The notes beneath the pieces were generated by a model. It saw only the letters and a program-made list of their open reading frames with translations. It did no database searches and was not told the origin of the DNA. Both the position numbers and the translations under genes were made by a program. Positions 1-50,439 of a DNA stretch of 50,439 bases are shown piece after piece; positions within the stretch are counted from its first letter, which is position 1, and every line of letters begins with the position of its first letter. Origin of the DNA: Patescibacteria group bacterium (GTDB lineage: Bacteria > Patescibacteriota > Minisyncoccia > Phycocordibacterales > Phycocordibacteraceae); NCBI GenBank assembly GCA_038064495.1, contig JBBTSZ010000008.1, forward strand, positions 1 to 50,439, in the 5' to 3' direction.

Positions 1-8049: not shown

Positions 8050-8613
8050 ATGAAATCTGAACTCACGAACCTCCTTCCTCACGAGCGCAGTCGTAGCCTG
8101 ACGCGTGAATATTTTTTGCGTCTTGTCGTCGTCGCACTCTCAGGCCTCATCGTCGTAATCCTTGGAAGTGGTGTACTTCTTATCCCTTCGTACCTCTATC
8201 TAAATCAAGAAATTCAGTTGAAAGAAAAACAGGCAGCGGATATCGATGCCAGGCTGTCTTCAACAGAAGGTAAGGAGGCAAATGTACGTCTCCTTTCACT
8301 CACGCAAAACGCAAATTATTTATCACGACTCGCGACCACTTCTTCGGCAACCGCAGCGGTAAAAGCGGTGCTTAACGTACCAAGAAATGGCATAACACTC
8401 ACCGGCTTTACGTATACCCCGGCAAGTGCGAAGGGAATTGACGGCAAGATGACCCTAAAAGGTACTGCTTCAACTCGCGAGACCTTGCGTGCGTATGTAG
8501 CGGCACTCGCCGCGCTACCCTTTGTGAGTAATGCAGATCTACCGATCAGTGCGTATGCGAAAGAAAATAACATTCCGTTCGTGATTACGCTTACGGGTAC
8601 GCTTTTACCATGA
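8050..8613 (+). CDS. pilN: PilN-like pilus assembly protein
   Basis: N-terminal NLLP motif (TNLLPHER), a single TM helix, then a coiled coil. Sits in the position after pilM. Confidence 0.65.
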   Translation: MKSELTNLLPHERSRSLTREYFLRLVVVALSGLIVVILGSGVLLIPSYLYLNQEIQLKEKQAADIDARLSSTEGKEANVRLLSLTQNANYLSRLATTSSATAAVKAVLNVPRNGITLTGFTYTPASAKGIDGKMTLKGTASTRETLRAYVAALAALPFVSNADLPISAYAKENNIPFVITLTGTLLP

Positions 8614-9161
8614 GCAAGAAAAGTCTCGTCACACTCTTCATAACGATACTCATCCTTGCCTTTATGGGTGGACTCTATGGCTTTGCGTATTACGGACTTT
8701 CAACGGCAACCGCAAAGGTAGAGAAACTACAGGATGAGATCGATACGAAAGGTTTTCAACTTGAACGTCTCACACGAGGACGTTCCGAACTTGAGACACT
8801 CGCTGTGGACGAAGCTGAGATACGTCAGTACATTCTTGGAAAAGAAGACGTCGTGCCATTTTTAGAAACGCTGCAGTCGGGTGGTCGATCACTCGGTACG
8901 AAGATAGAAGTACTTTCCGTTTCCGATGCTCCCATTGCCGGACACCCAAGAATTGCACTCTCGATTACTATTACGGGAACGTTTGACGCCGTTATGCGTA
9001 CTCTGGGAAGTATTGAATACGGTCCGTATGATGGTGTGCTCACGAACCTCACACTTGATACGAGTGGCTCTGATATAAAAGGTGCTTCAACATGGACCGC
9101 AGCAAGTGTTTTTAGTCTCGGTGTACGACCGGTTGCTACTAGCACAAAAGCAAAGCCATGA
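8610..9161 (+). CDS. pilO: PilO-like pilus assembly protein
   Basis: Single TM helix, a coiled coil (KVEKLQDEIDTKGFQLERL) and a C-terminal beta-rich domain. 4-nt overlap with pilN. Confidence 0.55.
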   Translation: MSKKSLVTLFITILILAFMGGLYGFAYYGLSTATAKVEKLQDEIDTKGFQLERLTRGRSELETLAVDEAEIRQYILGKEDVVPFLETLQSGGRSLGTKIEVLSVSDAPIAGHPRIALSITITGTFDAVMRTLGSIEYGPYDGVLTNLTLDTSGSDIKGASTWTAASVFSLGVRPVATSTKAKP

Positions 9162-9478
9162 ACTTCACCACCCTACAAAAAACACTTGGTCGTATCTTTC
9201 GTAACGTTAGGTACGGCTCACATCCAAAACCGTACCGTGACTGGTTTTGGATACTGATTGTTACGCTCACGCTCCTTATTGGTAGTGTTGGCTGGAGTTA
9301 CTATGTCTTTCTCTCAACAAGTAGCGATGACAGCGGTACCTCCGCAGTGAGTCTTAAGAGAACGTTACCCACCATTCCCCTTGATGCGGTTAAACATCTC
9401 TTCATGGTGCGTGCTGAGGAGCGTGCGCACTACCTTTCTGATTATCATTTCGTTGACCCGTCACGTCCTCAGCGATAA
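9158..9478 (+). CDS. hypothetical single-TM protein, translationally coupled to the pilMNO cluster
   Basis: 106-aa ORF overlapping the pilO stop by 4 nt; TM segment WFWILIVTLTLLIGSVGWSYYVF. Confidence 0.5.
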   Translation: MNFTTLQKTLGRIFRNVRYGSHPKPYRDWFWILIVTLTLLIGSVGWSYYVFLSTSSDDSGTSAVSLKRTLPTIPLDAVKHLFMVRAEERAHYLSDYHFVDPSRPQR

Positions 9479-9487
9479 GGTACTAAA

Positions 9488-9559
9488 GCCTCCGTAGTTC
9501 AATGGATAGAACACCGGACTTCTAAGCCGATTATGTAAGTTCGATTCTTACCGGAGGCA
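9488..9559 (+). tRNA. tRNA-Arg(UCU), no encoded CCA
   Basis: Perfect acceptor (GCCTCCG/CGGAGGC), D stem and T stem, with anticodon loop CTTCTAA. The anticodon stem is weak: 3 GC pairs flanked by mismatches. Confidence 0.75.
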
Positions 9560-9577
9560 CAGACTACGAAACGTGTG

Positions 9578-9650
9578 TGGGCGCTAGAGGACTCGAACCT
9601 CTGACCATCCCGGTGTAAACGGGGCGCTCTACCAACTGAGCTAAGCGCCC
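9578..9650 (-). tRNA. tRNA-Val(UAC), no encoded CCA
   Basis: Reverse complement GGGCGCT TA GCTC AGTTGGTA GAGC G CCCCG TTTACAC CGGGA TGGTC AGAGG TTCGAGT CCTCT AGCGCCC A. Confidence 0.85.
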
Positions 9651-9745
9651 TTAGCAAACGTGCTAAGGGAAGCACCTACGCACCATATCGCATAATGCGT
9701 TTTTTTTGAAGTAACCTCGCTCAGCTATACGGTGTTCTTATCTAT

Positions 9746-10024
9746 ATGACTGAACGTCTCGAAGCAATTGTATCTGGACGGGTCCAAATGGTGATGTTTC
9801 GTGATTTTACGCAGAGAAAGGCAACCGGATTACACGTGACTGGAGAAGTGAAGAATGTGAGTGATGGAACCGTTGCCGTAACAGCCGAAGGACCACGCGC
9901 ATCGCTTGAAACACTGCTCACAAAACTACAACGAGGCTCGCTCCTGTCACATGTAGAAAATATAGATGTGAAGTGGGCACCTGCTACGGGTTCGTTCAAG
10001 AAATTCTCCATTACTTATGAGTAG
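9746..10024 (+). CDS. acyP: acylphosphatase
   Basis: GRVQMVMFRDF (GxVQGVxFR-type motif), ~92 aa, ferredoxin-like pattern. Confidence 0.8.
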   Translation: MTERLEAIVSGRVQMVMFRDFTQRKATGLHVTGEVKNVSDGTVAVTAEGPRASLETLLTKLQRGSLLSHVENIDVKWAPATGSFKKFSITYE

Positions 10025-10697
10025 ACGTCCTACCTCAGTCGGTCTTATCATGGACGGAAATCGCAGATATGCGAAAGAGCACGGCCTACCTACCTTTGAG
10101 GGCCACACGAAGGGACTCCAAAAGATGAAAGAAGTAGTGCATTGGGCACACCGTGCGGGTGTGAAAGAGATCACACTGTATGCCTTCTCAACTGAAAACT
10201 GGAAACGAGGAGCTGAAGAAGTCAGCTACCTGATGAAGCTCTTTGAGAAAGCCTTCGGGGATTGGCTTTGCGAACTCCGCGACAAAGGATTTCAGGTACG
10301 GTTCATTGGTGAACGCAAGCTTCCATCTCAAAAAATACTTTCGCTTATGGACAAAACTGAAGCAGAGACGAAAGCGGGTACCGAAGGAACGCTCACGATT
10401 GCGTTTTCATACGGAGGACGTGCGGAAATTATGCACGCAGTGAACACGCTGCTTGAGGAAGGAAAGAAAGAGGTTACCGAAGAGGAGTTCAAAAGTAAGA
10501 TGTGGAGTGCTGGCCTTTCCGATCCTGATCTCATTATTCGTACGAGCGGGGAACAACGCCTCTCAAACTTTCTTCCGTGGCAGTCCGTCTACAGCGAACT
10601 CTTTTTTACCAAGACCTACTGGCCCGATTTTTCCGAGGAAGAATTCAATTCCATTTTGGATGCATATGGCGCACGCGAGCGCAGAATCGGTGCATAA
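10017..10697 (+). CDS. uppS: isoprenyl transferase / undecaprenyl diphosphate synthase
   Basis: GLIMDGNRRYAKEHGL, TLYAFSTENWKR and RTSGEQRLSNFLPWQSVYSELFF. Confidence 0.9.
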   Translation: MSRRPTSVGLIMDGNRRYAKEHGLPTFEGHTKGLQKMKEVVHWAHRAGVKEITLYAFSTENWKRGAEEVSYLMKLFEKAFGDWLCELRDKGFQVRFIGERKLPSQKILSLMDKTEAETKAGTEGTLTIAFSYGGRAEIMHAVNTLLEEGKKEVTEEEFKSKMWSAGLSDPDLIIRTSGEQRLSNFLPWQSVYSELFFTKTYWPDFSEEEFNSILDAYGARERRIGA

Positions 10698-10722
10698 GTG
10701 AAGAAAATGGTAGGTTAGGGTT

Positions 10723-11460
10723 ATGGACCTCCCGATTCTCTACGAAGACGCCGACATGGTGGCTATTAATAAGCCGTCCGGTCTGATGACGCATCCAGAC
10801 GGCAAGACGACCGAAGAAACAGCCAGTGACTGGTTTGCTTCTAGATATCCAGAATCAAAAGAAGTGGGCGAGACCCAGCGACTGCAGGATGGCTCAGAAA
10901 TAACGCGCCCAGGTGTGGTACATCGCCTTGATAGAGAAACATCCGGTGTGCTCGTGTTTGCAAAGACTCCGGAAGCGCACGCACGGCTCAAGCTCGCGTT
11001 CCAAGATCGTCAGGCAAAGAAAACATATCTTGCGTTCGTCTATGGCGTACCCAAAGAACGAAAGGGGATTATTGATTTTGCAATTGGGCGTTCGCGCCAA
11101 GACTTTCGTCTTCGGAGTGCTCAGCCAAAAGCGCGCGGCACTATGCGTGACGCGCTTACGCGCTACCGAATCATAAGTGACATCAAAAGCCACTCTCTTG
11201 TTGAGTTATCTCCTGAAACAGGCCGGACGCACCAGATTCGCGTCCACTTGAAAGCCATCCATCACCCGGTCGTGTGCGATCCGCTCTACGCACCAAACCA
11301 GAAATGCGACCTGGATTTCAATCGTCTTGGCCTCCACGCCTACACTCTTGAACTCACACTCGCCTCCGGAGCCCATGTTGTGCTCCGAGCCCCTATTCCC
11401 GAGGATTTAGTGCCCGCTTTCAAGAAATTCCCTGAAACTGAGGAGTTTCTTGCCCCGTAG
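10723..11460 (+). CDS. RluA-family 23S rRNA/tRNA pseudouridine synthase (no S4 domain)
   Basis: [15 protein letters not shown] catalytic-Asp motif and [10 protein letters not shown]. Confidence 0.85.
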
Positions 11461-11488
11461 TGCACGCTATGATACAGTTCCAACCACT

Positions 11489-12025
11489 ATGCAAGGTGTA
11501 ATCACCCCCGTATCAACACAAGAACGCGTACAGCTCGGCATTCGCCCGGGTGATACAGTTCGTGTGCACCAGAAAGTTATTGAAAAGGGAAAGACTCGTC
11601 TCCAGGTATTTGAGGGTCTTGTTATCGCGGTAAAGCACGGCACTGAGGCCGGAGGTACCTTTACGGTACGCGCACAGATGTCTGGCGTTGGTGTAGAGAA
11701 AATCTTCCCACTCTATTCTCCCGTTATCGATAAGATTGAAATCACGAAGCGTTCTAAGGTCCGTCGCGCAAAGCTCTACTTCATTCGTGAGAAGGTTGCT
11801 CGTGAGGTACGTCGCCAGCTCCGCAATATGCGCATGGTAAAGATGTCCACTGAGGATTTTAAGGAAGAGGTTCCTGAGGAGATGCCTGAAGAAGTTGCCA
11901 CCCCCGACGCACCGGCAATTGAGGCTGGAGCACCTGAGACACTTGAGGAAGAGGCAGCGGCAACAGAAGCTGAAAACGAAGCTCCTCTAGCTTCAGAAGA
12001 AGAGAAGAAAGAAGAGGCGGTATAA
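11489..12025 (+). CDS. rplS: 50S ribosomal protein L19 with a ~60-aa acidic C-terminal extension
   Basis: [59 protein letters not shown] at 11489 is preferred to the TTG at 11450. The tail is Glu/Ala/Pro rich. Confidence 0.9.
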
Positions 12026-12076
12026 GCCGCTCTCTTTATTTGTAGTAGGTGGTGCGCTATAGTCCTTGAACATCTT

Positions 12077-12161
12077 GCCCAGGTGTTGAAATTGGTAGAC
12101 AAGCATCCTTGAGGTGGATGTGCCGCAAGGCGTGGAGGTTCAAGTCCTCTCCTGGGCACCA
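12077..12161 (+). tRNA. tRNA-Leu(GAG) with encoded CCA
   Basis: GCCCAGG..anticodon arm CATCC TTGAGGT GGATG, long variable arm, T-arm GGAGG TTCAAGT CCTCT, then CCTGGGC A CCA. Confidence 0.9.
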
Positions 12162-12167
12162 AACAAG

Positions 12168-12195
12168 AAAACCGAATGCGCACGCATTCGGTTTT
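12168..12195 (+). terminator. intrinsic terminator after tRNA-Leu
   Basis: aaaaccgaatgcg cac gcattcggtttt. Confidence 0.8.
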
Positions 12196-12208
12196 CATTG
12201 TCTAGGTA

Positions 12209-12222
12209 GCCCAGGAGAGGAC
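12209..12222 (-). repeat. inverted 14-nt copy of the tRNA-Leu T-stem/acceptor 3' end
   Basis: gcccaggagaggac is the exact reverse complement of gtcctctcctgggc at 12144-12157. Confidence 0.8.
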
Positions 12223-12289
12223 GTGAAAAGCTTTTTAAACCTCATGTATCGCATAAGAAAAGGCCGCGCTATAAGCGCGGCCAATAAGG

Positions 12290-12925
12290 TTAGTGATGGT
12301 GTGCATCTTCTGGAGTCAGCATCATACGTGCGGTAAGCCAAATCAAAACGAGACTTAGAATGGCCGAGAGGACTGAGTCCGCACGAACCAAACCGGAATA
12401 CCACACAATGATTCCCGTAATGATGACGAGCACACTTCCGAGTAAATCAGTGAGAATGTGCAGCATCTGTACACGGCTCGTGTGGTTGTACTCACCACCC
12501 TCCATAACTTTGATTTGAAGCAGATTGCCAAGTCCTCCTACAACAGCAAATGCCGTCAGTAGGGGACCGTCCACCACGACCGTCTCCGCGCGGAGTCGAT
12601 ACACTGATTCGGACAAGCTGAACAAGAGAACCAAGATTAAGAGACCCCCGCTTGCACGCATGTACCTAAGACGAAAGGCATCTTCCTCGGCATGATCCTT
12701 CGCCTTATGGGCAACGAAGATAGAGATGCCGTATCCGACCGTGTCCGAAAATACGTGTGCGCTATCCGTGAGGAGCGCCAGACTTCCCGAAAGTACACTC
12801 CCGAGTATCTGAAAGATACAGACTCCGAGTGTTATAAAAAGACCAATTTTATATCTGCGTAATTCACACGAACACTCCCGAGGAGAAGCGGCCGTGCATG
12901 ATGCAAAGTGTCCCTTGCGTCTCAT
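12290..12925 (-). CDS. cation diffusion facilitator (CDF) family transporter, membrane domain only
   Basis: SLALLTDSAHVFSD (TM2 HxxxD-type site), HILTDLLGSV (TM5), a C-terminal HHH and a Cys-rich N-terminus. A minus-strand terminator hairpin follows at 12255-12282. Confidence 0.8.
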   Translation of the reverse strand: MRRKGHFASCTAASPRECSCELRRYKIGLFITLGVCIFQILGSVLSGSLALLTDSAHVFSDTVGYGISIFVAHKAKDHAEEDAFRLRYMRASGGLLILVLLFSLSESVYRLRAETVVVDGPLLTAFAVVGGLGNLLQIKVMEGGEYNHTSRVQMLHILTDLLGSVLVIITGIIVWYSGLVRADSVLSAILSLVLIWLTARMMLTPEDAHHH

Positions 12926-13013
12926 TTCCGTTCCTTTCAGAGAGGTTCAACCACAGAGAAAATACCACACACTCTTTATCTGTCTATGTTTGCGTGCTAT
13001 AACGCACGTACAT

Positions 13014-13090
13014 GGCGGCCTTAGCTCAGCTGGTAGAGCTCTGGTTTGTGGTACCAGTGGTCGTGGGTTCGAGCCCCACAGGTCGCCCCA
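13014..13090 (+). tRNA. tRNA-His(GUG) with encoded G-1 and CCA
   Basis: G(-1) GCGGCCT TA GCTC AGCTGGTA GAGC T CTGGT TTGTGGT ACCAG..GTGGG TTCGAGC CCCAC AGGTCGC C CCA. Confidence 0.9.
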
Positions 13091-13198
13091 ACAGTTCTGA
13101 AACGAAGAAAGCAGGAGATATTGACGGATAGTATAATGTGTGTTAAATTAAATATGGAAGTTGCTTGCAACACATAGAATCAAGAAAGGAAATGCTAG

Positions 13199-13801
13199 AT
13201 GCACGACGTTCCTTGTCATGCTACCTGCTCAGGAAGCCAAGAACAATTCTCGACGTCCGAAAGCCTAAGTCCAATTGCTATTGCCATCGATCTTAAGTGG
13301 CTTGAGCAACTTAAATCAATTCGGATGGTCATCTATCTTCCGCTCCTCTTTGGGGGAATTCTCAGCACAATCATGACCGTCATTCTCGTTGTGTTTCTCA
13401 TCTCGAGTGAGCCTATGTCAAAGGAGGGATTGATTGTGTATGCGTGGATGCTCTTCATTACGTTACCTCTTGGAATCTTGAGTTTCCACCTAAATCGCAC
13501 AATTAACAGAATAGTAGCCAGACTTGGCTCAAAGACTGTTAGTAAAAAAGCCAATCTTGTCCACGACCTGAACATTCTTCTGAAGAATATGCGACTGAGT
13601 CCGGCAGATTTGCGCAACATGAACTTGGAGACAATTCGAGCCGAAGCCCAAGACAGAATTCGCTCTCTGGATCAACAAGCGCTTCATTTACAAGATCGAA
13701 GCGGAGGAGCCTCGCTTGATGCACAGCTGACTGTTCAGGAAGCAATGCTTTGTGTGAGTAAAGAACGGGAAGCATATGAGCGTCTCGAACTTCTGCACTA
13801 A
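13199..13801 (+). CDS. hypothetical membrane protein (2 TM helices plus C-terminal coiled coil)
   Basis: 200-aa ORF preceded by aaggaaa SD-like sequence. It looks more AT-rich than its neighbours by eye. No recognisable domain. Confidence 0.5.
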   Translation: MHDVPCHATCSGSQEQFSTSESLSPIAIAIDLKWLEQLKSIRMVIYLPLLFGGILSTIMTVILVVFLISSEPMSKEGLIVYAWMLFITLPLGILSFHLNRTINRIVARLGSKTVSKKANLVHDLNILLKNMRLSPADLRNMNLETIRAEAQDRIRSLDQQALHLQDRSGGASLDAQLTVQEAMLCVSKEREAYERLELLH

Positions 13802-13888
13802 GACTACAAAATAGTGTTTCCTCGAATGATTTTTCTGAAGACCATCCCTCGGGATGGTCTTCTTTCTTTGTGCTACCATCGACTGCAT

Positions 13889-14548
13889 ATGAAACAGCTT
13901 ATTGCCGGGATTATCGTCATTGTGGTTATTGGCGCAGGAGCTTTTTTCTATAGAAATATTCTTGAACATCCTGCGTTTCCGGTAGGAATTACGGCGTGTA
14001 GTCAGGAAGCGAAAGTGTGTCCGGATGGTACGTCCGTCGGACGAACAGGGCCGGCCTGTGCATTTGCATCCTGCCCACTTCCAAATGCAGAAGATGCAGC
14101 CATCAGTCTCGCGTTTGTAATTCCCTCAGGTTATAGCGCAAACGCTGACGCGATAGGCTCAGACGAAACGCTCCGAGCCGTTTTCGATAAGCCTTCTAAA
14201 GGTGAGGTGCCTCACACAATCCTCGTCCGACGCTTTGCAATTTCAGCAGGGAAGACTGCCGAGGCAACAATACTTGAGCACACCATGTATGAGTCATCAG
14301 GCGAGCAGCCAAAATCAATCAGTGAATTCAAGGTAAAAATGATTCATGATAAGAAATTTCTCTGCGTGACGTTAGAACGATTTGAAGGACAGATACATAC
14401 CGCGTGCTATCTCGAACGTGCACAGGACGTCCTTCGTTTTGAGGTCCTTGAAAAGGACGTTGATTGGACGAACCCGGCGCTTGTCGTAGACACTCTCCCA
14501 GAACACGGCCTGTTCTACGCGATGCTTGCGACGATTCAAACGCCGTAA
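13889..14548 (+). CDS. hypothetical secreted/membrane-anchored protein
   Basis: MKQLIAGIIVIVVIGAGAFFY signal anchor followed by a Cys-containing region. ATG at 13889 is preferred to 13814. Confidence 0.55.
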   Translation: MKQLIAGIIVIVVIGAGAFFYRNILEHPAFPVGITACSQEAKVCPDGTSVGRTGPACAFASCPLPNAEDAAISLAFVIPSGYSANADAIGSDETLRAVFDKPSKGEVPHTILVRRFAISAGKTAEATILEHTMYESSGEQPKSISEFKVKMIHDKKFLCVTLERFEGQIHTACYLERAQDVLRFEVLEKDVDWTNPALVVDTLPEHGLFYAMLATIQTP

Positions 14549-14645
14549 GTATGGAGGATATCGAGCGTCATAGCTCGCACACCGTCCTCCGCACCCTCGC
14601 GGAGGTATTGGTATACTAGAAACACTTACTCATTAGTATCACTAT

Positions 14646-15449
14646 ATGGAACCTCGCTCAGTATTTGATGATTTGTTTAATTCCTCCGCCGTTCGAATCT
14701 CGCTGGTAGGAGTGTTTGCGATTCTCGCCCTCTTTTTGTTTGCAAAAACAATGGACATTGTTCAGGACTTTGGACGTACTGATCTTTCTAATATTGCTAC
14801 CATAAGCATCACCGGAACGGGAAAAGCCTCAGTCGCTCCAAATGTCGCTCAAATCTCGTTTTCTGTGGAAGAGCGAGCTACAACCGTAGCGGCTGCACAA
14901 GATTCAGCAACCAAACGTACCAACGACACACTCGCAGGGCTTACAAAACTCGGTATTCTTGATAAAGACATCAAGACAAGTGGCTACAACGTGAATCCAA
15001 TGTATGCAACACCAAGCTGTCCGCCTGGCACCTTCTGTCCAGCACAAAACGGAAAGATAACTGGCTACACGGTTACGCAGAGTATTGAAGTAAAAGTTCG
15101 TGACACCGCGAAGACGGGCGAAGTCCTACAGCTTCTTGGTACCGAAGGTGTCCAGAACGTATCTGGACCGAACTTCATGGTTGACGACACCTCTCTCGTT
15201 GATGCTGAGGCGCGTGGCAAGGCCATTGATGACGCACACCAAAAAGGAGAAGTGCTTGCTCGCCAGCTTGGCGTACATCTTGGTAAAGTTGTTGGCTTCT
15301 CTGAGAATGGCTCCTCCATGCCGTATCCAATGTTTGCCGGTGGTCTTACAAAGACCGCAACTGCAGATCGTGAAAGTGTAGCTCCGAGTGTGCCAACCGG
15401 AGAGAATGAGACGGTTAGTAACGTCACTATTGTCTACGAAATCCGTTAA
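14646..15449 (+). CDS. SIMPL (DUF541) domain protein
   Basis: N-terminal TM helix, then ISITGTGKASVAPNVAQISFSVE...TGYTVTQSIEVKVRD...ARGKAIDDAHQKGEVLARQLG, the typical SIMPL/26-kDa periplasmic antigen pattern. Confidence 0.75.
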   Translation: MEPRSVFDDLFNSSAVRISLVGVFAILALFLFAKTMDIVQDFGRTDLSNIATISITGTGKASVAPNVAQISFSVEERATTVAAAQDSATKRTNDTLAGLTKLGILDKDIKTSGYNVNPMYATPSCPPGTFCPAQNGKITGYTVTQSIEVKVRDTAKTGEVLQLLGTEGVQNVSGPNFMVDDTSLVDAEARGKAIDDAHQKGEVLARQLGVHLGKVVGFSENGSSMPYPMFAGGLTKTATADRESVAPSVPTGENETVSNVTIVYEIR

Positions 15450-15454
15450 GTGCG

Positions 15455-15568
15455 TCCCAAAACCAGCTCTCTTTTGTTGTTCTCATCGCTCAAACATTCA
15501 ACGTACTATGAGTACGCCTCATGTTTTCGCTTGAGAACGCCTCGGATAGCAGATTTTTTGAATCGCAC
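15455..15568 (+). repeat. MITE-like imperfect-palindromic intergenic repeat, copy B
   Basis: Starts 6 nt after the stop codon. Central hairpin cgtactatgagtacg at 15502-15516, flanked by pairing arms aacat/atgtt and ctcaa/ttgag. Aligns with copies A, C, D and E. Confidence 0.7.
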
Positions 15569-15676
15569 TCATAAGTGAGCTTCTGCAAGCTCGTTTGACA
15601 TAGATAGCAGGCCGTACTATCATATTGGTAATCAAGGCCCGAGGGCCTTTTTTATTAGAACTCATTTGCGAAGCAT

Positions 15677-15862
15677 ATGAATGCACTCGTCACCTATTTG
15701 AAGAACGTTCGCGCTGAGATGACTCATGTCGTTTGGCCTGACCGTATGCAGGGATTGTGGCACACGCTTCTCATTGTGGTTATTTCAGCCGTCCTCGCAC
15801 TTTTTATTGCCGGACTTGATTACATCTTTACCGGTGTGGTGAGCAAACTTCTTGGTGCGTAA
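15677..15862 (+). CDS. secE: preprotein translocase subunit SecE
   Basis: 61 aa with KNVRAEMTHVVWP and a single C-terminal TM helix. Sits directly upstream of nusG in the canonical order. Confidence 0.85.
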   Translation: MNALVTYLKNVRAEMTHVVWPDRMQGLWHTLLIVVISAVLALFIAGLDYIFTGVVSKLLGA

Positions 15863-15886
15863 GCAGACCTCTAACCTTTCTACACT

Positions 15887-16456
15887 ATGGAAATGAAAAC
15901 CATCCCCCATTTTGATGACAGCGCGGCCTCAACTGAGCCTCGCTGGTACACCATCCACACCTACGCAGGGTACGAGAACGCCGTTGAGCGTAACTTGAAG
16001 CAGCGCATTGAATCTCTTGGTATGGAAGGAAAAATCTTTGAGGTAGTTGTTCCAACCGAAAAGAAAATCCGTGTGAAGGGCGGCAAGCGTGTTGTTGAAG
16101 AAGAGAAGATTTACCCAGGCTACATTCTCGTACGCATGATTGTGGACGAGGATTCGTGGTTTGTCGTGCGCAACACACCACGTGTGACTGGATTTGTTGG
16201 TTCCGGTACCACCCCCGTTCCTATGGAAGAGTCAGAAATCGCAACCCTCATGAAGCGCATGGGTCAGGAAGCACCGAAGCATCGCATTGACCTCATGAAG
16301 GATGACCCGGTTATCATCGGCGACGGTCCGTTTAAGGACCTTGAAGGTAAGGTGGGAGAAATTGATGAAGACCGTGGCAAGGTAAAAGTGCTCGTATCCA
16401 TGTTCGGTCGAGAAACTCCCGTTGAGCTGGATTTCTTGCAGGTTAAGAAGCTCTAG
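15887..16456 (+). CDS. nusG: transcription termination/antitermination factor NusG
   Basis: RWYTIHTYAGYENAV NGN-domain start and a C-terminal KOW (GPFKDLEGKVGEIDEDRGKVKVLVSMFGRETPVEL). Confidence 0.9.
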   Translation: MEMKTIPHFDDSAASTEPRWYTIHTYAGYENAVERNLKQRIESLGMEGKIFEVVVPTEKKIRVKGGKRVVEEEKIYPGYILVRMIVDEDSWFVVRNTPRVTGFVGSGTTPVPMEESEIATLMKRMGQEAPKHRIDLMKDDPVIIGDGPFKDLEGKVGEIDEDRGKVKVLVSMFGRETPVELDFLQVKKL

Positions 16457-16478
16457 CGTACAGTCGTAACACACATAT

Positions 16479-16901
16479 ATGGCAAAAGTAGTAAAGAAAA
16501 TTAAGCTCCAGATTCCAGCAGGTAAGGCAACTCCTGCTCCTCCTGTCGGTACCGTACTTGGTCCGGCTGGCGTTAACATTGGCGATTTCGTCAACAAGTT
16601 CAACGAAGCAACTAAAGACCGTATGGGCCAGATTGTTCCGGTGGAACTCTTTGTCTATGAGGACCGCACCTTCACTTTTGTACTCAAGGTGTCCCCAATG
16701 TCTCGTCTCATCCTCGCTGCACTCGGAGTAGATAAGGGTTCTGGTAAGACCCCTAACGCGAAAGTAGGAACACTTACACGTGAGCAGATTCGTCAGATTG
16801 CAGAAACAAAGATGCCAGACCTTTCCGCCTCTTCTCCTGAAGCAGCTGAAAAGACCGTAGAAGGAACTGCACGTTCTATGGGTGTTGGGGTGCCAAACTA
16901 A
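16479..16901 (+). CDS. rplK: 50S ribosomal protein L11
   Basis: [35 protein letters not shown]. Confidence 0.92.
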
Positions 16902-16905
16902 GAAC

Positions 16906-17012
16906 TGACCCCATCTGCATTGTTGCGAGGTTCGCTCAAATGCTCACTGTACACGTCGTACACCTCGCATTTTCGCTCGCTCGCGCCTAGCATCTCGGGC
17001 CATTTCTTAGTC
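16906..17012 (+). repeat. MITE-like intergenic repeat, diverged copy C
   Basis: ttcgctcaaatgctcac tgtacacgtcgtaca cctcgcattttcgct: the same architecture as copy B, with compensatory changes (atgc/gcat; tgtac/gtaca). Confidence 0.6.
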
Positions 17013-17055
17013 CGGCAAAACACTCATCACTCTGTGACACGAGTGTTCTTGTATA

Positions 17056-17547
17056 TTAGGGACGCATGAATGTCACAAACTGAAACTGCTTACCAGCGTC
17101 TTCAAGCACTTCGCTCTCTTCACTCACGACAAACTCACCGTAGTCAGGGAAGTACGTGTCGCCTTCAAGAGCGTCGTCTACAAGGGTGAGATAGAGACGT
17201 TCCGCAAAGGGAAGTGCGAGCTTATAGATTTCACCACCCCCAATGACAAAGATTTCATCGGCTCCTTCAGAGTCTTTCGCGCGCGAAAGTGCTTCAGGAA
17301 GAGAATGAGCAACAGCTGCTCCTTCCGCTCCATACCATCCTGCGGACGTAACGACTATGTTCGTTCGTTTCGGAAGGGGGCGGAATTGCTCAGGAAGGGA
17401 TTCCCACGTCTTTCTACCCATAATCACGGGGTGCCCCGCCGTGAGTTTCTTAAAATGAGCTAGGTCTTGGCGGTTGTCCCACAGAAGATTTCCACCCTTA
17501 CCCACAGCTCGGGTTTGTTTTGAAAGGATGGCAATTAGGTTAATCAT
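17056..17547 (-). CDS. folA: dihydrofolate reductase
   Basis: IAILSKQTRAVGKGGNLLWDNRQDLAHFKKLTAGHPVIMGRKTWESLP..PLPKRTNIVVTS, and GGGEIY. Confidence 0.9.
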   Translation of the reverse strand: MINLIAILSKQTRAVGKGGNLLWDNRQDLAHFKKLTAGHPVIMGRKTWESLPEQFRPLPKRTNIVVTSAGWYGAEGAAVAHSLPEALSRAKDSEGADEIFVIGGGEIYKLALPFAERLYLTLVDDALEGDTYFPDYGEFVVSEESEVLEDAGKQFQFVTFMRP

Positions 17548-17996
17548 AGAATTCCTTCACTTGAGTATACGGTAGCCTCCCCGGAGGCTTGGTCAACCAC
17601 CACTACATAGTCCATGGCCTGATCCCAGCTCTCGCGCTTAAGTGGTGTAGTGGAGAACTGGTGAGTAAAGCAAAAGCCAATACGCAGCCATTCCCTCGGA
17701 ACTTCCGCGAGGAAGCGGTCATACCAGCCACCACCTTGGCCGTGCCGGGTACCCGAGCCGTCAAACAGTCTTCCGGGAATACAGATAACCGTAGAGCTGC
17801 TTCCGATAGCAGTGACCATCCGCTTTGCCTCGCTTACCGGGTCAAGTGAAGGACGTGGCGGAATAACGAGTGCCTCTGCCAGGGCAGATTTTCCCAAGAG
17901 TTCATTGATAGCCACTTCGCTGCGAAGCGGTTCGTACGTAATAACGCGGTCAGCTGAGGAAAGTAAGGAAGAAATAAGCTCGATTCCCTGTGGCAT
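17544..17996 (-). CDS. 5-formyltetrahydrofolate cyclo-ligase family protein (short)
   Basis: GRLFDGSGTRHGQGGGWYDRFL matches the G-x-G-x-G-Y-Y-D-R-F/Y motif of MTHFS. 4-nt overlap with folA. Confidence 0.7.
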   Translation of the reverse strand: MPQGIELISSLLSSADRVITYEPLRSEVAINELLGKSALAEALVIPPRPSLDPVSEAKRMVTAIGSSSTVICIPGRLFDGSGTRHGQGGGWYDRFLAEVPREWLRIGFCFTHQFSTTPLKRESWDQAMDYVVVVDQASGEATVYSSEGIL

Positions 17997-18054
17997 ATTC
18001 CTACCCTAGCATTTTCCTCGCCTGAAGAAGGACTCCTTTGTATACTGACACGCA

Positions 18055-18732
18055 ATGTCTACTACCTACGAAATTGAAATAAAAACACTCCTCGGCGAGG
18101 AATCTGTTGCGAGCAAATTTAGAGAAGACCTTCGGGCACTTGATCCAACGCTCACCATGCATAGTTCATACGCCCAACTCAACCATTATTTTGAAGGAGG
18201 TGATTTGAATACATTATGTGACGGGCTCGCTCCGCTACTCTCTCAAGAGACGCTCGAGAAACTGAAGTTGGTAGCGGAGAAGGGAATCAAGGTATCCGTT
18301 CGCACGAGAGAAATGAACGGAGTCGCAAAGTTTGTTCTCAAAGCATCGGTTGGCGACGACTCAAGTGAAAACGGTGTTGCCCGCCTTGAAATTGAGGAGG
18401 ATGTTCCCGTCTCGCTCCCAGAACTTGATAGCGCTATTTTAAGCGCTGGCTATACGTACCAAGCAAAGTGGTCACGCGTTCGTGAAGAGTATCGCTTAGC
18501 TGATGCAGTTGTGTGTCTTGATAAGAACGCTGGGTATGGCTATCTCGCTGAATTTGAAAAAGTCGTTGATGATGCTGAGAAAGCCGAGGAAACAAAGCAG
18601 GAGCTATACACCTTGATGGAGAAGCTCGGGGTATCGGAACTCTCCCAGGACCGACTTGAACGCATGTTTGCTCACTATAATGAACACTGGCCGGACTATT
18701 ACGGCACAGAAAAGGTATTTGTTATAGAATAG
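18055..18732 (+). CDS. CYTH-domain protein (class IV adenylate cyclase / triphosphatase-like)
   Basis: N-terminal YEIEIKTLL (ExExK signature) and alternating acidic beta-strand pattern. Family assignment is from motif only. Confidence 0.45.
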   Translation: MSTTYEIEIKTLLGEESVASKFREDLRALDPTLTMHSSYAQLNHYFEGGDLNTLCDGLAPLLSQETLEKLKLVAEKGIKVSVRTREMNGVAKFVLKASVGDDSSENGVARLEIEEDVPVSLPELDSAILSAGYTYQAKWSRVREEYRLADAVVCLDKNAGYGYLAEFEKVVDDAEKAEETKQELYTLMEKLGVSELSQDRLERMFAHYNEHWPDYYGTEKVFVIE

Positions 18733-18736
18733 GCCC

Positions 18737-19321
18737 ATGTTTCTCTCCGACCGCGATATTACGAAGGGCGTTGCAGATGGAAGTATTGTTATCAAACCGT
18801 TTTCCCCAAAACGTCTTCAGATGGCAAGTTACGACGTCACGCTTGGAAACGAGTTCCAGGTTACGAATCGTCACAGCACGACCGCCATTGATCCATCACG
18901 CAAAATATATCCAGCAACCAGAACTATTAAAGTTGCTGATGGTGAACCCTTCATTCTTCACCCTGGCGAGAGCGTGCTGGGTAAACAAAAAGAGTTCATT
19001 GGAGTAGATCACAATCACCTCATTTTGCTTTCAGGAAAATCTAGTCTTGCTCGAGCCGGCCTTGTGGTACACAACACCGCAATGCTTTTCAATCCCGGAC
19101 ATCATTTTTATCCAACGTTTGAGCTCGTGAACACCAACAACGTGCCGATTATTCTTCGTCCAGGAATGGAGATAGCACAGTTACTCTTTGCTCGTCTCAC
19201 GAGTACAACTGCAAAGGGATATGACGGCGTGGGTAGATTTGATAAAAAGAATTCAAATCATTTTCCTGACCGACCTAAGGGTAAGGCAGTGAAGAAGACT
19301 ACTAAACCAAAAAAGAAATAA
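18737..19321 (+). CDS. dcd: dCTP deaminase (dUTPase superfamily) with a Lys-rich C-terminal tail
   Basis: MFLSDRDI start, ASYDVTLGNEF, GKSSLARAGL. C-terminus is KGKAVKKTTKPKKK. Confidence 0.85.
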   Translation: MFLSDRDITKGVADGSIVIKPFSPKRLQMASYDVTLGNEFQVTNRHSTTAIDPSRKIYPATRTIKVADGEPFILHPGESVLGKQKEFIGVDHNHLILLSGKSSLARAGLVVHNTAMLFNPGHHFYPTFELVNTNNVPIILRPGMEIAQLLFARLTSTTAKGYDGVGRFDKKNSNHFPDRPKGKAVKKTTKPKKK

Positions 19322-19322
19322 C

Positions 19323-20282
19323 ATGAGCACACATCCTGAAATCGCTTACTTGGACCTACTCAAGGAGATTCTCGAAACCGGAGAAGAGCAGGTTGATAGC
19401 GGTACGGGTGTTAAAACGTACAGCCTTTTTGGCCGACAGATTCGCTTTGATTTGTCAGAAGGATTTCCACTTCTCACCACGAAGCGTGTCTACTGGAATG
19501 GAGTGCTGCAAGAGTTGTACTGGTTTCTCTCTGGGCAATCAAACATTAAGTATTTGGTAGACAAGAACGTACACATTTGGGACGACTACCCGTACAAGAT
19601 TTATGCTGAAAAAGCTGAGAGTGCCGGATGGCCCACTCTTACGAAAGACGAATTTATCGCAAAGATTGCTGAGGACGCTGCTTTTGCTGACGCGCATGGT
19701 GAGCTCCCGCATATCTATGGCGAACATTGGAGACGATGGGAAGCTACTGATGGACGTAAGATTGACCAGCTTGCCTGGGTCATTGACGAGCTTCGTAAGG
19801 ACAAAGATGCACACAACACACTCGTTACGTCGTGGAATCCTGAATATATGTATGCGATGGCAAAACCAGGAGAGGGAGCTCGGTTCCCCATTTGTCACAA
19901 CCTGTACCAGGTAAATATTAAAAACGAGAAAGTGTGTCTTCAACTCTATCAGCGTTCAGCTGATATTTTTCTCGGTGTCCCGTTCAACATCGGTTCCTAT
20001 GCACTTTTAACGTGCATCATTGCCAAGATTTTGGGGCGTGAACCAGGAGAATTCGTGCACACCTTCGGTGATGTACATATTTATGAGAACCACAAAGAGC
20101 AAGCACTCGAGCAACTCGCGCGCGAACCAAAAGCATTTCCAACACTCTCGTTTAGCCAGGAGTTTTCTTCTCTTGAAGAATTCAAGCCAGAATTTGTAAC
20201 ACTTGAGTCATACGAACCACATGCAACGATTAAGGCTGACCTCACCGTGGCAGGGGGCTACAACAAGAAGCTGCACGGATAA
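19323..20282 (+). CDS. thyA: thymidylate synthase ThyA (long form)
   Basis: GTGVKTYSLFGRQIRFDL, HIWDDYPYK, RFPICHNLYQVNI..LQLYQRSADIFLGVPFNIGSYALL. Confidence 0.92.
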   Translation: MSTHPEIAYLDLLKEILETGEEQVDSGTGVKTYSLFGRQIRFDLSEGFPLLTTKRVYWNGVLQELYWFLSGQSNIKYLVDKNVHIWDDYPYKIYAEKAESAGWPTLTKDEFIAKIAEDAAFADAHGELPHIYGEHWRRWEATDGRKIDQLAWVIDELRKDKDAHNTLVTSWNPEYMYAMAKPGEGARFPICHNLYQVNIKNEKVCLQLYQRSADIFLGVPFNIGSYALLTCIIAKILGREPGEFVHTFGDVHIYENHKEQALEQLAREPKAFPTLSFSQEFSSLEEFKPEFVTLESYEPHATIKADLTVAGGYNKKLHG

Positions 20283-20287
20283 GAGTT

Positions 20288-21550
20288 ATGGAGTACCCAC
20301 ACCTGGAGCAAGACGATACGGAGATATACAGCGCCATTGTTGGCGAAGAGAAGCGTCAGGCTGAAGGTCTTGAACTCATTCCGTCAGAGAACTATGTGTC
20401 GCTTGCGGTACGAGAAGCAATGGCGAGCGGCCTCACGAATAAATACTCAGAAGGATATCCCGGCAAACGGTACTACGGTGGGCAGGAATTCACCGACCAG
20501 GTGGAATTGATTGCCATAGACCGTGCAAAGAAATTGTTCGGTGCAGGCTTCGCAAACGTGCAGCCACTCGGTGGAGCAAACGCAAACATTGCGCTCTACA
20601 CGGCGCTCATGCAACCAGGAGACACCATTCTTGGCATGGATCTTTCGCATGGAGGACACCTTACCCATGGACACCCAGTGACGTTCATCTCAAAGATTTA
20701 TAACTTCGTCCGGTACAAAATGAAGGATATTGAGACGGGGGAGATTGATTATGACGAACTCCGCGAAACTGCGCTCCGCGATAAACCAAAAGTAATTCTC
20801 GGCGGTTTCTCGGCGTACCCGCGTGAACTGGATTGGGCAAAGATTTCTGCAATAGCAAAAGAAGTGGACGCACTAGCTGTTGCTGACGTAGCACACATTG
20901 CCGGCCTCATTGCTGGAGGTTCTCAGAAGAATCCGTTTGACTACGGATTTGATGTGCTCACCTCGACGACGCATAAGACACTCCGTGGTCCGCGCGGTGG
21001 GCTCATCCTCACGAAGGATAACGAGGAGATTGCAAAGAAGATTGATAAGGCGATTTTCCCTGGTTTTCAGGGTGGCCCGCACATGCATCAGATAGCAGCA
21101 AAAGCAGTTGCGTTTAAAGAGGCTCTCCAACCATCCTTCAAGAACTATGCTAACCAAGTAGTGAAGAATGCTCACGCAATGGCGGAAGTGTTCAAGGAAG
21201 CAGACGTCAGACTCATTACTGGTGGAACCGATAATCACCTCATCCTTGCTGATGTATTGAAGAGCTTCGGGATTTCAGGAGGTGAGGCAGAAACACTTCT
21301 GGACGCTGCCGGCATGACACTCAACAAAAACGCGATTGCAGACGACACCCGGAAACCACTTGACCCGTCAGGTATTCGCTTTGGCACGCCTGCCATGACG
21401 ACACGTGGCTTTACGGAAACAGAAAGTAAAGCAGTCGCGGAGTACATGGTGGAAATTTTGCAGAAGCGCGACGACGCGACTGTGGCGCGCGTACGTGAAG
21501 AAATCCGAACTCTTGCGAACGCGCACCCGATTCCTGAGTCGTTCAACTAA
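20288..21550 (+). CDS. glyA: serine hydroxymethyltransferase
   Basis: ELIPSENYVS, YSEGYPGKRYYGG, TSTTHKTLRGPRGG (PLP lysine). Confidence 0.95.
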   Translation: MEYPHLEQDDTEIYSAIVGEEKRQAEGLELIPSENYVSLAVREAMASGLTNKYSEGYPGKRYYGGQEFTDQVELIAIDRAKKLFGAGFANVQPLGGANANIALYTALMQPGDTILGMDLSHGGHLTHGHPVTFISKIYNFVRYKMKDIETGEIDYDELRETALRDKPKVILGGFSAYPRELDWAKISAIAKEVDALAVADVAHIAGLIAGGSQKNPFDYGFDVLTSTTHKTLRGPRGGLILTKDNEEIAKKIDKAIFPGFQGGPHMHQIAAKAVAFKEALQPSFKNYANQVVKNAHAMAEVFKEADVRLITGGTDNHLILADVLKSFGISGGEAETLLDAAGMTLNKNAIADDTRKPLDPSGIRFGTPAMTTRGFTETESKAVAEYMVEILQKRDDATVARVREEIRTLANAHPIPESFN

Positions 21551-21554
21551 ACAG

Positions 21555-23237
21555 ATGAAGGAGAAACTAGAACAAGTAGTAGCAGAAGCACTCCTAAAGC
21601 TCGGTGCACCCGAGACGTCTTTTGTTGTTGAATGGCCGGCAGACCTGTCTCACGGCGACTACGCCACAAACGCAGCACTCGCGTCTGCCAAAGCGCTCAG
21701 TAGAAATCCAAAAGAACTTGCCGAGGAACTTGCAGAACTACTTCGCTCCGCCTTAGGTGACCTCGTGTCTGCAGTCACGGTTGCCGGTCCGGGTTTCATT
21801 AACATCACACTTACACGTAGCGAAATTTCAAAGGAAGTAGAGCGTGCAACGGTGGAGAAAAAGAACTGGGGTAGTAAGCGGGAGAGTGACCGACCACGCG
21901 TGATGATTGAGTATTCCAACCCAAACCCATTTAAAGAACTGCATATCGGGCATCTCATGAGCAACGTGCTTGGCGAAGCGCTTTCGCGTCTAACTCAAGC
22001 GTCTGGTGCACACGTTATTCGCGATACATTTGGCGGAGACGTTGGACCACACGTCGCAAAAGCTCTTTGGAAACTTCAGCAGGACGGAGTGGCGGATATT
22101 GGGAACGCGAAGGAAATTGGTACGGCCTATGCTGAAGGCGCACGCGCGTATGAAGAGAGTGAAGAAACCAAAGCAGAAATAGATGCTTTGAATACGCGCA
22201 TCTATGACGTAGTGGGGAAGCAGAACACCCCCGAGATTCTTTCCAAAGACGATCGTGCACTCCTTGAGTTGTGGCGAAAGGGTCGTCAGATTTCTATGGA
22301 AGAATTCGGACGTTTGTTCCATCTCCTTGGCACCTCCTTTGACTACGTGTTTTACGATAGCGACACGACTGAGCCGGGCATGCGGATGGTACAGAGCGGT
22401 CTTAAGAAAGGAATCTTTGAAAAAAGTGAAGGAGCGATTATTTATCGGGGTGAAAAGGTAGGACTTAATACCCTCGTATTCATTACCTCTCGTGGAACCC
22501 CAACGTACGAAACGAAAGACATCGGACTCTCGTTCCTGAAAGAAGAGCGTGCCGCAACCGATGAAGTGATTATCATTACTGCCGTTGAACAAATCGGACA
22601 TTTCAAAGTATTTCTTGCGGCACTCTCAGAACTAGCTCCGACGCTTGCTGGTAAAACGAAACATCTTCCGCATGGTCTTCTTCGCCTTACGGAAGGGAAG
22701 ATGGGTTCACGTCAGGGAAACGTCATTACTGCCGCAAGTCTCATTGAGGACATGACGAAGAAGGCACTCGCGAAGAATGAAGACCCGCTCATTGCGGAAC
22801 AAGTTGCGATTGGTGCGATTAAATACATGATTCTTCGCCAAGCTCCGGGTGGCGACATTATTTTTGACCCAGAAAAGTCACTTTCCCTTGAGGGAGATTC
22901 TGGCCCCTATCTTCAGTACGCACTCGTACGTGCACGCTCCGTACTTAGTAAGAGCGATGGTGCGAAGGACATGACTCCACCAAATACTCCCTACACACTT
23001 GAACGCCTCGTACTTCGTTTTCCGGAAGTGGTTGCGAATGCGTATAGCGAAAAAGCACCGCAACAAGTGACGTCATACCTCACGCTGCTTGCGAGCGAGT
23101 GGAATTCCTTCTATGCACAAGAACGCATCATTGGAGACGAATACGAAGGATACAAACTTTTGCTTGCAGAAGCCTTTGCGACAACGATGGAGAACGGACT
23201 TCGTCTCCTTGGTATCCCCACACCGGAGCGGATGTAG
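21555..23237 (+). CDS. argS: arginine--tRNA ligase
   Basis: SNPNPFKELHIGHLMS (HIGH), anticodon-binding C-terminus ending ...GIPTPERM. ATG at 21555 is preferred; the ORF-track start 21405 overlaps glyA. Confidence 0.92.
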   Translation: MKEKLEQVVAEALLKLGAPETSFVVEWPADLSHGDYATNAALASAKALSRNPKELAEELAELLRSALGDLVSAVTVAGPGFINITLTRSEISKEVERATVEKKNWGSKRESDRPRVMIEYSNPNPFKELHIGHLMSNVLGEALSRLTQASGAHVIRDTFGGDVGPHVAKALWKLQQDGVADIGNAKEIGTAYAEGARAYEESEETKAEIDALNTRIYDVVGKQNTPEILSKDDRALLELWRKGRQISMEEFGRLFHLLGTSFDYVFYDSDTTEPGMRMVQSGLKKGIFEKSEGAIIYRGEKVGLNTLVFITSRGTPTYETKDIGLSFLKEERAATDEVIIITAVEQIGHFKVFLAALSELAPTLAGKTKHLPHGLLRLTEGKMGSRQGNVITAASLIEDMTKKALAKNEDPLIAEQVAIGAIKYMILRQAPGGDIIFDPEKSLSLEGDSGPYLQYALVRARSVLSKSDGAKDMTPPNTPYTLERLVLRFPEVVANAYSEKAPQQVTSYLTLLASEWNSFYAQERIIGDEYEGYKLLLAEAFATTMENGLRLLGIPTPERM

Positions 23238-23324
23238 GATTGCACTGCTCCGGCTAGTGCGATATGGTCGCTAACGGGCCAGTACACGGGGTATGGGCTC
23301 AACTACCTCATAGGGAGAGAAATA

Positions 23325-23521
23325 TGAGTTTTGCTGAATTCAGCAGTCCGCAAACAACGTTCCGTCGTGTTCGGCCAGGGAAAGAGGGTCGTACACCGTC
23401 ACACGCAGCCAAGATAGACAGCCAGATTGCTATTTTTCAGGGGAACGGCGGACCGCGTCCGGCCTCGGGAGTTGAGCGGTTTAGCTCTCGGTTTGGTACC
23501 CTCGGTTTGTTCAAGACCTGA
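23325..23521 (+). CDS. possible small basic protein (65 aa); alternatively a non-coding ileS leader
   Basis: ATG preceded by gggagagaaat, which resembles the ileS RBS ggagagaac, and followed after 15 nt by a strong terminator. No recognisable family and unchecked codon usage, so low confidence. Confidence 0.35.
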
Positions 23522-23536
23522 TTCATTGCCTGTTTG

Positions 23537-23571
23537 AAAGGCCGGCGCGTGTGCGCCGGCCTTTGTCTTTT
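23537..23571 (+). terminator. strong intrinsic terminator upstream of ileS
   Basis: aaaggccggcgc gtgt gcgccggccttt gtctttt. The upstream segment gcgtccggcct (23455-23466) could pair with the 5' arm as an alternative structure. Confidence 0.8.
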
Positions 23572-23599
23572 GTGGCCTAAACGCTAGGATGGAGAGAAC

Positions 23600-26500
23600 A
23601 TGTCTAGTCCTGATGATTCAGTCAAATCAGACGCCGCACTCCGTGAAGAGGAGATACTGAAGTTCTGGAAAGAGCAGCAGATCTTTGAGAAATCTCTTGA
23701 ACGGGGAAGCGAAGACAATGTATTCGTCTTTTATGAGGGACCTCCGACCGCTAACGGAAAACCCGGCGTGCATCACATGGAGTCCCGTTCCTTTAAAGAT
23801 GCGATTCCACGTTACAAAACGATGCGTGGCTTTCGTGTACCACGTCGTGCTGGGTGGGATACCCACGGCCTTCCAGTTGAGCTTGAAGTAGAAAAGACAC
23901 TCGGATTCAAAGGCAAGCAAGATATTGAAGAGTACGGTATCGCTGCGTTCAATAAGAAATGTCGCGAAAGTGTCTTTTCGTACATCGGGCAGTGGGAAAA
24001 GTTTACAGAGCGTCTTGGGTATTGGGTGGACCAAAAGAAGGCCTACTTTACGTTTGATGCTTCCTACATGGAGTCCCTGTTCTCCATCTTTAAAAAAATT
24101 AACGATGATGGACACCTTTATAAGGATTATCGTGTGGTTCCTTGGTGCGTGCACTGCGGTACGGCACTTTCCAGTCATGAGCTTGCACAAGGATACGAAG
24201 ACGTAAAAGATCTTTCACTCACTGCAAAGTTTGAACTCGTAGATGAACCAGGTACCTATCTCCTCGCCTGGACCACCACACCCTGGACGCTTCCCGGGAA
24301 CGTTGCCCTTGCTGTTGGGGATGATATTCAGTACGTAGTCTTTAAGAGATTTACTGGCTGGGATAATTCAGGCAAGGCCCAGTACGAGAAAGTGATACTG
24401 GCTGAAAGTATTTTCCAGCAGGTTCTTGAGAATCCAGCTCTGCTGAAAGCAGAACCCTTCAACCTTCTTTTTCAAGAAACCCCTGAGGGATATGATGTTG
24501 TGACAGATTATTCTTACGAAACAAAGAAAATAATGGGAAGGGAGCTGGTTGGGAAAAGATACAAGCCACTCTACGACTTCGCCCACGCACTTGCTCCGGA
24601 AATAGAAAAGCCAAAGTTTGAAAAAGCATTCCAGGTATATGCAGCTGACTTCGTAACTACTGAAAGTGGAACCGGTATTGTGCACACGGCCGTTATGTAT
24701 GGACAAGATGACTTTGAACTTGGAAACAAGGTTGGACTTCCTAAAATGCACCTCGTTGCACAGGACGGAACCTTTATAAAGGGTACAGGAATGTTTACTG
24801 GCATGTCAGTGATTGAACCAGAGACAAATGTTGAAGTGTTAAAGGAACTTCAAAAGCGCGACCTCGTCTTTTCCAAAGAGACCCACACTCACTCGTACCC
24901 GCACTGCTGGCGTTCTAAGAATCGTCTTATCTACTACGCACGAGACTCGTGGTACATCCGTATGACGGCACTACGCGACACACTCATCTCAGAAAACCAA
25001 ACCGTGCATTGGGAACCTGACCACATCCGCGACGGCCGCATGGGCGAATGGCTTCTAAACGTAAAAGACTGGGCCATCTCACGCGAACGCTATTGGGGAA
25101 CACCAATGCCACTGTGGCAGAGCGCGGACGGTTCGGAACGTCTCGTCATTGGCTCGGTTGCTGAGCTCAAACAGCACACCAAAAAAAGCGGAAACACGTA
25201 TACCATCATGCGTCACGGGGAGGCCGAGAATAATATTCTGGATATCGCAAGCTCGCATCTTGGAGAAGAACACCATCTGACTGAAGAGGGAAGAGTAACG
25301 GTACGGAAATACGCAGAATCCCTGAAGGACAAGATAGATTACATTTTCTATTCACCACTTACTCGTACACGAGAGACGGCAGAAGTGGTAAACGAAGTTC
25401 TTGGACTCCCTTCCGAACGGTTCATCAAACATGACCGTATTCGTGAAATTAACGCCGGTATTTACGAAGGCAAGGGATGGGTTACGGAATATTTGCCTCA
25501 ATTTGCGTCAGTTGAAGAACGTTTCTCTCGTGTACCGGAAGGTGGTGAGTCTCTTGAACACGTGCGAAAGCGCATGGGAGATTTTATCTACGAGACTGAA
25601 CACGGCTATACCAACTCGCGCATACTTATTGTTTCTCATGGTGATCCGCTCTGGCTCCTCACACTGCTTGCTCATGGCGGGACAATAAAAGAACTTGAAA
25701 CAACAGCCTATCCAGATCGAGGAGTACCGCTTCCACTCGATTTTGTTCCACTTCCACATAATGAGAATTACGAACTTGATTTGCATCGACCGTACATTGA
25801 CGACGTTGTGCTGGTATCGGAACGGGGTACCGAACTGCACCGAGTAAAAGAAGTCATGGATGTGTGGTTTGACTCAGGTTCCATGCCGTTCGCGCAAGAC
25901 CACTACCCATTTGAAAACAAAGAGTGGATTGATACGAAAGGCTATCCGGCCGGATTTATCTCAGAAGCCATTGATCAAACGCGAGGGTGGTTCTATACGC
26001 TTCTTGCTGTCGGTACGCTCATGGGCAAGGGAACTCCCTATAAGAATGTGATTTGTCTTGGACATCTTCTTGATGAGAAGGGTCTGAAGATGAGTAAGTC
26101 AAAAGGCAATATCATCGAGCCGATGGCTGCCATGGACCGATACGGAGCAGACACGCTCCGGTATTGGATGTATAGCGTAAACCAGCCAGGGGACAGTAAG
26201 AGTTTTGATGAGAAGACCGTAAAGGAAGCGGCACGAGTTATTTCTTGGTTTGAAAACTCCGTGAAGTTTTTTGAGCTCTTTAAGGACGGAACGGCAGAGG
26301 GCAAGGAAGAAATTATTGATGTGTGGATGCGTTCACGAACGAACGAAACGATGAAAAAGGTAACTGAAGCGCTTGATCAGTACGATTTCTACACGGCAAC
26401 GCGTGCCATCGGCACTCTCGTAGAGGATTTATCGCAGTGGTACGTACGGCGCGTTCGTGACCGCGTTCGTGATGGTGACGCTGTTGCCCTTGAAACACTC

Positions 26501-27037
26501 CGTGAGACGCTTGAGAAGATTGCACTTCTCCTTGCACCACTCGCTCCCTTTGTTTCAGAGTGGGCATACCAAATCGTGAAGGGAAACGATGGCAGAGAAA
26601 GTGTCCACTTAGCTGACTGGCCACAGACTGGGGACGTAGATCAGAAAAGTATTACCAATATGGAGCGTACGCGCTCGCTTGCTTCAGAAGCATTCCGTAT
26701 TCGTCAGACTTCGGGTATCAAAGTACGACAACCACTGGCCTCACTTTCCATTCCAGAAGCGCTCCCGGTAGAATTCGCAGCGCTTCTTGCTGAAGAAGTA
26801 AATGTGCAGGAAGTTATTCAAAATAGTGAGGTGATGTCGCTTGATACAACACTCACCCCGGTTCTTATTGAAGAGGGAACGAAGCGTGAGTTTGATCGCG
26901 CACTTGCTGAAGCGCGCAAGACTATGGGACTTTCACCGAGGGATAAGGCGCACTATGAATTGGCTGAGGATGGGCAGTACGTTGTGGAGCTACCAGAAGG
27001 CCCAAAGCGATTTAACGTCATTATCGATGCGACATAA
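23600..27037 (+). CDS. ileS: isoleucine--tRNA ligase with an inserted histidine-phosphatase (PGAM-like) domain
   Basis: PPTANGKPGVHH (HIGH region), WTTTPWTLPGN editing domain, KMSKSKGN. Residues ~530-722 carry RHGEAENN, SPLTRTRETA and VSHGD. Confidence 0.92.
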   Translation: MSSPDDSVKSDAALREEEILKFWKEQQIFEKSLERGSEDNVFVFYEGPPTANGKPGVHHMESRSFKDAIPRYKTMRGFRVPRRAGWDTHGLPVELEVEKTLGFKGKQDIEEYGIAAFNKKCRESVFSYIGQWEKFTERLGYWVDQKKAYFTFDASYMESLFSIFKKINDDGHLYKDYRVVPWCVHCGTALSSHELAQGYEDVKDLSLTAKFELVDEPGTYLLAWTTTPWTLPGNVALAVGDDIQYVVFKRFTGWDNSGKAQYEKVILAESIFQQVLENPALLKAEPFNLLFQETPEGYDVVTDYSYETKKIMGRELVGKRYKPLYDFAHALAPEIEKPKFEKAFQVYAADFVTTESGTGIVHTAVMYGQDDFELGNKVGLPKMHLVAQDGTFIKGTGMFTGMSVIEPETNVEVLKELQKRDLVFSKETHTHSYPHCWRSKNRLIYYARDSWYIRMTALRDTLISENQTVHWEPDHIRDGRMGEWLLNVKDWAISRERYWGTPMPLWQSADGSERLVIGSVAELKQHTKKSGNTYTIMRHGEAENNILDIASSHLGEEHHLTEEGRVTVRKYAESLKDKIDYIFYSPLTRTRETAEVVNEVLGLPSERFIKHDRIREINAGIYEGKGWVTEYLPQFASVEERFSRVPEGGESLEHVRKRMGDFIYETEHGYTNSRILIVSHGDPLWLLTLLAHGGTIKELETTAYPDRGVPLPLDFVPLPHNENYELDLHRPYIDDVVLVSERGTELHRVKEVMDVWFDSGSMPFAQDHYPFENKEWIDTKGYPAGFISEAIDQTRGWFYTLLAVGTLMGKGTPYKNVICLGHLLDEKGLKMSKSKGNIIEPMAAMDRYGADTLRYWMYSVNQPGDSKSFDEKTVKEAARVISWFENSVKFFELFKDGTAEGKEEIIDVWMRSRTNETMKKVTEALDQYDFYTATRAIGTLVEDLSQWYVRRVRDRVRDGDAVALETLRETLEKIALLLAPLAPFVSEWAYQIVKGNDGRESVHLADWPQTGDVDQKSITNMERTRSLASEAFRIRQTSGIKVRQPLASLSIPEALPVEFAALLAEEVNVQEVIQNSEVMSLDTTLTPVLIEEGTKREFDRALAEARKTMGLSPRDKAHYELAEDGQYVVELPEGPKRFNVIIDAT

Positions 27038-27587
27038 ATACTCAACGGAAGCATTGGTCCTTTCTCGCACGCCACTTGCCGAAGCAGGTATGCTTGTGAC
27101 GCTCCTCACGAGTGAGTTCGGCCTGATTCGTGCTCGCGCAGAGGGTGTACGGCGCTCAGGCGCGAAGCTTGCCCACGCACTCCAGACACTGAACGAAACA
27201 GAGATTATTCTCGTACGAGGTAAGGAAGGATGGCGTCTTACGGGCGCGCTTCTTTCCAGTGACCATTTCACTCGCCTAGATGCAAAAGGAAGGAGTCGTG
27301 TGGCGCGCGTAGCGAGTCTCCTCACGCGTCTTGTTTCAGGAGAAGTACATGAGCCTGAGCTCCATGCACTGTTTACTGAGTTTGTTCGCTCCTTGCCCAA
27401 GCTTACCGAAGAAGAGCAAGATGCTGCTGAATCACTCATTGCGCTTCGCATCCTTCACATTCTTGGTTTTGATCCGGGACCATTACCATTCTCGGGGTAC
27501 GGAGTAGACGCACTTACGAGCGCGCGAGAGGATCGTACTGGACTCATTGCCCGCATCAATCGTGGAATCACTGCCTCAGGCATCTAG
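27027..27587 (+). CDS. recO: DNA repair protein RecO
   Basis: YSTEALVLSRTPLAEAGMLVTLLTSEFGLIRARAEGVRRSGAKL is typical of the RecO OB-fold N-terminus. The ATG at 27027 overlaps the ileS end by 11 nt. Confidence 0.75.
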   Translation: MRHKYSTEALVLSRTPLAEAGMLVTLLTSEFGLIRARAEGVRRSGAKLAHALQTLNETEIILVRGKEGWRLTGALLSSDHFTRLDAKGRSRVARVASLLTRLVSGEVHEPELHALFTEFVRSLPKLTEEEQDAAESLIALRILHILGFDPGPLPFSGYGVDALTSAREDRTGLIARINRGITASGI

Positions 27588-27618
27588 GCCAGAAAATCAA
27601 TACGTTATACTGGGGTGA

Positions 27619-29511
27619 ATGCCAGAGCAAGATGAGGTAAGCTCGCTCGAGCGTGTACGAGAGCGGCTCTATAGTAACGAAGCACCGTCAGAGTTTACGG
27701 TTCCTCAGGTGCGCGGACAGGGAGTCCAGAAACCTACCGGATGGGAAAAGACGAAGAAAGTGGTTCTTGAGCGGCCCCAGCACCACATCTCGGGACCAGC
27801 ACGGTTCTTCATTGTTGCGCTTGCATTTTTCATTATTACTGCAGGAGGCGCTACGCTATATCTCGTCTACGGTGGACGCTCAGTTTCAACGAATAACGTC
27901 ATCATGGGGGTACAGGGCCCAACCACCACCGCAAGTGGTGATATCGTCCCACTCCTCATCTCTATTGATAATAAAAATCCGGTTGCCATGCGCGACGTGC
28001 AGGTGAGTATTACGTTTCCGCAGGGCACAAAAGCGCCGGAAGATAGTGGCGTACCACTACTCACCTATACAGAAAACTTGGGTGACATTGGTCCTGGAGA
28101 GCATATTGAGCGCACGGTCAAAGCGGCAGTCTTTGGCAGTGAGCAACAGCAGGTAACCCTGCCCGTACATCTCGTGTACCACACCGATGAAAGTAATTCA
28201 GCCTTTATCAAAGACAAGTCGTATCAGTTTGTTATTACCACGTCGCCGATTTCACTTTCGGTTTCTTCATCACTCGTACAGATTTCATCGGGCCAACCGG
28301 TAACGGTTGATGTTACCGTGCGTTCAAATGCGACCACACCTCTTGAGAATGTTGCGGTGACCGGACTCTATCCGTTTGGCTTTGCGCCAAGTACCACTTC
28401 ACCGAAAGCAGTACAAGGAACCCTCTTTGTGCTCGGTACCCTTGCTCCAGGTGAGGAGCGCCACATACGGGTGGTGGGGACGGTCTCGGGTGACAATAAT
28501 GACGATCGGGTCTTTTCGTTTACTGCAGGCACGCTCGCTGGTGAAGGAGATACGCGTCTGGCTACCTCCTACACCACTAAGGAAGTCGGCATTAAACTCA
28601 CGAAACCATTTCTTGCAACAACGCTCGCCATTAATCACGATGCTTCAGACAGTCCGATTCTTATTCCAGGCAGTCTCGCACAGGGGATTCTGACGTGGAC
28701 CAATACTCTTGCAACACCAATTACCACCGGACAAATAACTATTCAACTTTCTGGTAATGCGTTGGATTCTTCCTCAGTCACAACGAGTGGCTTCTATCGT
28801 TCAAGCGACACCACCATCATCTTTACTGGTGAGACGAGTCCCGGGCTTGCACGCCTTGAACCCGGTGATACTGGCCAGGGAAACTTTAGTTTCTTAGCAA
28901 AAAAGAGTCCTGAAATAGCAGTACTCCGCAATCCTGCCATCACCGTTCGGCTTTCTGTTTCAGGACAGCGTATTGGAGAATCAAAGGTTCCTGAAACGGT
29001 GCAAACCACCATTACGAAAACGATAAAGATAGGAACGGACCTTGCCCTTAGTAGCCGAGTTCTTCGAACCATTGGTCCGATAGCGAACACCGGTCCCTAT
29101 CCTCCAGTCGCAAACAAAGAGACCACCTTTACCATTCAGTATGCGCTCACGAATACGGTGAACTCAGTTGCGGGAGCAAAGGTAAGTGCCACACTTCCGT
29201 CGTACGTGCGCTACACCGGTGTAGCAAGCCCGAACGATGGTTCGGTTACGTATAACGAGGCAAGTCGGACGGTTACCTGGAGCGCTGGAGAGATTCCGCC
29301 CGGTACGACCGCGCCGAAGACGGTATCGTTCCAAGTTGCGCTCTTGCCAAGTAGTATTCAGCAGGGTACAAGTCCAATACTGATTTCTGCTCAGCAAGTT
29401 ACTGGCACCGACCGCTTCACAAGTAACACGATTAGTGGCAGTGTTCGTGAGTTGAATACGCAGGCGACGACTGACCCGGCGTATACGCTCGGTCAGGGCA
29501 ACGTACAATAA
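27619..29511 (+). CDS. large membrane-anchored surface protein, beta-rich repeat architecture
   Basis: 630 aa with one TM helix (FFIVALAFFIITAGGATLYLVY), followed by T/S/V-rich segments with recurring motifs (LENVAVTGLYP, VSATLPSYV) that suggest CARDB/DUF11-like beta-sandwich repeats. Domain family not verified. Confidence 0.6.
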   Translation: MPEQDEVSSLERVRERLYSNEAPSEFTVPQVRGQGVQKPTGWEKTKKVVLERPQHHISGPARFFIVALAFFIITAGGATLYLVYGGRSVSTNNVIMGVQGPTTTASGDIVPLLISIDNKNPVAMRDVQVSITFPQGTKAPEDSGVPLLTYTENLGDIGPGEHIERTVKAAVFGSEQQQVTLPVHLVYHTDESNSAFIKDKSYQFVITTSPISLSVSSSLVQISSGQPVTVDVTVRSNATTPLENVAVTGLYPFGFAPSTTSPKAVQGTLFVLGTLAPGEERHIRVVGTVSGDNNDDRVFSFTAGTLAGEGDTRLATSYTTKEVGIKLTKPFLATTLAINHDASDSPILIPGSLAQGILTWTNTLATPITTGQITIQLSGNALDSSSVTTSGFYRSSDTTIIFTGETSPGLARLEPGDTGQGNFSFLAKKSPEIAVLRNPAITVRLSVSGQRIGESKVPETVQTTITKTIKIGTDLALSSRVLRTIGPIANTGPYPPVANKETTFTIQYALTNTVNSVAGAKVSATLPSYVRYTGVASPNDGSVTYNEASRTVTWSAGEIPPGTTAPKTVSFQVALLPSSIQQGTSPILISAQQVTGTDRFTSNTISGSVRELNTQATTDPAYTLGQGNVQ

Positions 29512-29519
29512 TCTTATAT

Positions 29520-30848
29520 ATGAAATCAGAACCACCAGCTCTCGACACCATCGTCTCACTCGCCAAGCGTAGGGGGTTTGTGTTTCCTGGTTCGGAGATT
29601 TACGGAGGACTCGCGGGAACATTTGACTATGGTCCGCATGGCGTTGTTCTAAAAGAAAACATTAAGAACCTCTGGCGCCGCATGTTCGTGGAGGAACGTG
29701 ATGATATGTACCAGGTGGATGCAGCGATTCTGATGAATCCGAAAATCTGGGAAGCCTCTGGACACGTTGCCGGCTTTTCAGACCCGCTGGTTGAGTGCTC
29801 CAATTGTAAAAAGCGTTTCCGCGCAGACCATCTTGAAGACCCGAATACGTGCCCATCGTGTGGGAAAAAGGGAACGCTTGGCGAAGCACGACAATTCAAT
29901 ATGATGTTTGCCACGAAAGCTGGCGCATCTGAAGACGAAGCCGCAACCGTATATCTACGTCCAGAAACCGCAGGTGGAATGTTTGTGAACTTCAAGAATG
30001 TCGTTGATAGTTTTCATCCAAAACTTCCGTTTGGTCTAGCCCAAATAGGAAAAGCTTTTCGTAACGAAATTGCTCCTCGAGATTACATTTTCCGCCTACG
30101 TGAACTGGAGCAGATGGAAGTGGAATACTTCGTTCGTCCAGATGAATGGGAACAGGCGTTTGAAGAGTGGCGCGTCACGATGCATGCGTTTGCGGAAGAA
30201 CTTGGTCTTGATGCGGTACATGAGCTTGAGGTGGGGGAGGGTGATCGCGCTCACTACAGCAAACGCACGATAGATTTTGAGTTTGACTACCCCTTTGGAC
30301 GAAAAGAATTGTGGGGACTTGCGTACCGTGGTGACTTTGATTTAGTAGCTCACCAAAGTGGTTCAAGCGTCAATCTTGAGTACCAAGACGAAGAACTCAA
30401 AGAAAAAGTACTTCCGCATGTCATTGAGCCATCACTTGGTCTTGATCGCACCTTCCTTGCCACACTCCTCGCTGCGTATCGTGAGGACGAACTTGGAGGA
30501 GAAACACGCGCGTACCTCGCACTCCCACCAGCCATTGCTCCCGTGAAGGCAATGGTCTCACCTCTTTTGAAAAATAAACCAGAGCTCGTTGAGAAGGCAA
30601 AAGCGGTACGTACGGAGCTTCGTAAGATCCATCCGGCAATCGCCTGGGATGATAACGGCAACATTGGTAAGCGCTATCGAAGACAGGACGAAATTGGTAC
30701 TCCATTTTGCATTACGATTGACTTTGATACGCTCGGCGAAACACCTGACCTAAAAGATACGGTCACCCTTCGTCATCGCGACACGGGAGAGCAGGAACGT
30801 TTAAGTATTATTGAAGTTGTGGAACGCATAAGGGACTCACTTTCTTGA
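29520..30848 (+). CDS. glyQS: glycine--tRNA ligase (alpha2 dimeric type)
   Basis: RGFVFPGSEIYGGLAGTFDYGPHGVVLKENIKNLW, FRNEIAPR, GLDR. Confidence 0.92.
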   Translation: MKSEPPALDTIVSLAKRRGFVFPGSEIYGGLAGTFDYGPHGVVLKENIKNLWRRMFVEERDDMYQVDAAILMNPKIWEASGHVAGFSDPLVECSNCKKRFRADHLEDPNTCPSCGKKGTLGEARQFNMMFATKAGASEDEAATVYLRPETAGGMFVNFKNVVDSFHPKLPFGLAQIGKAFRNEIAPRDYIFRLRELEQMEVEYFVRPDEWEQAFEEWRVTMHAFAEELGLDAVHELEVGEGDRAHYSKRTIDFEFDYPFGRKELWGLAYRGDFDLVAHQSGSSVNLEYQDEELKEKVLPHVIEPSLGLDRTFLATLLAAYREDELGGETRAYLALPPAIAPVKAMVSPLLKNKPELVEKAKAVRTELRKIHPAIAWDDNGNIGKRYRRQDEIGTPFCITIDFDTLGETPDLKDTVTLRHRDTGEQERLSIIEVVERIRDSLS

Positions 30849-30856
30849 GGCCGACT

Positions 30857-30968
30857 AAAGCATTTAGATGCGAGGCGCGGAAGGAGGAAGAACGCAGACG
30901 TATTTCTATACGGCGGAGTGATGAGGACGCTGCCGCAACAAGGCAGATGAAGGTTTTAGGTGGATTCA
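30857..30968 (-). repeat. MITE-like intergenic repeat, diverged copy E (opposite orientation)
   Basis: The reverse complement aligns with copy B. Central hairpin cgtatttctatacg at 30899-30912. Confidence 0.55.
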
Positions 30969-30988
30969 AGACGTGCTAGCATGCACAT

Positions 30989-32041
30989 ATGGATAAGCAA
31001 ATACAGGTTTCTATCACTCCAGGAACCGTTATTATGACGCTTGTTATCGGTGCGCTTGCGTTCGCGCTCTGGATTCTGCGTGACCTCGTCCTCCTCGTCC
31101 TTACTGCTATCGTGATTGCCTCAGCCATTGAGCCGGGTGTCGCGTATTTTGCGAAACGGAAGATTCCGCGCATCGTCGCGGTACTCGGCATGTATCTCAT
31201 GGTATTTGGCTCACTCTTTGCCGTTATCTATTTCTTTATTCCGCCAATTATTGACGACGCGGGGAACTTCTTCACCGTCGCTTCGCAGTATCTTGATACC
31301 TATACCGTATCAACGAGTGCAACCGGTGGTGCACCGCATCTTGCGAGCGAAAAGTCTCAACTTGGCGGAATCATTGATGGACTCGTGACGGTACGCAATG
31401 CATTCTCAGATCCGTCCGCGGGAGCATTCCGTATTGTCTCCACCTTCTTTGGAGGCATCTTCTCGCTCGTGTTAATCATTGTGCTCTCGTTTTATTTCGC
31501 GATTCAAGACGCGGGTATTGAGGAATTCCTTCGTCTCGTCACGCCTGCTAAGAATGAAGAGTATGTCGTCAGTCTCTGGCGTCGTGCACAAAAGAAAATT
31601 GGCCTCTGGATGCAAGGGCAACTCTTATCGTCCTTAATCGGCGGCGTGATTGCATACCTTGGACTCCTTATTCTTGGCATACCGTATGCACTTTTGCTTG
31701 CGACGTTTACGGCCGCGGCAATGCTGATTCCGATCTTCGGTTCCTTTGTGTCTGCGGCCCCTGCCGTTATTGTGGCGTACTCAACGGGAGATGTGACTCT
31801 CGCGCTTATCGTTGGTGGTCTCTACCTCATCATCAATCAGTTTGAGGCACACCTCATCCACCCACTCGTGGTGAACAAGGTCGTTGGTATTCCACCACTC
31901 CTCGTTATTCTCGCACTTATTGTTGGTGGTGATCTCGCTGGCTTTCTTGGTGTCGTACTCGCCATTCCGGTTGCCGCAGCACTCCGCGAGCTCCTCACTG
32001 ACATGGACAAAGGAAAGCGCAGTCGAGCTCAAATCATCTAG
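30989..32041 (+). CDS. AI-2E family transporter (PerM/UPF0118)
   Basis: About 8 TM helices, 350 aa, with IPIFGSFVSAAPAVIVAY and LINQFEAHLIHPLVVNKVVGIPPLLVILALIVGG, characteristic of the AI-2E family. Confidence 0.8.
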   Translation: MDKQIQVSITPGTVIMTLVIGALAFALWILRDLVLLVLTAIVIASAIEPGVAYFAKRKIPRIVAVLGMYLMVFGSLFAVIYFFIPPIIDDAGNFFTVASQYLDTYTVSTSATGGAPHLASEKSQLGGIIDGLVTVRNAFSDPSAGAFRIVSTFFGGIFSLVLIIVLSFYFAIQDAGIEEFLRLVTPAKNEEYVVSLWRRAQKKIGLWMQGQLLSSLIGGVIAYLGLLILGIPYALLLATFTAAAMLIPIFGSFVSAAPAVIVAYSTGDVTLALIVGGLYLIINQFEAHLIHPLVVNKVVGIPPLLVILALIVGGDLAGFLGVVLAIPVAAALRELLTDMDKGKRSRAQII

Positions 32042-32044
32042 CGC

Positions 32045-33484
32045 ATGGCACGATACGTTACGACAACGCTTCCGTATGTGAACGCGGACCCGCATATCGG
32101 GTTTGCGCTTGAAATTGTGCAGGCTGATGTCCTTGCTCGAACGTGGCGCCTCCAGGGAGAAGAAGTTTTTTTTAATACCGGCACTGACGAGCACGGGCAG
32201 AAAATATGGGAGGCAGCCGAAAAGAATGGGCAGGATGTCCAGGGGTATGTAGACCACTACGCGAGCGAGTTTCGAAAACTCAAGGAAGCACTCGCTCTGG
32301 ATAACCCAACCTTTATTCGTACGACTGACGAGCACCATAAGCGAGCGGCACAAGAAATGTGGCGCCGGTGTGAGGCGAAAGGAGACATTTATAAGAAGAC
32401 CTACACAGGGCTCTACTGTGTTGGATGTGAACTCTATAAAACCGAAAAAGACTTAACCGGAGAAGGGTTTTGTCTCATTCATACGAATCTCAAGGCAGAA
32501 GAAGTTTCAGAAGAGAATTACTTCTTTCGGTTCTCAAAGTATGCCGACCAGCTTACAAAGTATATGAGTCGCTCGGACGCAGCTATTCCGCAGTGGCGTC
32601 GCGGAGAGGCACTCACCTTTGTCGCTTCAGGCCTTGAGGATTTCAGCATTTCTCGTAAGAAAGAGCGTCTTGTGTGGGGCGTGCCGGTACCGGGAGACGA
32701 CACTCAGGTGATGTACGTATGGTTTGATGCGCTTACGGATTACATTTCTACGCTTGGTTGGCCAGAGGACATTGAAGGGAACTTCGCAAAATTCTGGGAG
32801 AGTTCACGCACACTACAGATGGCAGGCAAGGATCAGGTACGTTTCCAGTCACTCATGTGGCAGGCCATGCTCATGTCTGCTGATATTAAGAACACTGACC
32901 AGGTCTTCTACCATGGATTCATAACGAGTGGTGGGCAGAAGATGAGTAAGTCACTCGGGAATGTGATTAGTCCCTACGAGCTGGTTAGTAAGTATGGAAC
33001 CGAGGCGACGCGCTACCTCCTGCTCAGGCATGTACATCCGGTAGAAGACACCGACGTCACGTGGGAGCGTCTTGATGAGTGGTATACGGCTAACTTAGTG
33101 AATGGTCTTGGGAATCTTGTTGCACGCGTGATGAAACTTGCGGAAGAGCATCTACCGCAACCAGTTGAACTCAGTTTGGATGATACGCGTATTGAGGAGC
33201 TGTTTCTGGAACATCTTGAAGGGTTCCGTTTCAACGAAGCAATGGATTTGATTTGGGAACATATTGGAAAGGGTGATGCGTATATGACCGAGCAAGAGCC
33301 GTATAAGAAAGTGAAACAGGAACATACAAAGGCAGATGGTATTGCCGACATTGAACGACTCGTGCGACACATTGCAAAGATAGCGGTCCATCTTACGCCA
33401 GTCCTTCCAAAAACAAGTGTCGCTATACTAGCGAGCGTTCGCACCAACACGAAACCGGAGAATCTGTTCCCACGAAGTACCTAG
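32045..33484 (+). CDS. metG: methionine--tRNA ligase (short form without C-terminal tRNA-binding domain)
   Basis: TTTLPYVNADPHIGF (HIGH-type), CxxC knuckle YCVGCELY, KMSKSLGNVI. Confidence 0.92.
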   Translation: MARYVTTTLPYVNADPHIGFALEIVQADVLARTWRLQGEEVFFNTGTDEHGQKIWEAAEKNGQDVQGYVDHYASEFRKLKEALALDNPTFIRTTDEHHKRAAQEMWRRCEAKGDIYKKTYTGLYCVGCELYKTEKDLTGEGFCLIHTNLKAEEVSEENYFFRFSKYADQLTKYMSRSDAAIPQWRRGEALTFVASGLEDFSISRKKERLVWGVPVPGDDTQVMYVWFDALTDYISTLGWPEDIEGNFAKFWESSRTLQMAGKDQVRFQSLMWQAMLMSADIKNTDQVFYHGFITSGGQKMSKSLGNVISPYELVSKYGTEATRYLLLRHVHPVEDTDVTWERLDEWYTANLVNGLGNLVARVMKLAEEHLPQPVELSLDDTRIEELFLEHLEGFRFNEAMDLIWEHIGKGDAYMTEQEPYKKVKQEHTKADGIADIERLVRHIAKIAVHLTPVLPKTSVAILASVRTNTKPENLFPRST

Positions 33485-33487
33485 TTC

Positions 33488-34282
33488 ATGAACTATTTCG
33501 ACGCGCACTGCCACATCCAGTTCCCGATGTATGACGAAGACCGGCCAGAGGTACTCAGGGAGATGCAAGAAAAAGGAGTCGGTGGGCTCGTGGTTGGTGT
33601 GGACAATGACTCAAGTAGAGGCGCGATAGTCCTGGTAGAAAAAGAAGATAATCTGTTTGCTACCGTTGGACTCCATCCAAACGCGACAACAGAAGAAGCT
33701 TTTGATATGGAAATGTATCGAGCACTTGCGAAGCACCCAAAGGTTGTTGCGATAGGGGAGTGTGGTCTTGATATGTATCGACCAGAACGCCCGGAGCGCG
33801 CGCGAGCACTGCAACTGGAGGTATTTGAGAAACACCTCCAGCTTGCGGTAGAGACCGAGAAGCCACTCATGATTCACTGCAGGCCGGCCAAGGGTACAAG
33901 TAACTCCTATGAGGACTTGCTTGCACTCCTTACGTCGTACAAAAAGGAATTCGGCGACAAGCTTTCAGGGAACATCCATTTCTTCGTGGGAGACACGGCT
34001 ATAGCGAAGAAGCTTCTTGAGCTTGATTTCACCATGTCATTTACCGCAGTCCTTACCTTCACGCATGATTATGATGAGGTAATTTCCTACCTACCCGCTA
34101 CACATATTATTTCTGAGACCGATTCGCCGTACCTTGCTCCTGAAGGGAAACGAGGAACCCGAAACGTCCCAACGGCGGTTATTTCGGTGGTGGAAGCCAT
34201 TGCTGGCATACGAAAGCAAGATACTGAGGAAATACGGCTCCAAATACTCAATAACGCGAAGAGAGTCTTTCTTGCCGGTTAG
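33488..34282 (+). CDS. TatD family metal-dependent hydrolase/DNase
   Basis: YFDAHCHIQF, AIGECGLD, MIHCR, HFFVGD, ISETDSPYLAP. Confidence 0.88.
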   Translation: MNYFDAHCHIQFPMYDEDRPEVLREMQEKGVGGLVVGVDNDSSRGAIVLVEKEDNLFATVGLHPNATTEEAFDMEMYRALAKHPKVVAIGECGLDMYRPERPERARALQLEVFEKHLQLAVETEKPLMIHCRPAKGTSNSYEDLLALLTSYKKEFGDKLSGNIHFFVGDTAIAKKLLELDFTMSFTAVLTFTHDYDEVISYLPATHIISETDSPYLAPEGKRGTRNVPTAVISVVEAIAGIRKQDTEEIRLQILNNAKRVFLAG

Positions 34283-34309
34283 AAGCCACCGTGCTACTAT
34301 CTGCCCACT

Positions 34310-34801
34310 ATGGCTAAAAACAAGGACGAGAGCGCAGAGCTCGAAATGGACACTGAACACGCGGAAATGCGTGTCTACGAGCTTGGTTTTCACCTTGACT
34401 CCGAGATTCCAACTGAGGACGCAAAAAAGACCTACCAAGCACTCCGCGACGTCATTACTGCCGCCGGCAGCGTTGTTGCTGAGGGTGAGCCAGTAAAAAT
34501 CCCCCTTGCGTACGCCATCTCACGGAGTGAGCAGACCGGACGTCGTGACTTCACCAGCGCGTACTTCTGCTGGATTGCGTACGAGACTGACGGGGTAGGG
34601 CACGACGCGATCGTAGCTGCTGCGAAGAAGGAGACGCGCGTTGTTCGTTTCCTTGATATTCGCACCGACAAAGAGTCTGCAAAGCACTCAGCAGAAATGG
34701 CAGAAATCTTTGCCAAGATGCCTGCAGACGAAGGAGCTCCTGAAGAGGACGTGTCTGACGTTGAACTTGATGCCGCGCTTAAAGAGGCTGGCGTAGCATA
34801 A
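34310..34801 (+). CDS. rpsF: 30S ribosomal protein S6 with terminal extensions
   Basis: MRVYELGFHLD... core, and the canonical rpsF-ssb-rpsR order. The start may be ATG 34367 rather than 34310. Acidic C-terminal tail. Confidence 0.75.
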   Translation: MAKNKDESAELEMDTEHAEMRVYELGFHLDSEIPTEDAKKTYQALRDVITAAGSVVAEGEPVKIPLAYAISRSEQTGRRDFTSAYFCWIAYETDGVGHDAIVAAAKKETRVVRFLDIRTDKESAKHSAEMAEIFAKMPADEGAPEEDVSDVELDAALKEAGVA

Positions 34802-34820
34802 CGCTTGCTATACTTTCCAC

Positions 34821-35270
34821 ATGTATCTCAACAAAGTACAACTTTACGGAAACCTTACCCGCGACCCTGAGTTGAAGGCACTCCCTTCAGGTCAGCAGGT
34901 CGCAAACTTTGCTATCGCAACGAACCGCACCTTTAAGAATAAGGAAGGTGCCAAGCAGGAGCAGACCGAGTTCCATAACGTTGTTGCGTTTGGACGCACC
35001 GCAGAAGTGATTGGTCAGTACTTGAAGAAAGGTCGCCCCATCTTTGTAGAAGGTCGCATCCAGACGCGTTCATGGGAAGCAGAGGGTAAGAAAAATTACC
35101 GCACGGAGATTATTGTTGAAAATTTCCAATTCGGTCCGGGAGGAGGAGAGGGAGGTGGCGCACGCACCAGTGGTGGAGTAGTGGAGGATATGGGTCAGCC
35201 GTCCGCTCCTTCAAGCGAAGACATTCAGTATCCTGACGAAGAGATTAATCCGGAAGACATTCCTTTTTAA
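34821..35270 (+). CDS. ssb: single-stranded DNA-binding protein
   Basis: MYLNKVQLYGNLTRDPELK, FHNVVAFGRTAE, Gly-rich linker and acidic C-terminal tip DIPF. Confidence 0.92.
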   Translation: MYLNKVQLYGNLTRDPELKALPSGQQVANFAIATNRTFKNKEGAKQEQTEFHNVVAFGRTAEVIGQYLKKGRPIFVEGRIQTRSWEAEGKKNYRTEIIVENFQFGPGGGEGGGARTSGGVVEDMGQPSAPSSEDIQYPDEEINPEDIPF

Positions 35271-35274
35271 ATAA

Positions 35275-35487
35275 TTGCATATGGCATATCAAGCAGAACG
35301 AGAAGAAATAGAGCACAAGAAGTTTGTTGACTACAAGGACGTCGCGTACCTTCGTCAGTTCACGAACCCGCATGCAAAGATTATGGGTAAGAAGCGCACT
35401 GGCACTTCCGCAGCGCGTCAGCGCGAAGTAGCACTTGCCATCAAGCGCGCTCGTTTTATGGCACTTATGCCATATCTTTCCGCGTAA
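35275..35487 (+). CDS. rpsR: 30S ribosomal protein S18
   Basis: FVDYKDVAYLRQFTNPHAKIMGKKRTGTSAARQREVALAIKRARFMALMPY. Confidence 0.9.
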   Translation: MHMAYQAEREEIEHKKFVDYKDVAYLRQFTNPHAKIMGKKRTGTSAARQREVALAIKRARFMALMPYLSA

Positions 35488-35504
35488 CGGACGACACAAA
35501 AGAT

Positions 35505-35724
35505 AAAGGGCCCGCTTCCGCAAGGAAACGGGCCCTTCGAGCATGACTCCCTTTCGGGACCCCGTAGGGTTCGCCATCACACTCGGAACAGTAGCTCATA
35601 TGACTGTGTTACCGAGGCCCATCTGAGGCCAGTCAGTGAACAAGCTTCTAGGTAAATTACTCAACCTACAGACGCTGTATCTTCGCCCGTTTCCCCGCCT
35701 CAGCAGGCAACTTTGAAACTCTCT
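35505..35724 (-). ncRNA. candidate structured sRNA, unit 1 of a tandem pair (family unknown)
   Basis: Minus-strand promoter TTGAAG-17 nt-TATGTT (35759-35731). Ends in hairpin gggcccg...cgggccc plus a T-run (35505-35538). Shares four conserved blocks with unit 2. Confidence 0.6.
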
Positions 35725-35761
35725 ACCGCAAACATACACCAATGAGGGCGTCGCTTCAAAT

Positions 35762-35983
35762 AGTAAAAGGGCTCCGCGCGAACGCGGAGCCCTGCAAGTG
35801 AAAGCGCCCTTTCGGGACTCCCTTAAGGAGTTGATAGCCATCACTTGGAACGATATAGCTCAATGACCGTGACGTAGGGGGTAGTAGCCTACAGGAGGCC
35901 AGTCAATAGGGCTTTTCTCAGGGATTGCTCCCTTTCGCAGACGTGTATCTTCGCCTGTCGTTGCGCCGTCCTGCAGGCTAGCT
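35762..35983 (-). ncRNA. candidate structured sRNA, unit 2 of a tandem pair (family unknown)
   Basis: Minus-strand promoter CTGAAA-17 nt-TATTCT (36018-35990). Ends in hairpin gggctccgcg cgaa cgcggagccc followed by TTTTAC on the minus strand (35762-35793). Confidence 0.6.
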
Positions 35984-36203
35984 GATTGCAGAATAGGAAC
36001 GGGTGCAGCCCTTTTCAGGATCTCGTACTCATGAGAAAACCACACCCGGACAATAACTTTTCAACCCGGTCAGGCGCACCCGCAAAGGGCAAGGCGTATG
36101 AAAAGTCTTTAGGTAGGGTTACCCCATCCTCAGGTGCGTATCCCACCTGTTCGTCGACCCAGTGCGGGTAACTGAAACGTCTACGAAGCACTATACAGAG
36201 GTT

Positions 36204-36248
36204 TTAGGCTTTTTCAACTCGCTCCACGTATTCGCCAGTCTCGGTGTT
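36204..36248 (-). repeat. displaced duplicate of the efp 3' end (last 14 codons plus stop)
   Basis: 45 nt matching 36890-36934 with 2 differences. Both are silent in the efp frame: GCC versus GCG (Ala), and TAA versus TAG (stop). Confidence 0.85.
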
Positions 36249-36346
36249 AAGGAGAAAAACTGAACTCGTGTATTTACGTCTAAAATAACTTATGTTATAA
36301 AAGTTCGGGTGTGTAGAATGACTCTGCACGAAAAAGGAGAAAATAG

Positions 36347-36826
36347 ATGACACGTTTTGGATTCATTGCTCTTGTGGCATTCGGAGTTCTTGTTGCGTGT
36401 ACTCAGCAAAAAAAGGTTGCTGAAAATGATGCGGCTCAAATTGCTGCGAAGTGCGTAGGGTGGCCGACCTCAATCGTGCAAACCAGCGCACCCTTGCAAA
36501 GGACACCTCGTGCTGAGCAGGCGCCTTATTTCAATTTCACCAATTCGGCGTCAGTCACCGTTTCGGTAAATGGAAAGTGCGGTCCCCTCGCACAGACTCA
36601 CTTCATGTCCCTGACTCCTCTTCATTCTCTTCCGCCACACGCAATCACAGTTGTCGGAGACTACACTGAGGGTAGCCCCGTCTACATCCTTTTCCTTATG
36701 GCAGAAGATAAGAAGGGGAACCGTGATTTTATCGGGATGAAGGGCGTTATTGGTGTGAATCTCAAGATGCCCACCCAAGAGCAGGGTCGCGAAACGGTTC
36801 CGACTGACTCAGTACCGACCACGTGA
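36347..36826 (+). CDS. hypothetical lipoprotein
   Basis: MTRFGFIALVAFGVLVAC: signal peptide with lipobox LVAC. RBS aaaggag. No recognisable domain. Lies between the two efp 3'-end copies. Confidence 0.65.
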   Translation: MTRFGFIALVAFGVLVACTQQKKVAENDAAQIAAKCVGWPTSIVQTSAPLQRTPRAEQAPYFNFTNSASVTVSVNGKCGPLAQTHFMSLTPLHSLPPHAITVVGDYTEGSPVYILFLMAEDKKGNRDFIGMKGVIGVNLKMPTQEQGRETVPTDSVPTT

Positions 36827-36837
36827 GGGAATTATCA

Positions 36838-36876
36838 AATGGGCGACTCTGTAAGGAGTCGCCCATTGCTCATTTT
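36838..36876. terminator. bidirectional terminator between the lipoprotein gene and efp
   Basis: aatgggcgactc tgtaag gagtcgcccatt, with T-rich sequence downstream on both strands. Confidence 0.75.
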
Positions 36877-36889
36877 GGTACCTCGTACA

Positions 36890-37465
36890 CTACGCTTTTT
36901 CAACTCGCTCCACGTATTCGCCAGTCTCGGTGTTGATGCGGAGCACATCATCAGGATTTATGAAAAGGGGCGTAAGCACCGTTGCGCCCGATTCAAGGGT
37001 GACGATTTTGTTCCCGCCGGTCGCCGTGTCACCCTTTACTGCAGGAGGGGCGTCAGTCACTTTGAGCTCTACCTTAATGGGAATATCAATTGTTACCGGA
37101 TTTTCGTTGTACAGCATCACCTCTACAGGCGCATTCTGAACGAGCCACTGCACTTTGTCGTGAACGGTATCTTCGGGGAAGGAGAATCGATTCTTCGGAT
37201 TACCCACCTCGTTAAACCAACTCTCACCTCGGTTTGTGTAGAGGTACACTCCCTGAATGCGAGAAATATCTGCCTCGGGTACGTTCTCGTTTTGATGAAA
37301 AGAGATTTCAAGCACTTTGCCGGATACCAGATGACGAAGTTTCGTCTGGTTCACGGGCTTTCTCTGCTGCATGCGGAAAACGTGCGAAGAGAGGACTTCG
37401 TACGGGTCACCATTGTAGACAATGACTTTTTTCTGAACGATTTCGTTATACGAGAGAATTGCCAC
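36890..37465 (-). CDS. efp: elongation factor P
   Basis: MAILSYNEIVQKKVIVYNGDPYEVLSSHVFRMQQRKPVNQTKLRHLVSGK..., KGDTATGGNK loop, three OB-like domains. Confidence 0.92.
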   Translation of the reverse strand: MAILSYNEIVQKKVIVYNGDPYEVLSSHVFRMQQRKPVNQTKLRHLVSGKVLEISFHQNENVPEADISRIQGVYLYTNRGESWFNEVGNPKNRFSFPEDTVHDKVQWLVQNAPVEVMLYNENPVTIDIPIKVELKVTDAPPAVKGDTATGGNKIVTLESGATVLTPLFINPDDVLRINTETGEYVERVEKA

Positions 37466-37602
37466 GTTAGATTTTGTTGTGAGTCAAGCGAATTAGAAAA
37501 TGTTACGTCCAGCACCTATTTCTTAAAAAGAAATAGGTGCTGGATTAACAAATTCATAGTTGGTTCCACTCCTTGAATTTCTAACGTATCATACAGTACA
37601 CC

Positions 37603-38172
37603 ATGCGCTTTTCAAGCACAGACTACGAGGGTGTTTCTGACGAGGAGGTCCTTCGGGAATCCCGAGTAAATCCCGACGTGTTTGCGGTCATTGTAGGCCG
37701 CTATGAGGATGCATTTCTACGGAAAGCCAAGTCCATTCTGTTTTCTCAGGAGGATGCTGAAGAGGTTGTGCAGGACACGTTCACCCGCATCTACGTCTAC
37801 GCGGATCGCTACAAGGCGCAGGAGGGAGCTTCATTTTCGTCCTGGGGCTACGCGATTCTGACCCGTCTTGCCTTCACGCGGTACAAGAAGCTCGCGAAGG
37901 GCAGGGCTCGCACGGCACCCCTTGAACCCGAGACCTTTGAGCGCCTTCCTGATTTGAGCGACTTTCGGGACGAACTGGTGGTTAAAGATGAAGTACTGGT
38001 CGCTCTGTCCCGTATTCCTGAGACTGCCCGAAAAGTCCTTTCCCTCCAGTTCCTTGAGGGGAAGACCCAGGAGGAAATAGCGCAGTCTGAGGGGTCTAGT
38101 GTGTCAGCCGTGAAGACCCGCGTACACCGAGCCAAGAAACTCTTTAAAGACGCTCTCGATAAAACTTCTTAA
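37603..38172 (+). CDS. ECF-type RNA polymerase sigma-70 family factor
   Basis: Region 2 (AEEVVQDTFTRIY, SFSSWGYAILTR) and region 4 HTH (QEEIAQSEGSSVSAVKTRVHRAKKLFK). Confidence 0.85.
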   Translation: MRFSSTDYEGVSDEEVLRESRVNPDVFAVIVGRYEDAFLRKAKSILFSQEDAEEVVQDTFTRIYVYADRYKAQEGASFSSWGYAILTRLAFTRYKKLAKGRARTAPLEPETFERLPDLSDFRDELVVKDEVLVALSRIPETARKVLSLQFLEGKTQEEIAQSEGSSVSAVKTRVHRAKKLFKDALDKTS

Positions 38173-38182
38173 TTACTATTCT

Positions 38183-38509
38183 ATGCAAACAACACACCTT
38201 TCTTCTGTCGTGATGCGTCGTGTTCATACGATTCATGCTATCCGACCCGTTTTTTCTATGACATCGGTTGCAGCGCTCGTGCTCATACTGTCGCTCTGGG
38301 CACTCGGTAGGGAAGTGTGGATTTCACAGGTGCTCACCAACTTCTCGGGAGTAGCAACGAGTCCGGCACATGTACTTGCTTTTCTTGAGAGTGCATTCGT
38401 GAACACGCGCTTCATCGTTCAAGCGCTCACGATTGTTGCTGGCGGTGCTCTCGTGTACACGCTGCGTGAAGTCACTCGACTCACGATGTTACGAACACGC
38501 TTCGCTTAA
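38183..38509 (+). CDS. hypothetical two-TM protein, possible anti-sigma partner
   Basis: 108-aa ORF 10 nt downstream of the sigma gene with two hydrophobic helices. The anti-sigma role is inferred from position only. Confidence 0.45.
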   Translation: MQTTHLSSVVMRRVHTIHAIRPVFSMTSVAALVLILSLWALGREVWISQVLTNFSGVATSPAHVLAFLESAFVNTRFIVQALTIVAGGALVYTLREVTRLTMLRTRFA

Positions 38510-38514
38510 GCATG

Positions 38515-38552
38515 TAGAAAAAAACAGCCGGCACTCTTGTGCCGGCTGTTTT
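38515..38552. terminator. bidirectional intrinsic terminator
   Basis: aaaaaaacagccggcac tctt gtgccggctgttttct, between convergent genes (38183-38509 and recA). Confidence 0.8.
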
Positions 38553-38560
38553 CTGTAACG

Positions 38561-39628
38561 CTAGATAGTCACGAGCTTTTCTTTAATTTGCTTCAGGATT
38601 TCGTTTGCAACAGTCTTGTTCTCACGGAGGTAGGTGCGTGTAGCGTCGTAGCCACGACCAAGGGAGACCTCACCATACTTGTAGCTTGAGCCACTCTTGG
38701 TCAGAATGTCGAACTTCTCACCGAGTGCGATGATTTCACCTTCACGACTAATTCCTTCGTTGTACATGAGGTCAAACTCCGTTGTTTTAAAAGGTGCAGC
38801 TACCTTGTTTTTCACCACCTTCACACGGACCCTTCCGCCGACAATTTCTTCACCTTTCTTTATTTGGGCGATGCGGCGAATGTCGAGGCGAACACTGGTG
38901 TAAAACTTCAGTGCCTTCCCACCGGTGGTGGTTTCTGGATTACCAAACATCACGCCAATTTGCATGCGAATTTGGTTGATAAAGATGATAATCGTATTTG
39001 ATTTGGAAGTGATGGCCGTCAGTTTTCGAAGTGCCTGGCTCATCAGACGTGCCTGCTTACCCATCTGGGCCGAGCCCATATCTCCTTCAATTTCATCTTT
39101 CGGGGTGAGAGCCGCAACGGAGTCCACGACAATCACGTCAATAGAGTTTGCGCGCACGAGTGACTCCACAATCTCAAGGGCTTGTTCGCCTGTATCTGGC
39201 TGCGAGATAAGAAGTTCAGTCAGCTTCACGCCAATCTTTCGAGCGTACTCAGGGTCAAGTGCATGTTCAGCATCCACGAATGCGCAGATACCACCTTTCT
39301 TTTGTGCTTCCGCAATCACATGGAGTGCGAGTGTTGTTTTACCAGAGGACTCCGGTCCAAAAATCTCAATGATGCGACCGCGGGGAAGTCCACCAATGCC
39401 AAGCGCGCTATCAAGTCCAATGGAGCCTGTTGAAATAGAAGGAATGGCAGCAACTTTGCCAGAGCCATACGTCATGATGGCTTCATCCCCGAATTTCGTT
39501 TTAATTTCTTTGAGTGCAAGCTCAATTGAGCGCATCTTTGAATCAGAATTTGAGACCTCACCCTCTCCAGCTTCCGGAGCGGGAGCAAGTGTTTTCGGAG
39601 TCTTCTTTGCAGCTTTCTTTACGGCCAT
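38561..39628 (-). CDS. recA: recombinase RecA
   Basis: [23 protein letters not shown] (Walker A), [12 protein letters not shown], and loop L2 [22 protein letters not shown]. Confidence 0.95.
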
Positions 39629-39636
39629 AGATACAT

Positions 39637-39966
39637 TTAAGGATTAGGGACAAATACGGAACGTCGAACCGTGGTCGTCTTTCCAAACCGGTCGGTTGCG
39701 GTTAGGGATAGTATAGCGCCCCCTGGGGCAACAACGATGCTCGTGGAAAAGTGCCCGGATTCATCAATCAGAAGGGGACCTCCATTGAGGGAGAGGCGCT
39801 CGCTATGCTTGGCAATGCCTGTAATTTCCACAAATCCGCCCGGGAATGACTGACCTTCGGTCGGTGTCTCAATAACAAGGTCAGGGCCTGCCAGAAGGGG
39901 AAAGGCCTTCCAGGCGCCGTACCCGAGGACAAGAATGAGTACAATAATAAGAAGAGCACGCGCCAT
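39637..39966 (-). CDS. hypothetical membrane-anchored Ig-like fold protein
   Basis: 109 aa with an N-terminal TM anchor and a beta-rich domain ([32 protein letters not shown]). Confidence 0.55.
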
Positions 39967-39969
39967 GGG

Positions 39970-42123
39970 CTAGAAGTCGTTACTACCTTCTTCGCTCGCT
40001 GCGCTCGCCTGCGCTCCGATGATTTCACGCGGGCGCGATCCATCAGCAGGACCGATCACCCCCTTTTGTTCAAGAATATCCATAAGCCTGGCGGCACGAG
40101 AGTATCCGATACGAAGTTTACGCTGGAGGTACGAGGTTGAGGCACGTCCGGCTTCTTCCACCGCAGCTTTCGCGTCTTCGTAGAGGTCGTCATCACCATC
40201 GTCACTACTGGCGTCAAAGTTCATACTACTCATACTCATAGCATCGTTTGGTTCGTGTCCGGTACCTTGTGCTCCGGCACCAAGGTCAAGCGCATCAAGG
40301 GAGCCGGCATTGTGTTTCTTAATGTATTCGGCAACCTTCTTCACTTCGTTTTCAGAAATGTAGGCGGTCTGGAGACGAACGGGCTTTTGCATGTCGGCAG
40401 AGAGGTACAGCATGTCTCCCGCACCAAGCAAGAGTTCTGCACCAGCTCCGTCAAGAATGGTGCGTGAATCTATTTGACTTGCAACCTGGAGCGCCATGCG
40501 GGTCGGCACGTTTGCTTTGATGAGTCCGGTAATGACATTAACCGAAGGGCGCTGTGTGGAAAGGATGAGGTGAATACCAACGGCGCGTGACATCTGCGCA
40601 AGACGCACGATAGCTGCCTCAAGCTCGCGCGGGTAGGTCTGCATAATATCTGCCAACTCATCAATAACGATCACAATATAGGGCATCGCCTCTGGCACAT
40701 TCGCGCCACCACGCTTCTTCGCAGGTTCAAAGACGGTCTGGTGGTAGGACTCTACATCGCGCACCTGACGTTCCTCGAGTATGCCGTACCTGCGGTCCAT
40801 TTCCTTTGCTGCCCACTTGAGTGCAAGGATGGACTTACGTGGGTCGGTGATGACAGGTGTGAGGAGATGCGGGATACCGTTATAGAGCGTGAGCTCCACA
40901 CGCTTCGGGTCCACCATGATAAAGCGCATTTGGTTTGGTCCATTTCGGTAGAGAAGGGAAGTGATAACGGCATGTATCGCAACTGACTTACCAGAACCGG
41001 TAGCACCCGCAATAAGACCGTGTGGCATCTTCGCGACGTTCACATAGTGAGGCGTGCCCGTAATATCGCGTCCAATAGCAGCGAGAAGTGGTTTCTTTGA
41101 GGTATTCCACTCGGGTGCACCAATCACACCACCAAGACCTACCGTGGCCTTTGAAGCATTTGGTACTTCAATACCGACTAGAGATTTTCCAGGAATAGGA
41201 GCCTCAATACGCACCGGGTGGGCGGCAAGCGCAAGTTCCAGGTTGTTTTGGAGCGAGACAATCTTATTAAGGCGCACGCCCTCAGCTGGCTTAATGGCAT
41301 AACGGGTGACGGTTGGGCCAACCGAGACCTCGTCCATTTCAACGGAAATACCAAAATTAAGAAAGGTTCTCTTAATAATGTTGGCGTTTGCCTTGATATC
41401 ACCTACACCCGGTTTCCCTTGGTCAAGTCCAAGTAAGGAAAGGGGAGGAGCATTGTATTCGGCACTAAAGTTGGGAATCATGGGCGCCCCTGTTGTCTCA
41501 CGTGGGCGGTCAAACATGGTGACGGTCGGCTCTTTTTCTACCGGAGCTTCTTCAGGAATTTGGGCTTCTTCAGGTACCTCAACGCTGTCGTCCGTACCCT
41601 CAGAGGACTTCTGTAGGGAAGGAAGACGTACCGAAGAAAGAGCTGAACCAGTCGTTTGAAGCATGGACTGAATTGCTTTAGCGAGCACTACCACGTCTGC
41701 AGCAATAATGAGACCCACGGCAGCGACAGCAATAAGTAGAATGACTGCACCCCAGAGACCGAAGTACGCAGTCGCAAGCCCTCCCGTAAACGAGCCCGCG
41801 ATACCGCCGAGAGCGGCTGACACAATGCCAAGGAAGGTGAGTGCTGCAAGCACGATGAGTGCGATACCAATAAGCGTAAGCGGAGAAAGAAAGGAACGCT
41901 GGAGTGCGAGACCCACACCCCCACCAATAAAGACGACAGGGAGGAGAAAGGAAGCAATACCCACTTCACCAAAGACAAATGAGAAGATGGCCGCACCCGC
42001 ATACCCCGCAAGATTAAAGACGGAGAGAAGGAGAATGAGACCAAAGGCAATACAAAGAATCGCGGCGGTCCACCGTGCGGCCGCCTTTGAATTTTCTACA
42101 TCACGCTTCTTCCGTTTCGCCAT
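39970..42123 (-). CDS. ftsK: DNA translocase FtsK/SpoIIIE
   Basis: N-terminal 4-5 TM helices, linker, motor domain with AGATGSGKSV Walker A and IVIVIDELADIM Walker B, and a C-terminal gamma wHTH domain (YLQRKLRIGYSRAARLMDILE). Confidence 0.93.
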   Translation of the reverse strand: MAKRKKRDVENSKAAARWTAAILCIAFGLILLLSVFNLAGYAGAAIFSFVFGEVGIASFLLPVVFIGGGVGLALQRSFLSPLTLIGIALIVLAALTFLGIVSAALGGIAGSFTGGLATAYFGLWGAVILLIAVAAVGLIIAADVVVLAKAIQSMLQTTGSALSSVRLPSLQKSSEGTDDSVEVPEEAQIPEEAPVEKEPTVTMFDRPRETTGAPMIPNFSAEYNAPPLSLLGLDQGKPGVGDIKANANIIKRTFLNFGISVEMDEVSVGPTVTRYAIKPAEGVRLNKIVSLQNNLELALAAHPVRIEAPIPGKSLVGIEVPNASKATVGLGGVIGAPEWNTSKKPLLAAIGRDITGTPHYVNVAKMPHGLIAGATGSGKSVAIHAVITSLLYRNGPNQMRFIMVDPKRVELTLYNGIPHLLTPVITDPRKSILALKWAAKEMDRRYGILEERQVRDVESYHQTVFEPAKKRGGANVPEAMPYIVIVIDELADIMQTYPRELEAAIVRLAQMSRAVGIHLILSTQRPSVNVITGLIKANVPTRMALQVASQIDSRTILDGAGAELLLGAGDMLYLSADMQKPVRLQTAYISENEVKKVAEYIKKHNAGSLDALDLGAGAQGTGHEPNDAMSMSSMNFDASSDDGDDDLYEDAKAAVEEAGRASTSYLQRKLRIGYSRAARLMDILEQKGVIGPADGSRPREIIGAQASAASEEGSNDF

Positions 42124-42241
42124 TGTTCGTACATTTTACCACTGTCTGTGTGGACAACAGAGTTTGAGTGAGACCGCTCTGAAAGACATTGACGCAGGAT
42201 GTGTAGGACATATACTTGGCTTTACAGAAAGGACAGAATCT

Positions 42242-43024
42242 ATGGCTCATAAAGGACAACCAAAGGACCTCAAGCCACTCAGAAATACTGAGTCCAATAC
42301 AAATTTAGATGCATTTGTTCTAGATAAAAGTATATTTTCAAACATATTTGAAAAAGACATACGAAGAGTCTATATCTATAAAAAATCGGAGCGACTCGCA
42401 AAAGCAATCCATTTGGTAGCGCCAGCGTTCCGTGAATCACCCGCGCTTCGTAACCGTATTCATGAAATTGCAATCGGTTTGATTGATGCCGCAGTTCTCC
42501 CGCCACTTTCAGCTCGCGAGTCTTTGTCTCGAGAACTACTTGCACTTTCTAGTGTGCTCTCAATCGCCCGAGCGAGTACACTTCTCTCGAGCATGAACGC
42601 TGACCTCATTGCTTCAGAAGCCCAGCTCTTACTTCATGAGATTGCTGCCTACGAAGAACCGCGCCTCTTTCTTGAAGATGCACCAACACTTGCGGCTCTC
42701 TTTAAGTCTGCACACACGAACCAACCCGATATGTCTACTCGCGCTCCTGAGAGCGGAGTTACCTCACACGAGCCGAGGACTTCACGAGTAGTTTCTAAAG
42801 GACAGATAAAGGACACTAGTATGCCAGCCAAGAAGACGGGCAGAAGTGAGGCAATCATAAGCGTCCTTACATCCAAGGGTCCTTCCTATATAAAGGATAT
42901 TTCCACTGTTATACGGGACGTGAGTGAAAAAACCATTCAGCGTGAATTATCGACACTTGTGGCCGAAGGGAGGGTAGAGAAGAAGGGAGAGCGACGCTGG
43001 ACGACGTACACTCTTGTTTCGTAG
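42242..43024 (+). CDS. hypothetical protein with a C-terminal winged-helix DNA-binding domain
   Basis: ATG at 42242. The 5' part of ORF-track entry 41708-43024 is antisense to ftsK. C-terminus KDISTVIRDVSEKTIQRELSTLVAEGRVEKKGERRWTTYTL is DeoR/MarR-like wHTH. Confidence 0.6.
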   Translation: MAHKGQPKDLKPLRNTESNTNLDAFVLDKSIFSNIFEKDIRRVYIYKKSERLAKAIHLVAPAFRESPALRNRIHEIAIGLIDAAVLPPLSARESLSRELLALSSVLSIARASTLLSSMNADLIASEAQLLLHEIAAYEEPRLFLEDAPTLAALFKSAHTNQPDMSTRAPESGVTSHEPRTSRVVSKGQIKDTSMPAKKTGRSEAIISVLTSKGPSYIKDISTVIRDVSEKTIQRELSTLVAEGRVEKKGERRWTTYTLVS

Positions 43025-43056
43025 TGGGGGAGAATATCCCGTACCCACTGGCTTTA

Positions 43057-43085
43057 TTGACACTCGTGTCTTCGGAGGCTATAGT
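43057..43085 (+). promoter_or_regulatory. consensus-like sigma-70 promoter
   Basis: TTGACA - 17 nt - TATAGT. Confidence 0.45.
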
Positions 43086-43593
43086 GCTCTCGTGGTAGCT
43101 GCGGGAGACAGAACACTTACATAGGCCGGAGACGGCCTTTTTCCTGTTCTGTACAAGCCCAGTTATCCACATTGGTTTTACAGGGCTTTTCGCCGTTACC
43201 TCGGTATACTGTCTCGTACAGCACGAGTGGGGCGAAATTCCTGAACGACCGATCATTGACAGGTTAATAGGGCTTGTACAAAATCTCCTCTGGCGTAAGA
43301 AACCAGTAGAAGTACCGTCATATTGCTTGACGGCTCAGACCAGGACAGGATTGTTCCGAGCATGAAAGACTTCAGAAACTCCGTACCGTTTGCCAACTAG
43401 CCGATGGGACGCAAGTCGATATAGCGCCCTGTTGGGTAGTGTGAAAAGGGAAGAACATGAACGTGTTTTGAACTTGAACTTACGGGTTCGGGTTCAGGCG
43501 CGCGATTACTAAACATGAATGGGAGTGTATGGAGAGGCACTATTTTATTACTCGCCCCTCTGTACGCCTCAGAAAAATAATTAATAAAAAGTT

Positions 43594-45462
43594 ATGTCTA
43601 TTACTCAGACAAATACGATGGCTAAGGTTGCAGCAGTTGTTGCAGGTCTTGGACTCGTAGCAATGACGTTTGTTGCTGCAGCTCCGGCTAAGGCAGCTGA
43701 CACCATGTTCAACGTCAACCTTACGGTTGGCTCTCGTGGTGCTGATGTTTCAGCACTTCAGGCATGGCTTATCGCAGGTGGTTACAGCATCCCAGCTGGT
43801 GCAACTGGTTACTTCGGTGCCCAGACTAAGGCTGCAGTTGCTGCATACCAGGCTGCTAAGGGCATCAGCCCAGCAGTTGGTTACTTCGGTCCACTTACCC
43901 GCGCTTCTGTAAACGCAGGTGGTTCTACTACTGGTGGTTCAACGCAGGCTGGTTGTGGCGCTGGAAATGTGTACAGCTCAACAACTGGTCAGCTTTGTTC
44001 AACTGGTGGTTCAACTAGCGTTACCGGTAACGGCCGCTTCACCGGTGTAAGTTCTCTCGGCGACATCACTTCTGATCTCAAGGAGGGAGACAGCGCTACT
44101 CAGGTTATCGGCGTAGAAGCTGATGCAACTGATGGCGATGTTCAGGTACAGCGTCTCGATGTTAAGTTCACCATCGCTAACAGCGGCGGTAGCTCAAACC
44201 TCGACAGATACGTTGGTACTGTTGCTGTGTACCTTGACGGTGCCAAGCTTGGCACTATGGACGCAGCAGACGGAGACAAGGACGGCCGCGTGTGGACGTT
44301 CCGCTTCTCTAACCTTAACGGGGTAGTGAAGGCAGGAAAGACTGGTCAGCTCTACGTCAAAGTCACTCCAATCTCAAGCATTGGTTCTGATGAGAGTGGA
44401 GACACTGTCACTGCAAACCTTGCAGTTGATAGCCTCCGCGCAGTTGGTGGAGATGGAATCTCTGACACTTACATTGCAACAGCAATCGACCAGGACTTCA
44501 CGGTCTCTTCAGCTACTGACGGAACCCTTACGGTTTCCGCTGGTTCTGACAACCCGAAGGCTAGCCAGATTGCAGTAGCTTCTTCAACAACGACTGGTGT
44601 AACTCTCCTTACCTTCAGCATGAAGGCTAAGAACCAAGATGTTACGGTTAACGACCTTGCTATCCAGCTCGGTACGTCCGACAGCCTCAGCGATGTTGTA
44701 TCAACAGTTAAGCTCATGAAGGGTTCTACGGTTCTTAAGACGAAGACGGTTAGCTCCGGAACGTTTGGAACCACGACCTTTGATGGCATTGATCGCACGA
44801 TTTCTAAGGACTCTACGGAGACCTACTCAGTTGTCGTAGATCTTAAGGGTGACTCAGCATACGCTGACGGTACGACGCTCATCGCTTCTACCACGACGTA
44901 TGGATGGGATGTTTCAGACGCTAATGGCGCAACGGTAACTCCATCTGCATCAGCAGCTGGAAACACGATGACGCTTACAGCGACTGGTATCTCAGTTGCC
45001 AAGGGTAGTATCACGACTTCAACGACCGTTGGTCTTACGGGTGCTGGTGACTCAACGCAGTACACCATCCCGTTCACCGTAACGGCCGGAGATACTGACA
45101 TCTACATTGGTGGCTCAGTTACTCGTGTGGCAAGTGCAACGACTGTTCCTTCAGCATCTGCTGGCGGTGCTACGTTCGCAACCACAACGAGCTCAACAGC
45201 TTCTTCAACAGGAACCGCAACTACTAACTTCTCTGCAGCTGACTCTGTTTCTGGAGACTCTGCAGGTAGTTACTACAAGATTTCTGCTAACACTTCTCGC
45301 GTCTTTACGCTCAACGTATCCTTCACAGCTACAGCTACTGGATACACTGGCGTTGAGCTCGTCGGTGTTAACTACGGTCCTACGAGTACGCTCGGAACGA
45401 CCTACTACACGTCAAACCTTGACACGTTCAAGACTGCTGACATCCGAATGCAGACTCGCTAG
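43594..45462 (+). CDS. abundant-type surface protein: signal peptide, peptidoglycan-binding domain, long T/S/G/A-rich beta region (S-layer-like candidate)
   Basis: Signal sequence AAVVAGLGLVAMTFVAAAPAKA. PG_binding_1-like repeat (GSRGADVSALQAWLIAGGY..GYFGAQTKAAVAAYQ). By eye, codon use is strongly skewed toward GGT/GCT/ACT/GTT. Strong terminator downstream. Confidence 0.75.
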   Translation: MSITQTNTMAKVAAVVAGLGLVAMTFVAAAPAKAADTMFNVNLTVGSRGADVSALQAWLIAGGYSIPAGATGYFGAQTKAAVAAYQAAKGISPAVGYFGPLTRASVNAGGSTTGGSTQAGCGAGNVYSSTTGQLCSTGGSTSVTGNGRFTGVSSLGDITSDLKEGDSATQVIGVEADATDGDVQVQRLDVKFTIANSGGSSNLDRYVGTVAVYLDGAKLGTMDAADGDKDGRVWTFRFSNLNGVVKAGKTGQLYVKVTPISSIGSDESGDTVTANLAVDSLRAVGGDGISDTYIATAIDQDFTVSSATDGTLTVSAGSDNPKASQIAVASSTTTGVTLLTFSMKAKNQDVTVNDLAIQLGTSDSLSDVVSTVKLMKGSTVLKTKTVSSGTFGTTTFDGIDRTISKDSTETYSVVVDLKGDSAYADGTTLIASTTTYGWDVSDANGATVTPSASAAGNTMTLTATGISVAKGSITTSTTVGLTGAGDSTQYTIPFTVTAGDTDIYIGGSVTRVASATTVPSASAGGATFATTTSSTASSTGTATTNFSAADSVSGDSAGSYYKISANTSRVFTLNVSFTATATGYTGVELVGVNYGPTSTLGTTYYTSNLDTFKTADIRMQTR

Positions 45463-45517
45463 TCGAGTGAGCTAACGGTGTAGAAGTCGGTTGACGCACT
45501 ACGGTACGTAACTGGCG

Positions 45518-45557
45518 AAAAACAAAAAACCACCCCGTAGGGTGGTTTTTTGTTTTG
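45518..45557 (+). terminator. intrinsic terminator after the surface-protein gene
   Basis: aaaaacaaaaaaccaccc cgta gggtggttttttgtttt. Confidence 0.85.
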
Positions 45558-45601
45558 TCGACAGAAGCAAGCCACCATTTCAGCATGCTATTCTGCAAGA
45601 G

Positions 45602-46117
45602 ATGAAAACCTCGTTCTTACAAGGTAAGCCAGTACAACAAGCACTCCTTGCATTTGTTTTGGTTGGCGCAGCTGCATTCCTCCTGCTCCCTTTGATTGCG
45701 GGAATGCCAACTCGTGGTGGTTACCCGGTAGCTTCAAGCGACCACATTTCCTCGTGGAGCTGGCAAGGCATGTACGCACATACGAGCGAGAAACAGCGTG
45801 AGGTAACGAAAGAATTGAACACACTCAAGGAACTTCTAGGGAAGGGCGGCATGGATGACTACGATCTCTATGTTGGCATCGCGACTGAATATGAACTCCT
45901 TGGGGATGGCACACACTCCTATCAGTATCTTTCTAAAGCAATTACAGACGACCCGAAGCGCGGTCTTGCCTACATGAACATGGGTCACCTTATGGAAACG
46001 CTTGGAGCGTTTACGACGGCCCGTACGGCGTACGAAGCAGCAGTTTCGGCTGAGCCAAATAACACTGTGTTCAAAGCATCCAGGGATGCATTCCTTTTGA
46101 ATCACCCTGCGCCATGA
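45602..46117 (+). CDS. TPR-repeat protein with an N-terminal membrane anchor
   Basis: ALLAFVLVGAAAFLLLPLIAG anchor, then TPR-like YVGIATEYELLGDGTHSYQYLSKAITDDPKRGLAYMNMGHLMETLGAFTTARTAYEAAVSAEPNN. ATG at 45602. Confidence 0.7.
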   Translation: MKTSFLQGKPVQQALLAFVLVGAAAFLLLPLIAGMPTRGGYPVASSDHISSWSWQGMYAHTSEKQREVTKELNTLKELLGKGGMDDYDLYVGIATEYELLGDGTHSYQYLSKAITDDPKRGLAYMNMGHLMETLGAFTTARTAYEAAVSAEPNNTVFKASRDAFLLNHPAP

Positions 46118-46215
46118 AAAAGTACGTTGCCGAATTCCTTGGGTTTCTTTGTGGATTTGTGATTTTAATAGGAACCGCACTTCTTGCTATTCATATGGTA
46201 TCGCCGAGCATGTAG
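46114..46215 (+). CDS. possible 33-aa hydrophobic micro-protein
   Basis: ATGA start/stop overlap with the TPR gene. Translates to MKKYVAEFLGFLCGFVILIGTALLAIHMVSPSM, a single TM helix. Below the ORF-track size cut-off. Confidence 0.35.
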   Translation: MKKYVAEFLGFLCGFVILIGTALLAIHMVSPSM

Positions 46216-46480
46216 GACCTTCTAAAGTCCTCAAGAAAGTGGATTTGCTTCAGAATGTAACTAAATGTATAGTGCCTAAGTACGGACCGAAGACAGCAGG
46301 CATTTGTAAGCCCTGCCGAGGGACGAAACCGAAGATGTCACATAAGATATCTCCGGGGTCGACTGTCTCCACCGGTCCCTTTATTAGGGACCTCGTTCGT
46401 TTCCGTACGCCCCGATTTTCTAGACGGTACTCCGTCGTAGAAAATCGGTAGTGCCCTTGGGGTACAACCAAATCAAACAT
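46216..46480 (+). promoter_or_regulatory. ribosomal protein L10 leader-like region
   Basis: gcctaagtacggaccgaagacagcaggcatttgtaag resembles the 23S GTPase-associated-centre sequence GCUUAGAAGCAGCCAUCAUUUAAAG that L10(L12)n binds. It sits directly upstream of rplJ. Confidence 0.5.
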
Positions 46481-46975
46481 ATGGCAATTACAAAGCAAAA
46501 GAAGGTAGAAATCACCAAGAAGATTGAGGATGCGGTTAAAGACGCTGTCTCAATCGTCTTCGTGAAGTTTTCCGGCATGACCGTGAAAGATACCGGTGAG
46601 ATGAGGCAGTCTCTACGAAATGGTGGTGTGAGCTACTACGTCGCAAAGAAGACCCTCATCAAGCGTGTTTTGAACTCACAGGGCTACACCGGAGGGCTTC
46701 CTGATATGCCAGGAGAAATCGCTATTGCGTGGAGCTCAACAGATGCAACCGCACCTGCTCGTGACATCTATGAAATAGGGAAGAAGCACAAGGATTCGCT
46801 CACGATTGTGGGAGGTATTTGGGAAGGAGCCTTTGCAGATGCGCTCGCGATGAACGCTATTGCAACGATTCCACCTGTTCCAGTCCTTCGTGGCATGTTC
46901 GTCAACGTAATCAACAGCCCAATACAGGGATTTGTTATTGCGCTTAATCAGATTGCGGAGAAAAAGACCGCTTAA
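46481..46975 (+). CDS. rplJ: 50S ribosomal protein L10
   Basis: [49 protein letters not shown] at 46481 is preferred to the GTG at 46451. Confidence 0.9.
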
Positions 46976-46995
46976 CTTATTTAATTTACAATCCT

Positions 46996-47469
46996 ATGTC
47001 TGAAGAAGAAGTAAAGCAGGGTGAAACAACTGAAGAGGTTGCAACTCCAGCAGAAGAGAAAGCTGCTCCAGCCCCTGAGGCAAAGGAGGAGTCAGTAGAA
47101 GTCCCTGCAAAGTTCAAGAAGATTGTTGAGGAGATTGAGGCCATGACAGTTCTCGAACTCTCTGAGCTCGTAAAGGTATTTGAGAAGAAGTTCGGTGTGT
47201 CTGCTGCCGCTGTTGCGGTCGCAGGTCCGGCCGCTTCCGGTACTGCTGACGAAGGTAAATCAACGGTTAACGTTGAACTTACCGACGCTGGCGCAGCAAA
47301 GATTCAAGTCATTAAGGTAGTAAAGGAGGCACTTGGCCTCGGCCTTAAGGAAGCAAAGGATCTTGTTGATGGTGCTCCAAACATGCTCAAGGAAAACGCG
47401 AGCAAGGAGGACGCTGAAGACCTCAAGAAGAAGATTGAGGAGGCTGGAGGTAAAGTAACGTTTAAGTAA
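46996..47469 (+). CDS. rplL: 50S ribosomal protein L7/L12 with a ~37-aa acidic N-terminal extension
   Basis: [37 protein letters not shown] (N-terminal domain and hinge), and a C-terminal domain [26 protein letters not shown]...[10 protein letters not shown]. Confidence 0.92.
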
Positions 47470-47484
47470 CTTTCACATTCCGGA

Positions 47485-47520
47485 CACGAAAAACGCCCGC
47501 ATTTGCGGGCGTTTTTCGTG
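47485..47520 (+). terminator. intrinsic terminator after rplL
   Basis: cacgaaaaacgcccgc attt gcgggcgtttttcgtg. Confidence 0.85.
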
Positions 47521-47561
47521 TCCATTTCCGTTAGTTGCGGGTAGGGTGGGGGGGTAGGTTC

Positions 47562-47671
47562 ACCACCACACCAATTCCAAGAAGAGTAGTAGAAAAATTA
47601 ACAAACGATCACGAATAACAACACAAGCAGTCAATATATCAATGGTTGTGCGCCAGAATTGGTGTGGTGGT
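47562..47671. repeat. perfect 16-bp inverted repeat (accaccacaccaattc / gaattggtgtggtggt) around a 78-nt A-rich spacer
   Basis: Arms at 47562-47577 and 47656-47671. The right arm overlaps an extended -10 (tgg taaaat) upstream of the 47692 gene. Core CCACACCAAT is shared with 49234-49312. Confidence 0.8.
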
Positions 47672-47691
47672 AAAATGCCCGAACGAACCCT

Positions 47692-48276
47692 ATGGACCAC
47701 CTCTCACGTCTTTTTGGAAGTCCCGCTCGATTGAAATTGCTTCGTCTCTTTCTCTTTAACGACGATACTATTTTTTCTAGTACGACCGCAGCATTTCGTT
47801 CAAAGACACTCAAGGACACGGCGCGCAAAGAACTCACGCTCCTTGCAAACGCAGGCATCATTCGCAAGAAGCAAGGCAAGAAGGGAGACAAACAGGGAAG
47901 TGGGTATGTCGCAAACAAAAAGTTTGCACACTACGCAGCACTTCAGAAGTTCCTTCGAGATAGCACGGACGTGAGTGATGCAAACATTCTCGCGACGCTT
48001 CGTCGTGCCGGGCCACTTCGCGTGGTTGCACTCTCCGGACTTTTTACAGGTGCGGTTGAACCTAAGATAGATGTGCTTGTGGTAGGGGACCGTCTTGAGG
48101 AGCGTCCGCTTGCTGCTGCTATTCATACGATAGAGGCTGAACTTGGACGTGAGTTACGGTACGCTTCTTTTACGACTGAAGAGTTTAAATATCGGGTTGG
48201 TGTCTATGATCGCCTCGTTCGCGACGTCTTTGATTATCCCCATCGCACCATTCTAGACAGAATCAACGCGAATTAG
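47692..48276 (+). CDS. hypothetical protein with an N-terminal winged-helix-like domain
   Basis: LFGSPARLKLLRLFLFN...ELTLLANAGIIRKK resembles an ArsR/PadR-type wHTH. C-terminal domain unknown. Confidence 0.55.
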   Translation: MDHLSRLFGSPARLKLLRLFLFNDDTIFSSTTAAFRSKTLKDTARKELTLLANAGIIRKKQGKKGDKQGSGYVANKKFAHYAALQKFLRDSTDVSDANILATLRRAGPLRVVALSGLFTGAVEPKIDVLVVGDRLEERPLAAAIHTIEAELGRELRYASFTTEEFKYRVGVYDRLVRDVFDYPHRTILDRINAN

Positions 48277-48281
48277 CGTGA

Positions 48282-48352
48282 CTCCCAAAAACTCCAGCTA
48301 CTTCGTTACGGGTCCCGACTCGTATCTGAAGCTTTTTGAAGCTACGCTCTCC
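48282..48352 (+). repeat. MITE-like intergenic repeat, internally deleted copy D
   Basis: ctcccaaaaactccagctacttcgtt matches the 5' arm of copies A and B, and cgactcgtatctgaagctttttgaagctacgctc matches the 3' arm. The central hairpin module is missing. Confidence 0.55.
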
Positions 48353-48482
48353 TGAAAGGGGTATCCACAGCACCCCTACCAGGAAAGGCCACGGTTGCTA
48401 CACTTTTGAATAGGCAGGTCCTCTAGGAACTGACACTCCTAGCGGCCAGCATTAGTCACTTAATTCGCGGAAGCATATCTCT

Positions 48483-49163
48483 ATGTTCCTATCCACCTGG
48501 GCGGATGTCCTCAATCAGTCACTTCAGAGCTTGTTCTGGGGTCTGGTTCAGTTCCTCCCCAATTTAATCGTTGCGGTTCTTATCTTCATCATCGGTTGGC
48601 TCGTCGGTGCTGGTCTTGGTCGCCTCGTGTCGCAGATTGTTGCGACCCTAAAGGTCGACAAGGCTCTTCGCGCTGCAGGCGTTCAGACCGTGGTAGAGCG
48701 AGCGGGGTACACCCTGAACTCAGGTGACCTACTCGGTGGCCTGGTGAAATGGTTCTTCATCATCGTATTCCTCGTTGCATCGCTTGATGTGCTTGGTCTT
48801 ACGGATGTCACCGCATTTTTGCGCGGAGTGGTACTTACGTACATTCCTCAGGTGATTGTTGCTGTCCTCATCCTCTTGGTGGCAGCGGTTATCGCTGAGA
48901 CTGCTGACCGCGTTGTGGCAGGAAGTGCCCGTGCCGCGGGACTTCGTGCTGCTGGCCTGCTTGGGACCATCTCTCGCTACGCCATCTGGATATTCGCTAT
49001 ACTTGCGGCACTTGATCGCCTCGGTATTAGCCCACTTATCCAGACTCTATTTACCGGTGTTGTGGTAGCGCTTGCGCTCGCGTTCGGACTTGCGTTCGGA
49101 CTTGGCGGCACAAAAGCTGCAGAGAAGTATATCGACAAGATTCGGAGCGAAATTGCTGGGTAA
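48483..49163 (+). CDS. conserved TM-helix repeat protein (mechanosensitive-channel-related family)
   Basis: Repeated modules of the type LPNLIVAVLIFIIGWLVG..LVSQIV and IPQVIVAVLILLVAAVIAE. Confidence 0.65.
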   Translation: MFLSTWADVLNQSLQSLFWGLVQFLPNLIVAVLIFIIGWLVGAGLGRLVSQIVATLKVDKALRAAGVQTVVERAGYTLNSGDLLGGLVKWFFIIVFLVASLDVLGLTDVTAFLRGVVLTYIPQVIVAVLILLVAAVIAETADRVVAGSARAAGLRAAGLLGTISRYAIWIFAILAALDRLGISPLIQTLFTGVVVALALAFGLAFGLGGTKAAEKYIDKIRSEIAG

Positions 49164-49182
49164 CACCCTCAATTTCAACCTA

Positions 49183-49213
49183 GAAAAGACCCCGCGAAGC
49201 GGGGTCTTTTCTT
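49183..49213 (+). terminator. intrinsic terminator
   Basis: aaaagaccccgc gaa gcggggtcttttctt. Confidence 0.85.
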
Positions 49214-49233
49214 AGAAGGGGCCATTGTTTGCT

Positions 49234-49312
49234 GCCACACCAATGCTCTCATTCCCGTGATTTTCAAGAAAATAACGGATCTCGAGAGTCTATTAAAGAG
49301 CATTGGTGTGGC
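49234..49312. repeat. perfect 15-bp inverted repeat (gccacaccaatgctc / gagcattggtgtggc) around a 49-nt spacer
   Basis: Arms at 49234-49248 and 49298-49312. The right arm ends 3 nt before the TTGACA of the next promoter. Confidence 0.8.
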
Positions 49313-49315
49313 GGT

Positions 49316-49344
49316 TTGACAGGGAATATCGGCCCGCGTATACT
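49316..49344 (+). promoter_or_regulatory. consensus-like sigma-70 promoter upstream of the 23S rRNA region
   Basis: TTGACA - 17 nt - TATACT. Confidence 0.5.
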
Positions 49345-49614
49345 CTGCCTTACGTGTTGACCACCAAGAAATTACTAACCAAACGGAGCGGATAAGAGCC
49401 GGATTGGCTCTCTGCGTTGAAAAACGCAAACCGCCCCGGAAGGGGTCTTTTTTTTGCGGAAGCAAAAAAAGAAAAGTGATGGATTTGGCTTGCACCACGG
49501 GTTCGTTGACATACGAATATGTAAAATTAAGGTAATCAACCTCGTTCCGCGAAAGCGAAACGAGTAAGTGAAATTGCACAACACAAAAACGTTCAGTGGT
49601 GAACAGGTTTCCGC

Positions 49615-50439
<825 letters not shown>

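Follow-up and report, generated by a model that had tools for sequence, protein, structure and literature searches.

A histidine phosphatase domain embedded in the isoleucyl-tRNA synthetase of a clade of CPR bacteria

Few enzymes are as conserved as the aminoacyl-tRNA synthetases, in whose cores a new catalytic module is a rare and usually informative find; the editing domain is the classic example. Relationships of the Rosetta-stone, or operon-to-fusion, type also occur among translation factors. For isoleucyl-tRNA synthetase (IleRS) itself, a precedent for an extra enzyme domain is given by the family NF040702 (ileS_w_GNAT), described as isoleucine--tRNA ligase, N-acetyltransferase domain-containing. 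The G/AXHH form of the class I signature is tied to mupirocin hyper-resistance (Brkic et al. 2023, PMC10485003), and the pyrophosphorylation of tRNA at its CCA end by toxSAS is reported to be undone by hydrolases (10.1101/2021.04.30.441581; PMC11559606). The original prediction for the locus considered here knew of no IleRS carrying a phosphatase domain, and indeed no description of one was found in the searchable literature; the insert is likewise unmentioned in PMC10485003 and in a survey of 96,219 IleRS sequences. The window (the whole stretch of DNA that was analysed, 50,439 nucleotides) comes from an uncultured groundwater Paceibacteria-type CPR bacterium, the anticipated CPR host being borne out by searches for homologues and relatives.

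The ileS frame begins with ATG and contains zero internal stops, its coordinates and translation agreeing with the single unbroken 1145-aa ORF proposed at the outset (Table 1). In a profile search the product reached 817.4 bits with the TIGR00392 ileS model against a cutoff of 621.4, thus qualifying as an IleRS equivalog, and ValRS models gave only about 400 bits on the same protein; its best relatives in the PDB are the IleRS2 structures 8c8w and 8c8u together with 1ile. Within the class I signature, the family alignment (A1) shows H59 as invariant and both G56 and H58 as conserved at 90% or more, and the CP1 editing motifs WTTTPWT and GTGIVH are, like GVHH and KMSKS, invariant or nearly so in the family. 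Judged from the conserved argS-ileS-recO position that ileS occupies as in relatives, the window protein probably serves as the housekeeping IleRS.

Between the two halves of this otherwise ordinary catalytic domain lies a genuine His_Phos_1 domain, as had been supposed. On the whole protein Pfam PF00300 matched residues 536-701 (E 1e-28; 100.7 bits against a gathering cutoff of 21.7) and on the insert alone it scored 105.7 bits (E 3e-30), covering profile positions 3-168 of 194, which assigns the domain to branch 1 of the histidine phosphatase superfamily. The tRNA-synt_1 match is broken into two stretches, one on each side of the insert, and the PDB alignment behaves in the same way: residues 8-527 correspond to residues 6-478 of 8c8w_A and residues 723-1080 to 483-851, so that about 195 residues stand in place of about 4. 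The segments ending in GSVAELK and beginning with ELDLHRPYIDD, taken as neighbours in the original prediction, are adjacent in insert-free IleRS2 according to both the PDB and the IleRS alignments, and the insertion falls, as foreseen, inside the catalytic domain and before KMSKS, the distance to which is about 105 residues; of the span first given, 25187-25765, the 3′ end stood while the 5′ edge was moved to 25181, making the insert 6 nt wider. The site is the tip of a hairpin that follows the WAISRERYWG motif, and the arms of this hairpin deviate from the ancestral state: QSAD on the N-side arm and SERG on the C-side arm stand where the zinc knuckle had its first and second CxxC. All four zinc-knuckle Cys are gone in the insert-bearing clade, and insert-free IleRS of the operon lineages described below have C-x-x-C at the N-side position. 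The chain returns to the synthetase through a Pro-rich linker in which neither F715 nor P719 varies while P717, L718, H720 and N721 are conserved at 90% or more (alignment A1); this linker is a property of embedded copies only, being missing from stand-alone proteins.

Table 1. Features of the ileS locus in coordinates of the window
Feature	Position	Strand	Basis or remark
argS-ileS spacer	23238..23599	.	Slot of the stand-alone phosphatase gene in related lineages
ileS	23600..27037	+	One 1145-aa ORF; type-2 IleRS with embedded phosphatase domain
Class I signature, non-canonical G-V-H-H, aa 56-59 within PPTANGKPGVHH	23765..23776	+	Translation, family alignment
Host hairpin, N-side arm, aa 507-527, QSADGSERLVIGSVAELKQHT	25118..25180	+	Alignment with insert-free IleRS
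His_Phos_1 insert with linkers, aa 528-722	25181..25765	+	Pfam PF00300, PDB alignment, alignment with insert-free IleRS
RHG motif: R538, nucleophile H539, G540	25211..25219	+	R and H in 248/248 aligned embedded copies
R589, second phosphate-binding Arg, in SPLTRTRETA	25364..25366	+	253/253 embedded copies
E616, presumed general acid, in REINAGIYEG	25445..25447	+	E in 245/253, D in 5/253 embedded copies (97% E, 2% D)
H680, second catalytic His, in VSHGD	25637..25639	+	253/253 embedded copies
Pro-rich return linker F-V-P-L-P-H-N-E, aa 715-722	25742..25765	+	Conserved in family alignment A1
Host hairpin, C-side arm, aa 723-750, NYELDLHRPYIDDVVLVSERGTELHRVK	25766..25849	+	Alignment; 8c8w match resumes at aa 723
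KMSKS loop, aa 830-834	26087..26101	+	Invariant in family alignment A1; alignment with insert-free IleRS

An apparent fusion may arise from a chimeric assembly, from a frameshift affecting a separate gene or from an intein-like element. Logan contigs from two independent groundwater runs (11.5 kb at about 11x and 19.3 kb at about 26x) both cover positions 24900-26100 without a single difference, gap or joint, each spanning both junctions within a single run, and neither a chimera nor a frameshift was found; the identical protein is recorded on at least 5 contigs, one of which is 93 kb long and belongs to GCA_964357455.1. In 80 of 80 related genome loci a six-frame HMM scan detected exactly one phosphatase domain, lying in one open ileS frame, and PF00300 was present in all of the best 120 full-length homologues (58-68% identity). 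The verified set is composed of the 80 loci kept; the 544 genome matches do not represent the number of insert-bearing species and are left out as such a count because the IleRS body contains two of the search patterns. Two facts speak for an artefact, namely the related locus L092, a long-read contig where the gene is split over four frames (0, 1, 2 and 0), and the conserved H-N dipeptide at the C-terminal junction, which superficially recalls an intein end. L092, however, is the exception, and hundreds of distinct full-length homologues exist; its product P0104, considered as a stand-alone relative, is really a frameshifted embedded ileS and was removed from the tally. Intein splicing needs Cys, Ser or Thr after the C-terminal HN, an N-terminal Cys or Ser nucleophile and the Hint fold. 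At the junction H-N is followed by E in the window protein, and by E, D or Q in 6 aligned embedded sequences, the fold is PGAM-like and not Hint, and the free-standing homologues are ordinary enzymes. The artefact is thereby effectively refuted, its probability being close to nil, and the reality of the embedded architecture is as good as certain. Recurrent proteins of 915-979 aa with the domain at about residue 260 were considered as CP1-less IleRS or as a split gene and rejected: P0273 is devoid of the first approximately 260 residues together with the signature motif, and it is a truncation since its gene begins 103 nt from the contig end. The embedded phosphatase is the defining trait of a large IleRS clade.

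AlphaFold2 (AF2) predictions uphold the expectation that the insert folds as an independent domain: its block-mean pLDDT is about 82-96 in the full-length model, and the domain-only model has pLDDT 90 and pTM 0.89. The full-length model as a whole has pTM 0.48 with pLDDT below 50 in the Rossmann core, which makes the inter-domain geometry unusable. A PGAM-like alpha/beta fold is predicted, with the best Foldseek matches being PspA, monomeric PGAM, PhoE, CobC and GpgP (TM about 0.75-0.77; probability 1.00 to PspA, PhoE, CobC and GpgP), so the modelled domain seems to resemble most closely small-molecule phosphomonoesterases such as PspA, PhoE and CobC. The mutase alternative that had been left beside the phosphatase is unlikely, the nearest folds being mostly phosphatases and all dPGM models remaining far below cutoff with the insert alone (TIGR01258, 15.8 against 81.7; NF038349 dPGM_arch, 71.6 against 225; PRK01295, 27.7 against 316 bits). 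The named phosphatase equivalogs PspA (54.7 against 350 bits) and CobC (TIGR03162, 62.3 against 162.9) were rejected in the same way, as were GpmB (41.9 against 261) and SixA (31.8 against 74.5). Embedded domains are acidic (median pI 5.8) and stand-alone copies range from pI 5.3 to 10.3; this charge is only weakly informative on tRNA binding because it tracks genome composition, although acidity combined with a small-molecule type of fold does not favour extensive tRNA binding. Automated pipelines label such proteins as "class I tRNA ligase family protein" or "histidine phosphatase family protein, partial", and metabolic reconstructions could miscount the domain as phosphoglycerate mutase.

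The catalytic motifs were located exactly where they had been reported: RHGEAENN at residues 538-545 (nt 25211-25234), SPLTRTRETA at 585-594, EINAGIYEG at 616-624 and VSHGD at 678-682. The claim that the catalytic residues are intact held as well and can be extended to the family, with conservation in 97-100% of 253 embedded copies; none of the 253 departs from R538, H539, R589, H680 or S585 at an aligned position, and the first two are also invariant in alignment A1. In the proteins with 2 and 4 copies that were checked (P0272, P0287, P0293, P0303) each copy keeps the catalytic residues. The insert has a median pairwise identity of 41% and the IleRS body one of 57%, and this comparison of sequences indicates that the catalytic set is under purifying selection within a fast-evolving domain. 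It is quite likely that the embedded domain is a catalytically competent phosphatase.

The nearest stand-alone relatives, proteins of about 190 aa that align end to end with the insert, adjoin ileS in 7 of 7 cases, and four of these have gaps to ileS of 0, +1, -4 and -11 nt. These loci share with the window a common block argS-X-ileS-recO-DUF11/CLIPPER-class II aaRS, and the IleRS encoded beside the stand-alone phosphatase has 942-1063 aa, to be compared with 1145 minus 195 in the window protein. In no related locus did the six-frame HMM scan detect both the embedded and the upstream form; in the 360-nt argS-ileS spacer of the window the scan detected no decayed phosphatase copy at E <= 1e-3, an 85-aa ORF there has no Pfam match, and no Rfam family reaches its gathering score. 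From synteny and similarity we infer that the insert originated from the phosphatase gene of about 190 aa lying immediately upstream of ileS in related CPR lineages. Since this slot is inside a conserved housekeeping block of dense genomes, adjacency alone is weak evidence of shared function. At one operon-type locus (L082) a P-loop kinase-like gene of AAA_33/Zeta type, seen once, overlaps the ileS stop.

The window case is not singular, being part of a wider pattern to which the operon-linked stand-alone form also belongs: at other IleRS loops and in ValRS the same phosphatase subfamily is embedded in 1-4 copies. Three further loop positions of IleRS host the domain (P0272, found in 6 assemblies, and P0287), and one insertion site falls between KMSKS and the anticodon-binding domain; such a spread of sites over the synthetase argues against the need for a single fixed geometry beside the CCA end. 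Insertion loops of P0327 contain a GNAT and a RAYT transposase domain, and this protein has the phosphatase insert yet keeps the zinc-knuckle Cys. ValRS with the domain, mostly at the homologous loop, make up 70 of the best 120 matches to a ValRS-phosphatase query, and embedding at that loop is seen in Gracilibacteria/Peregrinibacteria; the ValRS copies form a separate clade in a rough NJ tree, the type to which all our trees belong. The phosphate-binding R, H and R are retained in about 100% of the ValRS copies, E616 in 70% and H680 in 89%, and the loss of this second His from a sub-clade (8 of the 57 single-copy proteins) implies that catalysis is not indispensable everywhere. In the two insert-free valS loci checked no phosphatase neighbour was present.

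On balance, we consider it probable that the domain is a synthetase-associated phosphomonoesterase selected for its physical coupling to class Ia synthetases. The IleRS part, whose signature, KMSKS and editing motifs are intact, would perform normal two-step aminoacylation, and the tethered domain would work in cis as an active phosphomonoesterase: the phosphoryl group would pass to H539 and be bound by R538, R589 and H680, with E616 as the proton donor to the leaving group. The substrate may be a small phosphomonoester of nucleotide type that is encountered at the synthetase, with a 3′(2′)-phosphorylated tRNA acceptor end or a nucleotide that blocks charging, or the product AMP, as candidates; any substrate named so far is a guess and a doubtful one. 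A built-in repair or immunity role, in which the phosphatase would clear inhibitory phosphoryl groups off either the acceptor end of the tRNA (3′-phosphate or CCA-end pyrophosphorylation products) or the active-site loop of the synthetase, appears rather improbable; were it true, IleRS, and ValRS in other CPR lineages, would be self-defending against phosphorylation-type attacks by toxins, phages or hosts.

Selection for coupling has to be weighed against a tethered housekeeping phosphatase that is functionally independent and has an unrelated metabolic job, e.g. on phosphoserine or on sugar- or acid-phosphate. Such an enzyme would have entered by way of the neighbouring gene and the insertion-tolerant hairpin tip, and the fusion would persist as both parts are needed. 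The nearest structures are indeed metabolic small-molecule phosphatases, the upstream gene sits within a housekeeping block, the insertion loops are surface sites accepting other domains too (GNAT and RAYT in P0327), and the variety of sites suggests that geometry is not critical. Adjacency, however, accounts for end-to-end fusions and not for repeated internal insertions into several IleRS loops and ValRS; moreover, the stand-alone relatives are ileS-linked without exception, abutting or overlapping its start in four cases, no curated metabolic family (PspA, CobC, dPGM_arch) is matched above cutoff, and the rigid conserved return linker suggests a fixed pose. Taken together, these points leave the independent phosphatase an unlikely explanation, if one to be taken seriously.

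The histidine phosphatase superfamily includes the protein phosphatases SixA, Sts and PGAM5, which gives some ground to imagine a protein phosphatase acting in cis on IleRS itself, for example on a Ser in or near the KMSKS loop, and reversing inhibitory phosphorylation by HipA/HipT-type or Hanks-type kinases. Kinase toxins do inactivate the class I synthetases GltX and TrpS (PMC6581861), the insert resides in the catalytic domain upstream of KMSKS, and the kinase-like gene at L082 overlaps the ileS stop; but that single neighbour is neither a Hip nor a Hanks kinase, the SixA model stays below its cutoff, and among the 50 fold matches listed none is described as a protein phosphatase, all being capped small-molecule enzymes, so that this role is very improbable. 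No more credible is a ligand-sensing or structural module that would bind a phosphorylated metabolite or replace the lost zinc staple of the hairpin and tune IleRS allosterically, hydrolysis being secondary or absent. Loss of the four Cys in the insert-bearing clade and the ValRS copies, where the phosphate-binding triad outlasts E616 and H680, would suit it, whereas the IleRS family keeps the full catalytic set, H680 and E616 included, essentially invariant, the stand-alone relatives exist as free enzymes, and P0327, possessing both insert and Cys, does not conform to a simple replacement of zinc.

A second and apparently active enzyme is thus housed inside the catalytic domain of an essential synthetase across a large CPR clade. 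The clade-wide insert, the separate gene in sister lineages and the independent embeddings at other loops and in ValRS point to an unrecognised step linked to the charging of Ile- and Val-tRNA, which would take place in organisms with minimal genomes. The system is directly testable, as it offers a soluble enzyme, H539A as a clear mutant of the active site and, for comparison, a natural form that has no insert.

In comparison with known systems, the window enzyme follows IleRS2 8c8w (PMC10485003) over the whole length apart from the insert, GVHH, KMSKS and the CP1 editing motifs included, and departs from it in the enzyme domain of about 195 aa accommodated between chain residues 478 and 483 and in a hairpin deprived of its four Cys. 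With the small phosphomonoesterases of branch 1, enzymes of about 200 aa represented by PspA (4ij5), PhoE (1h2e), CobC (6e4b) and GpgP (4qih), the domain has in common the RHG nucleophile, two Arg, the second His, the acidic residue, the alpha/beta fold and the size; unlike them, it scores under the curated cutoff of every named equivalog, is embedded in the catalytic domain of another enzyme or encoded directly upstream, and forms its own subfamily, the named sequences of which are mainly from CPR lineages. As in Rosetta-stone fusions, the partner is, depending on the lineage, either encoded by a separate upstream gene that often overlaps the start or contained in the same polypeptide, but here the joining is an internal insertion into a loop of the catalytic domain instead of an end-to-end fusion, and it is repeated at different loops as well as in a paralogous synthetase. 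The hydrolases that reverse toxSAS provide a conceptual precedent, in that tRNA with a phosphorylated 3′ end cannot be charged until a hydrolase has acted, although their enzyme family is a different one and they are unfused to synthetases, action on tRNA being only a candidate role for the window domain. From NF040702 the window protein differs by accessory chemistry, with 324.7 bits against a cutoff of 1999 and no Pfam match to an acetyltransferase; in P0327 the GNAT occupies an IleRS loop that holds the phosphatase domain in other lineages.

Judged from its sequence, the product of ileS in the window is an isoleucyl-tRNA synthetase (IleRS): it scores 817 bits with TIGR00392 (cutoff 621), at the level of the IleRS equivalog, versus only ~400 bits with models of valyl-tRNA synthetase (ValRS), its closest solved structures are the type-2 IleRS 8c8w/8c8u and 1ile, and both the KMSKS loop and the CP1 editing motifs are retained. 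The open frame is single and uninterrupted, as the original prediction had it, and the phosphatase motifs lie where they had been placed. The Pfam match to tRNA-synt_1 is broken in two by the suspected histidine phosphatase domain (His_Phos_1, PF00300), which occupies aa 536–701 with E 1e-28 and 100.7 bits, far above the cutoff of 21.7. Alignment with the type-2 chain 8c8w_A pairs residues 8–527 with chain positions 6–478 and 723–1080 with 483–851, so that ~195 residues stand between chain residues 478 and 483 in place of ~4. Relative to insert-free IleRS of related lineages, the insertion point falls at the tip of the hairpin following the W-A-I-S-R-E-R-Y-W-G motif, which in those enzymes carries a CxxC...CxxC zinc knuckle as a staple; none of the four Cys survives in the insert-bearing clade. 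P0327, a divergent IleRS, combines a phosphatase at this point with retained Cys, thus their loss is not obligatory.

That an IleRS with an internal phosphatase is a real and conserved architecture is practically certain. Positions 24900–26100 are covered by contigs of two independently assembled groundwater runs (11.5 kb at ~11x and 19.3 kb at ~26x; contigs, not raw reads) without any difference, gap or joint, and the identical protein is encoded on at least five contigs, one of them a 93-kb contig of the MAG GCA_964357455.1. PF00300 accompanies IleRS domains in 120 of the 120 best full-length homologs (58–68% identity, 1093–1182 aa). A genome-collection scan supplied 80 species-representative loci labelled Nomurabacteria, Paceibacterota, Parcubacteria, Minisyncoccia, Taylorbacteria and similar (taxon labels here and below are the depositors' own), in which a six-frame search with the insert HMM revealed exactly one copy each, always within one open ileS frame, and no second copy within ~6 kb; the 544 total scan matches are not a usable count, since insert-free IleRS may be among them. 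Thus the misassembly or frameshift envisaged at the junctions was not found, and the insertion does recur among CPR IleRS. On a long-read contig (L092) an insert-bearing ileS falls apart into four ORFs, read in frames 0, 1, 2 and 0, being either a pseudogene or the product of indel errors; fragments of this kind account for many short proteins on long contigs. The window also contains six tRNA genes and the 5′ part of a 23S rRNA gene, which would be useful for organism placement.

The insert evolves faster than its host (median pairwise identity of 41% versus 57% for the IleRS body), and its intact catalytic set, anticipated in the original prediction, is demonstrably under selection: among 253 embedded copies R538, H539, R589, H680 and S585 are present wherever the position is aligned, E616 is Glu in 97% and Asp in 2%, and E650 and R658 are kept in 98–99%. 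AF2 modelling of the full-length protein gave block-mean pLDDT of ~82–96 over aa 531–720 (overall pTM 0.48), and the domain alone reached pLDDT 90 and pTM 0.89, consistent with an independently folding unit. The best Foldseek PDB matches (TM 0.75–0.77) are small capped phosphomonoesterases, namely PspA 4ij5/4ij6, monomeric PGAM 1fzt, PhoE 1h2e, mycobacterial hydrolase 6s2q, CobC 6e4b/6nru and GpgP 4qih. All tested features of His_Phos branch 1 are present, and the curated equivalogs dPGM, PspA, CobC, GpmB and SixA are all far below cutoff, so the insert is a superfamily member without a named family. Of the proposed "active phosphatase or mutase", the phosphatase part stands with the intact residues and phosphatase-like fold, and the mutase part is unlikely given the dPGM scores; the insert is likely to be a catalytically competent phosphatase.

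With the insert as sole query, an exhaustive search returned 5748 relatives with E ≤ 1e-3, of which 538 had E ≤ 1e-10, headed by IleRS-embedded copies and followed by free proteins of ~190 aa at ~40–46% identity. The latter match aa ~528–716 end to end, as in stand-alone LKNKYFILRHGE...ILIVSHGDPLWLLEG versus embedded KKSGNTYTIMRHGE...ILIVSHGDPLWLLTL, and conservation of the return linker F-V-P-L-P-H-N-E is limited to embedded copies. Genomic context was examined for eight free-protein candidates, and seven proved to be true stand-alone genes; P0104 (L092) was rejected as a frameshifted embedded ileS. All seven are linked to ileS, establishing linkage of the separate-gene form within a sample of contexts (these seven stand-alone loci and two insert-free valS loci). 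Stand-alone loci and the window share the order argS, phosphatase gene, ileS, recO, DUF11/CLIPPER-like protein and class II synthetase, the window having a spacer in the phosphatase slot. This spacer holds an 85-aa, spurious-looking ORF; searches of it turned up no protein family, no phosphatase remnant and no Rfam family, and it may be a leader, a promoter region or a decayed gene. IleRS of stand-alone loci measure 942–1063 aa, the window enzyme corresponding to roughly 950 + 195, and upstream and embedded copies were found together in none of the loci examined. In rough NJ trees (BLOSUM distances, without outgroups) the stand-alone copies (7) and the embedded ones (70) fall into separate groups, and 67 of the 70 IleRS bodies group in a single clade. 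These data fit one event, in an ancestor of the insert-bearing clade, that moved the neighbouring gene into ileS. In the Moraniibacteriota locus L082 a P-loop kinase-like gene (177 aa; AAA_33 70 bits, Zeta_toxin 46 bits), seen once, overlaps the stop of an ileS without insert, which is therefore flanked there by both kinase-like and phosphatase genes. A tandem two-domain protein of the insert's subfamily (P0303, 404 aa, 16 contigs) is labelled Candidatus Woesearchaeota (DPANN archaea), hence the subfamily is not strictly confined to CPR bacteria.

Features of the window and of related loci
Feature	Location	Remark
ileS ORF	23600..27037 (+)	1145 aa
Signature motif G-V-H-H	23765-23776 (aa 56-59)	non-canonical, not HxGH; PPTANGKPGVHH
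QSAD replacing CxxC	25118-25129 (aa 507-510)	one hairpin arm
Insert	25181-25765 (aa 528-722)
RHGEAENN	25211-25234
SERG replacing CxxC	25817-25828 (aa 740-743)	other hairpin arm
KMSKS loop	aa 830-834
argS-ileS spacer	23238-23599	360 nt, relatively GC-rich; site of stand-alone phosphatase gene in relatives
tRNA genes	1-65, 2742-2813, 5731-5815, 9488-9559, 9578-9650, 13015-13087
23S rRNA gene, 5′ part	49615-50439	window end; model positions 1-766
Stand-alone P0098	L083	gap to ileS 0 nt
Stand-alone P0105	L085	gap to ileS 1 nt
Stand-alone P0093	L088	overlaps ileS by 4 nt
Stand-alone P0090	L090	overlaps ileS by 11 nt
Stand-alone P0072	L082 (Moraniibacteriota)	~1 kb upstream of ileS
Stand-alone P0107	L091	~1.6 kb upstream of ileS
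Stand-alone P0109	L086	adjoins ileS, convergent
Kinase-like gene	L082:12843-13376 (CP064989.1)
Split ileS	L092:1102-4635

Embedding has affected several loops and two paralogous synthetases. In P0272, an IleRS of 1419 aa known from six assemblies with contigs of up to 1.06 Mb, the zinc hairpin is free of phosphatase; one copy separates ...CWFESGSMPYA from ...EGLDQTRGWF, and another follows KMSKS, immediately ahead of the anticodon-binding domain. P0287 carries the domain downstream of the second CxxC and again ahead of DQTRGWF, and a third copy begins after KMSKS. In P0327 (1066 aa, one known JGI contig of 11.3 kb) the loop ahead of DQTRGWF holds a GNAT acetyltransferase, directly after which the protein stops; an in-frame REP-associated tyrosine transposase (RAYT/IS200-like) domain lies inside its CP1 (aa ~326–472; NF047646 81 bits, cutoff 80). 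P0293, with four phosphatase copies, scores 411 and 381 bits with ValRS models versus 199 with the IleRS model, and among the 120 best proteins of its search 70 are ValRS (Val_tRNA-synt_C present) with 1–3 complete copies. In this set (P0293 and P0386–P0504, 1–4 domains per carrier) the named domain-bearing ValRS are Gracilibacteria or Peregrinibacteria; one Nomurabacteria ValRS is insert-free, a hint that a lineage may use either IleRS or ValRS as host. Of 84 instances of the domain, 71 lie between W-x-I-S-R-Q and D-T-W-F-S-S, in the loop that corresponds by homology to the insertion site in the window, and 10 between Q-W-F and I-S-R-Q; all 83 ValRS-hosted domains in the NJ tree form one clade. 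Their R-H...R triad is kept in ~100%. In 30% of copies the Glu has given way to another residue, frequently with acidic residues at -3 or +2, and a sub-clade comprising 8 of 57 single-copy proteins has Asn (FVTNRS) in place of the second catalytic His.

Since gene adjacency explains end-to-end fusion but not easily internal insertions at varied loops and in ValRS, we rather favour the view that physical coupling of the phosphatase to class Ia synthetases has itself been selected. By superfamily chemistry, the phosphoryl group would be taken up by H539 and bound by R538, R589 and H680, with E616 serving as the acid. The single-stranded CCA end can fit into small pockets. Phosphoryl groups on this end are known to block charging (10.1101/2021.04.30.441581, PMC11559606), and our leading guess at the substrate is a phosphomonoester of nucleotide type encountered at the synthetase, either a 3′(2′)-phosphorylated nucleotide or acceptor end or else AMP, any single named candidate being improbable. 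Against this guess count the scattered insertion sites, one of them far from the catalytic site, the acidity of the embedded domain (median pI 5.8) and a fold class of metabolic phosphatases. The same points make a functionally independent phosphatase, merely tethered to the synthetase, the main rival, which we consider unlikely since adjacency poorly accounts for the variety of internal sites and hosts. A phosphatase acting in cis on the synthetase protein has a precedent in kinase toxins that target synthetases (PMC6581861); no protein phosphatase is described among the 50 Foldseek PDB matches listed, and this reading appears very improbable, with a ligand sensor or structural module, to be set beside the conserved catalytic residues, slightly more so. 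Selected coupling stays our preferred reading.

As far as the literature search goes, no phosphatase in IleRS or ValRS has been described, in line with the original prediction, and none is mentioned in a 2026 preprint that annotates the domain make-up of 96,219 IleRS sequences. Many such sequences are already deposited in public databases under automatic Pfam labels and generic names, and the phosphatase-bearing synthetase appears to be undescribed rather than unseen. Synthetases with accessory domains are a known kind, on which a phosphatase is a new variation; NCBIfam 'ileS_w_GNAT' is a catalogued precedent of IleRS with an extra enzyme domain, of which the window protein is a non-member. 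The GVHH motif is kept throughout the insert-bearing clade and in four of five aligned relatives with a stand-alone gene near ileS, and in this the host enzyme resembles the G/AXHH IleRS2 enzymes tied to mupirocin hyper-resistance (Brkic et al. 2023, PMC10485003).

What the first reader, a model, noticed from the sequence alone, without database searches (positions are those of the whole stretch)
35505..36030. Two tandem paralogous ~220-nt structured RNA genes (minus strand), each with its own promoter and terminator; family not recognised
The ~850-bp gap between rpsR (ends 35487) and the lipoprotein gene (starts 36347) has no credible ORF. On the minus strand it holds two units with a ~260-nt period. 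Shared blocks, in plus-strand coordinates for unit 1 / unit 2, are: ccctttcgggac 35549-35560 / 35807-35818; gccatcac 35573-35580 / 35837-35844; gaggccagtca 35625-35635 / 35895-35905; and cagacg(c)tgtatcttcgcc 35669-35687 / 35938-35955. Between the blocks the sequence differs but pairing potential is kept. In unit 1, ctgaggc (35623-29) pairs with gcctcag (35697-703); in unit 2, cctacagga (35888-96) pairs with tcctgcagg (35969-77) with one G-U. The taggt/accta hairpin of unit 1 (35649-68) is replaced by aggga/tccct in unit 2 (35920-33). This is compensatory change between paralogues. Each unit has a minus-strand -35/-10 pair with 17-nt spacing (TTGAAG/TATGTT at 35759-35731; CTGAAA/TATTCT at 36018-35990). 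Each ends in a GC-rich hairpin followed by a T-run on the minus strand. By eye it does not match the cores of RNase P, SRP, tmRNA, 6S, T-box or ZTP RNAs.
Basis: seen in the sequence. Interest (0 to 1): 0.72.

Follow-up and report, generated by a model that had tools for sequence, protein, structure and literature searches.

The report
Two tandem novel structured small RNAs
The gap between rpsR and efp in this Paceibacteria (CPR) genome holds two diverged tandem copies of a roughly 210-230-nt, pseudoknotted small RNA that matches no Rfam 15 family, has only a handful of relatives in groundwater CPR bacteria and phage-like contigs, and has no known function.

Summary
On the minus strand there are two homologous units, u1 at about 35725-35495 and u2 at about 35985-35758. 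Each ends in a strong intrinsic terminator.

Rfam 15 has no match for them or for their relatives. I found relatives in three other Paceibacteria lineages, always between efp and rpsR (L108, L120, L017). Three shorter copies lie on two repeat-rich contigs (L109, L111); L111 is phage-like.

The RNA has two modules:
- **5' domain:** a three-way junction (P1, P2, P3; P3 is capped by a GNRA loop) plus a helix GACUG/CAGUC that forms a pseudoknot with P1.
- **3' domain:** a stem S capped by two adjacent hairpins with UACG-type and GAAA tetraloops. It contains the near-invariant 19-mer ACGGGGUCCCGAAAGGGAG.

Compensatory changes support stem S (8 of 8 pairs), P1, P3 and the pseudoknot.

- Promoters are the weak point. 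The proposed -35/-10 pairs match only 8 of 12 positions.
- A stronger promoter further upstream (36217-36190) may also drive u2.
- The family is rare and patchy, and it sits in a recombination hot spot.
- Function is unknown. My best guess is a trans-acting structured RNA that binds a protein or another RNA.

The parts
35495..35725 (-). Unit 1 (u1): whole small RNA from the approximate 5' end to the end of the terminator U-run
   Evidence: Alignment to u2, L108 and L120. Fold z = -3.6. Covariance-model hits: R2 at 35708-35580 (77 bits) and R1 at 35585-35538 (43 bits).
35617..35708 (-). u1 5' domain. P1: 35708-35697 pairs with 35629-35617. P2: 35689-35684 pairs with 35674-35669, loop AAGAUACAG. 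P3: 35668-35661 pairs with 35656-35649, GUAA loop.
   Evidence: Curated alignment A8 and pair counts. A constrained fold with these helices is within 0.4 kcal/mol of the minimum free energy.
35601..35635 (-). u1 pseudoknot helix: UGACUG (35635-35630) pairs with CAGUCA (35606-35601). The 3' strand of P1 lies between the two strands.
   Evidence: Paired in all four full-length RNAs. L108 has GAUCG/CGAUC instead, a change on both sides at two pairs. RNAalifold predicted the same helix on an unedited MAFFT alignment.
35538..35585 (-). u1 3' module: stem S (CGAG...AUGGC / GUCAU...CUCG) capped by hairpin CCC-UACG-GGG and hairpin UCCC-GAAA-GGGA. Contains the 19-mer ACGGGGUCCCGAAAGGGAG.
   Evidence: Alignment A5, pair counts and model R1.
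35495..35538 (-). Terminator T1: 15-pair hairpin at 35538-35505, then a U-rich tail. It also faces the end of rpsR, so it is probably bidirectional.
   Evidence: Terminator scan; inverted repeat I3.
35758..35985 (-). Unit 2 (u2): whole small RNA from the approximate 5' end to the end of the terminator U-run
   Evidence: Fold z = -4.3, and the minimum-free-energy fold contains P1, P2 and P3. R2 hit at 35978-35842 (101 bits). R1 hit at 35845-35797 (41 bits).
35887..35978 (-). u2 5' domain. P1: 35978-35965 pairs with 35899-35887. P2: 35957-35952 pairs with 35943-35938, loop AAGAUACA. P3: 35933-35929 pairs with 35924-35920, GCAA loop.
   Evidence: here the constrained fold equals the minimum-free-energy fold.
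35864..35905 (-). u2 pseudoknot helix: UGACUG (35905-35900) pairs with CGGUCA (35869-35864).
35797..35845 (-). u2 3' module: stem S (AAGUGAUGG / CUUUCACUU) capped by hairpin CUCC-UUAA-GGGAG and hairpin CCC-GAAA-GGG.
35758..35793 (-). Terminator T2: 11-pair hairpin at 35793-35768, then a U-rich tail.
   Evidence: inverted repeat I4.
35731..35759 (-). Weak promoter-like pair for u1: TTGAAG, 17 nt, TATGTT (8 of 12 consensus positions).
   Evidence: Read from the sequence. Below the threshold of the scan. The same TATGTT hexamer precedes the related RNA in L120.
35990..36018 (-). Weak promoter-like pair for u2: CTGAAA, 17 nt, TATTCT (8 of 12 consensus positions).
   Evidence: Read from the sequence. 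Not reported by the scan.
36190..36217 (-). Stronger promoter-like site: TTGAAA, 16 nt, TATAGT (10 of 12). It lies inside the duplicated efp 3' end and could drive a longer transcript that runs into u2.
   Evidence: It is the only site the scan reported. L108 and L017 also have -10-like hexamers right after the efp stop.
36025..36183 (-). Upstream leader ("unit 0"). It is not homologous to the units and is not notably structured.
   Evidence: Fold z = -0.87. No significant similarity to any unit or relative.

Best explanation
The two units are tandem paralogous genes for a previously undescribed family of structured small RNAs.

**Architecture, supported by comparison with relatives.** Each RNA has a 5' domain and a 3' domain, followed by a strong intrinsic terminator.
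- The 5' domain is a three-way junction of P1, P2 and P3. P3 carries a GNRA loop. P1 is locked by a pseudoknot helix, GACUG/CAGUC.
- The 3' domain is a long stem S capped by two adjacent tetraloop hairpins.

**Transcription, inferred only.** Each unit probably starts at a -10-like hexamer 11-25 nt upstream of P1. Unit 2 may also be reached from the stronger promoter at 36217-36190.

**Function, a guess.** The RNA most likely acts in trans as a folded particle that binds a protein or another RNA. Candidate contact surfaces are:
- the P2 loop GAAGAUACA;
- the GAGCUA loop;
- the near-invariant 19-nt two-hairpin cap.

I do not think it acts as a cis leader, because no gene follows it on its strand.

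**Origin.** The family belongs to the accessory genome. It sits in a variable spot between efp and rpsR. Its 3' module also occurs alone, behind its own promoter-like sequence, on two other contigs (L111 is phage-like; L109 is repeat-rich with weak phage-family matches).
For: **Homology and structure**
- The two units are homologous.
- Full-length relatives lie between efp and rpsR in L108 (nhmmer E = 2e-62) and in L120-L123 (E = 1e-10; 3e-23 with the curated profile).
- The 3' module is also in L017, twice in L109 and once in L111.
- Stem S: 8 of 8 pairs change on both sides and 94% of cells are paired, against 37-62% when the partner is slid by 1-3 columns.
- 5' domain plus pseudoknot: 94% of cells paired, against 34-43% when slid. 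Ten pairs change on both sides, two of them in the pseudoknot.
- RNAalifold found the pseudoknot helix, P3 and the terminators on an unedited alignment.
- The P1+P2+P3 fold is the minimum-free-energy fold, or within 0.4 kcal/mol of it, for u1, u2 and L120.

**Transcription unit**
- Both terminators are strong.
- A -10-like hexamer precedes every family member.
- No ORF in the gap hits Pfam.

**Constraint**
- Four-fold degenerate sites of the neighbouring efp gene are saturated (22-38% identical). The RNA 5' domain is 56-68% identical.

**No cis target**
- The next gene downstream, rpsR, is on the opposite strand.
Against: - There are no transcript data, so the promoters, the RNA ends and even expression are inferred.
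- Only four full-length sequences from three lineages, plus five partial or short ones, were found. I made the structural alignments by hand to fit the helices, which inflates the pairing statistics.
- The family is absent from the same site in most close relatives. That fits a dispensable or decaying element as well as a functional one.
- L120 lacks the conserved 19-mer cap, and the P2 loop differs in L108. Neither is therefore essential to every member.
- No target was found. Within the 50-kb window, the complement of the P2 loop occurs exactly only in the RNA genes themselves.
- An alternative 5' helix (GCCUG with CRGGY) is also conserved, so the fold may not be unique.
Confidence: 0.55

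Rival explanations
1. The RNAs are 3'-UTR elements of efp, not independent genes. They would be made by read-through from efp, or from a promoter embedded in its last codons, and would act in cis. Their job would be to stabilise or terminate the efp message and to insulate it from the convergent rpsR operon.
For: In L017 and L108 the RNA begins right after the efp stop codon, with no terminator in between. In the window the best promoter sits in the copied efp 3' end. The ancestral layout is efp followed by a terminator facing rpsR. T1 is probably a bidirectional terminator.
Against: In the window and in L120 an opposite-strand gene with its own terminator now separates efp from the RNA, yet the RNA is kept. 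Most relatives manage with a plain 50-90-nt terminator. A pseudoknotted junction with conserved loops is far more than a terminator needs. The short forms in L109 and L111 are not next to efp.
Confidence: 0.13
2. Each unit is a ligand- or protein-sensing switch. Its terminator would decide whether transcription runs on as antisense RNA into the convergent rpsR-ssb-rpsF operon. The two units in series would sharpen the response.
For: The aptamer-like complexity: junction, pseudoknot and tetraloops. A conserved alternative pairing of the 5' strand, GCCUG with CRGGY, is paired in all four sequences and shows one compensatory change. Complete units, each with its own terminator, stand in tandem, as in tandem riboswitches. 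All CPR copies point into rpsR.
Against: I found no overlap or competing pairing between stem S and the terminator in any member (sequences). The terminators are long and strong. The alternative fold is 3-14 kcal/mol less stable. The orientation towards rpsR follows from the inherited gene order, so it is not independent evidence.
Confidence: 0.08
3. The units are cargo or remnants of a mobile element or phage that landed in a recombination hot spot. Any function would serve the element (for example its regulation, or defence and counter-defence) rather than the host, or the units may be decaying.
For: The distribution is patchy among close relatives. The same gap holds different inserts in different lineages, including small opposite-strand genes. 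An exact 41-nt copy of the efp 3' end flanks the neighbouring lipoprotein-like gene. The 3' module occurs on L109 and L111. An L111 ORF hits phrog_19300 at E = 1.4e-17, and an L109 ORF hits a ParB-like phage family weakly.
Against: There are no terminal repeats, integrase or transposase near the units. Nothing matched in the phage and plasmid collections or in IMG/VR. Helices are kept by compensatory change across lineages whose synonymous sites are saturated. That argues against decay. This reading overlaps with the main one and does not exclude it.
Confidence: 0.17
4. The region is duplicated non-functional intergenic DNA, and its predicted folds are by-products of GC-rich sequence.
For: There is no expression evidence. 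The sample is small. Promoter matches are weak.
Against: Folding z-scores are -3.6 and -4.3. Compensatory changes occur in several helices across four lineages. A 19-mer is kept exactly in unrelated contexts. Sequence identity is far above the saturated neutral sites next door.
Confidence: 0.05

Closest known systems
Orphan structured bacterial ncRNAs such as the raiA motif RNA (also ROOL, GOLLD, OLE)
   Same: A stand-alone RNA of about 200 nt between unrelated genes. It has multi-helix junctions, a pseudoknot, conserved loop and junction nucleotides, no downstream gene to regulate and no known function. This comparison rests on my own knowledge of those RNAs.
   Different: There is no sequence or structure match to any of them in Rfam 15. 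This RNA is much rarer, is modular (its two domains occur separately), and occurs in CPR bacteria and phage-like contigs rather than Firmicutes or Actinobacteria.
3'-UTR-derived small RNAs with a promoter inside the upstream gene (MicL and DapZ type)
   Same: In L017, L108 and the ancestral layout of the window, the RNA starts right after efp. Its -35 element lies in the last efp codons, and it ends at the shared terminator.
   Different: Those small RNAs are short, Hfq-dependent and act through a linear seed. This RNA is large, highly folded and has no identified seed or target. It also persists when uncoupled from efp.
Tandemly duplicated trans-acting small RNAs (OmrA/OmrB, PrrF1/PrrF2, multiple rsmX copies)
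   Same: Two diverged paralogues lie head to tail, each with its own terminator and promoter-like sequence.
   Different: The family, fold and host are unrelated. The identity between the copies (about 61% in the 5' domain) is no higher than between lineages. The duplication is therefore old, or the copies arrived separately.
Tandem riboswitches (complete aptamer-plus-terminator units in series)
   Same: Two complete structured units, each followed by an intrinsic terminator, on one strand.
   Different: No ORF follows on that strand. No aptamer family matches. No terminator/antiterminator competition was found.

Membership tests
Any Rfam 15 family (including 6S, SRP, RNase P, tmRNA, T-box, ZTP, TPP, fluoride, c-di-GMP-I/II, raiA, HEARO, hammerhead, twister, phage pRNA) | A match to the family covariance model at or above its gathering score | tested here: not met
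   No match in 35400-36400 at gathering score. At E up to 10 the only matches are terminator look-alikes of 12-20 bits, against cut-offs of 34-80. Relatives L017, L108, L109, L111 and L120 have no match either.
6S RNA | A rod-like fold in which the 5' and 3' ends pair around a large central bubble | tested here: not met
   P1 closes only the first 92 nt or so, and the 3' end is an independent terminator hairpin.
Riboswitch or cis-regulatory leader | Lies upstream of, and on the same strand as, the gene it controls | tested here: not met
   Downstream on the minus strand there is only the convergent rpsR. The layout is the same in L017, L108 and L120.
Riboswitch or cis-regulatory leader | An expression platform whose terminator competes with an aptamer helix | tested here: inconclusive
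   I saw no S-stem/terminator overlap on inspecting u1, u2, L108, L017 and L120. An alternative 5' helix is conserved but is 3-14 kcal/mol weaker.
Independent small-RNA gene | An intrinsic terminator at the 3' end | tested here: met
   T1 at 35538-35505 and T2 at 35793-35768, each followed by a U-rich tail. Relatives have terminators as well.
Independent small-RNA gene | Its own promoter and a discrete transcript | not testable with these tools
   Only weak 8-of-12 hexamer pairs for u1 and u2, and a 10-of-12 site at 36217-36190. No transcript data are available.
Structured RNA (general) | Helices maintained by compensatory substitutions among homologues | tested here: met
   Stem S: 8 of 8 pairs change on both sides. 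P1, P2, P3 and the pseudoknot together: 10 such pairs, with 0 of 500 shuffles reaching the observed value. Caveat: 4-7 sequences, aligned by hand.
Mobile element (IS, MITE or integrative element) | Terminal inverted repeats or target duplications around the unit, or a recombinase gene | tested here: not met
   No such repeats bound the units and no recombinase is nearby. The 41-nt direct repeat flanks the neighbouring lipoprotein-like gene, not the RNAs.

The most novel reading that the evidence does not exclude
This could be a new class of modular, pseudoknotted RNA that moves horizontally between ultra-small CPR bacteria and phage-like elements. Its near-invariant two-tetraloop cap would be a handle for a conserved protein. 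Its 5' domain would be a ligand- or protein-responsive switch or catalytic core, for example in phage-host conflict or in antisense control of the ribosomal-protein operon it points into.
Probability: 0.15. Interest if true: 0.8.

Novelty: new member of a known kind. Interest (0 to 1): 0.6.

Why it matters
CPR (Patescibacteria) genomes are tiny, and I found no published description of their non-coding RNAs beyond the universal ones. This is a complex folded RNA kept in duplicate in such a genome. One of its modules also occurs on phage-like contigs. Together these point to a function worth the cost, possibly tied to mobile elements or to the episymbiotic lifestyle.

The work also gives a concrete structural model that can be tested directly by probing, pull-down and metatranscriptomics:
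- a three-way junction;
- an H-type pseudoknot;
- a GNRA/UNCG-capped stem.

The finding also flags the efp-rpsR gap as a variable hot spot. In different lineages it collects different structured elements and small surface-protein genes.

Tried and rejected
- **Rfam.** Gathering and permissive scans of the window and of all relatives found nothing.
- **Sequence searches of 80 related genome loci.** nhmmer and blastn over about 1.4 Mb around efp gave only a partial hit in L017.
- **Covariance models.** R1 (3' module) and R2 (5' domain) searched over about 1.4 Mb found no member beyond those already known.
- **Fuzzy search.** A search for the 19-mer with up to 3 mismatches over 1.5 Mb found no new member.
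- **Metagenome scan with the 19-mer.** Seven loci were returned. Four are one coding gene hit by chance, and three are real: L108, L109 and L111.
- **IMG/VR scans.** Four scans (17-mer, 17-mer variant, P2 hairpin, P3-to-pseudoknot pattern) gave none or only chance hits.
- **BLAST against phage and plasmid collections.** Neither the units nor L109 and L111 matched anything.
- **EF-P look-ups.** All 12 were used. Most close lineages carry other things at this site: an L086-type hairpin, an L096-type region or small ORFs. Only the P0009 lineage (L120-L123) has the RNA.
- **Literature.** Searches for CPR non-coding RNAs and for the 19-mer string found nothing relevant.
- **Coding reading.** No Pfam hit for any ORF in the gap.
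- **Target search.** The complement of the P2 loop has no exact match in the window outside the RNA genes.
- **Lipoprotein 5' region.** I considered pairing between the P2 hairpin and 36267-36281 upstream of the lipoprotein gene. I rejected it because that stretch is the gene's likely -35 region, not its mRNA.
- **L027.** I considered it a relative of L017 through a shared 5' hairpin. I did not include it because its 3' part is a plain hairpin and R1 does not find it.
- **P4.** I considered a P4 hairpin between P1 and stem S. Its register differs between members and it competes with the pseudoknot, so I left it unresolved.

Full report
**1. What is in the sequence**

The window comes from a Paceibacteria (CPR/Patescibacteria) genome. 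EF-P relatives carry names such as Candidatus Paceibacterota, and the same contig is in assembly GCA_964357455.1.

Between rpsR (ends 35487, plus strand) and a lipoprotein-like ORF (36347-36826, plus strand) there is no credible gene. ORFs of 58-111 aa exist, but none hits Pfam. None is called in the public record.

On the minus strand there are two homologous units. The units align end to end with 74% mean column identity. Their local-alignment score is about 18 SD above shuffles. Both fold better than shuffled sequence, with z = -3.6 and -4.3. Each ends in a strong intrinsic terminator, at 35538-35505 and 35793-35768.

**2. It is not a known family**

Rfam 15 gives no match at gathering score anywhere in the gap. 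At E up to 10 it gives only weak terminator look-alikes. The relatives found later also have no match. Literature searches for CPR non-coding RNAs and for the conserved 19-mer found nothing.

**3. Relatives and genomic setting**

In most related Paceibacteria, efp and rpsR converge on a short gap that holds only a terminator. The RNA family occurs at this site in only a few lineages.

| Locus | What it carries |
|---|---|
| L108 (Hainich groundwater) | Full-length copy directly after efp |
| L120-L123 (EF-P 90% identical to the window's) | Clear 5' domain, nhmmer E = 1e-10, between a 101-aa opposite-strand ORF and rpsR |
| L017 | 3' module behind a different 5' part |
| L109 (two copies) | Shorter RNA with the 3' module behind an extended -10-like sequence (TGCTATACT); contig is repeat-rich, with a weak ParB-like phage-family hit |
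| L111 (one copy) | Shorter RNA with the 3' module behind a -10-like TACAAT; an ORF hits phrog_19300 at E = 1.4e-17 and another resembles Lar |

No further member turned up in any of the following:
- about 1.4 Mb of related DNA searched with two covariance models;
- IMG/VR;
- the phage and plasmid collections.

The family is therefore real but rare and patchy.

**4. Structure**

The RNA has two modules.

*5' domain* (u1 35708-35617; u2 35978-35887). This is a three-way junction:
- P1 is the closing helix, up to 13 pairs with an internal loop or bulge.
- P2 has the loop GAAGAUACA. L108 has a variant of this loop.
- P3 is capped by a GNRA loop, GUAA or GCAA.
- The block GACUG just 5' of the P1 3' strand pairs with CAGUC 8-17 nt beyond P1. 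This makes an H-type pseudoknot.

On a hand-curated alignment of u1, u2, L108 and L120, 94% of cells are paired, against 34-43% when partners are slid. Ten pairs change on both sides. In L108 the pseudoknot reads GAUCG/CGAUC, a double compensatory change. RNAalifold on an unedited MAFFT alignment independently predicted this helix, P3 and the terminators. Folds constrained to P1+P2+P3 equal the minimum free energy, or lie within 0.4 kcal/mol of it, for u1, u2 and L120.

*3' domain.* After a conserved UUCC comes stem S. It is capped by two adjacent hairpins, CCY-UACG-GGG and UCCC-GAAA-GGGA. Together they contain the 19-mer ACGGGGUCCCGAAAGGGAG, which is identical in u1, L017, L108, L109B and L111.

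Across seven copies, all 8 pairs of stem S change on both sides. Examples are AUGGC/GUCAU, GAUGCGG/CCGCAUC, GAAUGCAG/CUGCAUUU, GCCCGCCGC/GCGGCGGGC and CGCCAGCCC/GGGCUGGCG. No shuffle out of 500 reached the observed score.

In L120 stem S is kept but carries a plain hairpin instead of the cap. The two modules are therefore separable.

A hairpin loop or 5' element with GAGCUA(C) accompanies the 3' module in most members.

*Strand.* G-U pairs, the tetraloop types and the terminator direction all fix the strand as minus.

**5. Constraint**

Four-fold degenerate sites of efp between these lineages are saturated, at 22-38% identity. The RNA 5' domain is 56-68% identical. The identity between u1 and u2 (61%) is no higher than between lineages. 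The duplication is therefore old, or the copies were acquired separately.

**6. Transcription (inferred only)**

The scan did not report them. In their favour, every family member has a -10-like hexamer 11-25 nt upstream of its first conserved helix, and u1 and L120 share TATGTT.

The only site the scan reported is TTGAAA-16-TATAGT at 36217-36190. It lies in a copy of the efp 3' end. L108 and L017 have -10-like hexamers in the same position right after the efp stop. About 160 nt of unrelated, poorly structured sequence follows, with no clear terminator before u2. Unit 2 may therefore also be made as the 3' part of a longer RNA.

**7. How it most likely works**

No gene follows on the minus strand, so this is not a classical leader or riboswitch. 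The terminators are strong and do not overlap stem S.

The following features fit a trans-acting folded RNA that binds a protein or RNA partner:
- an elaborate fold;
- conserved loops;
- a near-invariant cap shared with unrelated mobile contexts;
- tandem duplication;
- its own transcription signals.

They do not fit a linear-seed antisense regulator. This step is inference, and no partner or target was identified.

The rival readings are set out with their evidence in the rivals section:
- an efp 3'-UTR element;
- a switch gating antisense read-through into rpsR;
- mobile-element cargo;
- non-functional DNA.

An alternative 5' helix, GCCUG with CRGGY, is paired in all four sequences and has one compensatory change. 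It is 3-14 kcal/mol less stable than P1+P2. It may be a folding intermediate or a switch state, and I leave it open.

**8. Verdict**

Its interpretation is supported except for the unverified promoters. What is there is a new family of a known kind: an orphan structured small RNA. It has a pseudoknot and a modular build. It lies in a variable hot spot of a CPR genome, and one of its modules also occurs on phage-like contigs.

The limits are the small number of homologues, my hand-made alignments and the lack of any expression data.

Noticed in passing
window 36208-36248 and 36894-36934: An exact 41-nt direct repeat. The 3' end of efp (last codons, ...NTETGEYVERVEKA) is duplicated 686 bp away. 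The two copies flank the 159-aa lipoprotein-like ORF (36347-36826), which has its own promoter-like site and terminator. It looks like a cassette inserted at the efp 3' end.
   Followed up: partly
L086 4577-4712; also L087, L094, L118, L124, L126, L127: The closest EF-P lineages carry a different conserved element right after efp, of about 85 nt. It is a long hairpin: GGGUAAUUAAUCGGUGGG...CCCACCGAUUAACUACCC. Rfam has no match for it.
   Followed up: partly
L096 4577-4780; L010, L015, L027 and L038 just after efp: Other lineages have other long gaps after efp that look structured. L096 folds with z = -4.1 and L027 with z = -4.2. Several start with a -10-like hexamer at the efp stop codon. None is related to the window's RNA and none has an Rfam match.
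   Followed up: partly
L103 (39 aa), L115 (67 aa), L117 (57 aa), L120 2166-2471 (101 aa): Small opposite-strand ORFs without Pfam or PHROG hits are inserted between efp and rpsR in different lineages. This gap is therefore a hot spot for small accessory genes.
   Followed up: partly
window 36025-36183 (minus strand): A stretch of about 160 nt lies between the strong promoter-like site (36217-36190) and unit 2. It has no homology to the units, no significant fold (z = -0.87) and no clear terminator.
   Followed up: partly
L109 (LAZR01001451.1), minus strand about 1620-1530, 1500-1470, 1320-1290 and 320-290: Four tandem copies of about 22 nt (GGAGCAACTTAACCCCTTAGGTA). There are also three copies of a palindromic, operator-like TTGAC-N4-GTCAA repeat followed by ATCTTCCGCC. 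These lie near the two short RNA copies and a ParB-like ORF.
   Followed up: no
A8 columns 1-5 with 23-27 (u1 35708-35704 with 35689-35685; u2 35978-35974 with 35957-35953): The 5' strand of P1 (GCCUG) can also pair with the 5' strand of P2 (CRGGY) in all four full-length RNAs. In L108 all three partners changed together: G to A in the 5' strand, and C to U in both possible partners.
   Followed up: yes
window 49615-50439: The start of a 23S rRNA gene. Relative to the bacterial consensus it has extra segments of about 54 nt and about 19 nt within the first 400 nt (alignment). As far as I recall, rRNA insertions are common in CPR bacteria.
   Followed up: no
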